This document shows positions 1 through 64,000 of a DNA stretch of 64,000 bases, piece after piece (position 1 is the first letter of the stretch; every line of letters begins with the position of its first letter). Location of the stretch: assembly GCA_965218795.1 (NCBI GenBank), contig OZ244653.1, forward strand, positions 2,432,001 to 2,496,000, given 5' to 3'. A program made the position numbers and the translations under genes. This DNA is from a bacterium (GTDB lineage Bacteria > UBA8248 > JACPRG01 > G963555815). Below the pieces are notes generated by a model. The model worked only from the letters and a program-made list of their open reading frames with translations. It was not told the DNA's origin and made no database searches.

Positions 1-1715
1 CCCTTGTCGTTGAGGTTGGTGCTCACGTTGCGAACGTTCGATTGTCCAACGGTCGGCGCGCGAAAGCCCGTGCTGACCGAACCGCGAAACGCAAAACTGT
101 CCGTCGCTTGCCAACGGGCGGCCACTTTGCCGTTCAGGGTGTCTCCGAAGACTTCGTAGTCCTCATACCGGCCCGCTACGCCGACTAGAACGTCCTCGAC
201 CACGTCGGCTTCCAGGTCGATGTACCCGGCGTAGCTGCCGCGGTTGAACGCGCCCGCCGTATCGGGCCGAAAGCCGGGAAACCCATTGGAGCCGATGCCG
301 AAGCCCTGCCTTGCGAGATCCTCGTCAATCAAGTAGGAGTTGGGTTCTCCGGCTTCGATCTTGAACTCTTCCTCGCGATACTCCAGGCCGAGGGCGAGGT
401 TCAGGGGAGAGGAAAAAATGTTTGTGTCGAACGGCCTGGACAGATCGACGTTGAGCACGCGATCCGTCTCGGTGTAGGCGCCGGTGTTGTAGTCCGTCGG
501 AATATCCGAGCCCAGTCTGGCGAGCTGGGGATTGATGGTGTTCGACATGAAAAAGTCCACGCCGTGTTGACCCAGAACGGCGCTCGCATCGTAGCGCCAG
601 CCGTCGAGCCATACGTTGTCGCTGGACAGTTCCCCCCGCAGACCGAAGGCCATGCTCCAGTCGCGCACGACGCCCCCGAACGTCGGCGTAAACCCGCCGG
701 GAAAGCGATCCCTGAACGAAAAGATCTCGCCCCCTTCCAAGGGGATCTGCAGAAGATTGCCGTCACCATCGATGAACACGCCTATCCGTTTCTCGGGATG
801 TCGGAAGAAAAACCCTCCTTCCACCTCGCGTTCCGCATAGTTGCCGAATGCGTAGGCTTCGATGCCGTTGACCAGTTCGAGGCCGAAGTTGGTGAAGAAT
901 TTATAGTCGTAGTGGAACTCCGGCGCGCCCCAAACCTGCGCCGCGGGTGTGCGCACGTGGGTATTGCCCGCGTCAATCAGATCCTGCGCGTCGCCGCGCT
1001 GGACGCTGCGGCTGGTCGGGTCGGCCTGTTTGTACTCGAAGCTGAAGTTGGCGAAGCCCGATTGGGTCAGGGGCAGGCCGAGGTTGCCCGCAATATGGAA
1101 CGTGTCGCCGTCTCCCTTGTAGTACTGGCCCCAGCGGGTTTCCACCGTGCCGCCGTCGGGAGCGTCTCTCAACACGAAATTCATCACGCCGGCGATGGCG
1201 TCGGAACCGTACTGAGCGGACGCGCCGTCGCGCAGCACTTCCACGCGTTTGATCGCAATGGCTGGTATCACGGCAAGATCAGGGGCATGCGACCCGTCCG
1301 AAACGCCGGTCGCCACGAAGGTGATCACGGACGAACGATGGCGCCGTTTGCCGTTGACCAGAACCAGGGCGGCGTCCGGGGACAGCCCGCGCAGGTTCGC
1401 CGGGCGCACCAGCGTCGCGGCGTCGCTGATGGGCTGCTGGTTGACGTTGTAGGATGGAACGGTGGCGGACAGGAGAGAGTCCATGTCCGTGACGCCGTAA
1501 TGCTTGAACGCGTCACCGACGATCACGTCCACCGGCACCGGAGAATCATGGGCCGAGCGTCCCGGATGACGGGACCCCACCACCACCACCTCTTCGAGCA
1601 CCACCTCTTCGGGTTTCGCGGCCCCCCGGTTTTCCTGTGCGGCGGCCGGTGAAACCAGCAGCATCAGCGGGCTCAGCAACAGGATGCGCTTCCATACCCC
1701 TTCCCATCTACTCAT
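1..1715 (-). CDS. TonB-dependent receptor (3' end runs off window)
   Basis: Not in ORF track. Manual translation from ATG at 1715 (AGGAG upstream): MSRWEGVWKRILLLSPLMLLVSPAAAQ...LEEVVVVGSRHPGRSAHDSPVPVDVI...LRGLSPDAALVLVNGKRRH...IAIKRVEVLRDGASAQYGSDAIAGVMNFVL (signal peptide, TonB box, plug domain). Confidence 0.93.
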   Translation of the reverse strand, partial: MSRWEGVWKRILLLSPLMLLVSPAAAQENRGAAKPEEVVLEEVVVVGSRHPGRSAHDSPVPVDVIVGDAFKHYGVTDMDSLLSATVPSYNVNQQPISDAATLVRPANLRGLSPDAALVLVNGKRRHRSSVITFVATGVSDGSHAPDLAVIPAIAIKRVEVLRDGASAQYGSDAIAGVMNFVLRDAPDGGTVETRWGQYYKGDGDTFHIAGNLGLPLTQSGFANFSFEYKQADPTSRSVQRGDAQDLIDAGNTHVRTPAAQVWGAPEFHYDYKFFTNFGLELVNGIEAYAFGNYAEREVEGGFFFRHPEKRIGVFIDGDGNLLQIPLEGGEIFSFRDRFPGGFTPTFGGVVRDWSMAFGLRGELSSDNVWLDGWRYDASAVLGQHGVDFFMSNTINPQLARLGSDIPTDYNTGAYTETDRVLNVDLSRPFDTNIFSSPLNLALGLEYREEEFKIEAGEPNSYLIDEDLARQGFGIGSNGFPGFRPDTAGAFNRGSYAGYIDLEADVVEDVLVGVAGRYEDYEVFGDTLNGKVAARWQATDSFAFRGSVSTGFRAPTVGQSNVRNVSTNLNDK

Positions 1716-1957
1716 GACTTGGCATCTCCTAAATACGTGTCGCGGTTAATTCAAGATTGCAGTCGAATTCTCTATGAAAAACTCCTTTTTATTTTACACG
1801 GAATGAGCGTGCTGGATCATTTTTTCATGGCTGCAACGCAAGAGCCATCCGATTGTCAAAGGGCATAGGTATGTTTGAGGTCGTATCCGGCGGGGGCCTC
1901 ATGCGGTGCGCTTTCTCCCTCCTCACGGATTGGAAGCCCGGAAGGTGAGACCGGACA

Positions 1958-2263
1958 GTGATAAACCTCAAAGATCTGAGTCTGACGTATCCCAATGGTG
2001 TGACCGCCCTTCAACCCATTGACCTCGAATTCAGACGGGGTGAGTTTTGTGTCCTGTTGGGAGCGTCGGGTGCTGGAAAGTCCTCTCTTTTGCGGTGCCT
2101 GAACCACCTGAATACCCCGACAACCGGGACTCTCCGGGTCGATGGGACCGGCGAATTGAGCTCAAAAGCCCGACTGTTGGAACACCGTCGCCGAACCGGA
2201 ATCATTTTTCAGCAACACCAGCTCATCAAGCGCCAGACGGCCCTGCAAAATGTGCTGGTCGGC
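1958..2263 (+). pseudogene. Phosphite/phosphonate ABC transporter ATPase (PtxA/PhnC-like), N-terminal ~100 aa only
   Basis: YPNGVTAL, Walker A GASGAGKS, IFQQHQLIKRQTALQNVLVG; no ABC signature or Walker B follows. Confidence 0.85.
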
Positions 2264-2503
2264 CATAGCCTGGGGCGGGACGGCGGCGCTCGCAGCTGCG
2301 CGGGACATCCCCGAATGCGCGGCGCTCTCCGTCATCGGCTCGCCCTTTGATCCAGCCCATCTTCGCCACATCGAGGACGCCCGGCTTATTGTTGAGACGG
2401 CCCGTCATCCGAAGAGCTTTGTTTCCCTCGATGACGCCGACGGAAGGCCGACGCCGATGAGGCGGCCAGTGCTCTGGCGGTCTGGGCCTCGCGGTACATC
2501 GAG
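2255..2503 (+). pseudogene. Alpha/beta hydrolase remnant (OsmC-associated type)
   Basis: Pieces in shifting frames: LVGHSLG, IGSPFDPAHL, ARHPKSFVSLDDAD, ALAVWASRY. Confidence 0.7.
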
Positions 2504-2590
2504 GGGGATTCTCAGGCTGTTTTCAGGCGGGCCTGGAAGCGCGGACGGAAAATCCCCGCAGTTTGCCGGCTAGGTCGAAGGAACGAGCGG

Positions 2591-4069
2591 CTACCCGTTT
2601 TCGTTGGGGTGCAGACGGTACTCGTGATGCTCGCGCCCCTCGCCGGAGCCGCGGCCGAAGTAGTGCCACCTCGGGAAGTTGAAATCGGACGTCAGCGAGG
2701 TGGGCAGCAGAAGCGCCGCCTGGAGATACGCTTCCAGGTCGGGAACATCGTAGAGATTGACTTCGTATCCCCATCGGTCGAGGCAGTCGAAAATGCGCCG
2801 CTTCCTTTCCGTTCTCCAACTGACGGAGAATCGATTGATCCCCCACGAGACCATCATCCGGAGGATCTCCTGCGCCTTTTCGGGCACGGCGAGAATCATC
2901 GGCGCGAGGAAATCGACAGGGCACTGAACGATGGCGTCCGGGAAGGTTCCGCAGATCCTGCGGAAGCCTTCCTCCCGAAGCGATTGAATGGTCCCGTTGA
3001 ACCACAACCGCGACCCGTCCAGATGAGCCTGTTCGATGACGCCCAACACGCGCCGCACCAGCTCGTCTCCTTCCTTCAGGTCCAGCTTGATTCCCCGTCC
3101 GTGCTGACTGATGGTCTCGAGGCACTCGTCCAGCTCCAGCCATTCCTCATCGACGGACCAGGGAGTCTGCGCAAAGGAGTCGTGGCGAAGGACGACGCGA
3201 TCCATGGGATCCCGCCGGACGTCGCACTCCCCCCAATGAACGGCCGAGGCGAGAAACTGCCTCAGGTTGGCGTGGTCGTTGATCCCGTGCCAGGCGAACT
3301 GAATGTGATTGGGCAGATCGCGCTCGGAAACGAGACTCGTGATGTCGTAGGAGTCGCCGCGAACGGTTCGGGGCGTAGCGCTTCGTTTGGATTCGAAAAG
3401 GGTATTGGCGTGGAGAAAGAGGATTTCCCCTTCCGGTTCCCCCTGGACCATGGCCTCGATGTTCCGGGGCTCGTTGTCCACGGCGGCGAACAGCCGGTAA
3501 CCGGCCTCTTGAAAGTATCGGAGACCCTCGCGCTTCGCCTCTGCAACCCCATCTTCCCACCCGCGAGGGTTCATGTATAACAGGTCAGATCGAAAATTGA
3601 CGCGGTACTCCTCGCCCAGTGCGTTCAGAGACCGAAGCGTGTCCTCTCTGAGACCCTCCGGACGGCCGGTATTCAGGCCGACGCTCGTCGCCGGCTGAAT
3701 CTGAAACCAGCGAATGACGTCCATGACGCCGCGATACGGCTGGTGCGACGCCAGGATGGCGTCCGAGTTCCAACGATTCTCCTGGTACCAGTCGAGAATG
3801 TCCCGTCTCTCCGATCCCGGCAGGAGGAGGGTGTCGAGGAATTGATCAACGTGGTTCTCATGAACCTTGATGTCATCGATCCGCAGCCCCTTGAAGAAGC
3901 TTGACCGGTGAGTGCGGTCGAAGGAAAGCAGCACGTACTGAACCATGTGCCGCATGTCGAGGATGGTGCCGTCGATATCAAAAAGGATCAGCAGCCGATC
4001 GTCCGGGTACCGGCAACGGGTCCGATCGTACTGATCCGCCAATGCCCGCATCCAGTCCTTCATGTGCAT
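2591..4069 (-). CDS. HAD-superfamily hydrolase fused to a FAM151/DUF2181-like (PLC/GDPD-like) domain
   Basis: HAD motifs FDIDGT, NTGR, K, VDNE. C-terminal half: WHGIND, GECDVR, LRHD, GIKLDLK, WFN. Confidence 0.75.
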   Translation of the reverse strand: MHMKDWMRALADQYDRTRCRYPDDRLLILFDIDGTILDMRHMVQYVLLSFDRTHRSSFFKGLRIDDIKVHENHVDQFLDTLLLPGSERRDILDWYQENRWNSDAILASHQPYRGVMDVIRWFQIQPATSVGLNTGRPEGLREDTLRSLNALGEEYRVNFRSDLLYMNPRGWEDGVAEAKREGLRYFQEAGYRLFAAVDNEPRNIEAMVQGEPEGEILFLHANTLFESKRSATPRTVRGDSYDITSLVSERDLPNHIQFAWHGINDHANLRQFLASAVHWGECDVRRDPMDRVVLRHDSFAQTPWSVDEEWLELDECLETISQHGRGIKLDLKEGDELVRRVLGVIEQAHLDGSRLWFNGTIQSLREEGFRRICGTFPDAIVQCPVDFLAPMILAVPEKAQEILRMMVSWGINRFSVSWRTERKRRIFDCLDRWGYEVNLYDVPDLEAYLQAALLLPTSLTSDFNFPRWHYFGRGSGEGREHHEYRLHPNENG

Positions 4070-4174
4070 GCCTGAACACCTCCCCGATGTCCTCCTGGAG
4101 TCGATTGAGCCTGTTTTGCTTCCTTGCTTTCAATCCGCTGCGGTTCCATATCTTTATGAAAGATACGAAGGTTA

Positions 4175-4213
4175 TGTTTCTGGTCGATGACGCGGATGTT
4201 ACGGTTGTGTGAA
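4175..4213 (-). promoter_or_regulatory. Pho-box-like array of four direct repeats with 11-bp period
   Basis: Minus-strand hexamers TTCACA, GTAACA, GTCATC, GAAACA at 4208-4213, 4197-4202, 4186-4191, 4175-4180, ~105 bp upstream of the HAD gene. Confidence 0.5.
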
Positions 4214-4315
4214 AGGGTCCCGCTGGAGGCGTTAAGATAAAGGGGGACCCACGAATGAGGAAATGACGGTGACTCTACTTCAACCGGGCACGCTCCGGCA
4301 GGGAGGCGGCATTCG

Positions 4316-4819
4316 ATGAGCGATCATGAAGAGTTTATGGCCATTGCGATGGAAGAGGCGCTTTCGGGATTGAAAGAGGGCGAGCAGCCCTTCGGCGCCT
4401 GTGTCGTGTTGGATGGGGAGATCATCGTACGGGCTCACAGCATCAAGGTGAACACCCATGACATCACGGCTCACGCGGAGACGCGCGCGGTCGGGCTGGC
4501 CACCCGGGCGCTGAAGAAGAACAGTCTCGCCGGGTGCGCCTTTTACTCGGTGTGCGAGCCTTGCCCGATGTGCTGCGGGGCGATCCTGAACAGCCAGGTC
4601 TCCACGCTGGTCCTGGGCGCCCGCCTGGCGAATCTGAGGGAGCAACCCAACGAGAACATGAACCTCGAACAGTACAAGGGCGGGACCTTCAACTTCCATG
4701 CATACAATGCGGAGCGGATGGCTGAAATGGTCGGTTCGGATATTGTCGTTGTTTCCGGGGTGATGGAAGAAGAATGCGAAAAGCTCTACCGCGACGCCGG
4801 AATCAAGCTCAGCCGGTGA
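4316..4819 (+). CDS. Nucleoside/nucleobase deaminase (TadA/guanine deaminase-like)
   Basis: PFGA, HAE, CEPCPMC zinc motifs; GGAGG RBS. Confidence 0.93.
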   Translation: MSDHEEFMAIAMEEALSGLKEGEQPFGACVVLDGEIIVRAHSIKVNTHDITAHAETRAVGLATRALKKNSLAGCAFYSVCEPCPMCCGAILNSQVSTLVLGARLANLREQPNENMNLEQYKGGTFNFHAYNAERMAEMVGSDIVVVSGVMEEECEKLYRDAGIKLSR

Positions 4820-4870
4820 TCCACGCTCAAGGAAAGGTGTGAAGCGGCTCCGCTTGCTGATCCGTCGGGC

Positions 4871-5599
4871 CAAAATGCGGATCACCTCAAACGTGACGGC
4901 AAAGTCGCATCCAAACCGCTTCCCGGCATCGATTGCGGTATTCCGGAGAAACTCGAAGATATCGAACCCGCCCCCCAGGTTATCGAGGTAAACGCGGTGG
5001 GCCTTCAATGAGGCCACGCCCGTCTCAAAACAGTGTGTGACGTCCACCGCGTGGGCGGCTTCCGGGGAGCTGTTGACGCACACCATTCTGACCCCGCCCC
5101 AGGGCTCGAACCCCTCCGTCATCAACTCGGGAAAGATCCACCGGTTTCCCGCGTCCCTCGCCGCGTCGAGGATCGCCAACCCCGTCCAGCGGTGGTCGGC
5201 CATGTTGAGGGCCCCGCCTCCCCAGGTCAGGTGATGGGATATCGTGACAATGACCTCCGGCCGGTGTTTTCGGATCGCGCGGGTGAGATCTTTGCGCAGC
5301 GGGAGGCCGTATTCGATCACCCCGTCCGGATAGCCGAGGAACTCGACTGATTTCACCCCGACGATGGCGGCGCTTTCGATCTCCTCCTGCTTGCGAAGGG
5401 TCCCCGTCTCCTCGGGCGTCATGGAGTCGATACCCGCCTCCCCCCGGGTCAACAGGACGTAATCCACCGTTTTGCCCTGCAACGTCCATCGGGCCACGGC
5501 GCTGGAGGCCGCATATTCCATGTCATCGGGATGGGCGACGATGGCCAGGGCGCGGTCCCAATCCTCCGGCAAGGGTTGAAGCTCATACTGGTCATTCAA
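4871..5599 (-). CDS. PIG-L family deacetylase (ORF formally reads on to 4280)
   Basis: AHPDDME, TRGEAG, ADHR motifs; family similarity ends near FEVIRI (~4875). Confidence 0.88.
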
Positions 5600-5998
5600 T
5601 GCTGGCCCCCGTATCTCTCGATCATGTTTTCATCATCATGACAGGCGCGGGTTTCGGAAAAGGAAGCCCGAACCCATACGGAAGGTCCGAGCATCCAGCG
5701 TGCGGTGTCTGTGATTATGTATGAGTCCGGCCTGACAGAAAAGAGAAAAGGACGATGAAGGAGATTGCACAATTCTGGATTCACCCACCCGGCATCGCGG
5801 TGTACTGTGGGCTGGTCGCGCTTTTGCTTCATTAGAAGGTTCATGAAATGGTCAAACCGCCCAGGCATGAAAAATGAGGGGCGTACAACCATTGGATCGG
5901 TTTGAACATTGAACGAATTCGGGCGCACTGCGATATGGGCCGGTGAGCGGCGGGCCTCCGTCAGAGCCATGGCGGGCATCAGAGCCGTGGTGGGCCGA

Positions 5999-6838
5999 TC
6001 AGCTCTTTCCCTTCAGTTGGTCGTAGACCCGCTCAATGTTTTTCCTCTGGACGATGGGGGCGATGGTGGTGTACTCGGGCGGGATGGGGAGCTGATCGAT
6101 GAAGGTGATGGTCTCGGCCGCTTCGTCCCGACCCATCCCTTTCCGGATCGCTTCCCGGACCGTATCGAAAATTTCGTTCAGCGTCGCCTTCATGACCGGG
6201 ATGTACGACTTGTCGCAGACCTCGCCGTGGCTCGGAACCAGGATGTCCGCGTCCATGGCTTCCAGCGCGTCCAGGGAATCCAGCCAACGCTGCGGCAGGC
6301 ATTGATGCAGCCAGGGCATGAGGTTGTTGAAAATGAGGTCGCTGGTGAAGACAAGCCGGTGGCGCGGCAGGTGAACGATGGTGGAATTGACGACGTGGCT
6401 CGGGAGGTTCCGGAGCCGGATCTCCTCGTCTCCCGAAAAAAGCGTCATCCGGTCTGAAAACGTGATGGTGGGTTCCTTGGGGACGTACCCCTCCATATAC
6501 GGAAGCCCATCGGGGTCGGCCTTGACGACGAAGTCTGACGCGTTTTCGATCTGACCGCCCGAGATCGGGGAAAGCTCATGAAAGAACTCCCGCGTCTTTT
6601 CATGGGCAATGACCTTGCCTTCGAAAAACGGATTGCAGAGGATATGGTCGATATGGTGCTCGGTGTTGATGATGTAAACGACAGGGCCGTGAGCCTTCAA
6701 TATCTCCACCCATTGGACGGCCACTGAGGGCGGCTCGGGCGTATCGATCAGCACGACGCCTTCGGAAGTCACGATAAAGCCGGGATTGCAACCCGGTATT
6801 CCCGTCTCGACGAAAACGCCCGGCACTATTTCCCGCAT
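5999..6838 (-). CDS. MBL-fold metallo-hydrolase (cyclase-like)
   Basis: NTEHHIDH, FTSDL, VPSHG; GGAGGG RBS before ATG at 6838. Confidence 0.9.
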   Translation of the reverse strand: MREIVPGVFVETGIPGCNPGFIVTSEGVVLIDTPEPPSVAVQWVEILKAHGPVVYIINTEHHIDHILCNPFFEGKVIAHEKTREFFHELSPISGGQIENASDFVVKADPDGLPYMEGYVPKEPTITFSDRMTLFSGDEEIRLRNLPSHVVNSTIVHLPRHRLVFTSDLIFNNLMPWLHQCLPQRWLDSLDALEAMDADILVPSHGEVCDKSYIPVMKATLNEIFDTVREAIRKGMGRDEAAETITFIDQLPIPPEYTTIAPIVQRKNIERVYDQLKGKS

Positions 6839-7048
6839 AATCCCCTCCAATCGCCGGGAACGGAAGAAGCGAATCCACCCACCCGGATTCGACGCCTTGA
6901 GGCATGAGTCTCTGAGAGGGATATAACCCTTTGAGAAGGCTCATGCCTGCATGGCGAAGAATTGAAAGCCAGGACGTCCGTTGAATATGCCACGGACCAT
7001 GAATGAGGTCCAGGATCTGGAATGATCCCCGGGAATCACTTCTCCTAA

Positions 7049-7200
7049 TTGGAGCGTTTCCCGGTCCATCAACGCCATCCAGAGCTCAACCTGAATTGCA
7101 CCGACTGCCATAACCGGATGGTTCATGGCCGACTCCACGAGACTCCACCTGCTGCCGCCGAGAATTGCATCTCCTGCCGTGAGAAGAGCGGGATGCTGAA
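7049..7200 (+). pseudogene. Multiheme cytochrome c fragment
   Basis: H...CTDCHNRMVHG and a degraded CISCR; in-frame stop just upstream. Confidence 0.5.
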
Positions 7201-7413
7201 TCCGCAGGGCGTTTTCCCCGCCCCCTGGAAAACCAGCGGACGCACGAAGCCCTCGCCGATATTCCATCGGCGAATCAGGCGGTCGATACAGAATGGGTCG
7301 TTCCTGAGTCGGTATCCGATTCGCGCTTATCGATTGCCGTCCCACTTTCATGACAATACTTTGCGGCCCTGAGAAAAGCAGCCACCCAAAGAGCAGAAAC
7401 AAGAACCACCGGG

Positions 7414-7665
7414 GCGGAGGTGGCCATCTCCTTTGGATTGATGCTCGTCGTGCTGGTGGTTTCCAACCAGCGCCGCCTTTCAAGACTGACCGGATTGTTC
7501 ACTGATATTCTGGTTGCCATTGACATCTTGACCGTTGCGCCCATTCCCTGAATGAGCGTGAACCCCGCGCGCTCGCTGGGGTCGGCCTTGGCGTCTCAGC
7601 ATTGGAGCGGGTAGTAGATCCATTTCACCGCCCCCCAGGTGGGAATGCTGCTGGCGGCGCAAGCC
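7414..7665 (+). pseudogene. Aquaporin/MIP family C-terminal remnant
   Basis: AEVAISFGLMLVVLVVSN...API P*MSVNPARSLGSA...WSG**IHFTAPQVGMLLAA; NPARS at 7561; stops at 7549, 7612, 7615. Confidence 0.8.
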
Positions 7666-7797
7666 ACCGCCCGCGCAGGTGTTCGAGCATTCCCTCCGCT
7701 GGGATTGGGCTTCTCGGATGGGCATGTATAATGAATCGTGTTCTTCAAAGGACATGGAAATGGAACCCAAAGACGCCTTGGCAAAAGGGGGAAACAA

Positions 7798-8193
7798 ATG
7801 GGACAGGGGATTCCGGACAGCCATAAAGACATGCTCGGTAAGGTGACCTTCGCCCACTTGGCGACGCTGAACCCGGACGGCTCGCCGCAGAACACGCCAA
7901 TCTGGTTTGAGTTCGACGGCGAAAACATTCTGATCAACTCGTCCAAAGGACGGTGGAAAGATCGGAACATGCGCAGAGACGCCCGGGTGGCCCTGTCGAT
8001 CATCGACCCCGACAATGCCTACCGGTATCTGGAAGTTCGAGGGCGCGTGGTGGACATCACGGAAGAGGAAGCTCTCGATCACATCAACAAGCTGGCAAAA
8101 ATGTACCTGGGGAAAGACGAGTATCCTTTTCTCCAGCCAGGCGAAGTCCGCGTCAAATACAAGATTGCGCCGGAGCACTCCACCTCGATGTAG
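7798..8193 (+). CDS. PPOX-class (putatively F420-dependent) oxidoreductase
   Basis: FAHLATLNPDGSPQNTPIW, KDRNMRRDARVALSIIDPDNAYRYLEVRG. Confidence 0.92.
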   Translation: MGQGIPDSHKDMLGKVTFAHLATLNPDGSPQNTPIWFEFDGENILINSSKGRWKDRNMRRDARVALSIIDPDNAYRYLEVRGRVVDITEEEALDHINKLAKMYLGKDEYPFLQPGEVRVKYKIAPEHSTSM

Positions 8194-9196
8194 ACGGACC
8201 TCATCAGCGTTCCAGCCAGGCGAACGGGCGGAGCATACGGAGGTCCCACAGCTTCCACTCTCGGGACCCCGAACCGGCTCGGGATTCCTCTCGGGAAGTT
8301 GGGCGGGAACCGCCCGCCACAGGGATCCCGGTTATCCTCTTGTACGGGGGGATTGGCTCGAAAGCCGGAATCCAGAAGACGACAATCCCGCCTCGGTTTC
8401 TCATACCCGCTGAAGGAATTTCTCAGGGACGATCCAGGCTTTGCTCTACTCCCAGGGATGACTGCCCGCGAGTAGGCCACTGGCGTCCGGCGCGTCCTGT
8501 ACGATGGAGAAAGCCTGTTCGCCGGCGATCTCCCCTGTGTGGATGGGGAGCGGTACCTCTCGAAAGTCGAGGCTTACCGGGAAGGCGCACGCCGCCCGCG
8601 CCACGCCCACCCCGCCAACCATCGATCGCACAAAGGCGGCCGCGATCGCGCAGGCGCCTGCGAAGCTCTCTCGATCTGGATCCTATGCCGGGCTATGGAG
8701 CTAGATGAGAGAGGCGATTACGCTCTTTATCTCTCCACCGGCAGATATGGAGGGTAAGGCATACGTGGATTCTCTGCAATATGGAGAAAGGCGGCCTGCA
8801 TTGGCTTGAATCGGACCCATAGCCAACCCTCCGGCCCACAAGGAATTTTTCCCAACCCATGTTCTTCGATGATGAGCTTGAATACCTATGCGAGATAGAA
8901 GAAAACGGGCTGCTAGGGAGCTCTTGTCGAGCGGTTTGAGATGCTTCGGCCCAAGCGGGTCGGGGGGTGTTGGATCAAACCGTGTGGCGCACGCTACAGC
9001 CGGACAGCAAGATCGTCGGGACAGGAAGCAGGAGGGATGATGAAGGATGACTCAAAAGGAGTCTTGCCAATGGTTTGTTGCTCCTCGCCTGCGTGACAAA
9101 CAAAGATAAAATCCAGCGAAAGCTGGAAGAATATCAAGGATTCTTTGGCTGACGCCGGTACGAAAAGTAGATTCTTTAGCTGAATCCATCGGGAAA

Positions 9197-12169
9197 TCAT
9201 TTCATACGGTTGTCACTTAGAGCAGTGTGTCTCAAACAAGAAAATCTATCAATTTGAGAGGCTCGTGCCCGTCGAAGACCCGTTATGACTCTCTTGACGA
9301 AAGGGATTATATTTTCAAAGAAAAGACCAATCATGATAATGAAGGTCAAGAGCCACGCAAGAGACGGGTATCGGCCGCCAGGATGATACATGAGCAAAAC
9401 TGCATGTTGGCCGAGACAGGGCAACGCCAAGGACCGCAGATTCCAGGAAACCGCATTCCTGGCCAGGCCCGCCCAAACGACTATGCAGATTGCGATAGCG
9501 CGATACCAAGGGCCTATCCATTCTACCCAGTGATCGGTTATATGCCTTAGATTTCCTCCACCCAAATCAAATTCCACTATTTCCCGCATAGCGGCTAGAT
9601 AGACCTGGGGAGGTGTAACCAAGGTCGCCGTAAGAGTAGCTGACGTTGTGAGCGGCGCAAAAACGCCACCATACCAATAGTTGTGGAGCGGTATAAACAG
9701 AATTGGCAAAAAACCCAACGAGCCTATCAGCCATTCCCTTGTACGGCCCTCATGGAATAGCCTGAAACCTGCAACGAGAATGAGAATGCCCGCACCCGCA
9801 AGTGCATTTGGCCGCATGAAAACCGCAAGGGCCAATAGCATATTTCCAAACAAACCTTGTAGACAGTAATTGCCTTTTTCGCCGTTGATACCGGATAATA
9901 TAAAATAGATACTTCCTAGAAAAGCGATCCAAGCAAATGGTTCAGCAAGTCCGGCTTCGGCCCAAGCGATAAAAGTTTGATAGCGAAAGTAAAAGTCACC
10001 AAAAACCTGCCCGGCGTCTAATGTCTTCTTGAGAATCCATGGCCCCATAAACAACAGCGTGAATAATAAAGCCCATCTGAATGAAATGAACTTTCTGAAC
10101 ACATAATATATAAAAATAGGCAGAACCATTAAGACTGTAAGATATCCAAGATTGGTATCGCCAAAGACGAACTTTTCGAAAGCGCGAAAATATCTCAACC
10201 CAGGCATTTGGTGAAATATATTCTCCCCTCCCCGCAGGACTTCCAGAAGATCTCCTTTCAAGGCTGATATCAATCCCTGCCGCCCCAGGGTTTCATACCC
10301 CAGACCGTCGCCGCCTCCCAACAACGGCGTGTATTCCGCAATCAAACGTCCTCTTGTCTCCTGGGCTATTGTTCCCAAACCAAGGAGCGAGATGACGCCG
10401 GGAACCAGAATCCTTCGCAGAGAGAACTTCACGGTCAAAGCCAATATCGCTGCCGCCATGAGAACCCGGAACCATTTTTTGATGATCATCGAAAGCATAA
10501 GGGGTTCGGATAAAATCAAACGTATCGCGAGAGGCGTTCTTTTCTTTACTGAAATCCCGAAAATGCGCTTGCCCACATCGCTCTCGGTGATATCGCGGCA
10601 TTTCTCCCAGTCATGCTGGAGGTGTCGGAACGCAGCAGGGGTCGTTTCCCACAGCACGTCGCCCTGCCAGCAAAGCGAGCTTCCGACGGATTGCGGAGAC
10701 AACTCATACATGACGAAAAACGGCATTGTCCCGCGTTGAATGTCACTGGCATTGTCATACCAGGGATAACGGCTATCATTCACAAAACCGCCACGAAAGG
10801 CAGAAACATTCGAAAAATCTATGGTGTCTACGATACGTGAATACTTGGCTGACTGAAATATTGAATCCGCGGAAAAAACAAAAAGTTCATCTGGAACTTT
10901 GTAAGCGCGCCAACAACCCGTTGAAATGCTTTTACACCAAGCCGACGGTGGGTACTGCTCAAGAAACTGGCCCTTTAGAAATCGATAAACCCTCTTGGGC
11001 AGTAACCGCTCTAAAGGTTCGCCGTCCTGCTTGAAAATAAACACGTTATGGCCTTCCTGAAGAGCGGCTTTTGGAAAAAGCGCCTGGGCGGAAATTGATA
11101 TGATTATGAGAACGAAGACGACAAAGTAGCGCCAGCAACGTGTCTTGATCTTGCCGAAAACGATGATGAACCCTGAGATCAAAATAATGAAATAATCTCA
11201 CGGGTCATTAATGGGAAGAGTGATAACCGACGCGATCGCGAATAGAATGAATGATTTCAGACATCCATTGAACAGTACCTTTTTTGTATTCAGGGATTGC
11301 GGAGCGAGGTCTGATTCTTTTGCGACATCACGCTCAAACAACCTGAGTCGTGTCAGCATCTCCTGTTTTGTGAGTCGAGGCGTTAGGAAGTAAGCCGTCG
11401 AAAGAGCTACCACGCCGAACATCAACCCAGAGAGAACACCAGGCTGAACGTGAACGGCATAGGGAGACATCAGCTGGACAATCACGATGGCAAGGGATAG
11501 TACCCCAATGGGTAGGAGGACGATACCCGATGATTTCTCCTTCCATCCCCGCCTTTTGAACAGAAGCGCTATAAGAGCCCACACCGCCAGTAACCCTGTC
11601 AGGATAGCCCCAGACTTCACAAGGCTTTTATTCTCACGAGTTCCCTGATCGATCTTTACGAGGAGAAGAGAGCCAATGTTCAAGACATGGTTGCGGTAAT
11701 CGACCCGTCGAAGCAGCAACCGGCCATTCAAGGTCGGTTTGAATGAGACTTCGAGTGGTGATCCGGCTTGGACAAAAGGAGTTTCGACACTTGTTAATCC
11801 CCATCCTGGGTTAGGCGTCAGTTGACCAACCCTCTCCCCGGACAGCTGGACTTCGGCTGACTCTTTTCCTTCGAGGACATAATAGAAGGTAAGCTGGTAA
11901 GTGTCGGAAGCCTCGAATGATAATCTTAAACTGGGGCGCGGAACTCGACTCTCAATAGCGAAATCTCTACCGTATCTAAGGCCGGGTTGGCTCCAGTCAC
12001 CCGAAACAGCAAGCTCTCCTGGATCCAGTTTTCGGTGGCGCTTCCGTAACTCTGAGTCGGCACACAGATGAAAAGCGAGCGTTGCGCAGAGCAGGGAAAG
12101 AGGTGGGAGAAGGAAGAAGATACGACTCCGAAATACGGTCTTATTCAACAAGTTTTGGCCTTTCTTCAT
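9197..12169 (-). pseudogene. Large multi-pass membrane protein (GT-C/ArnT-like) split by one in-frame TGA at 11198-11200
   Basis: ORFs 11198..12373 and 9197..11182 share a frame and are separated only by TGA (LPINDP*DYFIILISG); many TM segments, GGGDG, AEP, MRPN; visibly AT-richer than flanks. Confidence 0.65.
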
Positions 12170-12186
12170 CAAAGAAGAGAATCCAC

Positions 12187-12408
12187 CCCGTGGGTCTGAA
12201 AGCGGCGCTTGTACTCGTAGAACTGGTTGCGGCTCATGCCCCGCCGCCGGCAGGCCTCCGATACGTTGCCTAGGGCCTCGGCCAGTTGCAGGGCGCTGAG
12301 TCGCTGCTTTACAACCTTCTTTTTTGCCGCCCTCCCTTTCTGTCATCCGGGGGTTCTCGTTCCCTCTTTGCAAAATATCATTGGTTCGGGAAGATGCCTA
12401 GCCGTACA
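12187..12408 (-). mobile_element. IS481-family left end with transposase N-terminal HTH remnant
   Basis: End TGTACGGCTAGGCATCTTCCCGAACC; QRLSALQLAEALGNVSEACRRRGMSRNQFYEYKRRF. Confidence 0.8.
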
Positions 12409-12510
12409 ATCTCGATTTCCTGAAGACCTGGAAGGCTTGCTACGGCGTCAAGGTCTATACCTTTTATCCCATGACGAATCACGTTCATCTCCTGATGAAG
12501 CCCGGTGAGT
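12409..12510 (+). pseudogene. REP-associated tyrosine transposase (RAYT/Y1 HUH) fragment
   Basis: YGVKVYTFYPMTNHVHLLM, HUH motif. Confidence 0.7.
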
Positions 12511-12698
12511 CCTGTCACGCTCCTTCCGCCGAACGAAACCTGTGGCTTGTCGTCCAGCGGTTCTCGCGATTGATGTCATTGAAGAACGGGATTCTCCATC
12601 GATTGGAATTCCTTTGAGCACGAATTCGAATTGATCGCATTCCACCCCATGATGGGTTAACATAGTGTTGGATGAAATCAGCCATTCGGAGACCACCC

Positions 12699-13611
12699 AT
12701 GTTGATCGAACGCGTTGACGGCTATGCCTCTCATCCCGGCGCTCGTCCGCTCGTCGAGGAGCAGCCGCAGCTGGACCCCGCCGAGATCCCGTGGGCTCCG
12801 CTTCGCAAGCCGCTCACCGAGAGCGTCGTCTCCATGATCTCCTCGGCCGCCATTCACCTAAAGACGGACTCCCCTTTCGATTACGACCGGGAATGGGAAG
12901 TACCCACCTGCGGGGGACCCGTCTTACCGAGAGATACCGAGCCTCGCCGGACAGGACGACGTCGAGTACAGCCACGCCCACATCGATACGAGCTATATGG
13001 CTGAGGACCGCAATGTCGCCTGGCCGGTGGATGTCTTCCGGGAGTTTGAAGGGAAAGGACTCATCGGGCGTTTGGCGGAAACCTTGTACTCCATTTACGG
13101 GTACCTACCCAACCCTTGCTCCCTGCTCACCGAAACGGCCCCCCGTATCATCGCCGGAATGTAATTGGAGGGAGTGGATGCCGTATTTCTGTTTCCCGTC
13201 TGACCGATATGCACGAGGTCCGTGGGGCTTCTTCAGAGGGAAATCAAGCGCGCGGGAATACCGACCATTTCCATCAGCAATGTCCCCGAGATGACACAAC
13301 GGGTGTGCGCTCCTCGCGCCGTATTCATCCAATATCCCTTTGGACGGCTGTTGGGGGGCGTGGGAGACCGGGAGGGCCAGCAAACGATTGGCTCACACAT
13401 GGTGGAATGGCTCGCCTCAGCCGACAGACGCAACAGCTATTTGCATCTGCCCTATGAATGGCCGGAACCTCCCGATGAGACGAAATGGCGGTCCGATGAG
13501 CCTCCGCCGATTGGACGTCAGGCCGAAGCGGAGGGTGTACGGATTGGGGATATGGTGACGAAAGCTATGCAGGAGGCGGAAGTGGAACTGCTTCGGCTGG
13601 CGTCCGGGTAG
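12699..13611 (+). pseudogene. PrdB/GrdB-like selenoprotein paralogue, decayed
   Basis: Colinear with 13698..14591; +1 frameshift ~12911, TAA at 13162, TGA at 13201 in FLFPV-U-PICTRSVGLLQRE. Confidence 0.85.
13215..13231 (+). promoter_or_regulatory. Candidate bacterial SECIS hairpin (copy 1)
   Basis: GAGGTCC-GTG-GGGCTTC beginning 11 nt after the TGA at 13201. Confidence 0.55.
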
Positions 13612-13697
13612 CGGCGTCCAGAGGCGAGCGGATATCGGGGGAGTCGAAGGAATCCATTCTCCGGACGCGGGTTGACGATTTCCAAGGTGGACGGCCC

Positions 13698-14591
13698 ATG
13701 GCCATTCAAGAAGTCGACAGCTTTTATTTTCATCCCGGGATGAAGGACTACGTACTGCCCCTCCGACACGCGGATCCCGCGGGCACGCCCTGGACCCCGC
13801 TTCCAAAGCCGCTGGCGGAGTGCTGTGTGACGCTTGTCTCATCTGCCGGCATCCGCCTCCAGGGGGATACCCCGTTCGACCTCGACCGTGAACGGCGTGA
13901 GCCGACCTGGGGGGACCCCACCCACCGGGAGATCCCGAGGTCCGCCGGTCAGGACGATGTGGAATATACCCATATGCACATCGCCACTGGTTACCTTGAA
14001 AAAGACCGGAATGTCTCCTGGCCCGTGGATCGGTTTCTGGAATTCGAGCGGGAAGGGAAAATCGGGCGGGTGGCCGATACGCTTTACTCCATTTACGGGT
14101 ACGTACCGAACTTTCATCCGCTTCTGAAGCGGACCGCCCCGAAGATGATTGCCCGGATGAAAGAGGAAGGTGTGGATGCGGCCTTTCTCTTTCCCGTTTG
14201 ACCGATTTGTCCACGGTCCGTCGGACTGCTTCAGCGAAAGCTCGAGGAAGCGGGAATCTCCACCGTCTCGATCAGCAACGTTCCGGAAATCACCTTTCGG
14301 GTATGCGTGCCCCGGGCGGTTTTCATTCAGTATCCGTTCGGTCGGTTGCTCGGCGACGTTGGGGACACCGCGGGACAGCGGCGCATCTGTGAGGACATGC
14401 TCGAAGTTCTCGCCACGTCGAAAGCGCCAAATACCTGCCGGCATCTTCCATATGACTGGCCCGAATCGGCGGAAGAGACCCGATGGCGGCCCGATGAATC
14501 GCCGCCGCTCGGGAGCTATGCGCGGTCGAAGGGGCTGGACCTGCCGAAAACGCTGGTGGAGGCCATGCGCGATGAGGAACGGGAAGGGTAG
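13698..14591 (+). CDS. Glycine/sarcosine/betaine/D-proline reductase selenoprotein B-like protein (297 aa with Sec)
   Basis: PWTPLPKPLAECCVTLVSSAG, DRNVSWPVDR, GVDAAFLFPV-TGA(14199)-PICPRSVGLLQRKLEEAGISTVSIS...VPRAVFIQYPFGRLLG; frame is continuous across the TGA. Confidence 0.88.
14214..14228 (+). promoter_or_regulatory. Candidate bacterial SECIS hairpin (copy 2)
   Basis: CGGTCC-GTC-GGACTG beginning 12 nt after the TGA; loop starts with GT. Confidence 0.6.
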
Positions 14592-14713
14592 GGTTCCTTC
14601 TGATTTCTCAGTGCAAAACGGCTGAACGAGATATTCTGCGGGAGAGGAGGGATCCGGTCCATCCTTCAATGGCCGGGCGGGATTCAGGAATCGGCCCGAA
14701 GGGGTTGTCGCGA

Positions 14714-15199
14714 TCAGTGCTTTGCGGGGGCCGGATCCCGTTCGGCGGCTTTCAAGATGGCATCGATGATTTCATAGTAGCTTGTGCATCGGCAGAGGTT
14801 GCCGGCCATGTAGCGGCGGATTTCCGGTTCAGCGGGTCGGGGATTTTCATTCAAAAGAGCCCGGGCGGTCATGATCATGCCCGGCGTGCAGTATCCGCAT
14901 TGGAAGGCCCCGGTTTCGATGAACGCTTCCTGGACGGGGTCGAGTTCTCCGTCCCGGGCCAAACCCTCCGTCGTGACGATTTCCGTCCCGTCCGCCAGCA
15001 GCGCCAGCTGCACGCACGTGGCGACCGGCTGCCCGTTTTCCAGGACCGTACACGCCCCGCAGATTCCCAGCCCGCACACTTCCCGCGGACCCGTCTTCTT
15101 GAGCTGCTTGACCAGGACGTCACAGAGCGTTTGATGATTTCGGACCGGGAGGGTATAGGACTTCCCGTCCACAGTCATTTGAATATCCGTTTCGTTCAA
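14714..15199 (-). CDS. Mo-hydroxylase 2x[2Fe-2S] small subunit (CoxS/XdhC-like)
   Basis: CGLGICGACTV, QCGYCTPG, GNLCRCT; probable TTG start at 15199 after AGGAG. Confidence 0.93.
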   Translation of the reverse strand: MNETDIQMTVDGKSYTLPVRNHQTLCDVLVKQLKKTGPREVCGLGICGACTVLENGQPVATCVQLALLADGTEIVTTEGLARDGELDPVQEAFIETGAFQCGYCTPGMIMTARALLNENPRPAEPEIRRYMAGNLCRCTSYYEIIDAILKAAERDPAPAKH

Positions 15200-15248
15200 G
15201 GGGTCTGGACTCCTGAAGGTTGATGGCTCCGGCTCCGAAGAGCGGGTT

Positions 15249-17597
15249 TCATTTGGAGTTCCCGCCTTCCTTTTCCTTGAGCGCGCGCAGAACCTTTTCC
15301 GGCGTAATGGGGAGGTCGTGTATCCGTACCCCGATCGCGTCGTAGATGGCGTTGGCGATGGCCGGCCCCGTCGGGGTGATGGAGGTCTCCCCGGTTCCCT
15401 TGGCGCCAAAGGGTCCGTCCTTGTGTGGCGTCTCTATAATGATGTTTTCCATGACGGCCGGAATCTCTTCGAACGAGGGCAGCACGTAATCGGATAAGTT
15501 GGGATTGATCGGCTGTCCGTTATCGAAGTTGAGCGATTCATAAAGCGTCTGACCGTAGGCCATCATGGAGGACCCTGCAATCTGTTCTTCGCATCGAAGC
15601 GGATTGAGGGCCTTACCGACGTCGATGGAGTTGATCAGCTTTCGGACCCTGACCTGTCCGGTCTCGGTGTCCACCTCGACCTCTGCCGCGCCGGCCCCCA
15701 CGAACCAGAACACCGCCGTGAGCTCCCCTTCGGCCTGGCCCGTGTCGAAATTCAGCTTGCCGCCTTCCACCTTGTACAGGCCCGTGCCCAGAAGATCCCC
15801 GCCGTTCATCCTGAAGTATCCCTGGACCGCCTCGCGGAAGGTCAGAGACCGATCGGGCGCCCCTTCGACCCAGATCTTCCCGCCGCCCGTCCGCAGCTCT
15901 CCCGGGTCGGCCTCGAGCTGTTCGGCGGCGATCGCGATCACCAGCTCGCGGATGGCCATCGAAGCCTTCTGAACGGCTCCGCCCACATGAAACGTCGAGC
16001 GGGAGGAGTTGGTCATCTGATCGTACGGGGTGTAATCCGTGTCCTGGTGGGTGACGATCACCTCATCGTACCGGACGCCGAGCGTTTCAGCCGCAATCTG
16101 GGCCATGACCGTGTTGGAGCCCTGGCCCATATCCACGGCGCTGGCCACGACGTTGACGCTTCCGTCGTCGTTGAGCTTCATGTAGGCGCTTGAGGTCGTG
16201 GGCGTGGCCGTGCTCTTGATTGTCACGGACAAGCCCTTGCCCACCTTGACCTTTGGGTTCCGTGCGGGCGCCGCCGGCGATGCCCATTGGATCGCCTCCG
16301 CGGCCTTCCGCAGGCTTTCCTTGAACCCGACGGCGTGCATCTTCGAACCGGTGGCGAACGTGTCTCCGTCGTCCAGCAGATTCATCATCCGGAATTCGTA
16401 GGGATCGATCCCGAGCTCTTCGGCCAGGCGGTCCATCTGATTTTCGTAGGCCCAGGAGACCTGCGCAACGCCGAAGCCGCGGAAGGGGCCGGCGGACGGC
16501 TTATTGGTGAGTACGCAATAGGCGTCCACCCGCACGTGCTCCCACTTGTACGGACCGCAGGAAACGTAACCCGAGTTCTTCGTGACCCGGGGACCGATAT
16601 CGGCATAAGCCCCCGTGTCCATCCGGTTGGTCATTTGCCGGGCGACGAGCCGGCCGTCCTGCATGACGCCGGTCTTGACCGTGACGACCGATGCGTGCTT
16701 CACGCAGGTCAGAAAGGTTTCTTCCCGGGAAAGCATCATCCGGACGGGGCGCCGGGACTTGATGGCAAGGCAGGAGACCAGCGGCTCCAGCCGCGCGTAG
16801 GTCTTCGAACCGTAGCCCCCGCCCACATAGGTGACTTCCACCCGGACATCGCTGACCGGCACCTTCAGGCAGTGGGCGGTCTCCTGACGGGCCAGAAAAG
16901 GATTCTGGTTGCTCGTCCAGATGTGCATGCGCCCGTCGGCTTCCTGTCGGGCGATTGTGATGAACGGCTCAAAGGTGACGTGCTGGGTGGTTGGAGTGGA
17001 ATACGTTTCCTCGATCACGAGATCGCTTTTACCGAACCCTTCCTCGACGTCGCCGTTTCGGAGGATGAAATGATTGCAGATGTTTGTCCCCGGGACCGGC
17101 CGCACGGTCTTCAGGTCGGCGAATCCGATGGGAGGGAGCTCCATTGTTTCGTGGACGAGCGGCGCGTCCTCCTTGAGCGCGTCCAGGACGTTGGTGACGG
17201 CGGGAAGCCCCTCATATTCGACTTCGATGAGTTCCAGCGCCTCATCCAGAATGTCCTCGTCCTCCGCCACGACGGCCGCGACGGGGTCGCCGACGAAGCG
17301 GACCTTGTCGAAGCAGATAATCGGCTGGTCGTAGTAAACAGGCCCGAAGGTCGGGAAGTACGGTCCCAGGTCGTCCCGGGTGAAGGCGCAGACCACGCCG
17401 GGAAGATTTTCCGCTTTCGAAGCGTCGACGCTCAGGATCCGGGCGTGAGGGTAAGGGCTCCGGAGCGCCCGGGCGTGGACCATGTCCGGAATCTCGACGT
17501 GGGTCGTGTAGATCCCGTCTCCCCGCACCTTCATCTCGGCCTCGGGGCGTATTTCGCTCTTCCCTATGGTTTGGAAGGGGCTGGCCGGTTCATTCAT
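15249..17597 (-). CDS. Xanthine dehydrogenase-family molybdopterin-binding large subunit
   Basis: RSPYPHA, GGGYGSK, PFRGFG, DMGQG, GPFGAKGTGE. Confidence 0.95.
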   Translation of the reverse strand: MNEPASPFQTIGKSEIRPEAEMKVRGDGIYTTHVEIPDMVHARALRSPYPHARILSVDASKAENLPGVVCAFTRDDLGPYFPTFGPVYYDQPIICFDKVRFVGDPVAAVVAEDEDILDEALELIEVEYEGLPAVTNVLDALKEDAPLVHETMELPPIGFADLKTVRPVPGTNICNHFILRNGDVEEGFGKSDLVIEETYSTPTTQHVTFEPFITIARQEADGRMHIWTSNQNPFLARQETAHCLKVPVSDVRVEVTYVGGGYGSKTYARLEPLVSCLAIKSRRPVRMMLSREETFLTCVKHASVVTVKTGVMQDGRLVARQMTNRMDTGAYADIGPRVTKNSGYVSCGPYKWEHVRVDAYCVLTNKPSAGPFRGFGVAQVSWAYENQMDRLAEELGIDPYEFRMMNLLDDGDTFATGSKMHAVGFKESLRKAAEAIQWASPAAPARNPKVKVGKGLSVTIKSTATPTTSSAYMKLNDDGSVNVVASAVDMGQGSNTVMAQIAAETLGVRYDEVIVTHQDTDYTPYDQMTNSSRSTFHVGGAVQKASMAIRELVIAIAAEQLEADPGELRTGGGKIWVEGAPDRSLTFREAVQGYFRMNGGDLLGTGLYKVEGGKLNFDTGQAEGELTAVFWFVGAGAAEVEVDTETGQVRVRKLINSIDVGKALNPLRCEEQIAGSSMMAYGQTLYESLNFDNGQPINPNLSDYVLPSFEEIPAVMENIIIETPHKDGPFGAKGTGETSITPTGPAIANAIYDAIGVRIHDLPITPEKVLRALKEKEGGNSK

Positions 17598-18487
17598 GTG
17601 ATGTCCCTCCCCAGAGCCTTTTGAAGGGCGCGGCGGGCGAAGACCGGGACCAATTCCCGTTTGTACCAGGCGGAGCCCCGGCTGTCGCTCATGCACTCCA
17701 CTTGGTCATAGCAATGGGCGGCCGCGTCTTCGATCAGGCGGTCGTCCAGTGGATGTCCGCCGGCTCGTTCGCCCAATCCCTCCACGCGGTGGGGGATCTC
17801 GGTGGCCGAGCCAAAGATCAAATCGAGAGACCGGCAGACGTCGTCGCTCTCCTGCACGAAGGCCGCCACGCCGAGGCACGGCCAGTCGGTTGAGGTGGTC
17901 GGGCAGTATTTCATGTAGGCGGAGCGAAGGCCCGAATCGGGCAGGGGGATTGTCACCTCCGTCAAAACCTCATCCGGCTCCAGGGCTGTTTCCAGGTACC
18001 CCGTAAAGAACTCGGATGCGGGGATCCGGCGCTCCGCCCGGGCGCTCCGCACCGTCATGTCCGCCCCAAGGCCGATCAGGACCGGGGGCGGATCGGAATG
18101 CGGATCACCGTGCGCAAGCTCTCCGCCGAGCGTCCCCAACGTGCGGATGCGCACGTTGGCGATGCCGCCGAAGGTTTCGGAGAGGACAGGGCAGTGCCGG
18201 CGCACGAGGGGAGAAGACTCGACGGACCGGTGCAGGACGGAGGCGCCGATCTTCATGACCCCGCCATCCATGGTGATTTCGTCCAGACCCGGAACCGCCT
18301 TCATGCCGACCAGGCGGACGGGCTTGAACAGCCGTTGCTTGATCAGGATGCTGAGGGCGACGCCTCCGGCAACGAGCTTGACCCTGTCATCGCCAGACGC
18401 AATTTGCCCGCAGACATCCTCGAGGCTTTCCGGACGGACAAATTCAAATCCCGCCAATCGAATGGGCTCCTGAATCAATCGGCTCAT
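17594..18487 (-). CDS. Mo-hydroxylase FAD-binding medium subunit (CoxM-like)
   Basis: VAGG, IRTLGTLGG, DPHSD, DSRGSAWYKR; stop overlaps start of large subunit. Confidence 0.93.
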   Translation of the reverse strand: MSRLIQEPIRLAGFEFVRPESLEDVCGQIASGDDRVKLVAGGVALSILIKQRLFKPVRLVGMKAVPGLDEITMDGGVMKIGASVLHRSVESSPLVRRHCPVLSETFGGIANVRIRTLGTLGGELAHGDPHSDPPPVLIGLGADMTVRSARAERRIPASEFFTGYLETALEPDEVLTEVTIPLPDSGLRSAYMKYCPTTSTDWPCLGVAAFVQESDDVCRSLDLIFGSATEIPHRVEGLGERAGGHPLDDRLIEDAAAHCYDQVECMSDSRGSAWYKRELVPVFARRALQKALGRDIT

Positions 18488-18619
18488 GACCGAAAAACGA
18501 AAGGACGCCGCCCGATATGGATGCTCCGGCGGCATTCTGCGTAAGGCGTTATTATACACGAGCTTGGGACCGGGCGCCGCGGGACACCCAACCCGGGATG
18601 GATCTGCTACGATGAGCGC

Positions 18620-18985
18620 ATGGGCATCGAGTGCATCAGCGCGATAACCCTGGCCACCCATGATATGGGCCGCGCGGTTCGTTTTTACCGGGCCCTTGGG
18701 TTCGAGATGATTTACGGAGGAGAAGGAGCATCGTTTACCAGCCTTCACGCGGGGACCGGCTACCTGAATCTTCTGCTCCAGCCGGCGGACCGGACCTGGT
18801 CGTGGTGGGGCCGGGTCATCTTCTACACGTCCGACGTGGATGCCCTTTACGACCGCGCCGTTGAAGAAGGTCTCCGGCCGGACACGGAACCGCGCGACGC
18901 TCCGTGGGGGGAGCGTTTCTTTCATATCACCGATCCGGACGGTCACGAGATCAGCTTCGCCAAACGGTTGGACACGGCCGCCTGA
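18620..18985 (+). CDS. VOC/glyoxalase family protein
   Basis: DMGRAVRFYRALG, PWGERFFHITDPDGHEISF. Confidence 0.92.
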   Translation: MGIECISAITLATHDMGRAVRFYRALGFEMIYGGEGASFTSLHAGTGYLNLLLQPADRTWSWWGRVIFYTSDVDALYDRAVEEGLRPDTEPRDAPWGERFFHITDPDGHEISFAKRLDTAA

Positions 18986-19050
18986 GCCGCCCCGTTGGGT
19001 GATCGCTCCTTTCCAATCGAAAAGGGTGCGGCTCCTTCACGAGAACCCGG

Positions 19051-19884
19051 ATGATGAGCAGTCCCGAACCCATTGAGCACAGTCCCTTCAAGGATATGGA
19101 GAGAGCCGGTTGGGAAACGGTGGCTGCTCAATATCACGATCTGTGGTCCAACCTTACGAAGCAATCCATCGAGCCTCTGCTGGATGTGGTGTCAGCGGAG
19201 GAGGGAAGGCGCGTCCTGGATGTCGCCACGGGTCCCGGGTACGCGGCGGCGGTTGCGGCAAGGCGCGGCGCGGAGGTGATCGGTATCGATTTTTCGTCGG
19301 CGCAGGTGGCCCTGGCGAAAGAAAGCTATCCCGATGTCGATTTTCTGCAGGGGGACGCCGAAGACCTGCCGTTTCCGGATGAGGCCTTCGACGCGCTCGT
19401 CATGAACTACGGAATGCTTCACTTGGCGCATCCGGATCGGGCGGTTTCCGAGGCCCACCGGGTCTTGAAGAGCGGGGGCGGGTTCGGCTTCACGGTCTGG
19501 GCGAATCCCGATGAGCCCGTGGGATTGTCGCTGGTTCGCACGGCCATCGAGGCCCACGGAAACCCGGACGTCCCGCTTCCTCCCGGCCCCCCCTTCTTCC
19601 GCTTCAGCGACGCGGATGAATCCCGCCGCGTCCTGATCAGGGCGGGTTTTGAGGCCCCTGAGGTCGCTCAACTGCCGCAGATCTGGAAAGTTCCCAGCGT
19701 CGATACGCTGCTTACGGCCATGCTGGAGGCGACGGTTCGGACGAGGGCGCTTCTTCTGATGCAAACCCCTGAGACGGTTCAGGCGATTCGGATGGCGATG
19801 GCTGAGGCGGCCGGTCCGTTTATGCGGGAAGGAGGGTTGGAGATTCCCTCGCCCGCCGTTTTGGCATCGGCCGTCAAGCCTTGA
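19051..19884 (+). CDS. Class I SAM-dependent methyltransferase
   Basis: VLDVATGPG, GDAEDLPFPDEAFD, HRVLKSGG. Confidence 0.92.
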   Translation: MMSSPEPIEHSPFKDMERAGWETVAAQYHDLWSNLTKQSIEPLLDVVSAEEGRRVLDVATGPGYAAAVAARRGAEVIGIDFSSAQVALAKESYPDVDFLQGDAEDLPFPDEAFDALVMNYGMLHLAHPDRAVSEAHRVLKSGGGFGFTVWANPDEPVGLSLVRTAIEAHGNPDVPLPPGPPFFRFSDADESRRVLIRAGFEAPEVAQLPQIWKVPSVDTLLTAMLEATVRTRALLLMQTPETVQAIRMAMAEAAGPFMREGGLEIPSPAVLASAVKP

Positions 19885-20311
19885 GCCTGGAAGCCAGGTT
19901 GAATGAATGTCGGCATTCATTGAGATTCCCTCGGGCACCAGGAGGGCAGACCTGGGGACAAAGCATGCTGAACATCGAGCTGATCGGTCTCCGGCGGTTC
20001 AAGAGCTTTCTCTTCTTCGTCTCCGTTCCCGGATTCGGGGCCGCTCACCAGCAGGCCGGCATTCGGGTCCCGTTCACATCGATCTGGATGTCTTGCTCTC
20101 GTTCATCGGGGTTCCCCCTGGGCGTCCACGTATGGCGGTCTTCGTATCCCTCGCTCGACACGATGGTTGCAATCGTTCAACTTCACAACGTCCCGATGAA
20201 CAAAGCTGTTTATTCCGGGCGAGGAGTTCCGCCTCAACGGGGATAGAATGGGACGAGGACGTTTGAGGAGATGGACATCCCGTCGCTGCGGGATAGAGGT
20301 GAGGTGTACGA

Positions 20312-22555
20312 TTGGATCTTCTCCAGCCCACCGAGGTAGAAACGGTCGAAGGCGCCCTCGACCGCATCACGTTCGCCAACGAGGAGTCCGGCTGGACGGT
20401 CGTCCAACTCCGTGTCCAGGGGCGACGCGAACCGGTAACGGTCGTGGGTTCGATGCCCGGCCTGCAGGCAGGCGAGACTCTTCGGATTCGCGGGCGGTGG
20501 GTTCAGAACCCGAAGTTCGGCCGGCAGTTCGAGGTCGAGCAGTTCGAGACCGTCACCCCTTCGACGGAACTCGGTATCCGGCGTTACCTGGGCTCGGGAA
20601 TGATCAAGGGAATCGGCCCCAAGATGGCCGACCGACTCGTGGACGCCTTTGGTACGAATACCCTTGATGTCCTTGAAAACGATGACGCGCGGCTTCAGCG
20701 TGTCGACGGGATCGGACCCAAACGCGCAAAGTGGATACGGGATGCCTGGAAAAAGCAAAAGGCCGTACGAGACGTCATGATCTTCCTTCAGGCGCACGGG
20801 GTATCCTCCGCCTGTGCCGCGCGGATATTCAGGAAGTACGGCTCGTCCTCGATCGAGGTGGTCCAGAACAACCCCTACCTCCTGGCCAGAGACATTCCCG
20901 GAGTCGGTTTCAAGACGGCGGATGGCATCGCCTTCAGGCTCGGCTTTCAGCATGACAGCGAAGTGCGCGCGGAAGCGGGGATCATCTACACCCTGAAGGA
21001 AGTGATGGACGAGGGGCATTGCCTCTGTCTGGAGGGGGACCTCCTCAACCGTTGCGTCAAGGGACTGAATCTTCCCCGGGAAGTTCTTTCGCGGGCGCTC
21101 CCGAAGCTTGAGCAAGAGGAACAGATTGTTCGGGAGAGACCGGATGCGGGTGCAGGCGAAAGTCTCGTATTCTTGAAATCCCTGTACGATTCCGAAGTCT
21201 CATTCGCCTTCCGCGTCAAGAATTTCATGGAAACAAAACCAGCACCGGTCCGGATTGATGTCGATGCTGCGCTGAAGTGGGTACAGGAGCGCTCTGCTAT
21301 CGAATTCTCCCCCCAGCAGCAGGAGGCAGTCCGGAAGGCCCTCACCCACAAGGCGCTGATCATCACCGGCGGACCGGGCACCGGCAAGACCACCATCGTT
21401 CAAAGCATCCTGGACATTCTGGAGAGAAAAAAACTGCGCATCGGGCTGGCGGCGCCCACGGGCCGGGCGGCGAAGCGGCTCTCGGAGGCCACGGGCAGGC
21501 CCGCCCAGACCATCCACCGTCTCCTGAAATTCGATCCCCGCCAGACGGCCTTCGGGTTCAACGGCATCAATCCCTTGCCGCTCGATCTCCTGATCCTGGA
21601 CGAATCCTCGATGATCGACCTCCCGCTCATGGAGCAGTTGTTCCAAGCGGTCCATGCCCAGGCGCGCATCATCTGGGTCGGGGACGCGGATCAGCTTCCT
21701 TCCGTGGGCCCGGGGCAGGTCTTGGCCGACCTCATCGAGTCGGGGCGAATCGCGGTGGTCCGGTTGACGGAGATTTTCAGGCAGGAGGACGGGGGTTGGA
21801 TTATCGAAAACGCCCACCGCGTCAAGCAGGGACTGAACCCGGAGTTCCCGCCGGGTGCCCAGGACGTCTTTTTCATCGAGCGGGAGGACCCCGCCGAGGG
21901 TGCTGAGACCATCCGCGAGATCGTGACCGAACGAATCCCGAAGACCTTTGGATTAAGCCCAAAGGCCGACGTCCAGGTGTTGACGCCGATGCACCGCGGG
22001 GAACTGGGCTCGACCCACCTCAACGGGCTCCTGCAATCCGCGCTCAATCCGGGAGGGGAGTCCGTGCAACGGTACGGCCGGACGTTCCGCAGGGGCGATA
22101 AGGTCATGCAGGTGCGCAATCATTACGACAAGGACGTCTTCAACGGGGATATCGGGTTTATTGCAGGGGTGAGATCAGGCGAGCAGGAGATCGACGTCGA
22201 GTTCGACGGTCGGTCCATCCGCTACGATTTCAGCGAGCTGGACGAGCTGCTTCCTGCATACGCGGTGTCCATCCACAAGTCCCAGGGAAGCGAGTACCCG
22301 GCGGTGGTGATTCCGCTGCATACCCAGCACTATGTCATGCTTCAACGAAATCTTCTCTACACCGCCCTGACGCGAGGCAAGCGGCTCGTCGTGGTCGTGG
22401 GCACGGACAAGGCGCTGGGTATCGCCGTTCGAAACGCCCAGAAGGGAGGCCGATGGACCCGGTTGAAAGAACGGCTTGCGGGAGCTCCGGCCTCGGGACC
22501 AGAAATATCGGAAGGCCCCTCCCGGCAGCCGGACGGAATCGGTGCCGCTGAATAG
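20312..22555 (+). CDS. recD2: ATP-dependent RecD-like DNA helicase
   Basis: N-terminal OB and HhH (GIGPK), TGGPGTGKT, LDESSM, GDADQLPSVGPG, SIHKSQGSEY, LYTALTRGK. Confidence 0.96.
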   Translation: MDLLQPTEVETVEGALDRITFANEESGWTVVQLRVQGRREPVTVVGSMPGLQAGETLRIRGRWVQNPKFGRQFEVEQFETVTPSTELGIRRYLGSGMIKGIGPKMADRLVDAFGTNTLDVLENDDARLQRVDGIGPKRAKWIRDAWKKQKAVRDVMIFLQAHGVSSACAARIFRKYGSSSIEVVQNNPYLLARDIPGVGFKTADGIAFRLGFQHDSEVRAEAGIIYTLKEVMDEGHCLCLEGDLLNRCVKGLNLPREVLSRALPKLEQEEQIVRERPDAGAGESLVFLKSLYDSEVSFAFRVKNFMETKPAPVRIDVDAALKWVQERSAIEFSPQQQEAVRKALTHKALIITGGPGTGKTTIVQSILDILERKKLRIGLAAPTGRAAKRLSEATGRPAQTIHRLLKFDPRQTAFGFNGINPLPLDLLILDESSMIDLPLMEQLFQAVHAQARIIWVGDADQLPSVGPGQVLADLIESGRIAVVRLTEIFRQEDGGWIIENAHRVKQGLNPEFPPGAQDVFFIEREDPAEGAETIREIVTERIPKTFGLSPKADVQVLTPMHRGELGSTHLNGLLQSALNPGGESVQRYGRTFRRGDKVMQVRNHYDKDVFNGDIGFIAGVRSGEQEIDVEFDGRSIRYDFSELDELLPAYAVSIHKSQGSEYPAVVIPLHTQHYVMLQRNLLYTALTRGKRLVVVVGTDKALGIAVRNAQKGGRWTRLKERLAGAPASGPEISEGPSRQPDGIGAAE

Positions 22556-22571
22556 GAAGGAAGGGCAGCGG

Positions 22572-23342
22572 ATGGCGAGACGACGTGTGGACCCGGTCCT
22601 GATGAGCATTGTCCGCATCAAGCTCGTGCGGAGTGAGGAGGAGTTCGGCACAGCCACGGGCTTCTTCTTTGCCAAGGAGGGCCGGATCCATCTAGTCACC
22701 AACCGTCACGCCGCCCGGAGTGATCGACGGGACGTCCAGCCCACGCACTTCCGGATTCAACTCCACGAGACCGCGGACGACCTCGGGCAAAACCAGTGGG
22801 TGTCCGTTCCCCTGTTTGATGAGTCGGAGAAACCCCGTTGGCTCGAGGACAAGACCAGCGACTCCGACGTGCTTTGCCTGGAGGTTGAGGAAGTCCGGAA
22901 AATGGCCGCCGAAAAGGCGATTGCCATCTCGGCGTTGTCCGAGGCGGATTTCGTTCCCGAGGATCTGGAATTCGAGCTGGGACAGGAGCTTCTCGTCATC
23001 GGATATCCGCGGGGATACTATGACGAGGTCCACAACCTGCCGGTCATCCGGTACGCCACCCTCGCGTCCCCTTATCCCATTCCCTTTCAGGGGAAACCGC
23101 TGGCCCTCATCGACGCCAACCTCCATCCGGGGACCAGCGGTTCGCCGGTCATCCTGAAGCCGGCCTCCGTCCCGATGTGGAGCCGGGGGATGGACCCGTT
23201 GTCCCGCCGGAGGGTGTACCTCATCGGGGTCCATTCATCTTCGGTCGGCGCGGTGCTGAAGGACGGCGGCAAAGACCCGTTGGGTCTTCATCTAATCTGG
23301 TTCGCGGACCTGATCACGGGCATCATCGACGGAAAGGGGTAA
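22572..23342 (+). CDS. Trypsin-like serine protease
   Basis: GTATGF, VTNRH, DV, IGYP, PGTSGSPV catalytic triad; no signal peptide. Confidence 0.85.
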   Translation: MARRRVDPVLMSIVRIKLVRSEEEFGTATGFFFAKEGRIHLVTNRHAARSDRRDVQPTHFRIQLHETADDLGQNQWVSVPLFDESEKPRWLEDKTSDSDVLCLEVEEVRKMAAEKAIAISALSEADFVPEDLEFELGQELLVIGYPRGYYDEVHNLPVIRYATLASPYPIPFQGKPLALIDANLHPGTSGSPVILKPASVPMWSRGMDPLSRRRVYLIGVHSSSVGAVLKDGGKDPLGLHLIWFADLITGIIDGKG

Positions 23343-23377
23343 AACCCGTTGCCGCCCGGGTTCATCGGAGCGGGCGG

Positions 23378-23560
23378 TCAGGCCCCGGCCTTCCGGTTCT
23401 CCTCCTCCAGGTACTTTTCGAACTCGGCCATATGATAAGAGATGAAGCAGAATGCGTGATGGAGAGATATATATTCTATATCCTCCCGATCGGTTTCGGC
23501 ATCGTGCCGAAGCTCGTTGAGTTGCGCCAGGATGGGTTCCGCTCGAAGCTCTTCGGCCAT
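23378..23560 (-). CDS. Small acidic hypothetical protein (60 aa)
   Basis: AAGGAG RBS, intergenic position, plausible helical composition. Confidence 0.7.
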   Translation of the reverse strand: MAEELRAEPILAQLNELRHDAETDREDIEYISLHHAFCFISYHMAEFEKYLEEENRKAGA

Positions 23561-23724
23561 GGGTTGCTCCTTGTCGTAACGCTGCCGGGGCGGTGGATAT
23601 CCGCCAACCGTTCGACTGCGTTGGCAGTCAATGTGGATTCTTCAATTCGAGGAACTAATGTTACACTGAATCGAGGCCCCTGAAAGAAGAGGGCCGCGCG
23701 GTTCCATCGAGGGTTTGAAACACT

Positions 23725-24654
23725 ATGACGTACGTCTACAGGTATAAGGGGGGGCGGTTTGACCCCGGTGACATCGATATCGTGGAAGAGCGGCCTCTCG
23801 CCCTGGTCGTGAACGGGGTCGAACTGGCCACTCTGATGGCGACGCCCCTTCAGCTCGATGCGCTGGTTCTGGGTTTCCTGTATTTCGAGCGGATCATCAC
23901 CGACGTGGATCAGGTCAAGTCGATCGGCGTGGACCTGGAGGACGCCACCGCGGACGTCGATCTCCATATCCCATTCGAGCGTCCGGACAAGCGGGTCGTG
24001 ACGACCGGCTGCACGGGCGGCGTTAGCTTCCATTTGGGGATGACGGACTACCCGCCCGTCGATTCCGATCTCCAACTGAAGCCCGAATGCGTTCAGCCAA
24101 TGATCCGGGCGTTGTACGCCTCGGCCCAGCTGTACCGGCGCTCCCGAGGCATCCACGCCGCTGCTCTGGCCGAGGTCTCCCACGTGGACGGGGACGAGCT
24201 CCTCATCACCGCGGAGGATGTCGGACGGCACAACGCAGTGGACAAGATTCAAGGCGAAGCGCTGGCGCGCGGTCTCCGGACAGAAGGCCGGGTCCTCCTC
24301 TCGACGGGCCGTATCTCCTCTGAGATGCTCCGCAAGGGCGCCCGGATGCTCACGCCCTTCATCATCTCCCGGACTTCTCCCACGTCGCTCGCCGTGGACA
24401 TGGCGAAGCGGATCGGCATCACCCTGATTGGCTACGTGAGAAATCAGGCCTTCAACGTCTACAGCCATCCGCACCGGATCGACTATGTCCGGCCCAAGGG
24501 AAAGCGCCCCGCCCCCCACCGGCTCGCCTTCGCATCCTTTCATCCCTCCCCCAAGGGGGAGGGCCAGGGTGGGGGGTGCGAAGCCTCGCCGACTCCCCCT
24601 CAAGGGGGGAGTGCGGTGGGCGGGGCCGCGGCCCACGGGTCCGGTTCCGACTGA
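23725..24654 (+). CDS. fdhD: Formate dehydrogenase accessory sulfurtransferase
   Basis: EERPL, TLMATP, TTGC, GIHAAAL, EDVGRHNAVDK, STGRISSEM, PTSLAV. Confidence 0.93.
   Translation: MTYVYRYKGGRFDPGDIDIVEERPLALVVNGVELATLMATPLQLDALVLGFLYFERIITDVDQVKSIGVDLEDATADVDLHIPFERPDKRVVTTGCTGGVSFHLGMTDYPPVDSDLQLKPECVQPMIRALYASAQLYRRSRGIHAAALAEVSHVDGDELLITAEDVGRHNAVDKIQGEALARGLRTEGRVLLSTGRISSEMLRKGARMLTPFIISRTSPTSLAVDMAKRIGITLIGYVRNQAFNVYSHPHRIDYVRPKGKRPAPHRLAFASFHPSPKGEGQGGGCEASPTPPQGGSAVGGAAAHGSGSD
24508..24613 (+). repeat. REP-like nested palindromes in the fdhD 3' extension
   Basis: CCCTCCCCC-AA-GGGGGAGGG (24544-24563) and ACTCCCCCT-CAA-GGGGGGAGT. Confidence 0.65.
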
Positions 24655-24758
24655 TGCCGTGGCCTGGTTCCCAGGTTCCCACCGGTATCGTGTAGCCGGC
24701 CGGAGAAAATCATCATCATCCCCGATCCGTCACGCTGGATATCAGGGAAGGGTTCTGA

Positions 24759-26141
24759 ATGAAAACCCCTGAGTTGGCGGTCCGAGGCGGCCGTGTGTTT
24801 CTGGACTCAGGACCGATCGAAGCGGACGTCTACATCCGGGGAGAGCGAATCGCCGCGATCACCTCGCCGGGACGAGGAGCCCAGGTGCGGGAGACGATCG
24901 AAGCGCGCGGCCTCTGCGTTTTCCCGGGCCTGGTGGACCTCCACGTCCATTTCCGGGAGCCGGGCCTCACCCACAAGGAGGATTTCGGCAGCGGATCGCG
25001 AGCCGCCTTGGCGGGCGGGGTCACGACGGTTTTCGATATGCCCAACGTTCAACCCGCGACCACCACCCCGCCGGTCTTCCGGGAAAAGCTCCTCACGGCC
25101 ATTTCCAAAGCGCACTGCGATTTCGGTCTATGGGCCGGCGGGACGGACGGGGGCGTCTATCCTGCGTTCGCCGATCTCGGCGCGGTCGGAGTAAAAATTT
25201 ACCAGCAGCAGTTGGCCAAGATCAGGGGGAACGCTTACTTCCGGGAGTTATTCTGTACCGAAGAAGACGCGCTGCTGGAGGTCTTCCAATCGGCCGCACG
25301 GGCCCGCCTGCCCATATGCCTCCATGCGGGTACCCCCTCTATGGAGACGATTGAACGAGAGCGGCTCCGGCGGGCGGGCCGCCGCCGGATGAAAGACCTG
25401 GACGGTCTTCGGCGGGTTCCCGCGGCGAGTCTGGGGACGGCGAAATGCATCCATTTGGCGGAGGCGACGGGCGCGCGGCTTCACATCGCCCACATCTCCT
25501 TGTCGGGCCCCGAAACCCTTGACCTCGTTCGGCGGGCGAAGCGAAGGGGCGCTCACGTGACCGCCGAGTGCCCCCCGGTGGGCCTCACGCTGGAGGGCTT
25601 GGAGCGTATCGGTCCGTACGGCTTGCCCTTCGCCCTGCCGAGAAAAGAGGTTGCCTTATACTGGCAAGCCATGGCGGACGGGACCATTGATGCCGTGGGC
25701 ACGGACCACGCCCCGCACGCGAGAGAGGAGAAGCTCCGCGGAAAAGACGACGTATGGGAAGCCCCGACGGGTTACCCGGGGCTGGAGGTTTCCCTGGCCA
25801 TCGGGTTGCAGCAGGTCGAAAAGCGAACCCTCAGCCTGGAACGCCTGGTCGAATTGATGAGCGCAACTCCCGCGAAGATTGCCGGATTGTATCCACGCAA
25901 GGGGTCCATCCGGGTCGGGTCCGATGCCGACCTGACGCTCGTGGACCCGGATGCGGTCTGGACCGTGGAGGCCCGGAAGATGGAGTCCCGGGCGGGTTGG
26001 TCGCCGTTCGAGGGAAGAAGGTTGAAGGGCCGGGCCGTGGGTGTCGTCCTGCGGGGCCGGGAGGCCATGCGCGACGGCGAGATTCTCCTCCGGCCGGGCG
26101 ACGGCCGGTATCTTGGTTTGTCTGCGAAGGAAATGGCATAG
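24759..26141 (+). CDS. Dihydroorotase/allantoinase-family cyclic amidohydrolase
   Basis: DLHVHFREPG, DMPN, HIAH, GTDHAPH, GSDADL. Confidence 0.92.
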   Translation: MKTPELAVRGGRVFLDSGPIEADVYIRGERIAAITSPGRGAQVRETIEARGLCVFPGLVDLHVHFREPGLTHKEDFGSGSRAALAGGVTTVFDMPNVQPATTTPPVFREKLLTAISKAHCDFGLWAGGTDGGVYPAFADLGAVGVKIYQQQLAKIRGNAYFRELFCTEEDALLEVFQSAARARLPICLHAGTPSMETIERERLRRAGRRRMKDLDGLRRVPAASLGTAKCIHLAEATGARLHIAHISLSGPETLDLVRRAKRRGAHVTAECPPVGLTLEGLERIGPYGLPFALPRKEVALYWQAMADGTIDAVGTDHAPHAREEKLRGKDDVWEAPTGYPGLEVSLAIGLQQVEKRTLSLERLVELMSATPAKIAGLYPRKGSIRVGSDADLTLVDPDAVWTVEARKMESRAGWSPFEGRRLKGRAVGVVLRGREAMRDGEILLRPGDGRYLGLSAKEMA

Positions 26142-26260
26142 ACGATGGAGAGCTTCTCATGATGGGTATGCCGGCCTGGGCGAAGGGGCATCGGCCCGCG
26201 CGATGGTTTTTGAGGATTCACGGCTCTTCACTTTGACCCGTGTAGAAAGGAGTCAAGACG

Positions 26261-26989
26261 ATGGCGGTCTGGGATGAATTTTTGACCCCGTTGGACGCGC
26301 AGGTTTTTGAAAATGCGGGTTTTTCCCAGAAAGGCGATCTGGGAGACCGTCCGGCGATTCTGATCGTGGACATGGTGTACAACTTCGTCGGCGATAAGCC
26401 CGAGCCGATTTTGGAATCCATCAAGAAGTTTCACCACAGCTGCGGGGAGAAGGGCTGGGAGGGAATCCACGCCACCAGGGAGCTGATCGATGAAGCCCGG
26501 GCCGCGAACGTGCCGATTTTCTATTCAACGAATTCCCTGCGGCCCGACGGCGGGGATACGGGTCGGTGGGCGGCCAAGAACCGGCGGGCCCGCGAGATCG
26601 GTCGGCGGGACAGCGATCTGGGAAATCGAATTGTCGAAGAGATCGCGCCGGAGTCGCAGGACTACATCGTTTCGAAGCTCAAACCGAGCATGTTTTTTGG
26701 AACGCCGCTCGTGAGCCTGCTTCGGGGGCTGGAGATTGACACGCTGATCGTGACCGGAACGACGACCAGCGGCTGCGTCCGGGCCACGGTGATCGACGCA
26801 TTTTCATACGAGTACAAACTGGCCATCGTGGAAGAGTGCGTTTTCGACCGGGGCGAAGCGAGTCACGCCATCAACCTGTTCGACATGAACGCGAAATACG
26901 CCGACGTGATTTCCCTCTTGGAAGCCAAGGCTTATCTGGCCGAGGTCCCGGGCCGGAAGGAGGAGCTTCCCCAAGAGAGCCGGGCCTGA
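26261..26989 (+). CDS. Isochorismatase-family cysteine hydrolase (maleamate amidohydrolase-like)
   Basis: RPAILIVD, KLKPSMFFGT, TTSGCVRATVIDA, LFDMNAKYADV. Confidence 0.92.
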   Translation: MAVWDEFLTPLDAQVFENAGFSQKGDLGDRPAILIVDMVYNFVGDKPEPILESIKKFHHSCGEKGWEGIHATRELIDEARAANVPIFYSTNSLRPDGGDTGRWAAKNRRAREIGRRDSDLGNRIVEEIAPESQDYIVSKLKPSMFFGTPLVSLLRGLEIDTLIVTGTTTSGCVRATVIDAFSYEYKLAIVEECVFDRGEASHAINLFDMNAKYADVISLLEAKAYLAEVPGRKEELPQESRA

Positions 26990-27059
26990 CCGCCGGGGTC
27001 GGACGGGTCTCACCGTACTCCCCGGCCCAAGCGGGTCACCATATGAAATCTCACGCCGT

Positions 27060-27102
27060 CCCTCTCCCTTTGGGAGAGGGACGGCCGAAGGGCGGGTGAG
27101 GG
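27060..27102 (+). repeat. REP-like palindrome
   Basis: CCCTCTCCC-TTT-GGGAGAGGG...GGGTGAGGG. Confidence 0.7.
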
Positions 27103-27390
27103 TGTTCGCCCCCCCGACACGGGATATGAGCCCTCCTGTTGACCCTCCCGCTCCCGTTCGTCGTCATTCCCGCCGAGTTGCCCGGTTGGCCCATGGTCTC
27201 TTTCGGACTGGCGGGAATCTGTTCACCGGCCCTCGCGGCCCTTTTCATCATACTCGGCTCATGGTAGGTGGTCTGTCGGCGTAGCCAGAACACGGCGTTG
27301 GAACATCCTGCCTTCTCCAGCCGAATGCCTGTCTCCGGTGGCATGGCCGCATGGACGTTCGGTACGCACGGCTGCCTCACATGCCGGAAT

Positions 27391-27783
27391 TTACAGCAGC
27401 GACACACCCTCAAGCCGCGCCGCCTTCTGATCGAAGGTATAAAGGGGATGAGCCCCGGATCGTTTCGCCGCCGCCAGGATCATCAGGTCAGAAAATCCGG
27501 AGCCACCCGCCCGGTATCGGAACGCTGCGCGGGCTACATCGTCGGCCGCTTCGACCACGAGACCATCGGTCGTCACCAGCTCTTCCAGTATCGTCGCAAT
27601 CCGGGCGCGGGAATAGCCATAGGCCCTCTCCAACACCCAGGAGAGCTCAACCGTTACCTCCCGGCACACGTAGCCGGGCCGACCGGCGGTGAGCGATTCC
27701 AGGAGCCTCCGGGCGGCTTCCGCCTGTTCGGCGTCATCACGTACCAGGTAGCGGACGAGGACGTTGGTATCGACTGCGATCAT
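27391..27783 (-). CDS. vapC: PIN-domain type II toxin
   Basis: MIAVDTNVLVRYL, VELSWVL, FSD, TFD; start overlaps antitoxin stop. Confidence 0.93.
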   Translation of the reverse strand: MIAVDTNVLVRYLVRDDAEQAEAARRLLESLTAGRPGYVCREVTVELSWVLERAYGYSRARIATILEELVTTDGLVVEAADDVARAAFRYRAGGSGFSDLMILAAAKRSGAHPLYTFDQKAARLEGVSLL

Positions 27784-28013
27784 CCCTCGCACGCCCCATC
27801 GGCGATGGCCCGCTCCATTTCCTCCACCGTGACGGCGGGGCCGTCATGCCGGAGGGCGCCGAACAGCCGGCTGATGGGGCGCACGGGCAGAATGCGCACT
27901 TCGCCATCGGCGATAACGTAGCGCACCCGGTCCCCAGCCTGCAGGCCAAGCGACTCCCGCACGGGCTTGGGCAGGGTCGTTTGCCCCTTCTTTGTGACAG
28001 AAGATTCGATCAT
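27780..28013 (-). CDS. AbrB/MazE-family antitoxin
   Basis: SSVTKKGQTTLPKPVRESLGLQAGDRV; AGGAGG RBS. Confidence 0.93.
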   Translation of the reverse strand: MIESSVTKKGQTTLPKPVRESLGLQAGDRVRYVIADGEVRILPVRPISRLFGALRHDGPAVTVEEMERAIADGACEG

Positions 28014-28200
28014 GACAACTCCTCCTTTGGCCTTTCAATATACTGATCGGCCTTACTTTCGTCAATGAATAATGGATTTCTTGCAATCTCCGCACCTTCG
28101 CGGCTCATCATCTGCCGGTCTCCCTTTCTTCCCGCCCCACCCGACACCTTTCCCTGCGCGCCGGTAAGTAACCGCTGAGGACCACCTGGGGCGGGTGGTC

Positions 28201-28284
28201 GAAGCGGAGCACGACCGAGACGAGAACGCGGCGAAAAACATCGCCCGCGCCGCGGCGAAGAAAACGGCGGCGGAAATCCGCTAG
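28201..28284 (+). pseudogene. TnpB/Cas12-like nuclease C-terminal stub
   Basis: EAEHDRDENAAKNIARAAAKKTAAEIR*; RuvC-III-type DRDxNAAxNI motif. Confidence 0.7.
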
Positions 28285-28365
28285 AAAAAGAGGGGAGAAA
28301 ATGGGGAAAAGTGGCGTGACGCCGTTTTCCGCGATGGCGAAACAGGCGCAATGAAAGGGGAAACA

Positions 28366-28425
28366 GTTTTATGACCCTGCTGGATGGGTGGTAATCCAGA
28401 CGACACGGAACCTGTTTTTGATTTA
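28366..28425 (+). CRISPR. Putative single 36-nt type V repeat plus 24-nt partial spacer, truncated by IS1595
   Basis: GTTTTATGACCCTGCTGGATGGGTGGTAATCCAGAC (28366-28401): CTGGAT/ATCCAG stem, ACCC/GGGT pseudoknot potential, AC end; only one copy seen. Confidence 0.5.
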
Positions 28426-29158
28426 GGGTCATGCCTAGCTGAGAGTCGAGCTTTACTCCAGAATGCTATGTATGACAATGAAAAACAAGTATGCGAGGCG
28501 TTCAAGGATTTCCGAGGCCAAAGTCCGTGAAGCCGTTCGGTATTTCGCCGCAGATCTCACCGCTGTCCAGGCGGCCGAGTTGAGCGGATTGAACCGGAAC
28601 ACGGTGAACCGTCTATACCGCGCTCTGCGGGAACGCATCCTGCTAGCTTGTGAGGCGCAACGCCCTGTGTTCGGTGTGGTCGAGGTAGACGAAAGTCTCT
28701 TCGGCACTCGCCGCGTGAAGGGCAGGCGCGGGCGTGGAGCCTATGGCAAAACGACCGTCTTTGGTATCTTCGAACGTGAGGGACAGGTCTATACGGAGAT
28801 CGTCTCGGATTGCTCAAAGCCCACACTGCAAGGGATCATCCGCGGCAAGGTGGACCTGAACACCGTCGTCAACACGGACAACTGGCGTGGCTACAACGGC
28901 TTGGTCGAGCTCGGATACGGCCACTTCCGGGTCGACCATTGCTTTGATGAGTTCACTTGCGGTGCCGTCCACATCAACGGCATCGAAGGCTTCTGGGGAC
29001 TGGCCAAGGTTCGGCTGGCAAAATTCAAGGGCCTGCCCAAACACACCTTCCACCTCCATCTCAAAGAAACCGAGTGGCGCTACAATTATCGCCATTCCAA
29101 CAAATACAAAACCCTGTTAACCTACCTGCGAGAAAATCCCATCAGCTAGGCATGACCC
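28426..29158 (+). mobile_element. IS1595-family element, apparently intact (transposase 28463..29149)
   Basis: Perfect 17-bp IRs GGGTCATGCCTAGCTGA / TCAGCTAGGCATGACCC; EVDES, TDNWRGY, HINGIEGFW; no target duplication. Confidence 0.95.
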
Positions 29159-29176
29159 ATCGAAAAAAAAGAAGCC

Positions 29177-29361
29177 CGACCCGGCAACTCCGCCGGACCG
29201 GGCCTGTTCTCTCTATACTTGAGCTACTCGATATTGAAATCGGGCAAGGCGTAGGGGTAGGCATTGCGAACCCGGTCGCATTTTTCCTGGCCGAGTTTTC
29301 GGATGGCCTCCTGCATTTCATCCGAGGTCGCGTGGCGCTCGAGGATCAGGCGGCCGTTCCG
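29177..29361. repeat. 185-bp direct repeat of 35393..35577 (3' end of ferritin-like gene and terminator)
   Basis: Appears identical by eye from CGACCCGGCAACTCC to GGCGGCCGTTCCG. Confidence 0.92.
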
Positions 29362-29707
29362 TCGGGATGGACCTTGACGAGGGTGCTGTCCAGCGACACC
29401 GCCTCGAGCTTGATGCGCACGATCCGTTCCCGCTGCAGCTGCTCGAAGACCCGGTCGATCACCCCGTTCTTGGACCAGCGGTTCATCCGGGTGTAGATGG
29501 TGTGCCAGTTGCCGAACCGGGTCGGCAGCCCCCGCCACTTGCAGCCATGCTCGGCGACGTACAGGATGGCGTTGAGCACTTGCAGGTTCGACAGGCTGAC
29601 GTTGCCGCGTTGCACCGGCAGGGAGGGTGCAATGCGTTCGTACTGAGCTTGGGTGATCTCCATCCGCAAAGGATAACATGATCTCAACCATTAGTGCTAA
29701 CAGGCCC
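29356..29707 (-). mobile_element. IS5-family element, left end and truncated transposase
   Basis: CTAG-GGCCTGTTAGCACTAAT end; LNAILYVAEHGCKWRGLP..FGNWHTIYTRMNRW, SLDSTLVKVHPDG. Confidence 0.9.
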
Positions 29708-29934
29708 TAGTCGAGGCGAGGAAGTGGAACCGTCTCGAAGCGTTTTCCGTGGAGCGTGCAAGGGTCCAAACAAATGACGAAACCATAACCGAACTGGTTG
29801 AAATCCTGAGCCCCATACTGGCTCCCTTCCGGCAACCAAATTCGGACCGGATCGGCAGGAGATAACCCTGCCGGGTACGGATACCGAGCGTCCATTCCTC
29901 GATCTGCTGCTGGATCGAGGAATGGACGCGTCGA

Positions 29935-30119
29935 TCTTGACGTTCGAATTGGTCAACGCAGAGACCTAATTGCTTTACGCCTCGGACTGGCCCCACCAGG
30001 ACTTCGACCTGCCGAGCACGATCTTCGATCTCCCCTTCCTCTCGGAACGGGCGAAGCGGAACATCCTGGGCGAGAACGCCCTGAAGCTGTTTAATCTGGA
30101 AAGGCCGGAGGGAAAATAA
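29935..30119 (+). pseudogene. C-terminal remnant of a paralogue of the 31717 amidohydrolase
   Basis: *LLYASDWPHQDFDLPSTIFDLPFLSERAKRNILGENALKLFNLERPEGK*. Confidence 0.88.
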
Positions 30120-30369
30120 GAAAGAGGTCGTACCACCGAGATTTGAACCACGCATCCCTGATTCATGTCCGCCTTCAGGGTCTCCTCATGACCCGGGGCG
30201 TTTTGAAACCCAAAAAATTAACCGGGCTAGCTACGGATTCACACCTCGAGAGGACCAACACCCTAAGGGGTAGGAAGCCGTTTTTCGCGACTGACATGCG
30301 GCGCTAGGCACCCAGACCTGACTCCAATGTTCCCCTTCCCAAATGTCGCCTCTCTCAGCTAGAACAAGA

Positions 30370-30399
30370 TTGACAATTTGTAGATGAATGGGTTAATGC
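30370..30399 (+). promoter_or_regulatory. Sigma70-like promoter
   Basis: TTGACA at 30370 with GTTAAT 16 bp downstream, upstream of the SBP gene. Confidence 0.45.
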
Positions 30400-30566
30400 T
30401 TTAGGAGAAAATAAATGGTTTACTGGAAGGGTTCGTTCTCTGTTCAGAAAGGGGAGTTTTTGTTCATACCGGCACTGTATATCCGAAATGGCGTGTTCGA
30501 TTGGAACAACCATAATTGATTCAAGCATGTAGGTTTCATCCGAAAGGACGAAAGGGGGATAGGAAG

Positions 30567-31577
30567 ATGGGTTCGTCGAAACGTACTTCCATTCAAATAT
30601 TAGGAGCCTTCTTTTGTGTCTGGGCCCTGATCCTCAGTACGGGTATCACCGCCCAATCGTTAGAAAAGGTCCAATTCCAACACGCCTGGATCTGGCAGCC
30701 CAACATCAGCCCTTATTGGGCGGCCATCAAGAATGGCTACTTTAAGGAAGAAGGACTAGACGTCAATTTCGTCGAGGGAAAAGGCTCTGCTTACGCCATC
30801 CAGCGGGTGGCGGCTGAAAAATCGGATGTCGGCGTGTCCGACCTTGGAGCGGCCGCCTTTGCCATTTCCCGAGGAATACCCGTTAAGGCAATCCTTTGCG
30901 AGCTGCAAACAGGGCCCCAAGGGATCGTGTCTCACAAGGATACCGGCATCAAGACACCGAAGGACCTTGAGGGGAAAAGACTGGGATTCTCCCCGGGGGA
31001 TAGCGCCTGGATACTGTTCCCTGCCTTCACGAGCGCCAATGGGGTCAACGCCTCCCGTGTGAATTCGGTGAGCGCCGAGCCGGCCTCGTTGCCCAAGGCC
31101 CTCCTCGCGAGAAACGTGGACGCCATTCTCACGTACTTCACAAGCGTTCCGGAATTCTCCGACAGGGGTGGCGGCACCCCTTTGACTTACCTCCGGTACG
31201 CTGACCACAATGTCAATCTCCTTGGCCTTGGCCTCGTCGCCCATACGAAAACCATTTCCGAGCGACCCAAAATGCTCCGGGGGTTCGTACGGGCCAGCCA
31301 GAGGGGTTTTGCCTGGGCCCTTAAAAACCCCGGCAAGACAATCGATATCCTGATGAACGTGGCTCCGCTGACCGTGACAAAGAAGAAAATCGCCATGCAG
31401 AATCTGAATCTGTCTCTGGGGCTTCTGCACACAAAGCGGTCAAAGGGCAAACCCATCGGATGGATGGCCAAAGGGGATTGGGAGCAGACGGTCGGGCTGT
31501 TGGCGAAATACCGGAAAATGAAGGCGCTCCCCGTGGACCGGTACTATACCAACGAGTTCATTGCAAAGAACGACTGA
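30567..31577 (+). CDS. NMT1/THI5-like ABC substrate-binding protein
   Basis: Signal peptide, GYFKEEGLDV, GKGS, IKTPKDLEGK, YTNEF. Confidence 0.92.
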   Translation: MGSSKRTSIQILGAFFCVWALILSTGITAQSLEKVQFQHAWIWQPNISPYWAAIKNGYFKEEGLDVNFVEGKGSAYAIQRVAAEKSDVGVSDLGAAAFAISRGIPVKAILCELQTGPQGIVSHKDTGIKTPKDLEGKRLGFSPGDSAWILFPAFTSANGVNASRVNSVSAEPASLPKALLARNVDAILTYFTSVPEFSDRGGGTPLTYLRYADHNVNLLGLGLVAHTKTISERPKMLRGFVRASQRGFAWALKNPGKTIDILMNVAPLTVTKKKIAMQNLNLSLGLLHTKRSKGKPIGWMAKGDWEQTVGLLAKYRKMKALPVDRYYTNEFIAKND

Positions 31578-31716
31578 ACCGTCTCGCAAGCTGCGAGTTT
31601 TTAAGGGTTCAAAGAAGAAGAGAGCCACCGGAAAAGAGGAATGTGGGTGTACCCTGCTCTGAATGGAGAAGGCTGGGTAGTGCCCCCACTCCGGCCGTCG
31701 GGGTAGGAGAAGGGAG

Positions 31717-32925
31717 ATGGATGCCAACGTGGACCAAGCCTGGGAAATGCCGGTCCAGATTATGGACACGGTAACCGACACACGAGAGATCCTGGCGCAC
31801 GCCAAGAAACAGGCCGAGGAACGGAACCTACAGGACTATGTCATCTTTGACGTAGACTCCCACATCGTTGAATCCCTCCGTTGGGACGATGTCGCCCAAT
31901 ACATCGATGACCCCGTCATCCGTGAACAGGCATTGACCTCGGAACGGGGGGCCCCCTATGGCCTGAACAGCACTCCAGGGCTTCTATACCAGGACGTGGG
32001 GGGGCGCATTCCGCACGAACTGGGGCTGGGCGAACCCGTCGAGGAGACCGACGCTCATCGTTATGTGGCCCTGATGCGGCGCGCCATGGAGTGCATCGGA
32101 ATCGATTACATGGTCGTGTTTCCCACGTCAATGCTCCAACTGGGAATGTCGCCCCAGCTTCCCATGCAGAACCTGCTCGCCAATGCCTTCAACCGCTTTT
32201 TGGTGGATCACATGCTCAAGGTCGACCATCGAATCAAATCGTTGCTCTATCTGCCTTTTCACGATCCGGAGGCGTCGCTTCTCACCGTGGAGGAGTTTGG
32301 TGAAGACCCTGGCGTGATTGGCTTCATGGTGACAAGCGTCCGAAACAAGCCCGTCCAGGACAATCAGTACATGAAGCTTTACGCCGCCCTGGAGGAACGG
32401 GGCCTCCCCTTGGCGTTTCACGGCGGTTATTACTGGCACGAACCGGTGATGGAACAATTCCACCGGTTTCTGGGTGTCCACTCTGTGGGGTTCATCCTAT
32501 GGAACCTGATTCACCTGGTCAACTGGGTGCTCCACGGAATCCCGGAGCGGTTTCCGAATCTCAAGACCATCTGGATTGAGAGCGGTCTTGCGTGGGTTCC
32601 CTTCATCATGCAGCGCCTCGATAATGAGTATCTGCTCCGATCCTCCGAGGCACCGGCCCTGAAGCGACTGCCGAGCGAATACATTCGGGAGATGTACTTC
32701 TCATCCCAGCCCCTGGAGCGGCAGAATTTAAAGGCACTGGAGCTAAACTTCGAGATGGTTGACGCCGAGAACCATCTGCTCTACGCCTCCGACTGGCCGC
32801 ACCAGGACTTCGACCTGCCGAGCACGATCTTCGACCTCCCATTCTTATCCGACCAAGCGAAACGAAACATCCTGGGCGAGACCGCTTTGAAGCTGTTCAA
32901 TCTGGATCGGCCCAAGGGGAAGTGA
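31717..32925 (+). CDS. Amidohydrolase_2-family protein, candidate amidohydrolase-related dinuclear oxygenase
   Basis: DVDSH, FHGG, IESG, SQPLE, YASDWPHQDFD; Rieske gene directly downstream. Confidence 0.85.
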   Translation: MDANVDQAWEMPVQIMDTVTDTREILAHAKKQAEERNLQDYVIFDVDSHIVESLRWDDVAQYIDDPVIREQALTSERGAPYGLNSTPGLLYQDVGGRIPHELGLGEPVEETDAHRYVALMRRAMECIGIDYMVVFPTSMLQLGMSPQLPMQNLLANAFNRFLVDHMLKVDHRIKSLLYLPFHDPEASLLTVEEFGEDPGVIGFMVTSVRNKPVQDNQYMKLYAALEERGLPLAFHGGYYWHEPVMEQFHRFLGVHSVGFILWNLIHLVNWVLHGIPERFPNLKTIWIESGLAWVPFIMQRLDNEYLLRSSEAPALKRLPSEYIREMYFSSQPLERQNLKALELNFEMVDAENHLLYASDWPHQDFDLPSTIFDLPFLSDQAKRNILGETALKLFNLDRPKGK

Positions 32926-33002
32926 CCTGGATTCTCCCTCTTCTCATGAAGCTCACATGACATTCGGCCCTGAAGGACGAATAGAAGAACGTTATCGTAA
33001 GC

Positions 33003-33383
33003 ATGAGGAGTCCAAACGTGCCTGAGATTCATGTAGGGGCGGAGAACGAATACGGAGAGGGAGGGCGGAAGGTCATCACCACAGGCAACCTGGAAATCGG
33101 CGTATTTCGTATCAAAGGAGAATTCTATGCTTACGAGAATTTCTGCGCCCACATGGGAGGTCCGGTCTGCCAGGGGCGGATCTTCAAAAGAGTCGAAGAA
33201 AACGTGCAACCGGATGGAAAAAGCCTGGGCCTGAAGTTTTCGGAGGATCATACCCACATTGTGTGTCCCTGGCATGGCTATGAATATGACCTAGAGACGG
33301 GTTGTGTCCCTGCGAAACCAACATTGCGCTTGAGGAAAATCGAGGTCGTCCGGCGGGCTGGTGAAGTTTACGTCGTTGTGTAA
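33003..33383 (+). CDS. Rieske [2Fe-2S] ferredoxin
   Basis: CAHMGGP...CPWHGYEYDLETG. Confidence 0.93.
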   Translation: MRSPNVPEIHVGAENEYGEGGRKVITTGNLEIGVFRIKGEFYAYENFCAHMGGPVCQGRIFKRVEENVQPDGKSLGLKFSEDHTHIVCPWHGYEYDLETGCVPAKPTLRLRKIEVVRRAGEVYVVV

Positions 33384-33568
33384 GATACACTCAGGGATTA
33401 TCCACTTCAGCTCTTTTGAGATACGCTGCCGACAGCACGCTGATAAGGCTCGAGGGTAGTGCTTTCGGGGCTTGTTCCCAAAGCCCGTAGGAGACCTCGA
33501 CGGGCAAGTCTTGCCAAGCCTTTGATTTGACCAGTTCTGACTTAATAACCACCAGCGACGGGACACCC

Positions 33569-34915
33569 ATGAGCGACCTTTTGATTCAGAACGGCACGGT
33601 TCTGACGATGGTACCGGACGAGGAGGTGGTTTCGGGCGGCGCGGTCGCCATCCGAGACGGTCGCATCGCCGCGATCGGTAAGCCCGCGGACCTCAAGCGG
33701 ATGGGATTTGGGGAAGGCAAGACTCTGAACGCCCGAGGACAGGTGATCCTGCCCGGCTTGGTGAACCCCCACGTCCACGCGACCGGGGTTCTCCTCAAGG
33801 CGGTACCAAAGGCATCCTCCACCCGTTCTGCACGCCCCCGACTGCCGCGACTGCTGTTCGCCGAGGCCGATGCGTCCGAGACTGAGGTTCTGGCGAGGGC
33901 ATCCTTCCTAGAGGCCCTCAAGAGTGGTGTTACATCCCTGGGCCTTCTCGACCGTCACGCCTGCGGCCTTGTGGACACAATACATGAGTCGGGCCTTCGA
34001 GCGGTCCTGGCCGAAGCCTTGATGGAAGCCGATATGGTCTCCACTGAAAGCGGCTCCCCTCCTCAGCTGGATGCCAAGACGGGTGCGGCCCGACTAGACG
34101 CCGCCCTGGAATGGATGGATGCACTGAGCGCCGATGGATCCGGGCGATTGACATCGCTTCTAGGGATCAACTCGCCCGGCCTCTGCTCGGACGAGACCCT
34201 GGAGCGCGCGGCCAAGGAGGCCGAAGCCCGAAAGCTCGGTCTACACTATCATCTGGCGGTCTTCTCCGGAGAGACGGAGACCCTGCGCGCGCGGTCCGGC
34301 GGGGATTTGGTCGGATTCCTCCAGCGATTTGGTCTGTTGCGGTCCGATACCCTTCTGGTGGGCGGGAGTATCCTGAAGGAGGAGGAGATTGCCGGCCTTC
34401 GGGACTCCGCTGCGCAACTGGCCATTGTGCCCCGAGGAGACGCCGGCCGGGGGATCCGCATACCGGCGGCCGCACTCGTGCGCGGGAAGGTCCCCCTGGT
34501 CTTGGCGACGAACGGGATCGGCCACGATCTCTTCGCCGCCATGCGGGCCTTTCTGCTCACAGTCCGCCTCGACGCCGAAAGCGCAACGATTGTCCGCCCG
34601 GAAAACGCCCTCCAAATGGCCATACGCGATGGAGCGAGGGCGCTGAGGCTTTCGGGAAGTGTCGGCTCCATCGAGATCGGGAAAAAGGCGGACCTCATTT
34701 GCGTGACGCTCGATCCCGCTCGGTCCTCGCCTTTAGAAACGGACGATCCGGCAGCCATGGTCGTCGAGATCTGCGGCCCGGGGGATGTGACGGACGTGAT
34801 CGTCGACGGCGAGGTCGTGATGGAAGGCGGGAAGGTCAGAACCCTAGACGAGAAGGCTGTCCTCACGGAGGCGCGGAAGGTTGCCGCCGCCATCTGGAAG
34901 CGCGTGCTGGTATGA
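33569..34915 (+). CDS. MtaD/AtzA-like amidohydrolase with degenerate active site
   Basis: PGLVNPHVH, SGVT, GSIEIGKKADL; has HLAV, LVGG and ATNG where HxxE, H and D are usual. Confidence 0.85.
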   Translation: MSDLLIQNGTVLTMVPDEEVVSGGAVAIRDGRIAAIGKPADLKRMGFGEGKTLNARGQVILPGLVNPHVHATGVLLKAVPKASSTRSARPRLPRLLFAEADASETEVLARASFLEALKSGVTSLGLLDRHACGLVDTIHESGLRAVLAEALMEADMVSTESGSPPQLDAKTGAARLDAALEWMDALSADGSGRLTSLLGINSPGLCSDETLERAAKEAEARKLGLHYHLAVFSGETETLRARSGGDLVGFLQRFGLLRSDTLLVGGSILKEEEIAGLRDSAAQLAIVPRGDAGRGIRIPAAALVRGKVPLVLATNGIGHDLFAAMRAFLLTVRLDAESATIVRPENALQMAIRDGARALRLSGSVGSIEIGKKADLICVTLDPARSSPLETDDPAAMVVEICGPGDVTDVIVDGEVVMEGGKVRTLDEKAVLTEARKVAAAIWKRVLV

Positions 34916-35127
34916 TTCAAATGTAGACGCCTTTCATCGCCCGAAGCGGGTGTCGTGAACAAAATTTCTTAGGGAAGCATCCTGCAGAGAAAACGCGTTG
35001 AGGCTGTTTCATCTGGAAAGGCACCGGAGGGGAAATAGGCCCTGCACGCCGAATTCCGTAACTGGGCGCTGCTGGTTCGAAGGGGAGAACGCTTCCAACA
35101 GGAGAGGCTCCAGCGCGTTGGAGCGCA

Positions 35128-35365
35128 TTACTTGTCGTTTCGATTGGGACTTCGCTGTGATCCGCCCCTTTTTGATGACGTAAAGGCAATCCGGCCTGAG
35201 GCGAAAAGCGTTCCAGACGCTTTGCGTATCGAGGATGACCATGTCCGCCCGATTGCCGACTTCCAGATCGTAGGTCTTCTGATACTTTCGCGTCTGAAGG
35301 ACGTGCTCCCCGACGTCGGAGTAATAATCGGGGTGATAGACGTAAGCCGGACGGGGAAGGGGCAC
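35128..35365 (-). pseudogene. Chimera of histone-deacetylase-family N-terminus and cytosine-deaminase-like C-terminus
   Basis: YVYHPDYYSDVGEHVLQTRKY joined to LEVGNRADMVILD...PDCLYVIKKGRI. Confidence 0.6.
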
Positions 35366-35380
35366 CGGAGCGCCTCTCGC

Positions 35381-35422
35381 AAAAAAGAAGATCGACCCGG
35401 CAACTCCGCCGGACCGGGCCTG
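35381..35422 (-). terminator. Rho-independent terminator after the ferritin-like gene
   Basis: CCGGC-GGAGTT-GCCGG hairpin followed by TCTTCTTTTTT. Confidence 0.6.
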
Positions 35423-35439
35423 TTCTCTCTATACTTGAG

Positions 35440-36090
35440 CTACTCGATATTGAAATCGGGCAAGGCGTAGGGGTAGGCATTGCGAACCCGGTCGCATTTT
35501 TCCTGGCCGAGTTTTCGGATGGCCTCCTGCATTTCATCCGAGGTCGCGTGGCGCTCGAGGATCAGGCGGCCGTTCCGGACGTGTGTCCCTTCGTGGACCA
35601 GCATTTCGTCTCTGACCACAATGGCCGAGCGCTCGTCCAGCACCTCGACCATCTTCCGGAAGGTGTGAATCAGAATCGTTTCCCCGAAGATCTGAAGCGA
35701 GGCGGCGATCTGCCAATACTCAGGAAGGAACGTGATGTTGTACATCGCGAGATCTTCGGGCGAGGGCTGATAAGCCTGGAGGTCGCCGTTCCCCCCCAGT
35801 TCTTCCGCCCGCTCCGCGCAAACCTTCCAATGAAGGAGCTCTTCGGCCAGCTGGCGCGCCAGGAGAACTTTGATGTCCGCATCCTCGTCGGGCAGTTGAT
35901 CGATCTCCCGCGCAACGGTGGGGACGCCCAGATAGAACTCCCGCCAGGCCTGGGTTTCCATGAGGCGGCGGTTTTGGTCATGGTCCATCTGAGAAGTCCA
36001 TTCCGACAGAATGTGCTCGTCCATGTAGGCCCCGAATCCCTCGGCCTGTTGGATCATGCTTTTTGCAAAAGCATAGCTGTTCATCGCCAT
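35440..36090 (-). CDS. Ferritin-like di-iron domain protein
   Basis: Ligand spacing WRE...EELLH...GE...EGTH. Confidence 0.8.
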   Translation of the reverse strand: MAMNSYAFAKSMIQQAEGFGAYMDEHILSEWTSQMDHDQNRRLMETQAWREFYLGVPTVAREIDQLPDEDADIKVLLARQLAEELLHWKVCAERAEELGGNGDLQAYQPSPEDLAMYNITFLPEYWQIAASLQIFGETILIHTFRKMVEVLDERSAIVVRDEMLVHEGTHVRNGRLILERHATSDEMQEAIRKLGQEKCDRVRNAYPYALPDFNIE

Positions 36091-36283
36091 CAATGACTCT
36101 CCGGTTTGGCGATTGGGTCCGGCGCGAATTCCGAGACGATGCCCCTCGTCCCGCACGAATTCATCCCGCGAATCGCCGTTTGTCAAGTAATCTCCGCAGG
36201 ATTGTACCACAATGTTCGGGAGGGCGGGGACGGGGCCCCTTTGACCCGGTTCCGCGGGCTCGGGCAAGCAGGGATTTCCCCTT

Positions 36284-36793
36284 TTACGAGGTGTAAGGCG
36301 TCCCGAAGCGCTCTTTGTGCGCGACCTCCGCCAGGGGCTTGCGGTCTTTTTTCCCGTGAAGGGTGTGGCGGACCGGAAATCCGAACGGCAGGATGGTGAT
36401 GAGGTCGGCGGCGTCCGGAATGTTCAGAAGCGGTTTGATCCGATCCCGCTCGATGCCGCCGACCCAGCAGGTCCCGAGCCCCTCCGCCCAGCCCGCCAGG
36501 ATCATGTTCATGACGGCCCTGGAGGCGTCAATCTGCGCCATCTTGGCACCGTGCATGACGACAACGACCGCCATCGGTGCGCCGCTGATGAACCCCCCCG
36601 AAGGGGAGAGCCCGCCGATTCGGTTCAGGGTGTCTGGATCGCGGACGACGATGAAGTGCCACTGCTGACGGTTGCGCTGACTCGGAGAGAGCCGCCCGGC
36701 TTCCAGGATCTTCAGAACGGACTTTTCGGGGACAGGGTCGGGTTTGAATTCGCGGACCGCGTAGCGCGTCCGGATGGCTTCGTGGACGTCCAT
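36284..36793 (-). CDS. Nitroreductase family protein
   Basis: AIRTRYAVREF, SPSQRNRQQWHF, GLGTCWVG, RKPL. Confidence 0.93.
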   Translation of the reverse strand: MDVHEAIRTRYAVREFKPDPVPEKSVLKILEAGRLSPSQRNRQQWHFIVVRDPDTLNRIGGLSPSGGFISGAPMAVVVVMHGAKMAQIDASRAVMNMILAGWAEGLGTCWVGGIERDRIKPLLNIPDAADLITILPFGFPVRHTLHGKKDRKPLAEVAHKERFGTPYTS

Positions 36794-36801
36794 GGCTTCC
36801 C

Positions 36802-37500
36802 CTAGAGTTCGGTTCCCTTGGTTTTCAACCGCTCTTCGATGGCCTGGATGTATTGCCTGGCGGATTGAGAATAAGGAACGATGTTCAGCGTGTCCCGGAA
36901 GGCATCGAGGGCGCTGGAGAGATCGTTCAACCCGATGTAGTTGAGTCCTTTGCCGAACAGGGCTCCGAAGTGATAGGGATTGAGCCGAAGGGTGACGTCG
37001 CAATCCTCCAGTGATTCTTTGTACTGGCCGGCGAGGTAGAGGGCGGTGGCCCGCTTGTTATATCCCTCGGCGAATTCCGGCGCCCGTTCGATGACCCTCG
37101 TGAAGGCATTGATGGAGTCATGAAGCCGTCCGTCCGCCATGAGCTCCATCCCCAGGTAGAGGATCCGGTCGGTCTCCTGATCGCCCGATCGGAGCCAGAT
37201 CAGCCACATGGATTTCTCGGCCTCTTTGCGCACCGACTCGTTGGCATCGGCGAGGGAGGGCGCGAGGGGCTCGACCACCGATATGTCGCCTTTCCGCCCC
37301 AGAGATTCAACCGCGATCCGGCGCTTTTCGGGATCTGTATCCTTCAACCCCTTGAGGGCTTCCATGATGCGCTCCTTGGGCTGGCCGCCTTTCCTGTTCT
37401 GATCCGCCCAAGCGCCCGCCGCAGGCGCGCCGAGCCATCCAAGCGCCCCCACCCAAATCAGGGCGAAACCCGCGGTTGTCTTGAGAGAGATTCTTCTCAC
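36802..37500 (-). CDS. Exported HEAT-repeat + TPR protein
   Basis: Signal peptide, LKDTDPEKRRIAVESLG, PEFAEGYNKRAT, LNPYHFGALFG. Confidence 0.85.
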   Translation of the reverse strand: MRRISLKTTAGFALIWVGALGWLGAPAAGAWADQNRKGGQPKERIMEALKGLKDTDPEKRRIAVESLGRKGDISVVEPLAPSLADANESVRKEAEKSMWLIWLRSGDQETDRILYLGMELMADGRLHDSINAFTRVIERAPEFAEGYNKRATALYLAGQYKESLEDCDVTLRLNPYHFGALFGKGLNYIGLNDLSSALDAFRDTLNIVPYSQSARQYIQAIEERLKTKGTEL

Positions 37501-38030
37501 GGTCTTGTGACGGCCCCTTGACCGGCGGACCGGACCAGGGGCTGCTCCACAGCGCACCGGAACCCCTTGACCGCGTTCTTCCATTCGGGACGGTACCGGT
37601 GTGTGCACTCGCAAACGCTCATCGGCCCGCAGAGGAGTTTCCACCCGCTCTGATCCGTACTCGACCACTCCCAGATGTCCCCTTTCTTGGGAAACCCTTT
37701 CTTGCGGCAGGCACCCATCCACTCCTCCTGACTGGGCAGGCGTTTTCCCTTCCAAAGGCAATAATCCCGCGCATCGTACCAATTGACCATCGTCACTGGG
37801 TGATCGTCCGCGTCCTTGGGGTAACGGCCTTTGCTCCAATGATCCGGGGCCGCCCGTCCGGTGACGAGCGTGAATTCCAGGTACTCCCGGTTGGTGACCT
37901 CGCCTTGGTCCGGATGGGATGGGGACTGAGCCCGGACGAGGCTCACGGACGCGGTGATCAGACCAACCGATGCGACGAAGCCGGTCGCGGCGCGAATGCC
38001 CGAGAAGGTTAGCCATTTCAAGAATTGCAT
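37497..38030 (-). CDS. Short exported FGE-sulfatase (SUMF1)-domain protein
   Basis: EVTNREY, HPVTMVNWYDARDYCLWKGKRLPSQEEW, IWEW, GFRCA. Confidence 0.85.
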   Translation of the reverse strand: MQFLKWLTFSGIRAATGFVASVGLITASVSLVRAQSPSHPDQGEVTNREYLEFTLVTGRAAPDHWSKGRYPKDADDHPVTMVNWYDARDYCLWKGKRLPSQEEWMGACRKKGFPKKGDIWEWSSTDQSGWKLLCGPMSVCECTHRYRPEWKNAVKGFRCAVEQPLVRSAGQGAVTRP

Positions 38031-38100
38031 GATGAAGTCCCCCGCACCTCCCCTATTGTAGCACGCTCCCCGTTTGCACATCGGTGGGTCGGGGGGATTC

Positions 38101-38307
38101 CTATCCCTCATCCAAGCCGTATCGGCGGAGTTTTTTTGAAAGGCCCAACCGGCTGAGCCCGAGCGCCTCCGGGTGGATGCCCGCGACGTTCTTGCCAGTG
38201 CGCCCGGATGCCTCCAGCAGGAAATGCTGAGTGAGGAGCGGGATGTCTTCCCGGCGTTCCCGCAGAGCGGGGAGCGCGATGTGAAAGACGTTGAGCCGGT
38301 AAAAAGG
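38101..38307 (-). pseudogene. Sigma54-dependent activator remnant with internal deletion
   Basis: FYRLNVFHIALPALRERREDIPLL...IHPEAL joined directly to Fis-type HTH tail GLSRLGLSKKLRRYGL. Confidence 0.8.
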
Positions 38308-38697
38308 GTTCGCGCTGGTACAAAGGTGTCTGTTGAATGGGATGGATTGCAGGCAGAGGGAACCGAGAGGCGAGGGTCCGTCATTTCCGGACGCCTGCAG
38401 GCGTCCGGCCCCCTATTCCATCGGGCTGGAAAGGTTTGACAAGACGGAGGGGATGGTTTCAGATGCAATCAATCGACAAAAAGGACCGGAAGGCGAATCT
38501 TTGAGGGTGGCATGGGGACTTCCGGTGAACAGGGAGTTGTCGAACCTTTCTTTGTTTCCGGCACCCAGGGCCGAATGATAGTGAAAAGCCTGATTTTCCC
38601 TCGCCCCCTCTTCGGCGATCTTGAGGGCGGCGTCAAGCCCTGACCGGCTTTTCTTTCAGCAAGAGGGGAAACATACCGGACATCAGGAACCTCACCC

Positions 38698-39645
38698 GTG
38701 TCCCTCTCACTGTTTTTCGACATCTCGCTGCTCCAGCTGATGATGGTCATGATGGCCCCCCTGATCCTGGCGTGTCTCGGCGAGACCCTGATCGAGCATT
38801 CGGGAATCCTGAACCTCGGCATTGAGGGCATCGTCACCGTGGGCGCGGTCACTGGATTTCTGGGGACATACTGGACGGGAAGCGCCGTCCTGGGTTGTCT
38901 CCTCGCCATGGTGACCGGGTCAATCCTCGCTTCCTTCGTGGCTTACTTCGCCATCACGCTACGGACAAACCAGATCATTCTGGGCTTGAGCATATTTGTT
39001 TTCGGTTTGGGGCTCTCGCCCTTTTTCTATCGGTTGGCCATCGGCGTGGTATCATCTCCACCGCAGGTCCCCACACTGCCGATCATCAAGGCGCCGCTCT
39101 TGGGCGACATTCCCTTTCTGGGTGAGGCCTTCTTCCAGCAGAACCCCCTTGTGTACACCTCCTATGTCCTGGTCGCGGCCATGAGCGTCTTCCTCTTCAA
39201 AACACCCCTGGGCCTCCGCATCCGATCGTGCGGGGAAAACCCGCGGGCGGCGGATACCCTGGGGATCAATGTCGTGTCCTTGCGCTACGGCGCCTGTGCC
39301 GTCGGGGGCATGTTGCTGGGCCTCGGGGGGGCCTACCTCCCTCTCGTGATCACTGGGGCCTTTACGGACAATATCGTCAACGGACGCGGTTGGCTCGCGT
39401 TCATGCTGGTCATCTTCGGCCGGTGGGTCCCTCTGTGGTCGTTTCTGGGCGCGGTCCTGTTCGCCTACGTGGACGCCTTTCAGTTCAAGGTCAGCTCGCT
39501 TCCGGATGTCGCCCGGCTCATCCCCCCCCAATTTCTTTTGATGCTCCCCTATCTGTTTGCTCTCTTGTTATTGGTCCGAGTCGCCCGGGGCGCGGAGGCC
39601 CCACGGGCCCTGGCACGCCCGTACGACCGGGAGGCCAGGGAATAA
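38698..39645 (+). CDS. Nucleoside-type ABC transporter permease
   Basis: GETLIEHSGILNLGIEG, GENPRAADTLGINV, GRGWLA. Confidence 0.93.
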   Translation: MSLSLFFDISLLQLMMVMMAPLILACLGETLIEHSGILNLGIEGIVTVGAVTGFLGTYWTGSAVLGCLLAMVTGSILASFVAYFAITLRTNQIILGLSIFVFGLGLSPFFYRLAIGVVSSPPQVPTLPIIKAPLLGDIPFLGEAFFQQNPLVYTSYVLVAAMSVFLFKTPLGLRIRSCGENPRAADTLGINVVSLRYGACAVGGMLLGLGGAYLPLVITGAFTDNIVNGRGWLAFMLVIFGRWVPLWSFLGAVLFAYVDAFQFKVSSLPDVARLIPPQFLLMLPYLFALLLLVRVARGAEAPRALARPYDREARE

Positions 39646-39698
39646 CGGAGATCGCGTGGTGGTCCTTGATGGGTGGTTTTTCTGAAAGGAGAGGAACG

Positions 39699-40700
39699 AT
39701 GAATCAGTTACGCAGAAGTTCGCTATTCGTGTTCGTCATTCTGCTCGGCTGGGTTCTCGGTTCAGTGGGGAGCCCTGCGCCGGCACAGGCGCAAAAGCAC
39801 AGGTTTGCGATGATCCTGCCAGGACCCATCGAGGATTCAGACTACAACTTCAAAGGTTACGAAGTCGTCCTGGACGTCAAGCAGCGTTTCAATATCCCGG
39901 CCTCGTTCTCCGAGCGAATTTCTCCGCCGGACGCAGAACGCGTCGCGCGCGAGTACATCGCCTCCGGCCACAACATTGTCGCTTTCCACGGCGGGCAATA
40001 CATTCGGGTGATCAAGAAGATTGCACCCAAATTCCCGAATGTAAACTTCATCATGGAAAGCTCGGGGAAATTCCCCGTTCCCGGGAACGTCTGGAATATC
40101 GGTCGTCGGTACCCCGAAGCCTTGCACGCTTTCGGAATCCTCGCCGGCATGACAACGAAGAGCAACAAGGTGAGCGTGATTGCAGGGATTCCCCTTCCGG
40201 ACTTCAAAGGGTCCATCAATTCCATCTGGGACGCCATGAAGGAAGTCAACCCCAAGGCTGAACTCGTTTACGCCTTCACCGGAAACCAGAACGACCCGGT
40301 CAAGGCCCGCCAGACGGCTGAGGCCCAGATCGCATCGGGCGTCGACTTCATCATCAACCTGGTGAATCTCGGCGTGTACGGCGTCATCGAGGCGGCGAAG
40401 AAATCCAAGAAGCAGGTTCTCATCACCACCTATTACACGGATAAGTCAGACAAGGCTCCCAACCATTTCGCCGGCACGCTGCTCATCGATTTTCGCCTAC
40501 CCTACCGGGTAGCGATCGAGGGCATCCTCAAGGGCCAAAAAGGCGGATACGTATCGATGCGCCCGGGGAACGGCTTCGAGCTGGCCTCCCTGAACAACGT
40601 GTCCATCGAGGCGGCAAAAGCCACTGAGAAACGGTTTGGCCAAGTGGTCCGGAACGAGGTCAAGCCGCGTTATGAAGTCAAGGCCGTCAACCTGAGGTAG
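39699..40700 (+). CDS. BMP-family ABC substrate-binding protein
   Basis: Signal peptide, PGPIED, AGMTTKSNKV, NDPVKA. Confidence 0.9.
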   Translation: MNQLRRSSLFVFVILLGWVLGSVGSPAPAQAQKHRFAMILPGPIEDSDYNFKGYEVVLDVKQRFNIPASFSERISPPDAERVAREYIASGHNIVAFHGGQYIRVIKKIAPKFPNVNFIMESSGKFPVPGNVWNIGRRYPEALHAFGILAGMTTKSNKVSVIAGIPLPDFKGSINSIWDAMKEVNPKAELVYAFTGNQNDPVKARQTAEAQIASGVDFIINLVNLGVYGVIEAAKKSKKQVLITTYYTDKSDKAPNHFAGTLLIDFRLPYRVAIEGILKGQKGGYVSMRPGNGFELASLNNVSIEAAKATEKRFGQVVRNEVKPRYEVKAVNLR

Positions 40701-40826
40701 CCTTTTCGGGCTCGACGCGGCAGTGGGGCCGGGGTCTGTGGACCTTACGGGGCTGCTCCTCCGTCCCGGGTTCCGGGGAATGGATAGTGGCCCCGGAAGA
40801 CCCGGGACCGATTCATAAGGGGATTC

Positions 40827-42377
40827 ATGAACGAGGTTAGTCCGCCCAGGGTACAGATGAAAGGAATTCACAAGCGATTCGGCGAGGTCGTCGCCCTGGA
40901 CAACGTCAACTTCGAAGCCGAAAAGGGGGAGATTCACGCCCTGTTAGGGGAGAACGGCGCAGGTAAAACGACCCAGATGAACATCTTGAGCGGTCTCTAT
41001 CGGGCTGACACCGGCGAAATCCGGATCGACGGCCGGGAGGCTCCCATCCAGGCTCCCAGAGACGCCATCGACTTTCACATCGGCATGGTGCATCAGCACG
41101 TCGAGTTGATCGGAAACTTCTCCGCGCTGGAGAATATCCTCTTGGGCCGCGAGGGTTCGCGCTGGGTTCTGGATCTGGAGTCACAACGACACAAGGTGGA
41201 GGAAATCGCCTCCCGGTACGGGCTTTCGATTCCATTGGATGAGAAGGTCAAGTCCCTGCCCGTCGGCATCCAGCAAAAAATCGAGATTCTCAAGGCCCTC
41301 TACCGAGGGGCGGACACCCTGATTCTGGACGAGCCGACCACCATGCTGACGCCCCAGGAAGTGGACGCCCTCTTCGAGACCATTCGAGGGCTGGCCGATG
41401 GGGGTCTCACCGTTATCTTCATCACCCACAAGATCCGGGAGGTTCTGGCCACCTGCGATCGGATCAGCGTCTTCCGAGGCGGCAGGCGGGTCGGAACCAT
41501 CACCCGGGCTGAGGCCGACTACGAGACACTGGTTCGGATGATGGTCGGGGAGCGGGGTTTGCCGTCGGACGCCGAGCGCCCCCAGGCCGGGTCGGCTCTT
41601 CAGAATCCTCCCTGCTTCACCGTCCGGGGGATGAACGTGCGGTCCCACGACGGGATCCCGCTGCTCGAGGATATCTCCTTCGAAATCCCGCGCGGGACAA
41701 TCGTGGGGCTGGCCGGCGTTTCCGGTAACGGCCAGCGGGAGCTGGCCGAGGCCCTGGCCGGGCTGCTTCCCATTGAATCGGGGGAGATTATGCTCGACGG
41801 TCACGAGGTGAGCCGCCTGAGCGTGGCTGCCCGGATAGGCCTCGGGCTCACCCTGATCCCGCAGGACCGCATCGGCGAGGGGATTCTTCCCGCGCTCTCC
41901 CTGGCCGAGAACCTCGTCCTCGGCCTCCACCCATTCGTCTTCAAACGGGCGGGCATTTTCGAGCGGGCGACTGCCCGAGAGATGGCCCGAGAGACTATCC
42001 GGGAATACAACATTCTGGCCCGGGACGAGGAGGTTCCCTCGGCTCATCTCTCGGGGGGGAATATTCAGAAGGTCATCGTAGCCCGCGCCGTCCACCTGGC
42101 TCAACGAACGGGCTCCGTATTCCTGATTGCCAACAATCCGACGCGCGGACTGGACGTTAAAGCGGCGGCCTTCGTTCACGAACGTCTCCGGGAGCACCAG
42201 GCCAGAGAGGGCGGCGTTTTGCTTATCTCGGAGGACCTGGACGAATTGTGCGCCATGTGTCATCGGATCCTCGTGATTTTCTCCGGCGAGATTCTCGGAA
42301 GCTTTGACGGGCCGGAGTACGACGTCTATCAGGTAGGCGCCCTCATGGCCGGCGAGCGGGAAGATGCGAATCCATGA
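40827..42377 (+). CDS. Two-domain ABC ATPase (sugar/nucleoside type)
   Basis: GENGAGKT, LDEPT, LSGGNIQK, ISEDLDE. Confidence 0.95.
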   Translation: MNEVSPPRVQMKGIHKRFGEVVALDNVNFEAEKGEIHALLGENGAGKTTQMNILSGLYRADTGEIRIDGREAPIQAPRDAIDFHIGMVHQHVELIGNFSALENILLGREGSRWVLDLESQRHKVEEIASRYGLSIPLDEKVKSLPVGIQQKIEILKALYRGADTLILDEPTTMLTPQEVDALFETIRGLADGGLTVIFITHKIREVLATCDRISVFRGGRRVGTITRAEADYETLVRMMVGERGLPSDAERPQAGSALQNPPCFTVRGMNVRSHDGIPLLEDISFEIPRGTIVGLAGVSGNGQRELAEALAGLLPIESGEIMLDGHEVSRLSVAARIGLGLTLIPQDRIGEGILPALSLAENLVLGLHPFVFKRAGIFERATAREMARETIREYNILARDEEVPSAHLSGGNIQKVIVARAVHLAQRTGSVFLIANNPTRGLDVKAAAFVHERLREHQAREGGVLLISEDLDELCAMCHRILVIFSGEILGSFDGPEYDVYQVGALMAGEREDANP

Positions 42378-43450
42378 TCGCCGCCGAGGAAGGCCGGAGG
42401 GAGGAGCGCAGACAGAAGTATCTCTCCATCCTGGTGACCTATGCATTCGCGGGGATGCTCGCCCTGGTTATGGCCGCCCTGTTCGTTCTGGCTTTCGGGG
42501 GCAACGTTTGGGTGGCTTTTTTGACCGTTCTCAAGGCCAGCCTGGGCTCTTGGGGAGGATTCGCGCAAACCCTCAACAAGTTTTGTCCGCTCCTGCTGGG
42601 CTCTCTGGCGGTGGCCCTCGGGATGCGGGGCGGTTACTTCAACATAGGGGTGGACGGCCAGATCTACGTCGGGGCCGTCGGCATGACGGCCGTCGCCTTC
42701 GGCCTGAAGGGTTCCGGTCTGCCGTGGGGCCTGTTCGTTCCCCTCGGCCTTCTCGGCGGGATCCTGGCCGGCGCGTTCTGGGGGCTCATTCCGGGCTTCC
42801 TTCGCGTACGGTATCAGGTGAGCGAGATTTTCGTCACCGTGATGCTGAACTTCATCGCGTTTTATCTCGTGGATTATCTGGCCAACGGTCCATGGAACGA
42901 TCCCCTCGCCGGAGACGCCATCACCCATCCCATCCCGGATAACGCGGTGATGCCCGCGCTGATGACCCAGGCCGGGGCCCATACGGGAGTCCTGCTTGCG
43001 TTGGCGGGCACTGCGTTGATGGGTTTTTTGATGAGCCGGACCATCGTGGGCTATGAAATTCGAGCCGTTGGGGACAATCCGGTGGCGGCTCGATTTGGCG
43101 GCGTCAACATCAGGCGCATCACCTTGATCACCATGCCCATCTGCGGCGCCCTGTCCGGTCTCGCGGGCGCCATCGAGGTGTCCGGCTTCCATCAGGCCAT
43201 GATGCTGGGAATGACCGGGCCGGAGGGAGCCCCCCAATACGGCGCGATGGCAATTCTGATCGCCGTCATCGGGCGCAGGAACCCATTCGGCGTTACCATC
43301 GCCGCCGCTTTTTTCACCATCCTGCTCGTTGGTTCAGACTCTTTGCAGAGAAGCATCGGCCTCCCCTCCTCCGCCGTATTCGTATTTCAGGCCAGCACGG
43401 TTCTGGCCGTCCTCTACGTAGAGGCCAGACGGGGAATGAACAAGAAATAG
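42374..43450 (+). CDS. Nucleoside-type ABC transporter permease
   Basis: FNIGVDGQ, TVMLNFIA, GYEIRAVGDNPVAA. Confidence 0.93.
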   Translation: MIAAEEGRREERRQKYLSILVTYAFAGMLALVMAALFVLAFGGNVWVAFLTVLKASLGSWGGFAQTLNKFCPLLLGSLAVALGMRGGYFNIGVDGQIYVGAVGMTAVAFGLKGSGLPWGLFVPLGLLGGILAGAFWGLIPGFLRVRYQVSEIFVTVMLNFIAFYLVDYLANGPWNDPLAGDAITHPIPDNAVMPALMTQAGAHTGVLLALAGTALMGFLMSRTIVGYEIRAVGDNPVAARFGGVNIRRITLITMPICGALSGLAGAIEVSGFHQAMMLGMTGPEGAPQYGAMAILIAVIGRRNPFGVTIAAAFFTILLVGSDSLQRSIGLPSSAVFVFQASTVLAVLYVEARRGMNKK

Positions 43451-43829
43451 GCGGGCCTGTCTGGTTAGCAGCGGGTTACTCGAAGCCCGTCAATGTCAAG
43501 AGGGTGTCGGTCTCCCTGATGGACGGAATTGTGTTTGATAATTGACATCGGCTGACGCACCTTGGCACCTGGAGCGGTTGCGAGGGAAGGTGTCTACACC
43601 GATGTCGAACAAGCGCTCGAATACGAAAAGCCCACGATCGATCGGAATGGTGCGCGGCCTGCTCCAATCCCATCGTCCCATTTTTTTTGCAGAGCACGAT
43701 TTCTTGATGTTTGAATGCCGAGAAGTCGGTCATCCTGACTGACAGGCGCTCGTCCGTTGAGGTCACGGAGGTACGTAAAGGTGGGCGGGCCGGCTTCCAG
43801 CCCGCCATTGGATCTCGGCCCAGATGGCC

Positions 43830-43997
43830 GCCCTACCGAATCTCCAATGCTGTGATTCACGCCACGTCCCGGCCAAACGGGATCCAACCCAGGTTGAACT
43901 CGAATTTCTCGGCCGCGCGGATCGTCCCTGCAGTCAACGTCAGCAAGGCCAACCCCGCCATGACCTGAGCCGTCCGGGTCCAAAGTCGTTGTTTCAC
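43830..43997 (-). pseudogene. NMT1/THI5-like SBP N-terminal remnant
   Basis: Signal peptide then AAEKFEFNLGWIPFGRDVA*. Confidence 0.5.
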
Positions 43998-44025
43998 ACT
44001 CCGTTCCTTCAATCCGGAACCGGTC

Positions 44026-44943
44026 TCAGGAAGCCGCACTTTGTGCGATTGCATTCAGATGATAGATCTCCGGCCGCCTCGCCTTCAGAAAGGGAAGCTT
44101 CTCACGCCCTTTCACAATCTGGTCCATCGGAAGGGTTCCCCCGATGACACCTTCTTCCATGGAGGGGCCTTCGGCCAGCGTGTTCCCCGCGGGGCCGAGG
44201 ATGACCGCATGGCCGAAGTAGGGCGTGGCTTTTTCATCGAGCTCTTCCGTCCCGGCTTTGTTGGTCGCGACCACGAAGAGCTGATTTTCCAGGGCGCGGG
44301 TCCGGAGCTCCCACAGGGTCTGGTCCTCCCGTTCCGGGTACCAGGCGGGAATGCAACTGGGGACGAAGACGATCTCCGCCCCCTGGATGGCCAAGCTCCG
44401 CCAAGCCTCGGGAAAGCACCGGTCGTAGCAGATCAGCACGCCGACCGTCGCCTTCGGGGTATGAAACACCGGTAGGCCGTTCCCTGCAGTGAAGTAAAAG
44501 CTCTCCTGCAGGCCCGCCGCTTCCACGTCCGCGAGGTGGGTCTTCCGGTAGCAGGAGACCATTTCTCCGTTGGTCCGGGTTCCCTCCACGATCTCTCCCT
44601 CGGGGGAAAGGAGGACGACACTGTTGTAGTAGAGATCGCCCGACTTCTCGCACATGGGAAGGAGGATGGTGGTCTCTAGGGATTTCGCCAGTACTCCCAC
44701 GGCTTCCGTGCTGGGACCCGGGATGGGTTCCGCCCAGTTCAGGTGGACCGGGTTGTGGTGACCTCCGAAGTAAGGGGTCGTCGCCAGCTCGCTCAGAAGG
44801 ATGAAGTCCGGGCGATGCTCGCGCGTCCGTTCGACGAGACGCCGGATGGTTTTCAGGTTGTCTTCCGTCTCACCGGAGGCGGGCGGCAGCTGAACGGCGG
44901 ATATCCGGACCGTTCGCCCTTCTCCATCGGAGTGACACGCCAT
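44026..44943 (-). CDS. Carbon-nitrogen hydrolase (beta-ureidopropionase/N-carbamoylase-like)
   Basis: E (LSEL), K (YRKTHL), C (ICYDR) triad. Confidence 0.93.
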   Translation of the reverse strand: MACHSDGEGRTVRISAVQLPPASGETEDNLKTIRRLVERTREHRPDFILLSELATTPYFGGHHNPVHLNWAEPIPGPSTEAVGVLAKSLETTILLPMCEKSGDLYYNSVVLLSPEGEIVEGTRTNGEMVSCYRKTHLADVEAAGLQESFYFTAGNGLPVFHTPKATVGVLICYDRCFPEAWRSLAIQGAEIVFVPSCIPAWYPEREDQTLWELRTRALENQLFVVATNKAGTEELDEKATPYFGHAVILGPAGNTLAEGPSMEEGVIGGTLPMDQIVKGREKLPFLKARRPEIYHLNAIAQSAAS

Positions 44944-44968
44944 CAATCGGTCTCCTTATGAAAGCAGG

Positions 44969-46324
44969 CTAGAGACTCCGTGACAGGAATTTCCCTGTTC
45001 CGGGCTTCCCTGTAATCTTTCCGTCTTCGAAAACCACCTCACCCCGGACCATGGTGAGGGTGGGCCATCCCTTGAGCGTCATCCCCTCGAAGGGGGTGAA
45101 GTCTGCAATGTGATGCAGGATATCGTTGGTGACCGTGACCTCCTTGTCCGCGTCGACGATGACGATGTCCGCGTCGAAGCCGGTGCTCAGGAGGCCCTTG
45201 CCCTCCAGGCCGAAGAGCTTCGCCGTGTTGGCCGAGCAGATTTCCACCAGCCTCGACCAGGAGATGCGCCCACCGTTCACGCCCTCGCTCACCATGACCG
45301 GAAGGAAAGTCTCGATTCCCGCCATGCCGACGACGGCAGACCAGAATTCCTCCTTGAGGGCTTTGGTGCACGGGGCGTGATCCGTACCGACGTAGTTGAT
45401 GACCCCCTGCCGGATCCCGTCCCAGAGGGCGTCGTTGTCTTCTTCGGCGCGCAGTGGAGGATTCACCTTTCCCAAGATCCGATCGACATTGAACCGGGTC
45501 CGGGTCAGGTACTGGGGACAGGTCTCCGAATGCATGTTGACACCGAGATCCCAGGCTTTCTTCGTGATGTCCACCCCTTCCCGGATGGTCATGTGGACCA
45601 CGTAGCAGGTCGGGTGGGTTTCCTTGGCGAAGTTGATGATTCGGTACATCGACTCGGCCTCGTTGTAATTCGGCCGCGTGTCGTGCCAGTGAATTTTGTC
45701 TCCCGGACCCGTCTCGAGAATTTCCCCCTTCAGCTTGAAAAAGAGCTCGATGTTCTCACAGTGGAACATGGCGATGGCCTTGGGGCTCAGCCGGCCGATC
45801 TCGCGCATCCCCATAAACAACACCCCGTCGTCGATTCCGACCAGGGGCGGCACCGCCTCGGCGCCCCGGTACGGAACGAGGAACTTGAACGAGGTCACCC
45901 CCGCTTCGGCGGCCTTGGGGATTTCCTTCACCTGATCCATGGAGAAGATGGCCGCGTGAAAAGAACCGTCGATGAAACTGTTGGCTTCGAACACGGCCTT
46001 ATGCTTCTCAATTCCGCCCGTCAAGCTCTCGGGCTCCAGCATGAAGTGGAGGACGCACGTGACGCCGCTGGCCACTGCGTTGGAGGTGAACCGACATCCG
46101 TCCTCAAAGGAATGGATGGGCCAATCCATGTGGACATGGGGGTCGATGAAGCCCGGGAGGACGTAGTTTCCCCTAGCGTCGATCGTCCGGGCACCCTCCA
46201 GGGGACATTCTCCAGACCCCTGCGCCACGATTTTCTCCCCCTCGATCCCCAGCCAGCCGCCCTCCACCACGCCGGAGGGATGAACGACCTTTCCGTTCTT
46301 CACAACCGTGGCAACCTGCATCAC
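44969..46324 (-). CDS. Dihydropyrimidinase/allantoinase-family amidohydrolase
   Basis: IDPHVH, TSFK, HCEN, ETCPQYL, KVNPPLR, GTDHAP. Confidence 0.93.
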   Translation of the reverse strand: MMQVATVVKNGKVVHPSGVVEGGWLGIEGEKIVAQGSGECPLEGARTIDARGNYVLPGFIDPHVHMDWPIHSFEDGCRFTSNAVASGVTCVLHFMLEPESLTGGIEKHKAVFEANSFIDGSFHAAIFSMDQVKEIPKAAEAGVTSFKFLVPYRGAEAVPPLVGIDDGVLFMGMREIGRLSPKAIAMFHCENIELFFKLKGEILETGPGDKIHWHDTRPNYNEAESMYRIINFAKETHPTCYVVHMTIREGVDITKKAWDLGVNMHSETCPQYLTRTRFNVDRILGKVNPPLRAEEDNDALWDGIRQGVINYVGTDHAPCTKALKEEFWSAVVGMAGIETFLPVMVSEGVNGGRISWSRLVEICSANTAKLFGLEGKGLLSTGFDADIVIVDADKEVTVTNDILHHIADFTPFEGMTLKGWPTLTMVRGEVVFEDGKITGKPGTGKFLSRSL

Positions 46325-46778
46325 AACCTCCTTTCAAATGTAGAACCGGCGTCCTCGCCGCAAAACGAGTCCGCCGTTCACCGCCATGACCGAATCATGT
46401 GCAGGAGCCGGTCAGCTTCAGCGGACCGGGATGATTCATGCCTTTCGCTTCGGCAAGAATCACTGTGTATCCTCGTTCTGATGCACAGAAGATGGATCCC
46501 GGGACGGCCGACAATCTACGAAAACGGGCTGTTTCTGATGAACTGAAAGCCAGAACCCCACCTCCGGTGCAGGGCAGGTCTGCCGGAAGAAAGGCCCCCC
46601 GGTTCAATCCATGCCGGTCCCACGTTTGGAATCAGGACTTCTTGATCATATGACAGCCGGAGAAAAGGTGTCTAGCCAAAAGTTGACGGGCCTTCGGATC
46701 GGGCAATGATAGGCGGCCGCAGTCGGAGCGGAGAGTCATTCCGGGCGGAGAGCCGCGAGCGCTTTCCCGCAAGGCCGC

Positions 46779-47936
46779 TCAATGACTATGGGTCGTCAGT
46801 TTTTCGTCGAATAAATGGCCGGAGGCGAATCGCTCAATCGAAAGAGGGGAGATGTCGACCGAATGGGCTTTCCCATCGAGGATGAGTTCGGCCATCAGCT
46901 TTCCGGTCGCGGGACTGTGCATGAATCCGTGCCCGCTGAATCCATTCGCCGCCAGGAATCCCTCGACGCCCGGCACCGGACCCATGACGGCGTGGTTGTC
47001 GGGAGAGATTTCATAAGTCCCGGCCCACTGGGATGCAATCTTCGCCCCTTCCATCAAGGGGATGCGCTGACGGGCCTGCTCCACAGCCCACACCATTCCC
47101 TCCCAGTCCGTTGCGGTATTGTGGCTGGGCTCCTGATCCCGGGGACCGTAGAGGAGAAAGCCGTGGCCCTCGCGCCGGTAGGCCGTTCCCCGTTGGAGAT
47201 CGATGATGACGGGAACCACTCCCTCAATTTGGGGGATCGGATCGGAAACGAAGATCTGCCGGCGGAGCGGGGTCACCGGAATGTCGATGCCGATCATCCG
47301 GCCGACGTCCGCCGCGAAGGGGCCGCCTGCGTTGACGACGGTCCTCGTGGAGATATCGCCCTTTTCCGTATGGACGGCCCGGACCTGTCCCGATTCGATG
47401 TCGATTCCCGTCGCCGGGGTCCGCTGGTGGATATGGACACCCAGGTCCCGCGCGCGCCTCCGGTAACCCTCGATCACTTCGGCCGGCCCCATGAATCCGT
47501 CCCGTGCGCAGTAAGTCGCCCCCAGAATGTCATCCGTCTTGACATACGGCCAACGCTCCGCGACCTCCTCAGGGGTGAGAAGCTCCACGTCCCGGATACC
47601 GAGTCGGCTATAGATCTCCTGGTTCGCCTTGAACTGCTCCATCTGCGCTTCGGTTGAGGCCAACATGAGATATCCGACCCGACGGAACTCCGGGTCGACC
47701 CCGAACTCCTCCTCGAATCGGTCAATGATCGGAAAGGCCTCAAGGGAAAACCGGACGTTGACTTCGGTCGAAAAGTCCAGGCGCACACCCCCCGTGCAGC
47801 GCCCCGTGGACCCTTCGCCGAGGAAGTCCTTCTCCAGCAGGACAATGTCCTTCATGCCGCGCTTGGCCAGGTGATACGCCGTGCTGAGCCCCACGGCGCC
47901 GCCGCCGATGATGACGACTTCGGCCGTCTTCTCCAA
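46779..47936 (-). CDS. FAD-dependent oxidoreductase (sarcosine oxidase beta/DadA family)
   Basis: IIGGGAVG, GSTGR, WAGTYEISPD, GFSGHGFMHSP. Confidence 0.93.
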   Translation of the reverse strand: MEKTAEVVIIGGGAVGLSTAYHLAKRGMKDIVLLEKDFLGEGSTGRCTGGVRLDFSTEVNVRFSLEAFPIIDRFEEEFGVDPEFRRVGYLMLASTEAQMEQFKANQEIYSRLGIRDVELLTPEEVAERWPYVKTDDILGATYCARDGFMGPAEVIEGYRRRARDLGVHIHQRTPATGIDIESGQVRAVHTEKGDISTRTVVNAGGPFAADVGRMIGIDIPVTPLRRQIFVSDPIPQIEGVVPVIIDLQRGTAYRREGHGFLLYGPRDQEPSHNTATDWEGMVWAVEQARQRIPLMEGAKIASQWAGTYEISPDNHAVMGPVPGVEGFLAANGFSGHGFMHSPATGKLMAELILDGKAHSVDISPLSIERFASGHLFDEKLTTHSH

Positions 47937-48031
47937 GGAAGCCTCCTCATTTTGTTCCAAGCAGAGGGGCCGGACCGCCCGCTCCAATCCGGGGCGCTCC
48001 GGATTCCGGTGTCCGCCCGGCCTGCCGGGCT

Positions 48032-49033
48032 TTACAAAACCTGCGGAAAGATTTCCCGGCTAATCAGGTCAATCGTTTTTCGCGGCGAAGGGGTCGTCAG
48101 AAGCGGGACGGGAATCGTCACCCCGGCCTTCCGATAGGCCATCAGCCGTTCGCAGCATTCCTCGGGCGTTCCCGCGATGGCCAGGCGGTCCACCAGCTCG
48201 TCCGTGACCAGATGGACCGCCGGCTTTCCTTTCCCCACGGCCTCGATGAAGGGTTTGAGCTCTTCCTCGGTCGTTCCGCCTTGGGTGAACAGGGGATTCA
48301 CTCCGATGGCTCCGAGATAAAGCGCGATGAGCGGCTTAACCATCTCTTTGGCGGCGCGGGATTTCCGGTCGACGGCGAAAATGAAAAGGGTCACCGTCTC
48401 AAAATTCCGCAGGCCCTTGCCGGCCTTCTTCGCCCCCAGGGCCACGTGTTTTTTCACGAATTGGTGGTACTCGACGCTCGCCAGGGCGGAGAGAATCACC
48501 CCGTTTCCGATCTCCCCGCTCAGCTCCAGCATCCTCGGACCCATCGCGCCGATATAGAAAGGAATCTTCTTGCGAACGGGTTTGAACTCCAGGTTGACGT
48601 TGTGGATCCGGTAGTGCGTGCCCCGGTAGGACGAAGGGCCTCGGAGGATTTCGTCGAGAATTTCCTTGGTCTCCCGAATCCGCCCCAGCGTCCCCGCGTA
48701 CGTGTAGTCCATCTGCTCCATCCAATAACGGACGCCTCCCCCCACGCCGAAGATGATGCGGCCGCCGGACAGTTCGTCCAGCGTGGCGACGTCCATGGCG
48801 AGAAGGGCCGGATGGCGTGTGTAAGGATTGGTGATGCTGATGGCCAGCTGGACTTTTTGTGTGAGGTAGGCGGCCAGGGACGTGAATGTGAATCCGCTCC
48901 GAAAGAAGTAGTCGTCCGCCAGCCAGGCGCTTGTGAACCCCTTCCGTTCGGCATAGGCCACGTGCTCGGCGATTTCCCGGGCGGGGAAGACCCCCGTGAA
49001 ACAGATCCCCATCGACTTGTACCTTCGTGCCAT
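48032..49033 (-). CDS. LLM-class oxidoreductase (Mer-like, possibly F420-dependent)
   Basis: TNPYTRHPA, TLDELSGGR, IGAMGPRMLELSGEIG. Confidence 0.92.
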   Translation of the reverse strand: MARRYKSMGICFTGVFPAREIAEHVAYAERKGFTSAWLADDYFFRSGFTFTSLAAYLTQKVQLAISITNPYTRHPALLAMDVATLDELSGGRIIFGVGGGVRYWMEQMDYTYAGTLGRIRETKEILDEILRGPSSYRGTHYRIHNVNLEFKPVRKKIPFYIGAMGPRMLELSGEIGNGVILSALASVEYHQFVKKHVALGAKKAGKGLRNFETVTLFIFAVDRKSRAAKEMVKPLIALYLGAIGVNPLFTQGGTTEEELKPFIEAVGKGKPAVHLVTDELVDRLAIAGTPEECCERLMAYRKAGVTIPVPLLTTPSPRKTIDLISREIFPQVL

Positions 49034-49194
49034 GACGTTTCCTCCTTCCCCCGGGACGAATTCAGCGACTCTGACGGTGCGAGGTTCAAAGCTCCATCCG
49101 CCCGCCGCGGAAATGCCGCGGCGGAAGGGCCGAAGCTTCTTCCTATGCCGAGTCTCGGGTTTCAACCCATCACAGCGGACATCCGCCCCGAGCC

Positions 49195-50211
49195 TCAGAT
49201 CTTGCCCGCGAAGTGGGGCATCACTTCCTCTCCAAAGAGCCGGATGGACTTCATCACCTTTTCGTGAGGGATTCCGGGAAACTGCATGCGGAAGATGAGA
49301 TGGCGCGTCCCGAGCTCCGCGACGTATCGCTCGCATTCCCGGACGACATCCTCGGGCGACCCGATAATGAAACGTCTTCGGAGGGTTTCTATGGTCTCCT
49401 TAAAATCCCAGACCTCCCGGCCTTCATCATCCTGCAGATGACCCCAATTCAGATACTCTTTGTAGTTGTAGAGAACCCCGTCCTTGGAGTCCTCCCATGC
49501 CTGCTCCGTGGTGTCGCCGACAAAGCCTTCTTTGAAGAGCGGGTTCTCCAGGTCTTCAAAACGCCTGCCCACCTTCTTAAGCTCATCGCGGTAGGCCGCC
49601 ATCCGCTGCTTCAACACGCTGAAGGGCGTGACGGGGTCTCCGAACCACTCGTCGGCCAGACGCGCGGCCCGGCGGACGGGGTTCTCTGCTTTGGCGGCAA
49701 TCCAGATGGGTGGACTGGGCTTCTGCACCGGCCGGGGGGTCATGGTGACGTCCTTCAGGTTCCAGAAGCGCCCTTCGTGCGTCACGTTTTCCTCTGAGAG
49801 CAACCGGCGCACCAGCGGCACCCCTTCCTCGAACCGGACACCCCGCTGCTTCAACGGGACGCCGAAGGCATCGAACTCCTCTTGACGGTACCCGATGCCC
49901 AATCCCAGGATGAATCGGCCCTTGGAGATGTTATCCACCACAGCCGCGTCTTCGGCCACATTCAGGGGATGGTGGAGCGGGAGAAGGACGACCGCAGTGC
50001 CGAGTTTGATCCGAAAGGTCCGGATGGCGAGCGCCGCGCAGAACGGCATTACGGAAGGGAAGTAACCGTTGTCCACCAAGTGGTGTTCGCTGATGAAGGC
50101 CGACTCAAACCCGAGCTCGTCGGCCAACACGACTTGCTCGATCACATCCTGGCAGACCTGCTGCCAATCCCCCGTCAAGGACTGAACGCTGTAGACAAGC
50201 CCGAATCTCAC
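49195..50211 (-). CDS. LLM-class flavin-dependent oxidoreductase
   Basis: SEHH, LPLHHPLNVAED, GIGYRQEEF, PRPVQKP. Confidence 0.92.
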   Translation of the reverse strand: MRFGLVYSVQSLTGDWQQVCQDVIEQVVLADELGFESAFISEHHLVDNGYFPSVMPFCAALAIRTFRIKLGTAVVLLPLHHPLNVAEDAAVVDNISKGRFILGLGIGYRQEEFDAFGVPLKQRGVRFEEGVPLVRRLLSEENVTHEGRFWNLKDVTMTPRPVQKPSPPIWIAAKAENPVRRAARLADEWFGDPVTPFSVLKQRMAAYRDELKKVGRRFEDLENPLFKEGFVGDTTEQAWEDSKDGVLYNYKEYLNWGHLQDDEGREVWDFKETIETLRRRFIIGSPEDVVRECERYVAELGTRHLIFRMQFPGIPHEKVMKSIRLFGEEVMPHFAGKI

Positions 50212-50430
50212 GGATGCGTCCTCCTTGCCTTCGCCCTCAGTGTAGCCTCGGCGTCGTCCCGCAATTCGGCGAGGGCACACTCCCAGAGCGGAGGCCCGGA
50301 AACCCGCTGGATCACGGGAAAATGTAGCAGTTAAACCTAGAATCGAGTGTAACAAAAGGGGGCGGGCCGGTCAACGATGAATTATTTCTGGGGATCCCGG
50401 TTTTGGTCGGCAGTCTCGTCCCGTTGCAGC

Positions 50431-51623
50431 TGAGGTGGTCCCAGAAGATCGGACAGTTTGCTAAGGTGTATTCCACCGCCTGAGGGAGGGATACGCAATG
50501 ACCACACGACGGCGGTTCACGGGGGAGTTCAAGGCGAAGGTAGCGCTGGAAGCACTGCGCGGGGACAAGACGGTCCATGAGATCGCGACGCGGCACAAGG
50601 TTCATCCGAACCAAGTGAGCGCCTGGAAGCAGCGGGCGGTGGAGGGGCTGAGCGAGGTATTCTCCAAGGGAGCGGAGTCGAGGGGACCACGAGGCGGATA
50701 TCCGGGACCTGCACGCGAAGATCGGGGAGTTGACAGTGGAGCGGGATTTTTTGTCCAAAAGGGCTCAAGTGGTGAGCCGGGAGGGACGCAGGGCCATGAT
50801 CCGTCGCGACCATCCCAAGCTCAGCTTGAGCCGTCAATGCCGCTTGCTCTCCATCAGCCGATCCTCGCTGTATCACACGCCGCAGGGCGAGAGTGCGCAG
50901 AACCTGGCGTTGATGCGGCGGATCGATGAATTGTTTCTGAACTACCCGTTCTACGGCAGCCGCCAGATGGTCCGTCATCTGCGGCGGGATGGAGTCCGTG
51001 TCGGTCGTCACCGGGTACGCCGGCTGATGCGGCTGATGGGCCTACAGGCCATCTACCAAGCGCCGAGAACCACCAGACCACATCCCGAACACCGGGTTTA
51101 TCCCTATCTTCTCAAGGGACTCGCCATCGACCGGCCCAATCAGGTCTGGACGGCTGATATCACCTACATCCCCGTCCAGCGCGGCTTCTTGTACCTGGTA
51201 GCCGTCATGGACTGGGCCACCCGCCGAGTGCTCGCTTGGCGGCTGTCCAACACCCTGGATGCCCGCTTCTGCGTCGAAGCCCTGACTGAAGCCCTGGAGC
51301 GCTACGGCCGGCCTCGGATCTTCAATACCGACCAAGGCAGCCAGTTCACCAGCCTCGCGTTCACCGCGCGACCCTCCAAGACGCCGGCGTCGCCATCTCC
51401 ATGGACGGCAGGGGGCCGGTGCATGGACAACATCTTCATCGAGCGCCTCTGGCGTTCGCTCAAATACGAGGCCGTCTACCTGCACGAGCTCACCGACGGC
51501 TTCGCAGCCCAACGGGTTATCTCCCGATGGATGGCCTTTTATGATACCCAAAGGCCTCACTCCGCCCTGGCGGACTCCACCCCGGCCGAGAACCATCACT
51601 TGAGGACAAGTACCGGGCCATAG
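50431..51623 (+). mobile_element. IS3-family element, frameshifted, right end missing here
   Basis: IRL TGAGGTGGTCCCAG; RRRFTGEFKAKVALEA; WTADITY, NTDQGSQFTS, DNIFIERLWRSLKYE; extra frameshifts ~50680 and ~51370-51415. Confidence 0.93.
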
Positions 51624-52029
51624 CGAACATCTCACGGAAAGAGAGAAGTCCCCCGCCCATTCACCGGTCTTGGGGAGCTACCCCGAGACGGAAGATAGCT
51701 ATTGTATTTAGCGGGTAACCCGACAAAGCGGGACCCAAAAGGATGTTCGCTTGAGAGAAAGTCTGGATCAAGGTGGAGAGGCGGGTCAATCAGATTTCTT
51801 GTTCTTCTTAGTGGGCTTGTCGTCTGTACGTTGCTTCCTGAACTGAATGCGCTTGACCGGATGGGTCGAAACAAGCGAATTTGTCACTTCATCGAACTTG
51901 CCGAAAAGAGGATTTTCCGTGGCCGGATTGTCGTCTGACTGGGGCGGAGCCTTGCGTTTCATGATGCCCCTAATAGGAGGGTAGACAGGGTGCGTTCAAT
52001 TTCATCGAGACGGACTCGAATTCTTTTCC

Positions 52030-52400
52030 CTAAAAAAAGCCCGCCATGAGAAAAGCGGGCAGACTCACTCCGATTCCGTAATCCTCATACAGCGACGCTG
52101 CGACCGAGAAACTCCCCGCCGCATGAAACGAGGGAAAGGAGAGATGGTTTGAACCGGCCGGCCGCTCCCGCCGGGTGACTCCCTTGAGGACCGCCGTTCC
52201 CTCCCCGGCCAGCGAAAGGGACTCCAGCGCCACCTCCCCCACCTTGCGAACCCGGGGCGCGCGAAGCGAATCTCCCAGAAGATAGGTCGTGCCCGCCAGG
52301 GTCAAGGCCACGAGAGTCTCAACGTTCCACAGCCCCCGGGGCCCTCCGATGAGGTGCCGGAGGAAAGTTTCAGCCAGATAACTGTATTGTCGCTGCGACC
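52030..52400 (-). pseudogene. PAP2-family phosphatase fragment
   Basis: LKGVTRRERP, SFPSFH; stops before the third (SR...H) motif. Confidence 0.7.
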
Positions 52401-52793
52401 AGGAGGGCTCTTCGGGGCTGGAGGTGGACAGGGGTACGCTTTTGTCCGCCTGGGCGGTTATCCAACCGCTGGGCGCCGTGCTCCTCCAGTTCCGCACTCA
52501 TGGCAAGAGGCTGCCCGCAAATCACTCCAGTCAACAATAGGCCGAGCCACCGAAGGAAGAATAACCGGCGTTTTGCCTTTAGGAGCGCCCCTCATGCCGG
52601 CCCCGTCGAGTGAGCGGGAAATGATTTCCGAAGATAGCACGTCGCGAGAAAGGATCAAGCTGCAACGCTCCGGATATCGAGCCGTACGACTCGGGCGTCA
52701 TTTCAATCGCGGCGGATGAGAGCGGGGGCGGACCGGGGTCGCAAGAACGCCGTTGCTCTCTCTTCAACGATGAGAATCATGAAAGCGGCGTGG

Positions 52794-54159
52794 TCAACCC
52801 CCGAATACGTCCGGGAATTTCTCGCGTATGGCCCGGAGGTCTTCAGGGTCGGCGGCGGCCACAGGAGGGAAGTCTTCGATCCACTCGAAGGGACGGCAGG
52901 CGTCGATGATCGCGCGGGAGCTTTTTGGAACCTTCTTATCGGGGTTCAGCGGGTCGGCGGGGCTCCCCCACGCCCGCCGGATGAAGTCGATATCCTCAGA
53001 GGGATCCGACCGGGTGCACATGGCCCAGACCACTTCCTTCAGGTCGGTGGGGTCGATGTCCTCGTCCACCACGATGACGTAGCGGCCCATGTAAGCCCCG
53101 GCGTGACATTGGGACGCCACAAATCCCGCCATCCGCGCGTGTCCCAGAAACTGTTGCTTGATGGATACAGTGATCCACAGCCGCCCGCCGCCCGCCTCGT
53201 CGCACCACACCCTCTGGACCGGGGGGAGAACCCAGGAGGATCGGGTCGTTGCGATGAAGGACGGCCTCCACCTTCACGAGAAACGCCGGGTACTCGCTGC
53301 CCGAGTAATAGCCATGCCATTCGCCGAACGGGCCGTCGGTGGTCCGCTTGTCTTCCTCCAGAAATCCTTCGAGGACGATCTCGGCGGCGGCGGGAACCGG
53401 CAGGCCCGTCACCTCTCCTTCCACCACCGGATACCGTCCGCCGATGACAGCCCCCGCGTAATTCAGCTCGCTCACACCGGTGGGGACTTCGATCCCGGAC
53501 AGAATGGCCAACAGAGGATCGTGGCCAACGGTTACGGCCACCGGGCAACGTTCGCCGCGGGCAAAGTGCTTCTTTGCGAATTGAATCCCGTGCTTGCCGG
53601 GGATGATCATCACCGAGATGTGCCGCTTGTCGACAACCTGGACTCGATAGGCTCCCAGGTTCACGACCCCCGTCTCGGGGTCGCGGAGCAGAACGGCGTC
53701 TCCGGTTCCGATGAAGCGTCCGCCGTCGCGCTTGTGCCAGAAGGGGGTGGGGAAACGGTCAAGGTCGATCTGATCGCCCAGGAGGACGTTTTCCTTGACG
53801 GGGCCGTCCGGAAGGAGCTCGGGCGAGAGTTCCGGCGCCCTGGCTTCCCACTCGATAGGCTTGCCTCGCAGGGCCTGGACGAGACCGGCACTGGTGAATT
53901 CGCTTCCCATCCGAAGGGCGATACCCAGCCGCCGCGGTGAGTTGGAAGCGCCCGTCAGGACCCGGAACCCTTTGGGGTAGTCCGGAATTTCGTCAAACAG
54001 CAGGGCCGGGCTGCGGGCCTGACGGTAATTCGCCTCCGATAACGAGCCGATTTCCAGATTCCAATGTGCGCCTCGGACGGTCTTCAACTCTCCCAGCGCG
54101 TCCACGACGTTCAGCCAGTCCCTCAAATCCGTGATTTCAGCAAGTCCGGCCCGTTCCAT
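52794..54159 (-). pseudogene. UbiD-family decarboxylase with internal deletion/frameshift near 53220
   Basis: WNLEIG, DGGRFIGTG, NLGAYR, DGPFGEWHGYY, LGSPP | VWCDEAGG...VVDEDIDP...WAMCTRSDP in another frame. Confidence 0.88.
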
Positions 54160-54239
54160 ACATCGGTTCCCAATGATCGAGAGTTGACGTGACCCGTATC
54201 AGCCACTCCAGTGACCCACTGGATAGTTCCCTTTTTTGG

Positions 54240-55865
54240 TTACTTCAATCCGCTTAGGCGCTCTTCCAGGCTCACGGGGTTCCACCAGGGAGCCATCCCC
54301 AGGTCCTCGGCGACGACTTTGGCCGCGTTGAACCCCGGCCCGCCGGTGATATTCCCGCCCGGATGCATGCAAGAGCCGCACATGAAAAGACCCTCGATCG
54401 GCGTCCGGTATCCGGAGAGTTCGGGTATCGGCCGATTGTCATAGAACTGATCGGCGTTCAGGTGGCCCTCCATCCAGTCCCCGCCGACCATCGTCGTCAC
54501 GTGGTTCTCGATATCCAATGGAGACTGGCCGAATTTGTTGACGATGACTCCCGGATTCTTGAGGTTCGGAGCGAGCTCGGCCCATCGGTCATGAAGCGCG
54601 TCCAGGAACTCGTCCTGGATCTTCAGCCACTTCCGGGGACCGCCGTCGACCACATAGGGAGCCAGCTGCCACATGAAGGCTGTGTGCTTGCCGGGCGGCG
54701 CCTGGCTCGGATCGAACACGCTCGGCGTCGTCCCGTTGAAGAAAAGTTTTTTCGGCAGACGGCCTTCGTCGTGGGCGTGATGAAGCTCGTTCATGTCCTC
54801 CCGGCTGTCCAGCCCGACCACCGTGAGGAGGATCCGGCCGGCGTCGGGCTCATGCTTTTCCGCCGTATAGACGGGCCGCTCGTTGAGGGCCAGGTTGATG
54901 GAAAAAATCGGACCGATGGGACCGTATTCAAAGCCCCGGGTCCGCTCTGTCAGACCGGGGTCCGCATGGCCGGGATCGATGAGGTTGACGAAGGTCTGGG
55001 CGGGCCCGGTGCTGGTCGCGATGAACCGCCGGGCCTTGATCCGCAGCTCGGTCTTGAGTTCGACCCCGGTCGCGCGGCTCCCCTCCACGAGGATGCGCGT
55101 CACCTCCCGCCCCTCCACAACGTCGGCCCCGGCGGCGAGGGCGCTGGCGTCCAGGGCGTGGGCGAGGCGATGCGACGTCCCCCGCGCCATTTGTAGGTTC
55201 ACCCCCGTCGCAATCATGTGGGGGATGAGCCAGCCCAGCCTTTCCGACCACGTATCGTAGCCGCGGATGTCTCCCAGGTAGAGCAGGAAAGCCCGCACGG
55301 GATCGCTCTCGAAAAGGTCGCACACCACGTCATCGCACGACTTGTCGGCGAATTCCAGAAACTCGCGGCCATCCTCGCTGGTCTTGAGGAGCGATTTCAG
55401 GTTGTCCCACCCGATGGGCGGGTGGTAGGTCATGGGCTCCGAGACGTTCCGCACGACGGACTGCCAGCGGTGATGAATCTCTTCCCAGGCGTGGGCGTCG
55501 CGGGAAGAAAATTTCTCAATCGACTTCTTCGTCTTCTCGATGTCGGTGTAGAGAAGGATGCAGCGCTCATCGCTCATCAGCATCCCGCAGCCGACCTCGG
55601 GACGAATGTACTCGACGTCGTAATTTCCGACTTCCAGGTCACGCCACCAGGGAAGGTTCATCAGGTTGCGGTGGAAGAAGGAATGCATGTTGTGGAGGAA
55701 ACCAGGATAGTGCGGGTCGACGTGGGTATCCAGGCCCCCGCCCTGCTCCAGATAGCGCTCCAGAACGACCACCTCCAGCCCCGCCCGCGCCATGTATCCG
55801 GCCAGGATGAGACCATTGTGTCCCGCCCCGACGATGATCGCGTCGTATTCGTTTCTCAACGCCAT
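54240..55865 (-). CDS. Phytoene desaturase-family FAD oxidoreductase
   Basis: VGAGHNGL, DPSQAPPGKH, YRTPIEGLFMCGSCMHPGG. Confidence 0.93.
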   Translation of the reverse strand: MALRNEYDAIIVGAGHNGLILAGYMARAGLEVVVLERYLEQGGGLDTHVDPHYPGFLHNMHSFFHRNLMNLPWWRDLEVGNYDVEYIRPEVGCGMLMSDERCILLYTDIEKTKKSIEKFSSRDAHAWEEIHHRWQSVVRNVSEPMTYHPPIGWDNLKSLLKTSEDGREFLEFADKSCDDVVCDLFESDPVRAFLLYLGDIRGYDTWSERLGWLIPHMIATGVNLQMARGTSHRLAHALDASALAAGADVVEGREVTRILVEGSRATGVELKTELRIKARRFIATSTGPAQTFVNLIDPGHADPGLTERTRGFEYGPIGPIFSINLALNERPVYTAEKHEPDAGRILLTVVGLDSREDMNELHHAHDEGRLPKKLFFNGTTPSVFDPSQAPPGKHTAFMWQLAPYVVDGGPRKWLKIQDEFLDALHDRWAELAPNLKNPGVIVNKFGQSPLDIENHVTTMVGGDWMEGHLNADQFYDNRPIPELSGYRTPIEGLFMCGSCMHPGGNITGGPGFNAAKVVAEDLGMAPWWNPVSLEERLSGLK

Positions 55866-56063
55866 GGATGCACCCTTGCGAAGCGTATTGTGGATCCGGG
55901 GGATTTCACTCCTGTCTTGCGTGCGGCCACCGGGGACCGCGTCGGGTGCATGAGTCTCTCAGGGCGGGTACGGGGCCCCGCTCCCTACATTTCAATTCAC
56001 CGATTCAGGAGCACGATGCAAAGGCCGGGATCCGTACCGGACTGAGCCGCCGAGCAAACAAAC

Positions 56064-56282
56064 CTAACCTTCCAGTTGACCGATCATCGTTCGCAGTTCC
56101 ACGACTTCAATGGGGCAGTCGGCCCAATCATGCTCCCAGCAAACGATCAGATCGCATTGGGATGGGTCGTGGCCGTGGTCACGAAAATTGCTGCTGCGAT
56201 ACTCGAATTCAATCCGGACCTTCTGCCAGCGATCCCGCTTCTCATCGACGCATCGTTTGGCTTCGCAATCGGGAAAAGCCGC
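56064..56282 (-). pseudogene. PD-(D/E)xK-like nuclease C-terminal fragment
   Basis: Not in ORF track: AFPDCEAKRC...VRIEFEYRSSNFRDHGHDPSQCDLIVCWEHDWADCPIEVVELR...*; no start codon. Confidence 0.7.
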
Positions 56283-57872
56283 TCACTCCCCCTTTGCCCA
56301 CCACTTCGGAATCTCCAGGTCCTCCGCGACAACGTTGACCGTGTGATAGGCCGTCGCGCCGACGACTCCGCCGCCGGGGTGGACGCAGGAACCGCAATAG
56401 TATAGTCCCTCGATGGGGGTCCTGTACCCGGCAAGCTCCGGAACGGAAGAAAAGTACTCGCCCCTCCGGTAGATGATCTCCCCCATATGAACCGCGCCCT
56501 TGTCGAGGTTCCCGACGTGCCGCTCGATGTCGGCGGGGGACATGACCTGCGCGTCCAGGATGTTTCCCCGGCTCAAATCGACGACCTGTCTGAAACGCTC
56601 GACCGCCGCGTCACGAAATGAATTCTTGACGTCATCCCACCCGTCGACTCCGCGATCGCCCGCCCGATACGGAACCGGAGCCCACAATACAACGGTATTT
56701 CCGCCGTCCGGGGCATGGAGTGAATCGTAGACCGTGGGGATGCCGGCCGAAAGACAGACCGGCTCCGGCAGCCTGCCTTGGTCCACCGCGGCCCACAGTT
56801 CCGTCCACCCTTCGGGGGACTGCGGCCCCAAGTCCACTTTGGACGTCCGCGTCAATTCAGCCGGGCGGCCCTTGTAGGAAACCGACCCCTCCAGGGCGAG
56901 GTGAATGCTCAATATCCCGAAGGGCGCGGAATGAAACGCGCCGATGCCCTCCGCCAGCCCTGAAGGCAGATGGTCCTTCCCGACCAGCTCAAGAAATACT
57001 TCCTCCAGCCCCAGAGCTCCGATGACGCATTTTCGGGCGTTGAGACGCGTTCCGTCGGCCAGCTCGACCCCTGTCGCCCGTCCGTTCTCCACAACGATCC
57101 GGCGAACATCGCAAACCGTCCTGGTCTCCCCTCCAGCGGCCACCATGGCCCGCCACAAGGCGTGGGCCATGACGTGCGGGCCGCCCTCGATCAGGAGCAT
57201 CATCGATTCGGCCTGCGCCACGGCCAAAAGAATCACATGACCCAGCCCGGGGACGTCATCCCGCAGACCCCGCGTGACGGGAAGCTGGTTGAGATAGAAG
57301 GTCCGGACGACCGGATCGTCAAAAAGCCGTTCGGCGGCATCGCGTGCCGTCAGCTCGCGGAATTCGCTGACTTCCCGGGCCTCCGGCGAATCTCCAAGCC
57401 CGGCCGCCGGGTCTGAGCCGTTCCCGTCGTTCCGCGGCCCTCCGTACAGGGCGGGAATCACCTGCTCCCGAAGGAAGCGACCCAACCGCCGGTTCACCTC
57501 GCGGACCGTGTCGCCGTCCTTCGCCGAAACGGCGGCAATGGAATCGGCCGTTTTCTCCGGATTCAGCCAGCCGATCAGGGTCCGGCCATCCTCGAGCAGA
57601 AGCGCGTTTTGGGGGTCGGGGGTGACATAATCCGCGTGAAACCGCTCGAAACCGAGATCGCGGAACGGGGGCAGCCGGTCGACGCCCAAGTGGTAATAGG
57701 AATGCAGGTTGTGCCAATAGCCGGGGTAGGCGAACGATTCGGTGCACATGTCGCCGCCGACCTCCAGACCCTTTTCGAGGATCACCACATCCAGCCCCGC
57801 CCGGGCCAGATACGTCGCGGTCATCATGCCGGCATGGCCGGCGCCTACAACAATGACATCGTAATCGGCCAC
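56283..57872 (-). CDS. Phytoene desaturase-family FAD oxidoreductase (second paralogue)
   Basis: VGAGHAG, YRTPIEGLYYCGSCVHPGGG; GTG start after GGAGG. Confidence 0.92.
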   Translation of the reverse strand: MADYDVIVVGAGHAGMMTATYLARAGLDVVILEKGLEVGGDMCTESFAYPGYWHNLHSYYHLGVDRLPPFRDLGFERFHADYVTPDPQNALLLEDGRTLIGWLNPEKTADSIAAVSAKDGDTVREVNRRLGRFLREQVIPALYGGPRNDGNGSDPAAGLGDSPEAREVSEFRELTARDAAERLFDDPVVRTFYLNQLPVTRGLRDDVPGLGHVILLAVAQAESMMLLIEGGPHVMAHALWRAMVAAGGETRTVCDVRRIVVENGRATGVELADGTRLNARKCVIGALGLEEVFLELVGKDHLPSGLAEGIGAFHSAPFGILSIHLALEGSVSYKGRPAELTRTSKVDLGPQSPEGWTELWAAVDQGRLPEPVCLSAGIPTVYDSLHAPDGGNTVVLWAPVPYRAGDRGVDGWDDVKNSFRDAAVERFRQVVDLSRGNILDAQVMSPADIERHVGNLDKGAVHMGEIIYRRGEYFSSVPELAGYRTPIEGLYYCGSCVHPGGGVVGATAYHTVNVVAEDLEIPKWWAKGE

Positions 57873-57959
57873 GTCTTCCTCCGTTTTCAAATGGTTTCCC
57901 GGGGAACCCCTCTTTAGGCACTGGCGTGCCGGCCATTTCGTGGATGAGATGAGGCGGGG

Positions 57960-58113
57960 GTGCTTTTGGGGACAACGCGCCTCCGCGTTTTCGCGGCGTC
58001 TGCTCGGCACCGCAGTCGGGCTGAACGATGGAATCGTAGATGATATCAACCCTGATGCCCGGCGAAATCGAAGCAGGCCGTGCCTGCCCTCCTGGCTCCC
58101 CTGAAAAACTTCT
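57960..58113. repeat. ~150-nt structured intergenic repeat, copy 1 (copy 2 at 62939..63087)
   Basis: Shared CAACGCGCCTCCGCGTTTTCGCGGCG...AACCCTGATGCCCGGCGAAA.CGAAGCAGGCCGTGCCTGCCC. Confidence 0.9.
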
Positions 58114-58118
58114 GTTCC

Positions 58119-58156
58119 GCGAAAGGGCGCGGCCCTGCCGGGCCGCGCCCTTTCGC
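58119..58156. terminator. Perfect 17-bp hairpin downstream of the SDR gene
   Basis: GCGAAAGGGCGCGGCCC-TGCC-GGGCCGCGCCCTTTCGC; no clear U-tract. Confidence 0.5.
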
Positions 58157-58278
58157 ATAAAGCTGGTCTATTGGCCAGATGCCGGAGCCTACGCCATCGG
58201 TTCGGCGTGCGCCGCGAAGCCCCCCCCGCAGGACCACCAGTTCCGGCCCCCCAAAAGCGCCCCCGCCTGTCAACACGG

Positions 58279-59055
58279 TTATACGAATACGTCGCCTCCG
58301 TTGACCAACAGGGTCTGGCCCGTCATGAATGCGCTCGCGTCCGAGCCCAGGAAGACCACGGCGCCCACCAGATCCTCCGGCTGCTGATGACGCTGCAGGG
58401 ATCGAGTGCCGATGATCCGGGCCTCCATACCCTTCCACCACTCGGCCTTGTCCGGGTCTTCCATGAGACGAACGTTCGCCTCGCTCATCGTGAATCCGGG
58501 TCCGATGGCATTGACCCGGATGCTGGATTCCCCCAACTCTCGGGCCGCCGCCCGAGTCATCCCGATCACGGCGCCTTTGGACGACACATAGTGGAGGAAA
58601 CCCGGAACTCCTTTGTGGACGGTGTCCGATGCAAAGTTGATGATAGAGCCGCCGCCGCTCTTCCGCATGAAGGGAGCGGCGGCCTTCATGCACAGGAAGA
58701 CCCCCCGGACGTTGACGGCCATCACCCGGTCCCATTCGTCGACGGGGATGTCTTCGAAGCGCTGATCGCGCTTGAGATTGGCAAAAAGCGCCGCATTGTT
58801 CACCAGAACGTCGAGCCGGCCAAATTCCGTCTCAACGCCTTTCATCATCGCATTCACCGCGGACTCGTCGGACACATCGGTTGAAAAAGCCTTTGCGCGG
58901 CCTCCCGACTGGACAATCTCCTCGGCGGCGGGTCCGGCGTCCTGCACGTCAACCAGGCCCACGGCCGCCCCGGCATCCGCCAGGCCTGCGGCCAACGCCT
59001 TGCCAATCCCCTGCGCGCTTCCCGTGACGACGGCCACCCGGCCCTCAAGGTTCAT
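58279..59055 (-). CDS. SDR-family oxidoreductase
   Basis: TGSAQGIG, VNNAA, YVSSK, TGQTLLVNGG. Confidence 0.95.
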   Translation of the reverse strand: MNLEGRVAVVTGSAQGIGKALAAGLADAGAAVGLVDVQDAGPAAEEIVQSGGRAKAFSTDVSDESAVNAMMKGVETEFGRLDVLVNNAALFANLKRDQRFEDIPVDEWDRVMAVNVRGVFLCMKAAAPFMRKSGGGSIINFASDTVHKGVPGFLHYVSSKGAVIGMTRAAARELGESSIRVNAIGPGFTMSEANVRLMEDPDKAEWWKGMEARIIGTRSLQRHQQPEDLVGAVVFLGSDASAFMTGQTLLVNGGDVFV

Positions 59056-59182
59056 CTTTCCTCCTCCGCGCTTCCCTTACTGACAGACAGTGACTCTTCC
59101 GCCGAACAATCCATGGGTCATCCTGATGAACAAAATATGGGATGCCGGACGCGGCGACCGTCGTTTTGACGGATTCCGGGAC

Positions 59183-60640
59183 TCAGCCCACCCACCGCTT
59201 GAAATCTTCGGGTGAGAGATAGTCCTCCAAAGGGGTTTCCTGGAAACGGGCCCGCATGAACAGGGGTGGGATCCCCTCCTTCTCGATGGTTTTGTACTTC
59301 CAGGGGATCGTGGCGTCAACGATCATCTTCGCTTTGACGACCGAATCCCCCGGAATGAGGGAGCGTACCCCGGCGATGGGATTGTTGCGGTGGGTCTTGG
59401 CCTCGGGCAGGACGTGGACCTGCTCTTTGGGGTTGCAGCGGGTCGTGACGGCCCAATCGATGGCGTCCATGTCGTAGAGGTCCACGTCCTCGTCGACCAG
59501 CGTGACCGTCTCCAGGTACACGGAAAAGCCAAACGCCGCCAGGGCCACCTGGATCTGCTGCCCTTCACGATCCGGCGTATCCTTTTTGAGCTGGATGATG
59601 CCGTGGTGCCAATGGGCGGAGCCGCGCGTGAGCGCCGCATCCAAAACGAAGGTGGGCTCAATCGCCTTGACGTACCGGTAAAAGGCCACGTCGTTGGAGA
59701 TCCGGATGTTGTAGTTCTCTTTCGTTCCCGGAACAATGTTGTAGCTCATGGGCCGGGAACAATGCGTCACGCCTGTGATCCGGAAAATCGGCTTGCGCTG
59801 GGGAATGCTCAGATACTTCAGGAACTCGGGCCATGGCCCTTCCCATTCCTCATCGTAAGGGGGCTCGACGACACCCTCGAGGACGATGTTCGCCGAGGCC
59901 GGCACCTCCAGGTCGATCGTCTTGCACTTGACGAGCTCGATGCGTTCCCCCTTGAGCGAACCCGCCAGGGCAAACTCCTCCTGACCGAACGGCAGCTTGG
60001 TGACGGCGGACAGGTAGATCTCGGCATCCATGCCGAAGATGAGCGCAACGGGAAACGGCTCGTTCCGCTCTCTGGCCTTCCGGAAGTGCATGCCGATGTG
60101 GGCCTCGGGCCTGATGTTGATGACCGTCCGGTTGTCGTCGAGGATCATGTTCCGGTAGACGCCCATGTTCCGCTCGCCGGTGTCCGGGTCCTTGGTCACC
60201 ACGGCCGCCTGGAAGTACTTGCCGCCGTCGTCCAGGGAGGCTTGGATGGAGGGGGTGAAGGCCAGGGCATCGAAGTTTTCGACGTGGACGACTTCCTGGC
60301 AGGGTCCGTCGGAAACGACCACGGGCGCCATCCGGCCCTCCAGGGCGCCTTCCATCGCAGCCAGGTACGCATGCTTGAATTCCAGCGGGTCGTCGGGCAT
60401 CCCCAAGAGCCGCCTGACCCTTGCGCGCTCGCTGAAGAGAGTCCCGCCCACGGGCATGGAGTAACCCTTCACATTTCGGAACATCACGCCCGGGGTGTAG
60501 CGGAGACCGTCGAGCTTCATGAAGATGCCGGCGAGTTCGTGCACGCTGTCCACTTCGCGCTCGATGACGGCGACCTCCCCTTCATCGATCAATCGCTGGA
60601 AGGCGGCGCCGATGCCCACGGCGGTCTGGATACGTGTCAT
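59183..60640 (-). CDS. UbiD-family prFMN-dependent (de)carboxylase
   Basis: DGGKY, NMGVYR, VPASANIVLEG, EGPWPEF, VDEDVD, WAVTTR. Confidence 0.92.
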   Translation of the reverse strand: MTRIQTAVGIGAAFQRLIDEGEVAVIEREVDSVHELAGIFMKLDGLRYTPGVMFRNVKGYSMPVGGTLFSERARVRRLLGMPDDPLEFKHAYLAAMEGALEGRMAPVVVSDGPCQEVVHVENFDALAFTPSIQASLDDGGKYFQAAVVTKDPDTGERNMGVYRNMILDDNRTVINIRPEAHIGMHFRKARERNEPFPVALIFGMDAEIYLSAVTKLPFGQEEFALAGSLKGERIELVKCKTIDLEVPASANIVLEGVVEPPYDEEWEGPWPEFLKYLSIPQRKPIFRITGVTHCSRPMSYNIVPGTKENYNIRISNDVAFYRYVKAIEPTFVLDAALTRGSAHWHHGIIQLKKDTPDREGQQIQVALAAFGFSVYLETVTLVDEDVDLYDMDAIDWAVTTRCNPKEQVHVLPEAKTHRNNPIAGVRSLIPGDSVVKAKMIVDATIPWKYKTIEKEGIPPLFMRARFQETPLEDYLSPEDFKRWVG

Positions 60641-60864
60641 ATCAACCGCTCCATGAAATACAATCGTCCGGACAGGAGGAGAACGTTTTGGACATACCCA
60701 GGACCGTTGATCCGGATGGACCGAATCACGGAGGGACGGCCCCCGGAAACAATCCGGAAAAACGGGCTGGCTTGAAGGATTTCAGCTTCTTTCTAACATG
60801 CGGGGGGCAGGAGAAACAAGTTGAAGGGCGGTTGGGGAATGACCGTGAAGCCAGTGATCCGGCC

Positions 60865-61270
60865 CGCCGGGGTGTACCAAAACCGGAAATCCGCCTCATG
60901 GATTCCTGCGGGTCTGCCCCTGCATGGATTCCCGCCGCAGCCTGTCCCCGAATGCCTGCCTCGGGGGGGGCCAGGCTCTTGCCCAAACAAAAAACCCCGG
61001 CGGAGAATATCTCCCCCCACCGGGGCCTTCGGTTCAGATCATGGACCGAGTGTTTCTCTCATCTCACCGGTCCCAGTCACTTTCGTTCAACCTACGTATA
61101 ATATGAGGCCTCTTCCGCACCCTGTCAAGGAAATCTTTCGTTTTAATTTTGTTTTTTCAGGGTTTCGGGCGATCAAAAAAAATCCGCCAGGGTGTACCAA
61201 AACCGTGGATCCGCCCCGTGGATTCCCGTGGATCCGCCCCTGCATGGATTCCTGCTTGCGCAGGAATGAC
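60865..61270. repeat. Two copies of a ~70-bp REP/MITE-like unit (60865-60935, 61184-61270)
   Basis: CCGCC.GGGTGTACCAAAACCG...GCCCCTGCATGGATTCC; second copy ends in ATTCCTGC-TTGC-GCAGGAAT-GAC. Confidence 0.7.
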
Positions 61271-61379
61271 AAGCCTGCGCTCAGGCGGGGGTCATTAACG
61301 TCGAAGGAAAATAACGCGATGTTCCAACCCATTCACAATTATTTTTGATCCGCGACAATCACATCTTGAACAAGCCGCC

Positions 61380-61407
61380 AAGCTGTCCAAAACCTGGGAC
61401 CACCTCA
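61380..61407 (+). mobile_element. Orphan IS3-family right inverted repeat
   Basis: CTGGGACCACCTCA is the reverse complement of the first 14 nt of the IRL at 50431; CTGTCC also conserved. Confidence 0.8.
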
Positions 61408-61459
61408 TCGTTTCCCCTTTGAAAGATATCATTGGTTCGGGAAGATGCCTGGTTGTACA
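61408..61459 (-). mobile_element. Second IS481-family left-end remnant
   Basis: ATATCATTGGTTCGGGAAGATGCCT...GTACA matches 12357..12408. Confidence 0.8.
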
Positions 61460-61691
61460 GATAACTCCGTGAAAAAAACGAAAGAAGCGCTAGAGATCCA
61501 GATTCGTTGAGAGGGCTTCATGGGGACGATTGGCGTTGAAGTCCTGATGGAAATTTGCGGACGGATGCCGAGAACCGCCGGAGGATGAAGTTCCGCTCCC
61601 ATGCCATCCGCCTCTTCGCGAAAAGGCCTGCCAAGGCGACGTGAATTCGCAGTCGCACGCTGCCGCCAAAATGTCCACCCACACGGTGACT

Positions 61692-62909
61692 TTACTCCTC
61701 ATACCGCCAGGAGCACTCGTTCAGACTCACCAGGCTGTCCTTCGTGACGTGGTACATGTTCTCCACGCAGGCTGTTCCGAACCCGTACCGCACCAGCATC
61801 GGCTCAAGACAAAACACCATGTCCTCTTCCAAAACCGACTCGTTGGCGGGATTGATGGAGGGCGGGACGTGGGAGAATGTGCCGATCCCGTGACCCCGAA
61901 AGTAAAGATAATCCTCCACCCCTTTTTCCTTGGCCGCCTCGATCCCAATCTTCGCCAGGTCACAGATCCGGATGCCCGCCCGAGCTTCTTCCAATACGGA
62001 CTCGACGATGGCGATCTGCGCCTCCATGAAATCCCGCTGCTCCCCGGAAGGTCCGCCGACGACCGTCTGGCGGGAGGCGTCGCTGGAGTAGCCCTTGTAG
62101 ATTCCGCCCAGGTCCGCGAAGACCCAATCCCCCTTCTGCATGCGCCGGTTCATCGGCGGGACATGCTTGAAACCCGATCGCGGGCCGGATGACAGGGCCA
62201 TCGGGAAGTTTCCGTTCTCCGCGCCGTTGCGGAACAGCGCCTCCATCGCGAGCGCCGCCAACTCGTACTCGCTCACCCCCGGCTTGGCGTTGACCATCGA
62301 GGCGTGCAGGGCCTCATCGAGGACTCGGGCGCTCTCCTTGAGGACTTCGATCTCGGCAGGGCTCTTGATGGTCATGGCCTCGGCCATCAGCTTGCCCGCG
62401 TCTGTCAGCTCGGCTTTGGGGAGGATCTCCCGAAGAGGTTCCTTCAACGCCGCTGCGGATTCGCCCGACAGGGCGATCGTCCCGTCGCTCACGCCCTGTT
62501 CGCTCAGGATATCGCCCAGGTGATCAAAGACGCTGACCGCGCCCGACGCCGTCCGCGGATGCGCTGCGCAGCGGACGTCCCGCATCCAGACGTGCTGGAT
62601 GCCCGAATGCATCGGCTCGCCGTGAAAAATGGAGTTGGTCGTGAAGGCCGGCTCTCCCTCTGCAGGAATGACGCAAAGGTTGTCCCCCTTGTAATAGTCC
62701 TCGAAGTTGGTCAGATAACGAATCGCGCCCCGGTCGCCCCGCGTGCCGTACACGATGAGGGCGTCGAAACCCCGCTCACGCATCGTCTCCCGGACTCCTG
62801 CGATCCGTCCTTCGTACTCTTCAACGGAAAAGGGGATGTCCGCCCACTTCTGCCGGGACTCGAAATCGAACGGGACCTTCCCCCATCCGTACGGCATCTT
62901 CGACATCAT
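61692..62909 (-). CDS. M24-family Xaa-Pro peptidase/creatinase-like protein
   Basis: IKSPAEI, DLGGIYKGYSSDASR, GHGIG, CLEP, VENM. Confidence 0.92.
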   Translation of the reverse strand: MMSKMPYGWGKVPFDFESRQKWADIPFSVEEYEGRIAGVRETMRERGFDALIVYGTRGDRGAIRYLTNFEDYYKGDNLCVIPAEGEPAFTTNSIFHGEPMHSGIQHVWMRDVRCAAHPRTASGAVSVFDHLGDILSEQGVSDGTIALSGESAAALKEPLREILPKAELTDAGKLMAEAMTIKSPAEIEVLKESARVLDEALHASMVNAKPGVSEYELAALAMEALFRNGAENGNFPMALSSGPRSGFKHVPPMNRRMQKGDWVFADLGGIYKGYSSDASRQTVVGGPSGEQRDFMEAQIAIVESVLEEARAGIRICDLAKIGIEAAKEKGVEDYLYFRGHGIGTFSHVPPSINPANESVLEEDMVFCLEPMLVRYGFGTACVENMYHVTKDSLVSLNECSWRYEE

Positions 62910-62938
62910 TTCAGTTCCCTCTTGAATTTCCGGGGAGC

Positions 62939-63087
62939 GCTTTTTGGAGGCAACGCGCCTCCGCGTTTTCGCGGCGCCTGCTCGGCGCCGCAGCCGGGCT
63001 GAACAATGGAATCGCAGATGATCAACCCTGATGCCCGGCGAAACCGAAGCAGGCCGTGCCTGCCCCCCAGGCCTTTCAAGGGCTTCT
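62939..63087. repeat. ~150-nt structured intergenic repeat, copy 2
   Basis: See 57960..58113. Confidence 0.9.
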
Positions 63088-63164
63088 CCTGGTAGTCTTT
63101 CCCTTTCGTTGCCCTTATAATCTCCCATCTCGCCCAGGAAATCGATTCTTTTTGGGGATTTTCC

Positions 63165-64000
63165 ATGGGACCGTTGGACGGAATTCGCGTGCTCGATCTT
63201 TCCCAGATCGTCGTGGGGCCTTATTGCACCATGCTGCTGGGCGACCTGGGCGCGGAGATCATCAAGGTCGAGCGTCTGGACCGGGGGGACGACACCCGCG
63301 ATTGGGGGCCGCCCTTCCTGGACGGCGAGAGCGCCTACTTTCTCAGCCTCAACCGCAACAAGAAGAGCATCACGCTCAACCTGAAGGAGCCCGAAGGGCT
63401 CCGGGTTCTCATGCACCTTGCGGGTGAGTGCGACGTCCTGATTCAAAACTTCAAGCCGGGGACCCTGGATCGCCTGGGGGCGGGCTACGAGGCCGTCGCG
63501 GGGGTGAATCCGAGGATCATCTATTGCTCGATCTCCGGCTACGGGCCGACGGGGCCTTATAAGGATTTCGGGGGGTACGACGTGATCATCTCGGCGATTG
63601 GCGGGCTGATGAGCATCACGGGCGAGACCGACGGGGCGCCGGTGAAGGTGGGTGTCGCCATCACCGACATCGCGACGGGGATGCTCGCCCACGGCTCGAT
63701 CACCGCCGCATTGTACGCACGGGAGCATACGGGGAAAGGGCAACATATCGACCTGTCGCTCCTAGAGACCCAGGTAGCCGTCCTCATCAATCAGGCGAGC
63801 AGCTATCTCAACGGTGGTGTGGTACCGAAGCGATGGGGCTCCCGCCACCCATCCATCGTTCCGTACCGGGATTTTAAGGCGAAGGACAATTACGTCATCA
63901 TCGGCGCGGGAAACGATAGCCTCTTCCGGCGGTTCTGCAAGGCCGTCGGGCATCCGGAGTGGGCGGAAGATTCGCGATTTTCGACCAACCCCGACAGGGT
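63165..64000 (+). CDS. CaiB/BaiF family III CoA-transferase (runs off window)
   Basis: Not in ORF track: MGPLDGIRVLDLSQIVVGPYCTMLLGDLGAEIIKVE...GDDTR...LNRNKKSITLNLK...ISGYGPTGPY. Confidence 0.95.
   Translation, partial: MGPLDGIRVLDLSQIVVGPYCTMLLGDLGAEIIKVERLDRGDDTRDWGPPFLDGESAYFLSLNRNKKSITLNLKEPEGLRVLMHLAGECDVLIQNFKPGTLDRLGAGYEAVAGVNPRIIYCSISGYGPTGPYKDFGGYDVIISAIGGLMSITGETDGAPVKVGVAITDIATGMLAHGSITAALYAREHTGKGQHIDLSLLETQVAVLINQASSYLNGGVVPKRWGSRHPSIVPYRDFKAKDNYVIIGAGNDSLFRRFCKAVGHPEWAEDSRFSTNPDR

Follow-up and report, generated by a model that had tools for sequence, protein, structure and literature searches.

In two publications on other members of the Cas12m family (PMC11013384, PMC10442227), DNA binding guided by a crRNA leads to interference. 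In published accounts of Cas12m, the repeat forms a handle of a stem and a pseudoknot that is bound by the protein, and invaders are silenced by DNA binding and not by cutting. For Cas12m2 of Mycolicibacterium mucogenicum (PDB 8hhl, 8hhm and 8hio), the source gives a repeat-derived scaffold of 36 nt with a stem, in which positions -36 to -30 are disordered, a pseudoknot helix that pairs -22 to -17 with -8 to -3, a non-canonical G(-23):A(-2) pair, a flipped-out A(-24), a crRNA loop at about -12 to -9, and protein contacts to C(-1) and G(-12) (PMC10442227).

The solved structure nearest to the intact homologue discussed below is UnCas12m4a (PDB 23vu); a literature search on Cas12m4 found no publication on this entry. 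Cas12m shares a C-terminal zinc ribbon and RuvC-III motif with the TnpB proteins of IS200/IS605 elements, and in both systems the guide RNA (the omegaRNA of TnpB) lies directly downstream of the gene. The two differ in that TnpB elements carry no array and are usually present in several copies, whereas the 36-nt repeat type studied here forms a spaced array in a relative, and the stretch that holds it is unique in its genome. In degenerate and orphan CRISPR loci eroded by insertion sequences, the effector is lost, the array has shrunk, and the borders carry IS and toxin-antitoxin DNA.

Here we describe a locus within the window, a stretch of 64,000 nt of a bacterial genome to which coordinates refer unless stated otherwise. 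We consider positions 28199-28425, with a probability of about 0.9, to be what is left of a type V-M (Cas12m) CRISPR-Cas module that no longer functions. An earlier note had proposed a Cas12m-like CRISPR remnant from the letters of this stretch, and this is borne out by the match of the coding tail, the gap and the repeat to a locus of the relative G026 that holds an intact Cas12m gene and an array.

The cas12m stub, leader and repeat, and their intact counterpart

The features of the locus and of its surroundings are collected in Table 1. The succession given in the earlier note, from the end of the stub at 28284 through a gap of 81 nt, a repeat of 36 nt and a further 24 nt to the IS1595 inverted repeat, proved exact in all its coordinates. 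The frame of the stub, which ends in TAG, encodes ...EAEHDRDENAAKNIARAAAKKTAAEIR* from 28201, and it lacks a start codon and is preceded, 38 codons upstream, by a stop in the same frame; the cas12m stub is therefore a gene fragment. Its RuvC-III motif reads HDRDENAAKNI, with the catalytic Asp codon, assigned by motif position, at 28219-28221. Around the leader, the plus strand showed no sigma-70-like promoter site.

Table 1. Coordinates of the relic, of its two borders and of the corresponding slot in related genomes (window positions unless a genome or locus is named).
Feature	Position	Strand	Remarks
Duplicated vapBC module, 938 bp	27261-28198	-	second genome copy, sharp ends
PIN toxin	27391-27792	-	PF01850 (Pfam)
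MazE/AbrB-type antitoxin	27780-28013	-	PF04014 MazE (Pfam)
cas12m 3' remnant	28199-28284	+	27 codons from 28201, RuvC-III motif, stop 28282-28284
Leader-like intergenic stretch, 81 nt	28285-28365	+	alignment with the 84-nt leader of G026
Solitary 36-nt type V-M repeat	28366-28401	+	32/36 identity to the G026 repeat
Spacer stump or array trailer, 24 nt	28402-28425	+	last 8 nt are half of the IS target duplication
IS1595-family IS, 733 bp, 17-bp terminal inverted repeats	28426-29158	+	1 of 6 genome copies
IS1595 transposase ORF	28463-29149	+	PF12762 DDE_Tnp_IS1595, E 5e-24
Variable slot	26990-28425 and genome 3012184-3012360 (G000)		vapBC module and cas12m relic
Variable slot	L084 2945-3663 (G001)		~150-aa unrelated gene of lower G+C
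Variable slot	L085 2126-7358 (G004)		5.2 kb of other genes

The 36-mer, GTTTTATGACCCTGCTGGATGGGTGGTAATCCAGAC, is single-copy both in the window, with 3 mismatches allowed (0 of 100 shuffles matched), and in the 5.17-Mb genome, with as many as 9 allowed. The stretch 28199-28424 has no second copy in its own genome, nor has the 24-nt tail at up to 5 mismatches, and a search for the exact 36-mer in genome_contigs and metagenome_contigs gave no further record. The 27-residue tail of the stub, which is too short to score alone, went unseen by tblastn at E<=10.

A DNA search with window 28199-28425 was performed in 61 genomes, namely its own and 60 relatives. G026, which belongs to the same class and to another family, matched positions 6-203 of the 227-nt query (window 28204-28401) with 70% nucleotide identity and an E value of 9.1e-18, and the homology to the 3' end of its cas12m gene begins in the window at about 28204. 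The coding tail, the leader and the repeat are aligned together, and the stub is thus homologous to a Cas12m gene and not merely TnpB-like. The 12 other genomes with matches gave short, weak ones only (20-50 nt, E 9e-5 to 0.01), and the sequence-level homology of the stretch is accordingly with one relative, G026.

In G026, the same search returned 12 further matches to the repeat part, about 66 nt apart, and a repeat finder identified 13 copies of a 36-nt repeat spaced by 66-68 nt. Of these, the one most distant from the cas12m gene is degenerate, so that the leader must lie on the gene's side. An intact ORF of 639 aa lies 84 nt upstream of the first repeat; its product ends in ...CPECGAAHDRDENAAKNIARAAREKRGGERRKKKGG*, with CPECGAAHDRDENAAKNIARAA in the end region. 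The leader cores of the window and of G026 correspond as GTGACGCCGTTTTCCG / GTGACGTTGTTTTCTG, and the stop codons of the stub and of the G026 gene are not homologous. Within the G026 array (L011 7133-7463), we also observed that one repeat-spacer unit is duplicated exactly (7332-7397 equals 7398-7463) and that two adjacent spacers are similar to each other.

The identity of the G026 protein as a Cas12m is given by structural databank matches: it aligns with UnCas12m4a (23vu) at E 8.8e-126 over residues 39-634 of 639, with an entry named Cas12m (23vw) at E 2.9e-30, and more distantly with Cas12m2 (8hhl) at E 6.8e-9, in its C-terminal part only. PF07282 was the only Pfam domain recognized. Inspection of motifs placed its RuvC residues at D360, E526 and D614, a D-E-D type that differs from the H-D-D triad of Cas12m2; the tail in the window keeps the third Asp of this UnCas12m4a-type RuvC. 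Neither cas1 nor cas2 was found beside the G026 locus, whose neighbours are housekeeping genes, in agreement with the introduction of a publication that describes the subtype as lacking adjoining adaptation genes (PMC11013384).

Compared with the UnCas12m4a type, the window holds 27 codons and one repeat only. The effector of about 600 aa, with its RuvC domain and zinc ribbon (TNB), is absent, and so is the repeat-spacer array that would stand beside it. Searches of the own genome returned no PF07282 match (control genomes were positive), no match of the G026 protein at E<=1e-10 and, by local tblastn, nothing below E 0.1 for this protein. The suggestion that the effector had been deleted is thus upheld, with no piece of cas12m left in the genome beyond the 27 codons. 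As neither a further cas12m fragment nor a second repeat is present in the genome, the locus is dead; with the effector missing, guided interference cannot apply at this site, and the remnant presumably does nothing now.

As a separate observation, the own genome carries another CRISPR system, with a cas1 match at 209.8-210.5 kb (within the region 209829-213684; L081, L082) and an array at 212272-213684 with 29-nt repeats of the GTGTTCCCCGCCCACGCGGGGATGAACCG type and spacers of about 32 nt.

Structure of the repeat, and two other readings of the stretch

The repeat of the window can be laid out as segments of 8-4-2-6-4-4-6-2 nt, in which a stem pairs 28374-28377 with 28386-28389 and a pseudoknot helix pairs 28380-28385 with 28394-28399; all 10 of these pairs form. 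It differs from the G026 repeat at four of 36 positions, and two of these are a compensatory pair in the 6-bp helix (U-A to G-C). For covariation we used five sequences, namely the window repeat plus, from each of G026 and G011 (a second genome with a Cas12m locus, described below), the main and the terminal repeat; together they represent three independent repeat types only. The structure pairs 90% of the 50 cells, versus 38-50% after shifting the partner by 1-3 columns, and unpaired cells are confined to the two degenerate terminal repeats. Changes on both sides were seen in 6 of the 10 pairs, and the covariation score was reached by none of 500 shuffles.

A plain RNA fold of the window repeat gave a z-score of -1.78, with a method that cannot show a pseudoknot. 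When the layout was searched with G at position 14 and a terminal AC, a single match was found in the two strands of the window together, and 11 matches were found genome-wide, about the number due to chance. The layout alone is thus not significant at the scale of the genome, and significance comes from the homology to the G026 array.

The comparison with Cas12m2 was made by pairing positions. The window repeat fits the Cas12m2 scaffold, with the helix at the same positions and G, A, C and G at -23, -2, -1 and -12 (PMC10442227). The stem and pseudoknot that the earlier note had read in the repeat are thus supported by compensatory changes among repeats, and they also fit the Cas12m2 pairing positions.

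Could the lone repeat have been kept as a working RNA, a decoy or regulator that binds the Cas12m of incoming mobile elements? Solitary repeat units serve as RNA anti-CRISPRs, and the locus would then be a chromosomal counterpart of these. The 10 pairs and the four protein-contacted bases are all intact despite the loss of the effector, and the stretch is held with 0 to 4 differences in contigs from four studies, as would suit a maintained RNA; this intactness may, however, only reflect a recent loss. The repeat sits behind a cas12m tail and a leader, a position that indicates descent from a resident locus and not from a mobile-element decoy, and its strand shows no promoter-like site. We therefore regard a functional RNA as very unlikely and retain the reading of a dead type V-M remnant.

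Even less probable is an origin of the stretch as the right end of an IS200/IS605 or IS607 element in decay, made of a TnpB tail followed by the 3' part of an omega/reRNA. The C-terminal motif is common to Cas12m and TnpB, and a true TnpB tail (L078) carries a very similar peptide, so that the tail alone cannot separate the two families. The G026 protein itself matches TnpB structures at E ~5e-11 (residues 552-626) and scores just beneath the cut-off of the NCBIfam model guided_TnpB (99.6 bits versus 100). These TnpB matches, like those to Cas12f structures, cover only about the last 75 residues of the protein, however, and the homology to G026 spans tail, leader and repeat jointly. The 36-mer family, far from being such an end, forms the spaced array of 13 copies in G026. 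The earlier note had offered to be refuted by a 36-mer never seen in spaced arrays, or by one mapping to an IS200/IS605 right end, and this check came out for CRISPR. The own genome gave no PF07282 match and contains every part of the stretch only once, and no Rfam family reached threshold over the stretch (best E 0.74). On the strength of the G026 array and of the single-copy state here, we rule out the TnpB end and keep to the Cas12m remnant.

Borders of the relic and a proposed course of decay

On its left side, cas12m is truncated at the right edge of the vapBC module, and since the cas12m homology starts at this edge, the body of the gene was lost there. The second copy of the module lies at genome 184158-185096 (L002), with 94.6% identity over 940 columns, and its right edge adjoins, as judged by eye, the C-terminal fragment of a different transposase-like gene. 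The vapBC edge in the window may have arisen either by insertion with deletion or by joining through recombination. The coding part of the module has DNA matches of 69-74% in 15 of 23 genomes of genus g7, which also holds the Cas12m loci, and none in the 6 genomes of its own family, a distribution that hints at a horizontal origin of the module. Two further observations concern this side of the locus: an 8-nt inverted match, AGGTGGTC / GACCACCT, lies near both ends of the module, and a dispersed repeat of about 55 nt at window 27050-27108 recurs at three other genome sites with 81-91% identity.

The right border is formed by an IS with the features of the IS1595 family, namely a DDE transposase, inverted repeats in all 6 copies and duplications of about 8 bp. 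The other copies lie at genome 103657, 3011451, 3924067, 4951220 and 4967568. Copies c1 and c6 keep their own duplications of 7-8 bp. The copy in the window (c2) has no target duplication of its own, with TTGATTTA (28418-28425) on its left and ATCGAAAA on its right; TTGATTTA recurs on the right flank of copy c3, at genome 3012184, 551 kb away. The flanks of the four remaining copies link up in a closed cycle, in which the left flank of each copy finds its like in the right flank of another: that of c2 in c3 (identical, 8/8), that of c3 in c5 (similar, 7/8), that of c5 in c4 (similar, 7 nt) and that of c4 in c2 (similar, 7/8). By a rough estimate, this cycle is far beyond chance. It reflects either one block interchange among three direct copies and one inversion, as an IS-mediated rearrangement with blocks of ~0.55 Mb and 1.9 Mb and an inversion of 15.6 kb, or mis-resolution of the repeats by the assembler, with a mis-ordered assembly as its outcome.

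Beyond the IS, a stretch of 136 nt at window 29165-29300 recurs at 35381-35516 (98.5%), beside an ORF (29346-29687) that encodes the DUF4096 of IS4/IS5 transposases. From about 29349, the summed contig depth is 1,700-4,900 in all four of the public runs introduced below, and the DUF4096 element is very abundant in those samples. At window 29970-30119, an ORF of 49 codons repeats, with few changes, the C-terminus of a full-length Amidohydro_2 gene (31717-32925) located 1.7 kb away; this part of the window is rich in IS, and the ORF is a gene fragment.

Contigs of four public runs from four studies (X1, X4, X6 and X9) were placed on window 27000-29600. Record 1 of X1 covers 27000-28453 with 3 differences, records 11 and 12 of X4 cover 27904-28233 and 28204-28425, and record 22 of X6 covers 28149-28450; over stub, leader and repeat, the contigs of these three runs show 0 to 3 differences. 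Record 27 of X9 contributes a 574-nt piece (27852-28425) with 4 differences, among them 28393 A>G in the loop of the repeat. All four runs bridge the junction between vapBC and the stub by at least 31 letters, and a junction reproduced in four studies is not a one-off assembly artefact. The contigs of X1 and X6 enter the IS by 28 and 25 letters only, and the IS junction is not formally bridged because these lengths fall below the 31-letter rule. The whole contig of X9 record 27 measures 1635 nt; it departs from the window exactly at 28425 and continues for 1061 letters unlike the IS, and it may represent an IS-free form of the site. A further run, X20, labelled RNA, contained 0.05 of the words.

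Least likely of all is a chimera of unrelated reads with artefactual junctions. In its favour, this metagenome-derived genome has a contamination score of 6.36%, and the exchanged flanks of four IS1595 copies are of a kind that assembler mis-resolution could yield. Against it, independent contigs of four studies reproduce the left junction and the whole relic, for which a chimera is thereby excluded; only the way in which the large blocks between IS copies are ordered may be in error.

Synteny provides an independent test of the exchanged flanks. In G001, a genome of the same genus, the orthologue of the amidohydrolase gene at window 24759-26141 (79% identity; C22:6783-8150) and that of the permease-like gene to the right of c3 (82% identity; C22:9617-10954) lie convergently on the same contig, 1.5 kb apart, and in G004 the two orthologues are 6 kb apart. 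The gene order of G001 and G004 indicates that the relic was originally bordered on its right by the DNA now located from genome 3012184 onward. Relatives differ in what they carry between the convergent isochorismatase-family and permease-like genes (Table 1), and the slots of G001 and G004 show no trace of cas12m or of the repeat.

On the c3 flank, TTGATTTA is followed by TTCTTGGTTTCCGGGCATCG..., which at the expected offset is identical to the window repeat at 13 of 36 positions (counted by eye) and is not a repeat; the c3 right flank also showed no homology to the G026 locus (best E 0.045). As this ancestral flank has no second repeat, the array was already down to a single repeat by the time the IS inserted. 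The earlier note's view of an array cut short by the IS is thus probably wrong. It had also taken the 24 nt after the repeat for a cut spacer; they may be the first part of a spacer that had lost the rest to a previous deletion, or array trailer. A search for a protospacer of the repeat-adjacent sequence (window 28396-28425), which had been proposed as a check, returned matches at the level of chance only, with best E values of 0.6 in phages (21 nt) and 5 in plasmids.

The following course of decay would accommodate these observations, in an order of events that we infer. The intact form, as represented by G026, has one gene for about 640 aa, a leader of about 84 nt, 36-nt repeats, spacers of 30-32 nt and no adaptation genes. 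The cas12m gene would have been reduced to its last 27 codons, with the break at the very edge of the vapBC module, and the array would have collapsed to one repeat. An IS1595 element would later have inserted 24 nt past the remaining repeat, and recombination from IS to IS, or a mis-join in the assembly, would then have shifted the original right flank by 551 kb.

Cas12m loci in related genomes and significance of the relic

A second type of Cas12m was found in G011, where the gene is intact (648 aa), and in G028. The G011 protein is 40% identical to that of G026 over the whole alignment, and the C-terminal half of the second type (350 residues) is 42-43% identical to it. Its arrays hold 4 copies of the repeat in G011 and 3 in G028; this repeat, GATATAGGCCCCTGTGCGGTGGGGATTGACCGCAAC, has very different letters and the same 8-4-2-6-4-4-6-2 layout. 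We note that the frame of the G028 gene (L020 2624-4162) is broken by a TGA, with an ORF of 512 aa, and it may be another copy in decay.

In all, a Cas12m-like gene was present in 3 of 50 other genomes of the class and in none of the 6 genomes of the own family; a search of the phylum returned the same 51 genomes as that of the class. An alignment of Cas12m proteins used as query found 58 loci in genome_contigs, of which two (G026 and G011) are full-length Cas12m and the others match in a TnpB-like C-terminus only, and 1 weak locus in metagenome_contigs. Scanning 15 of the 58 loci for the repeat layout revealed arrays only at G026 and G011, and a lone, chance-like match at L066. Use of the repeat as a probe for intact relatives, as the earlier note had advised, thus led to three Cas12m loci in a small and little-studied phylum.

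The locus is unexceptional: a defence system, here a decayed type V-M locus, worn away by mobile DNA. It is the same in kind as other orphan CRISPR loci eroded by IS elements; only the subtype and the host lineage are particular. It carries little mechanistic weight, and it offers a clean, well-bounded example of the decay of a single-gene CRISPR module. The analysis of the IS flanks flags either real, large rearrangements or a mis-ordered assembly. A single repeat of the Cas12m type is recognisable, and it can be used to find intact loci.
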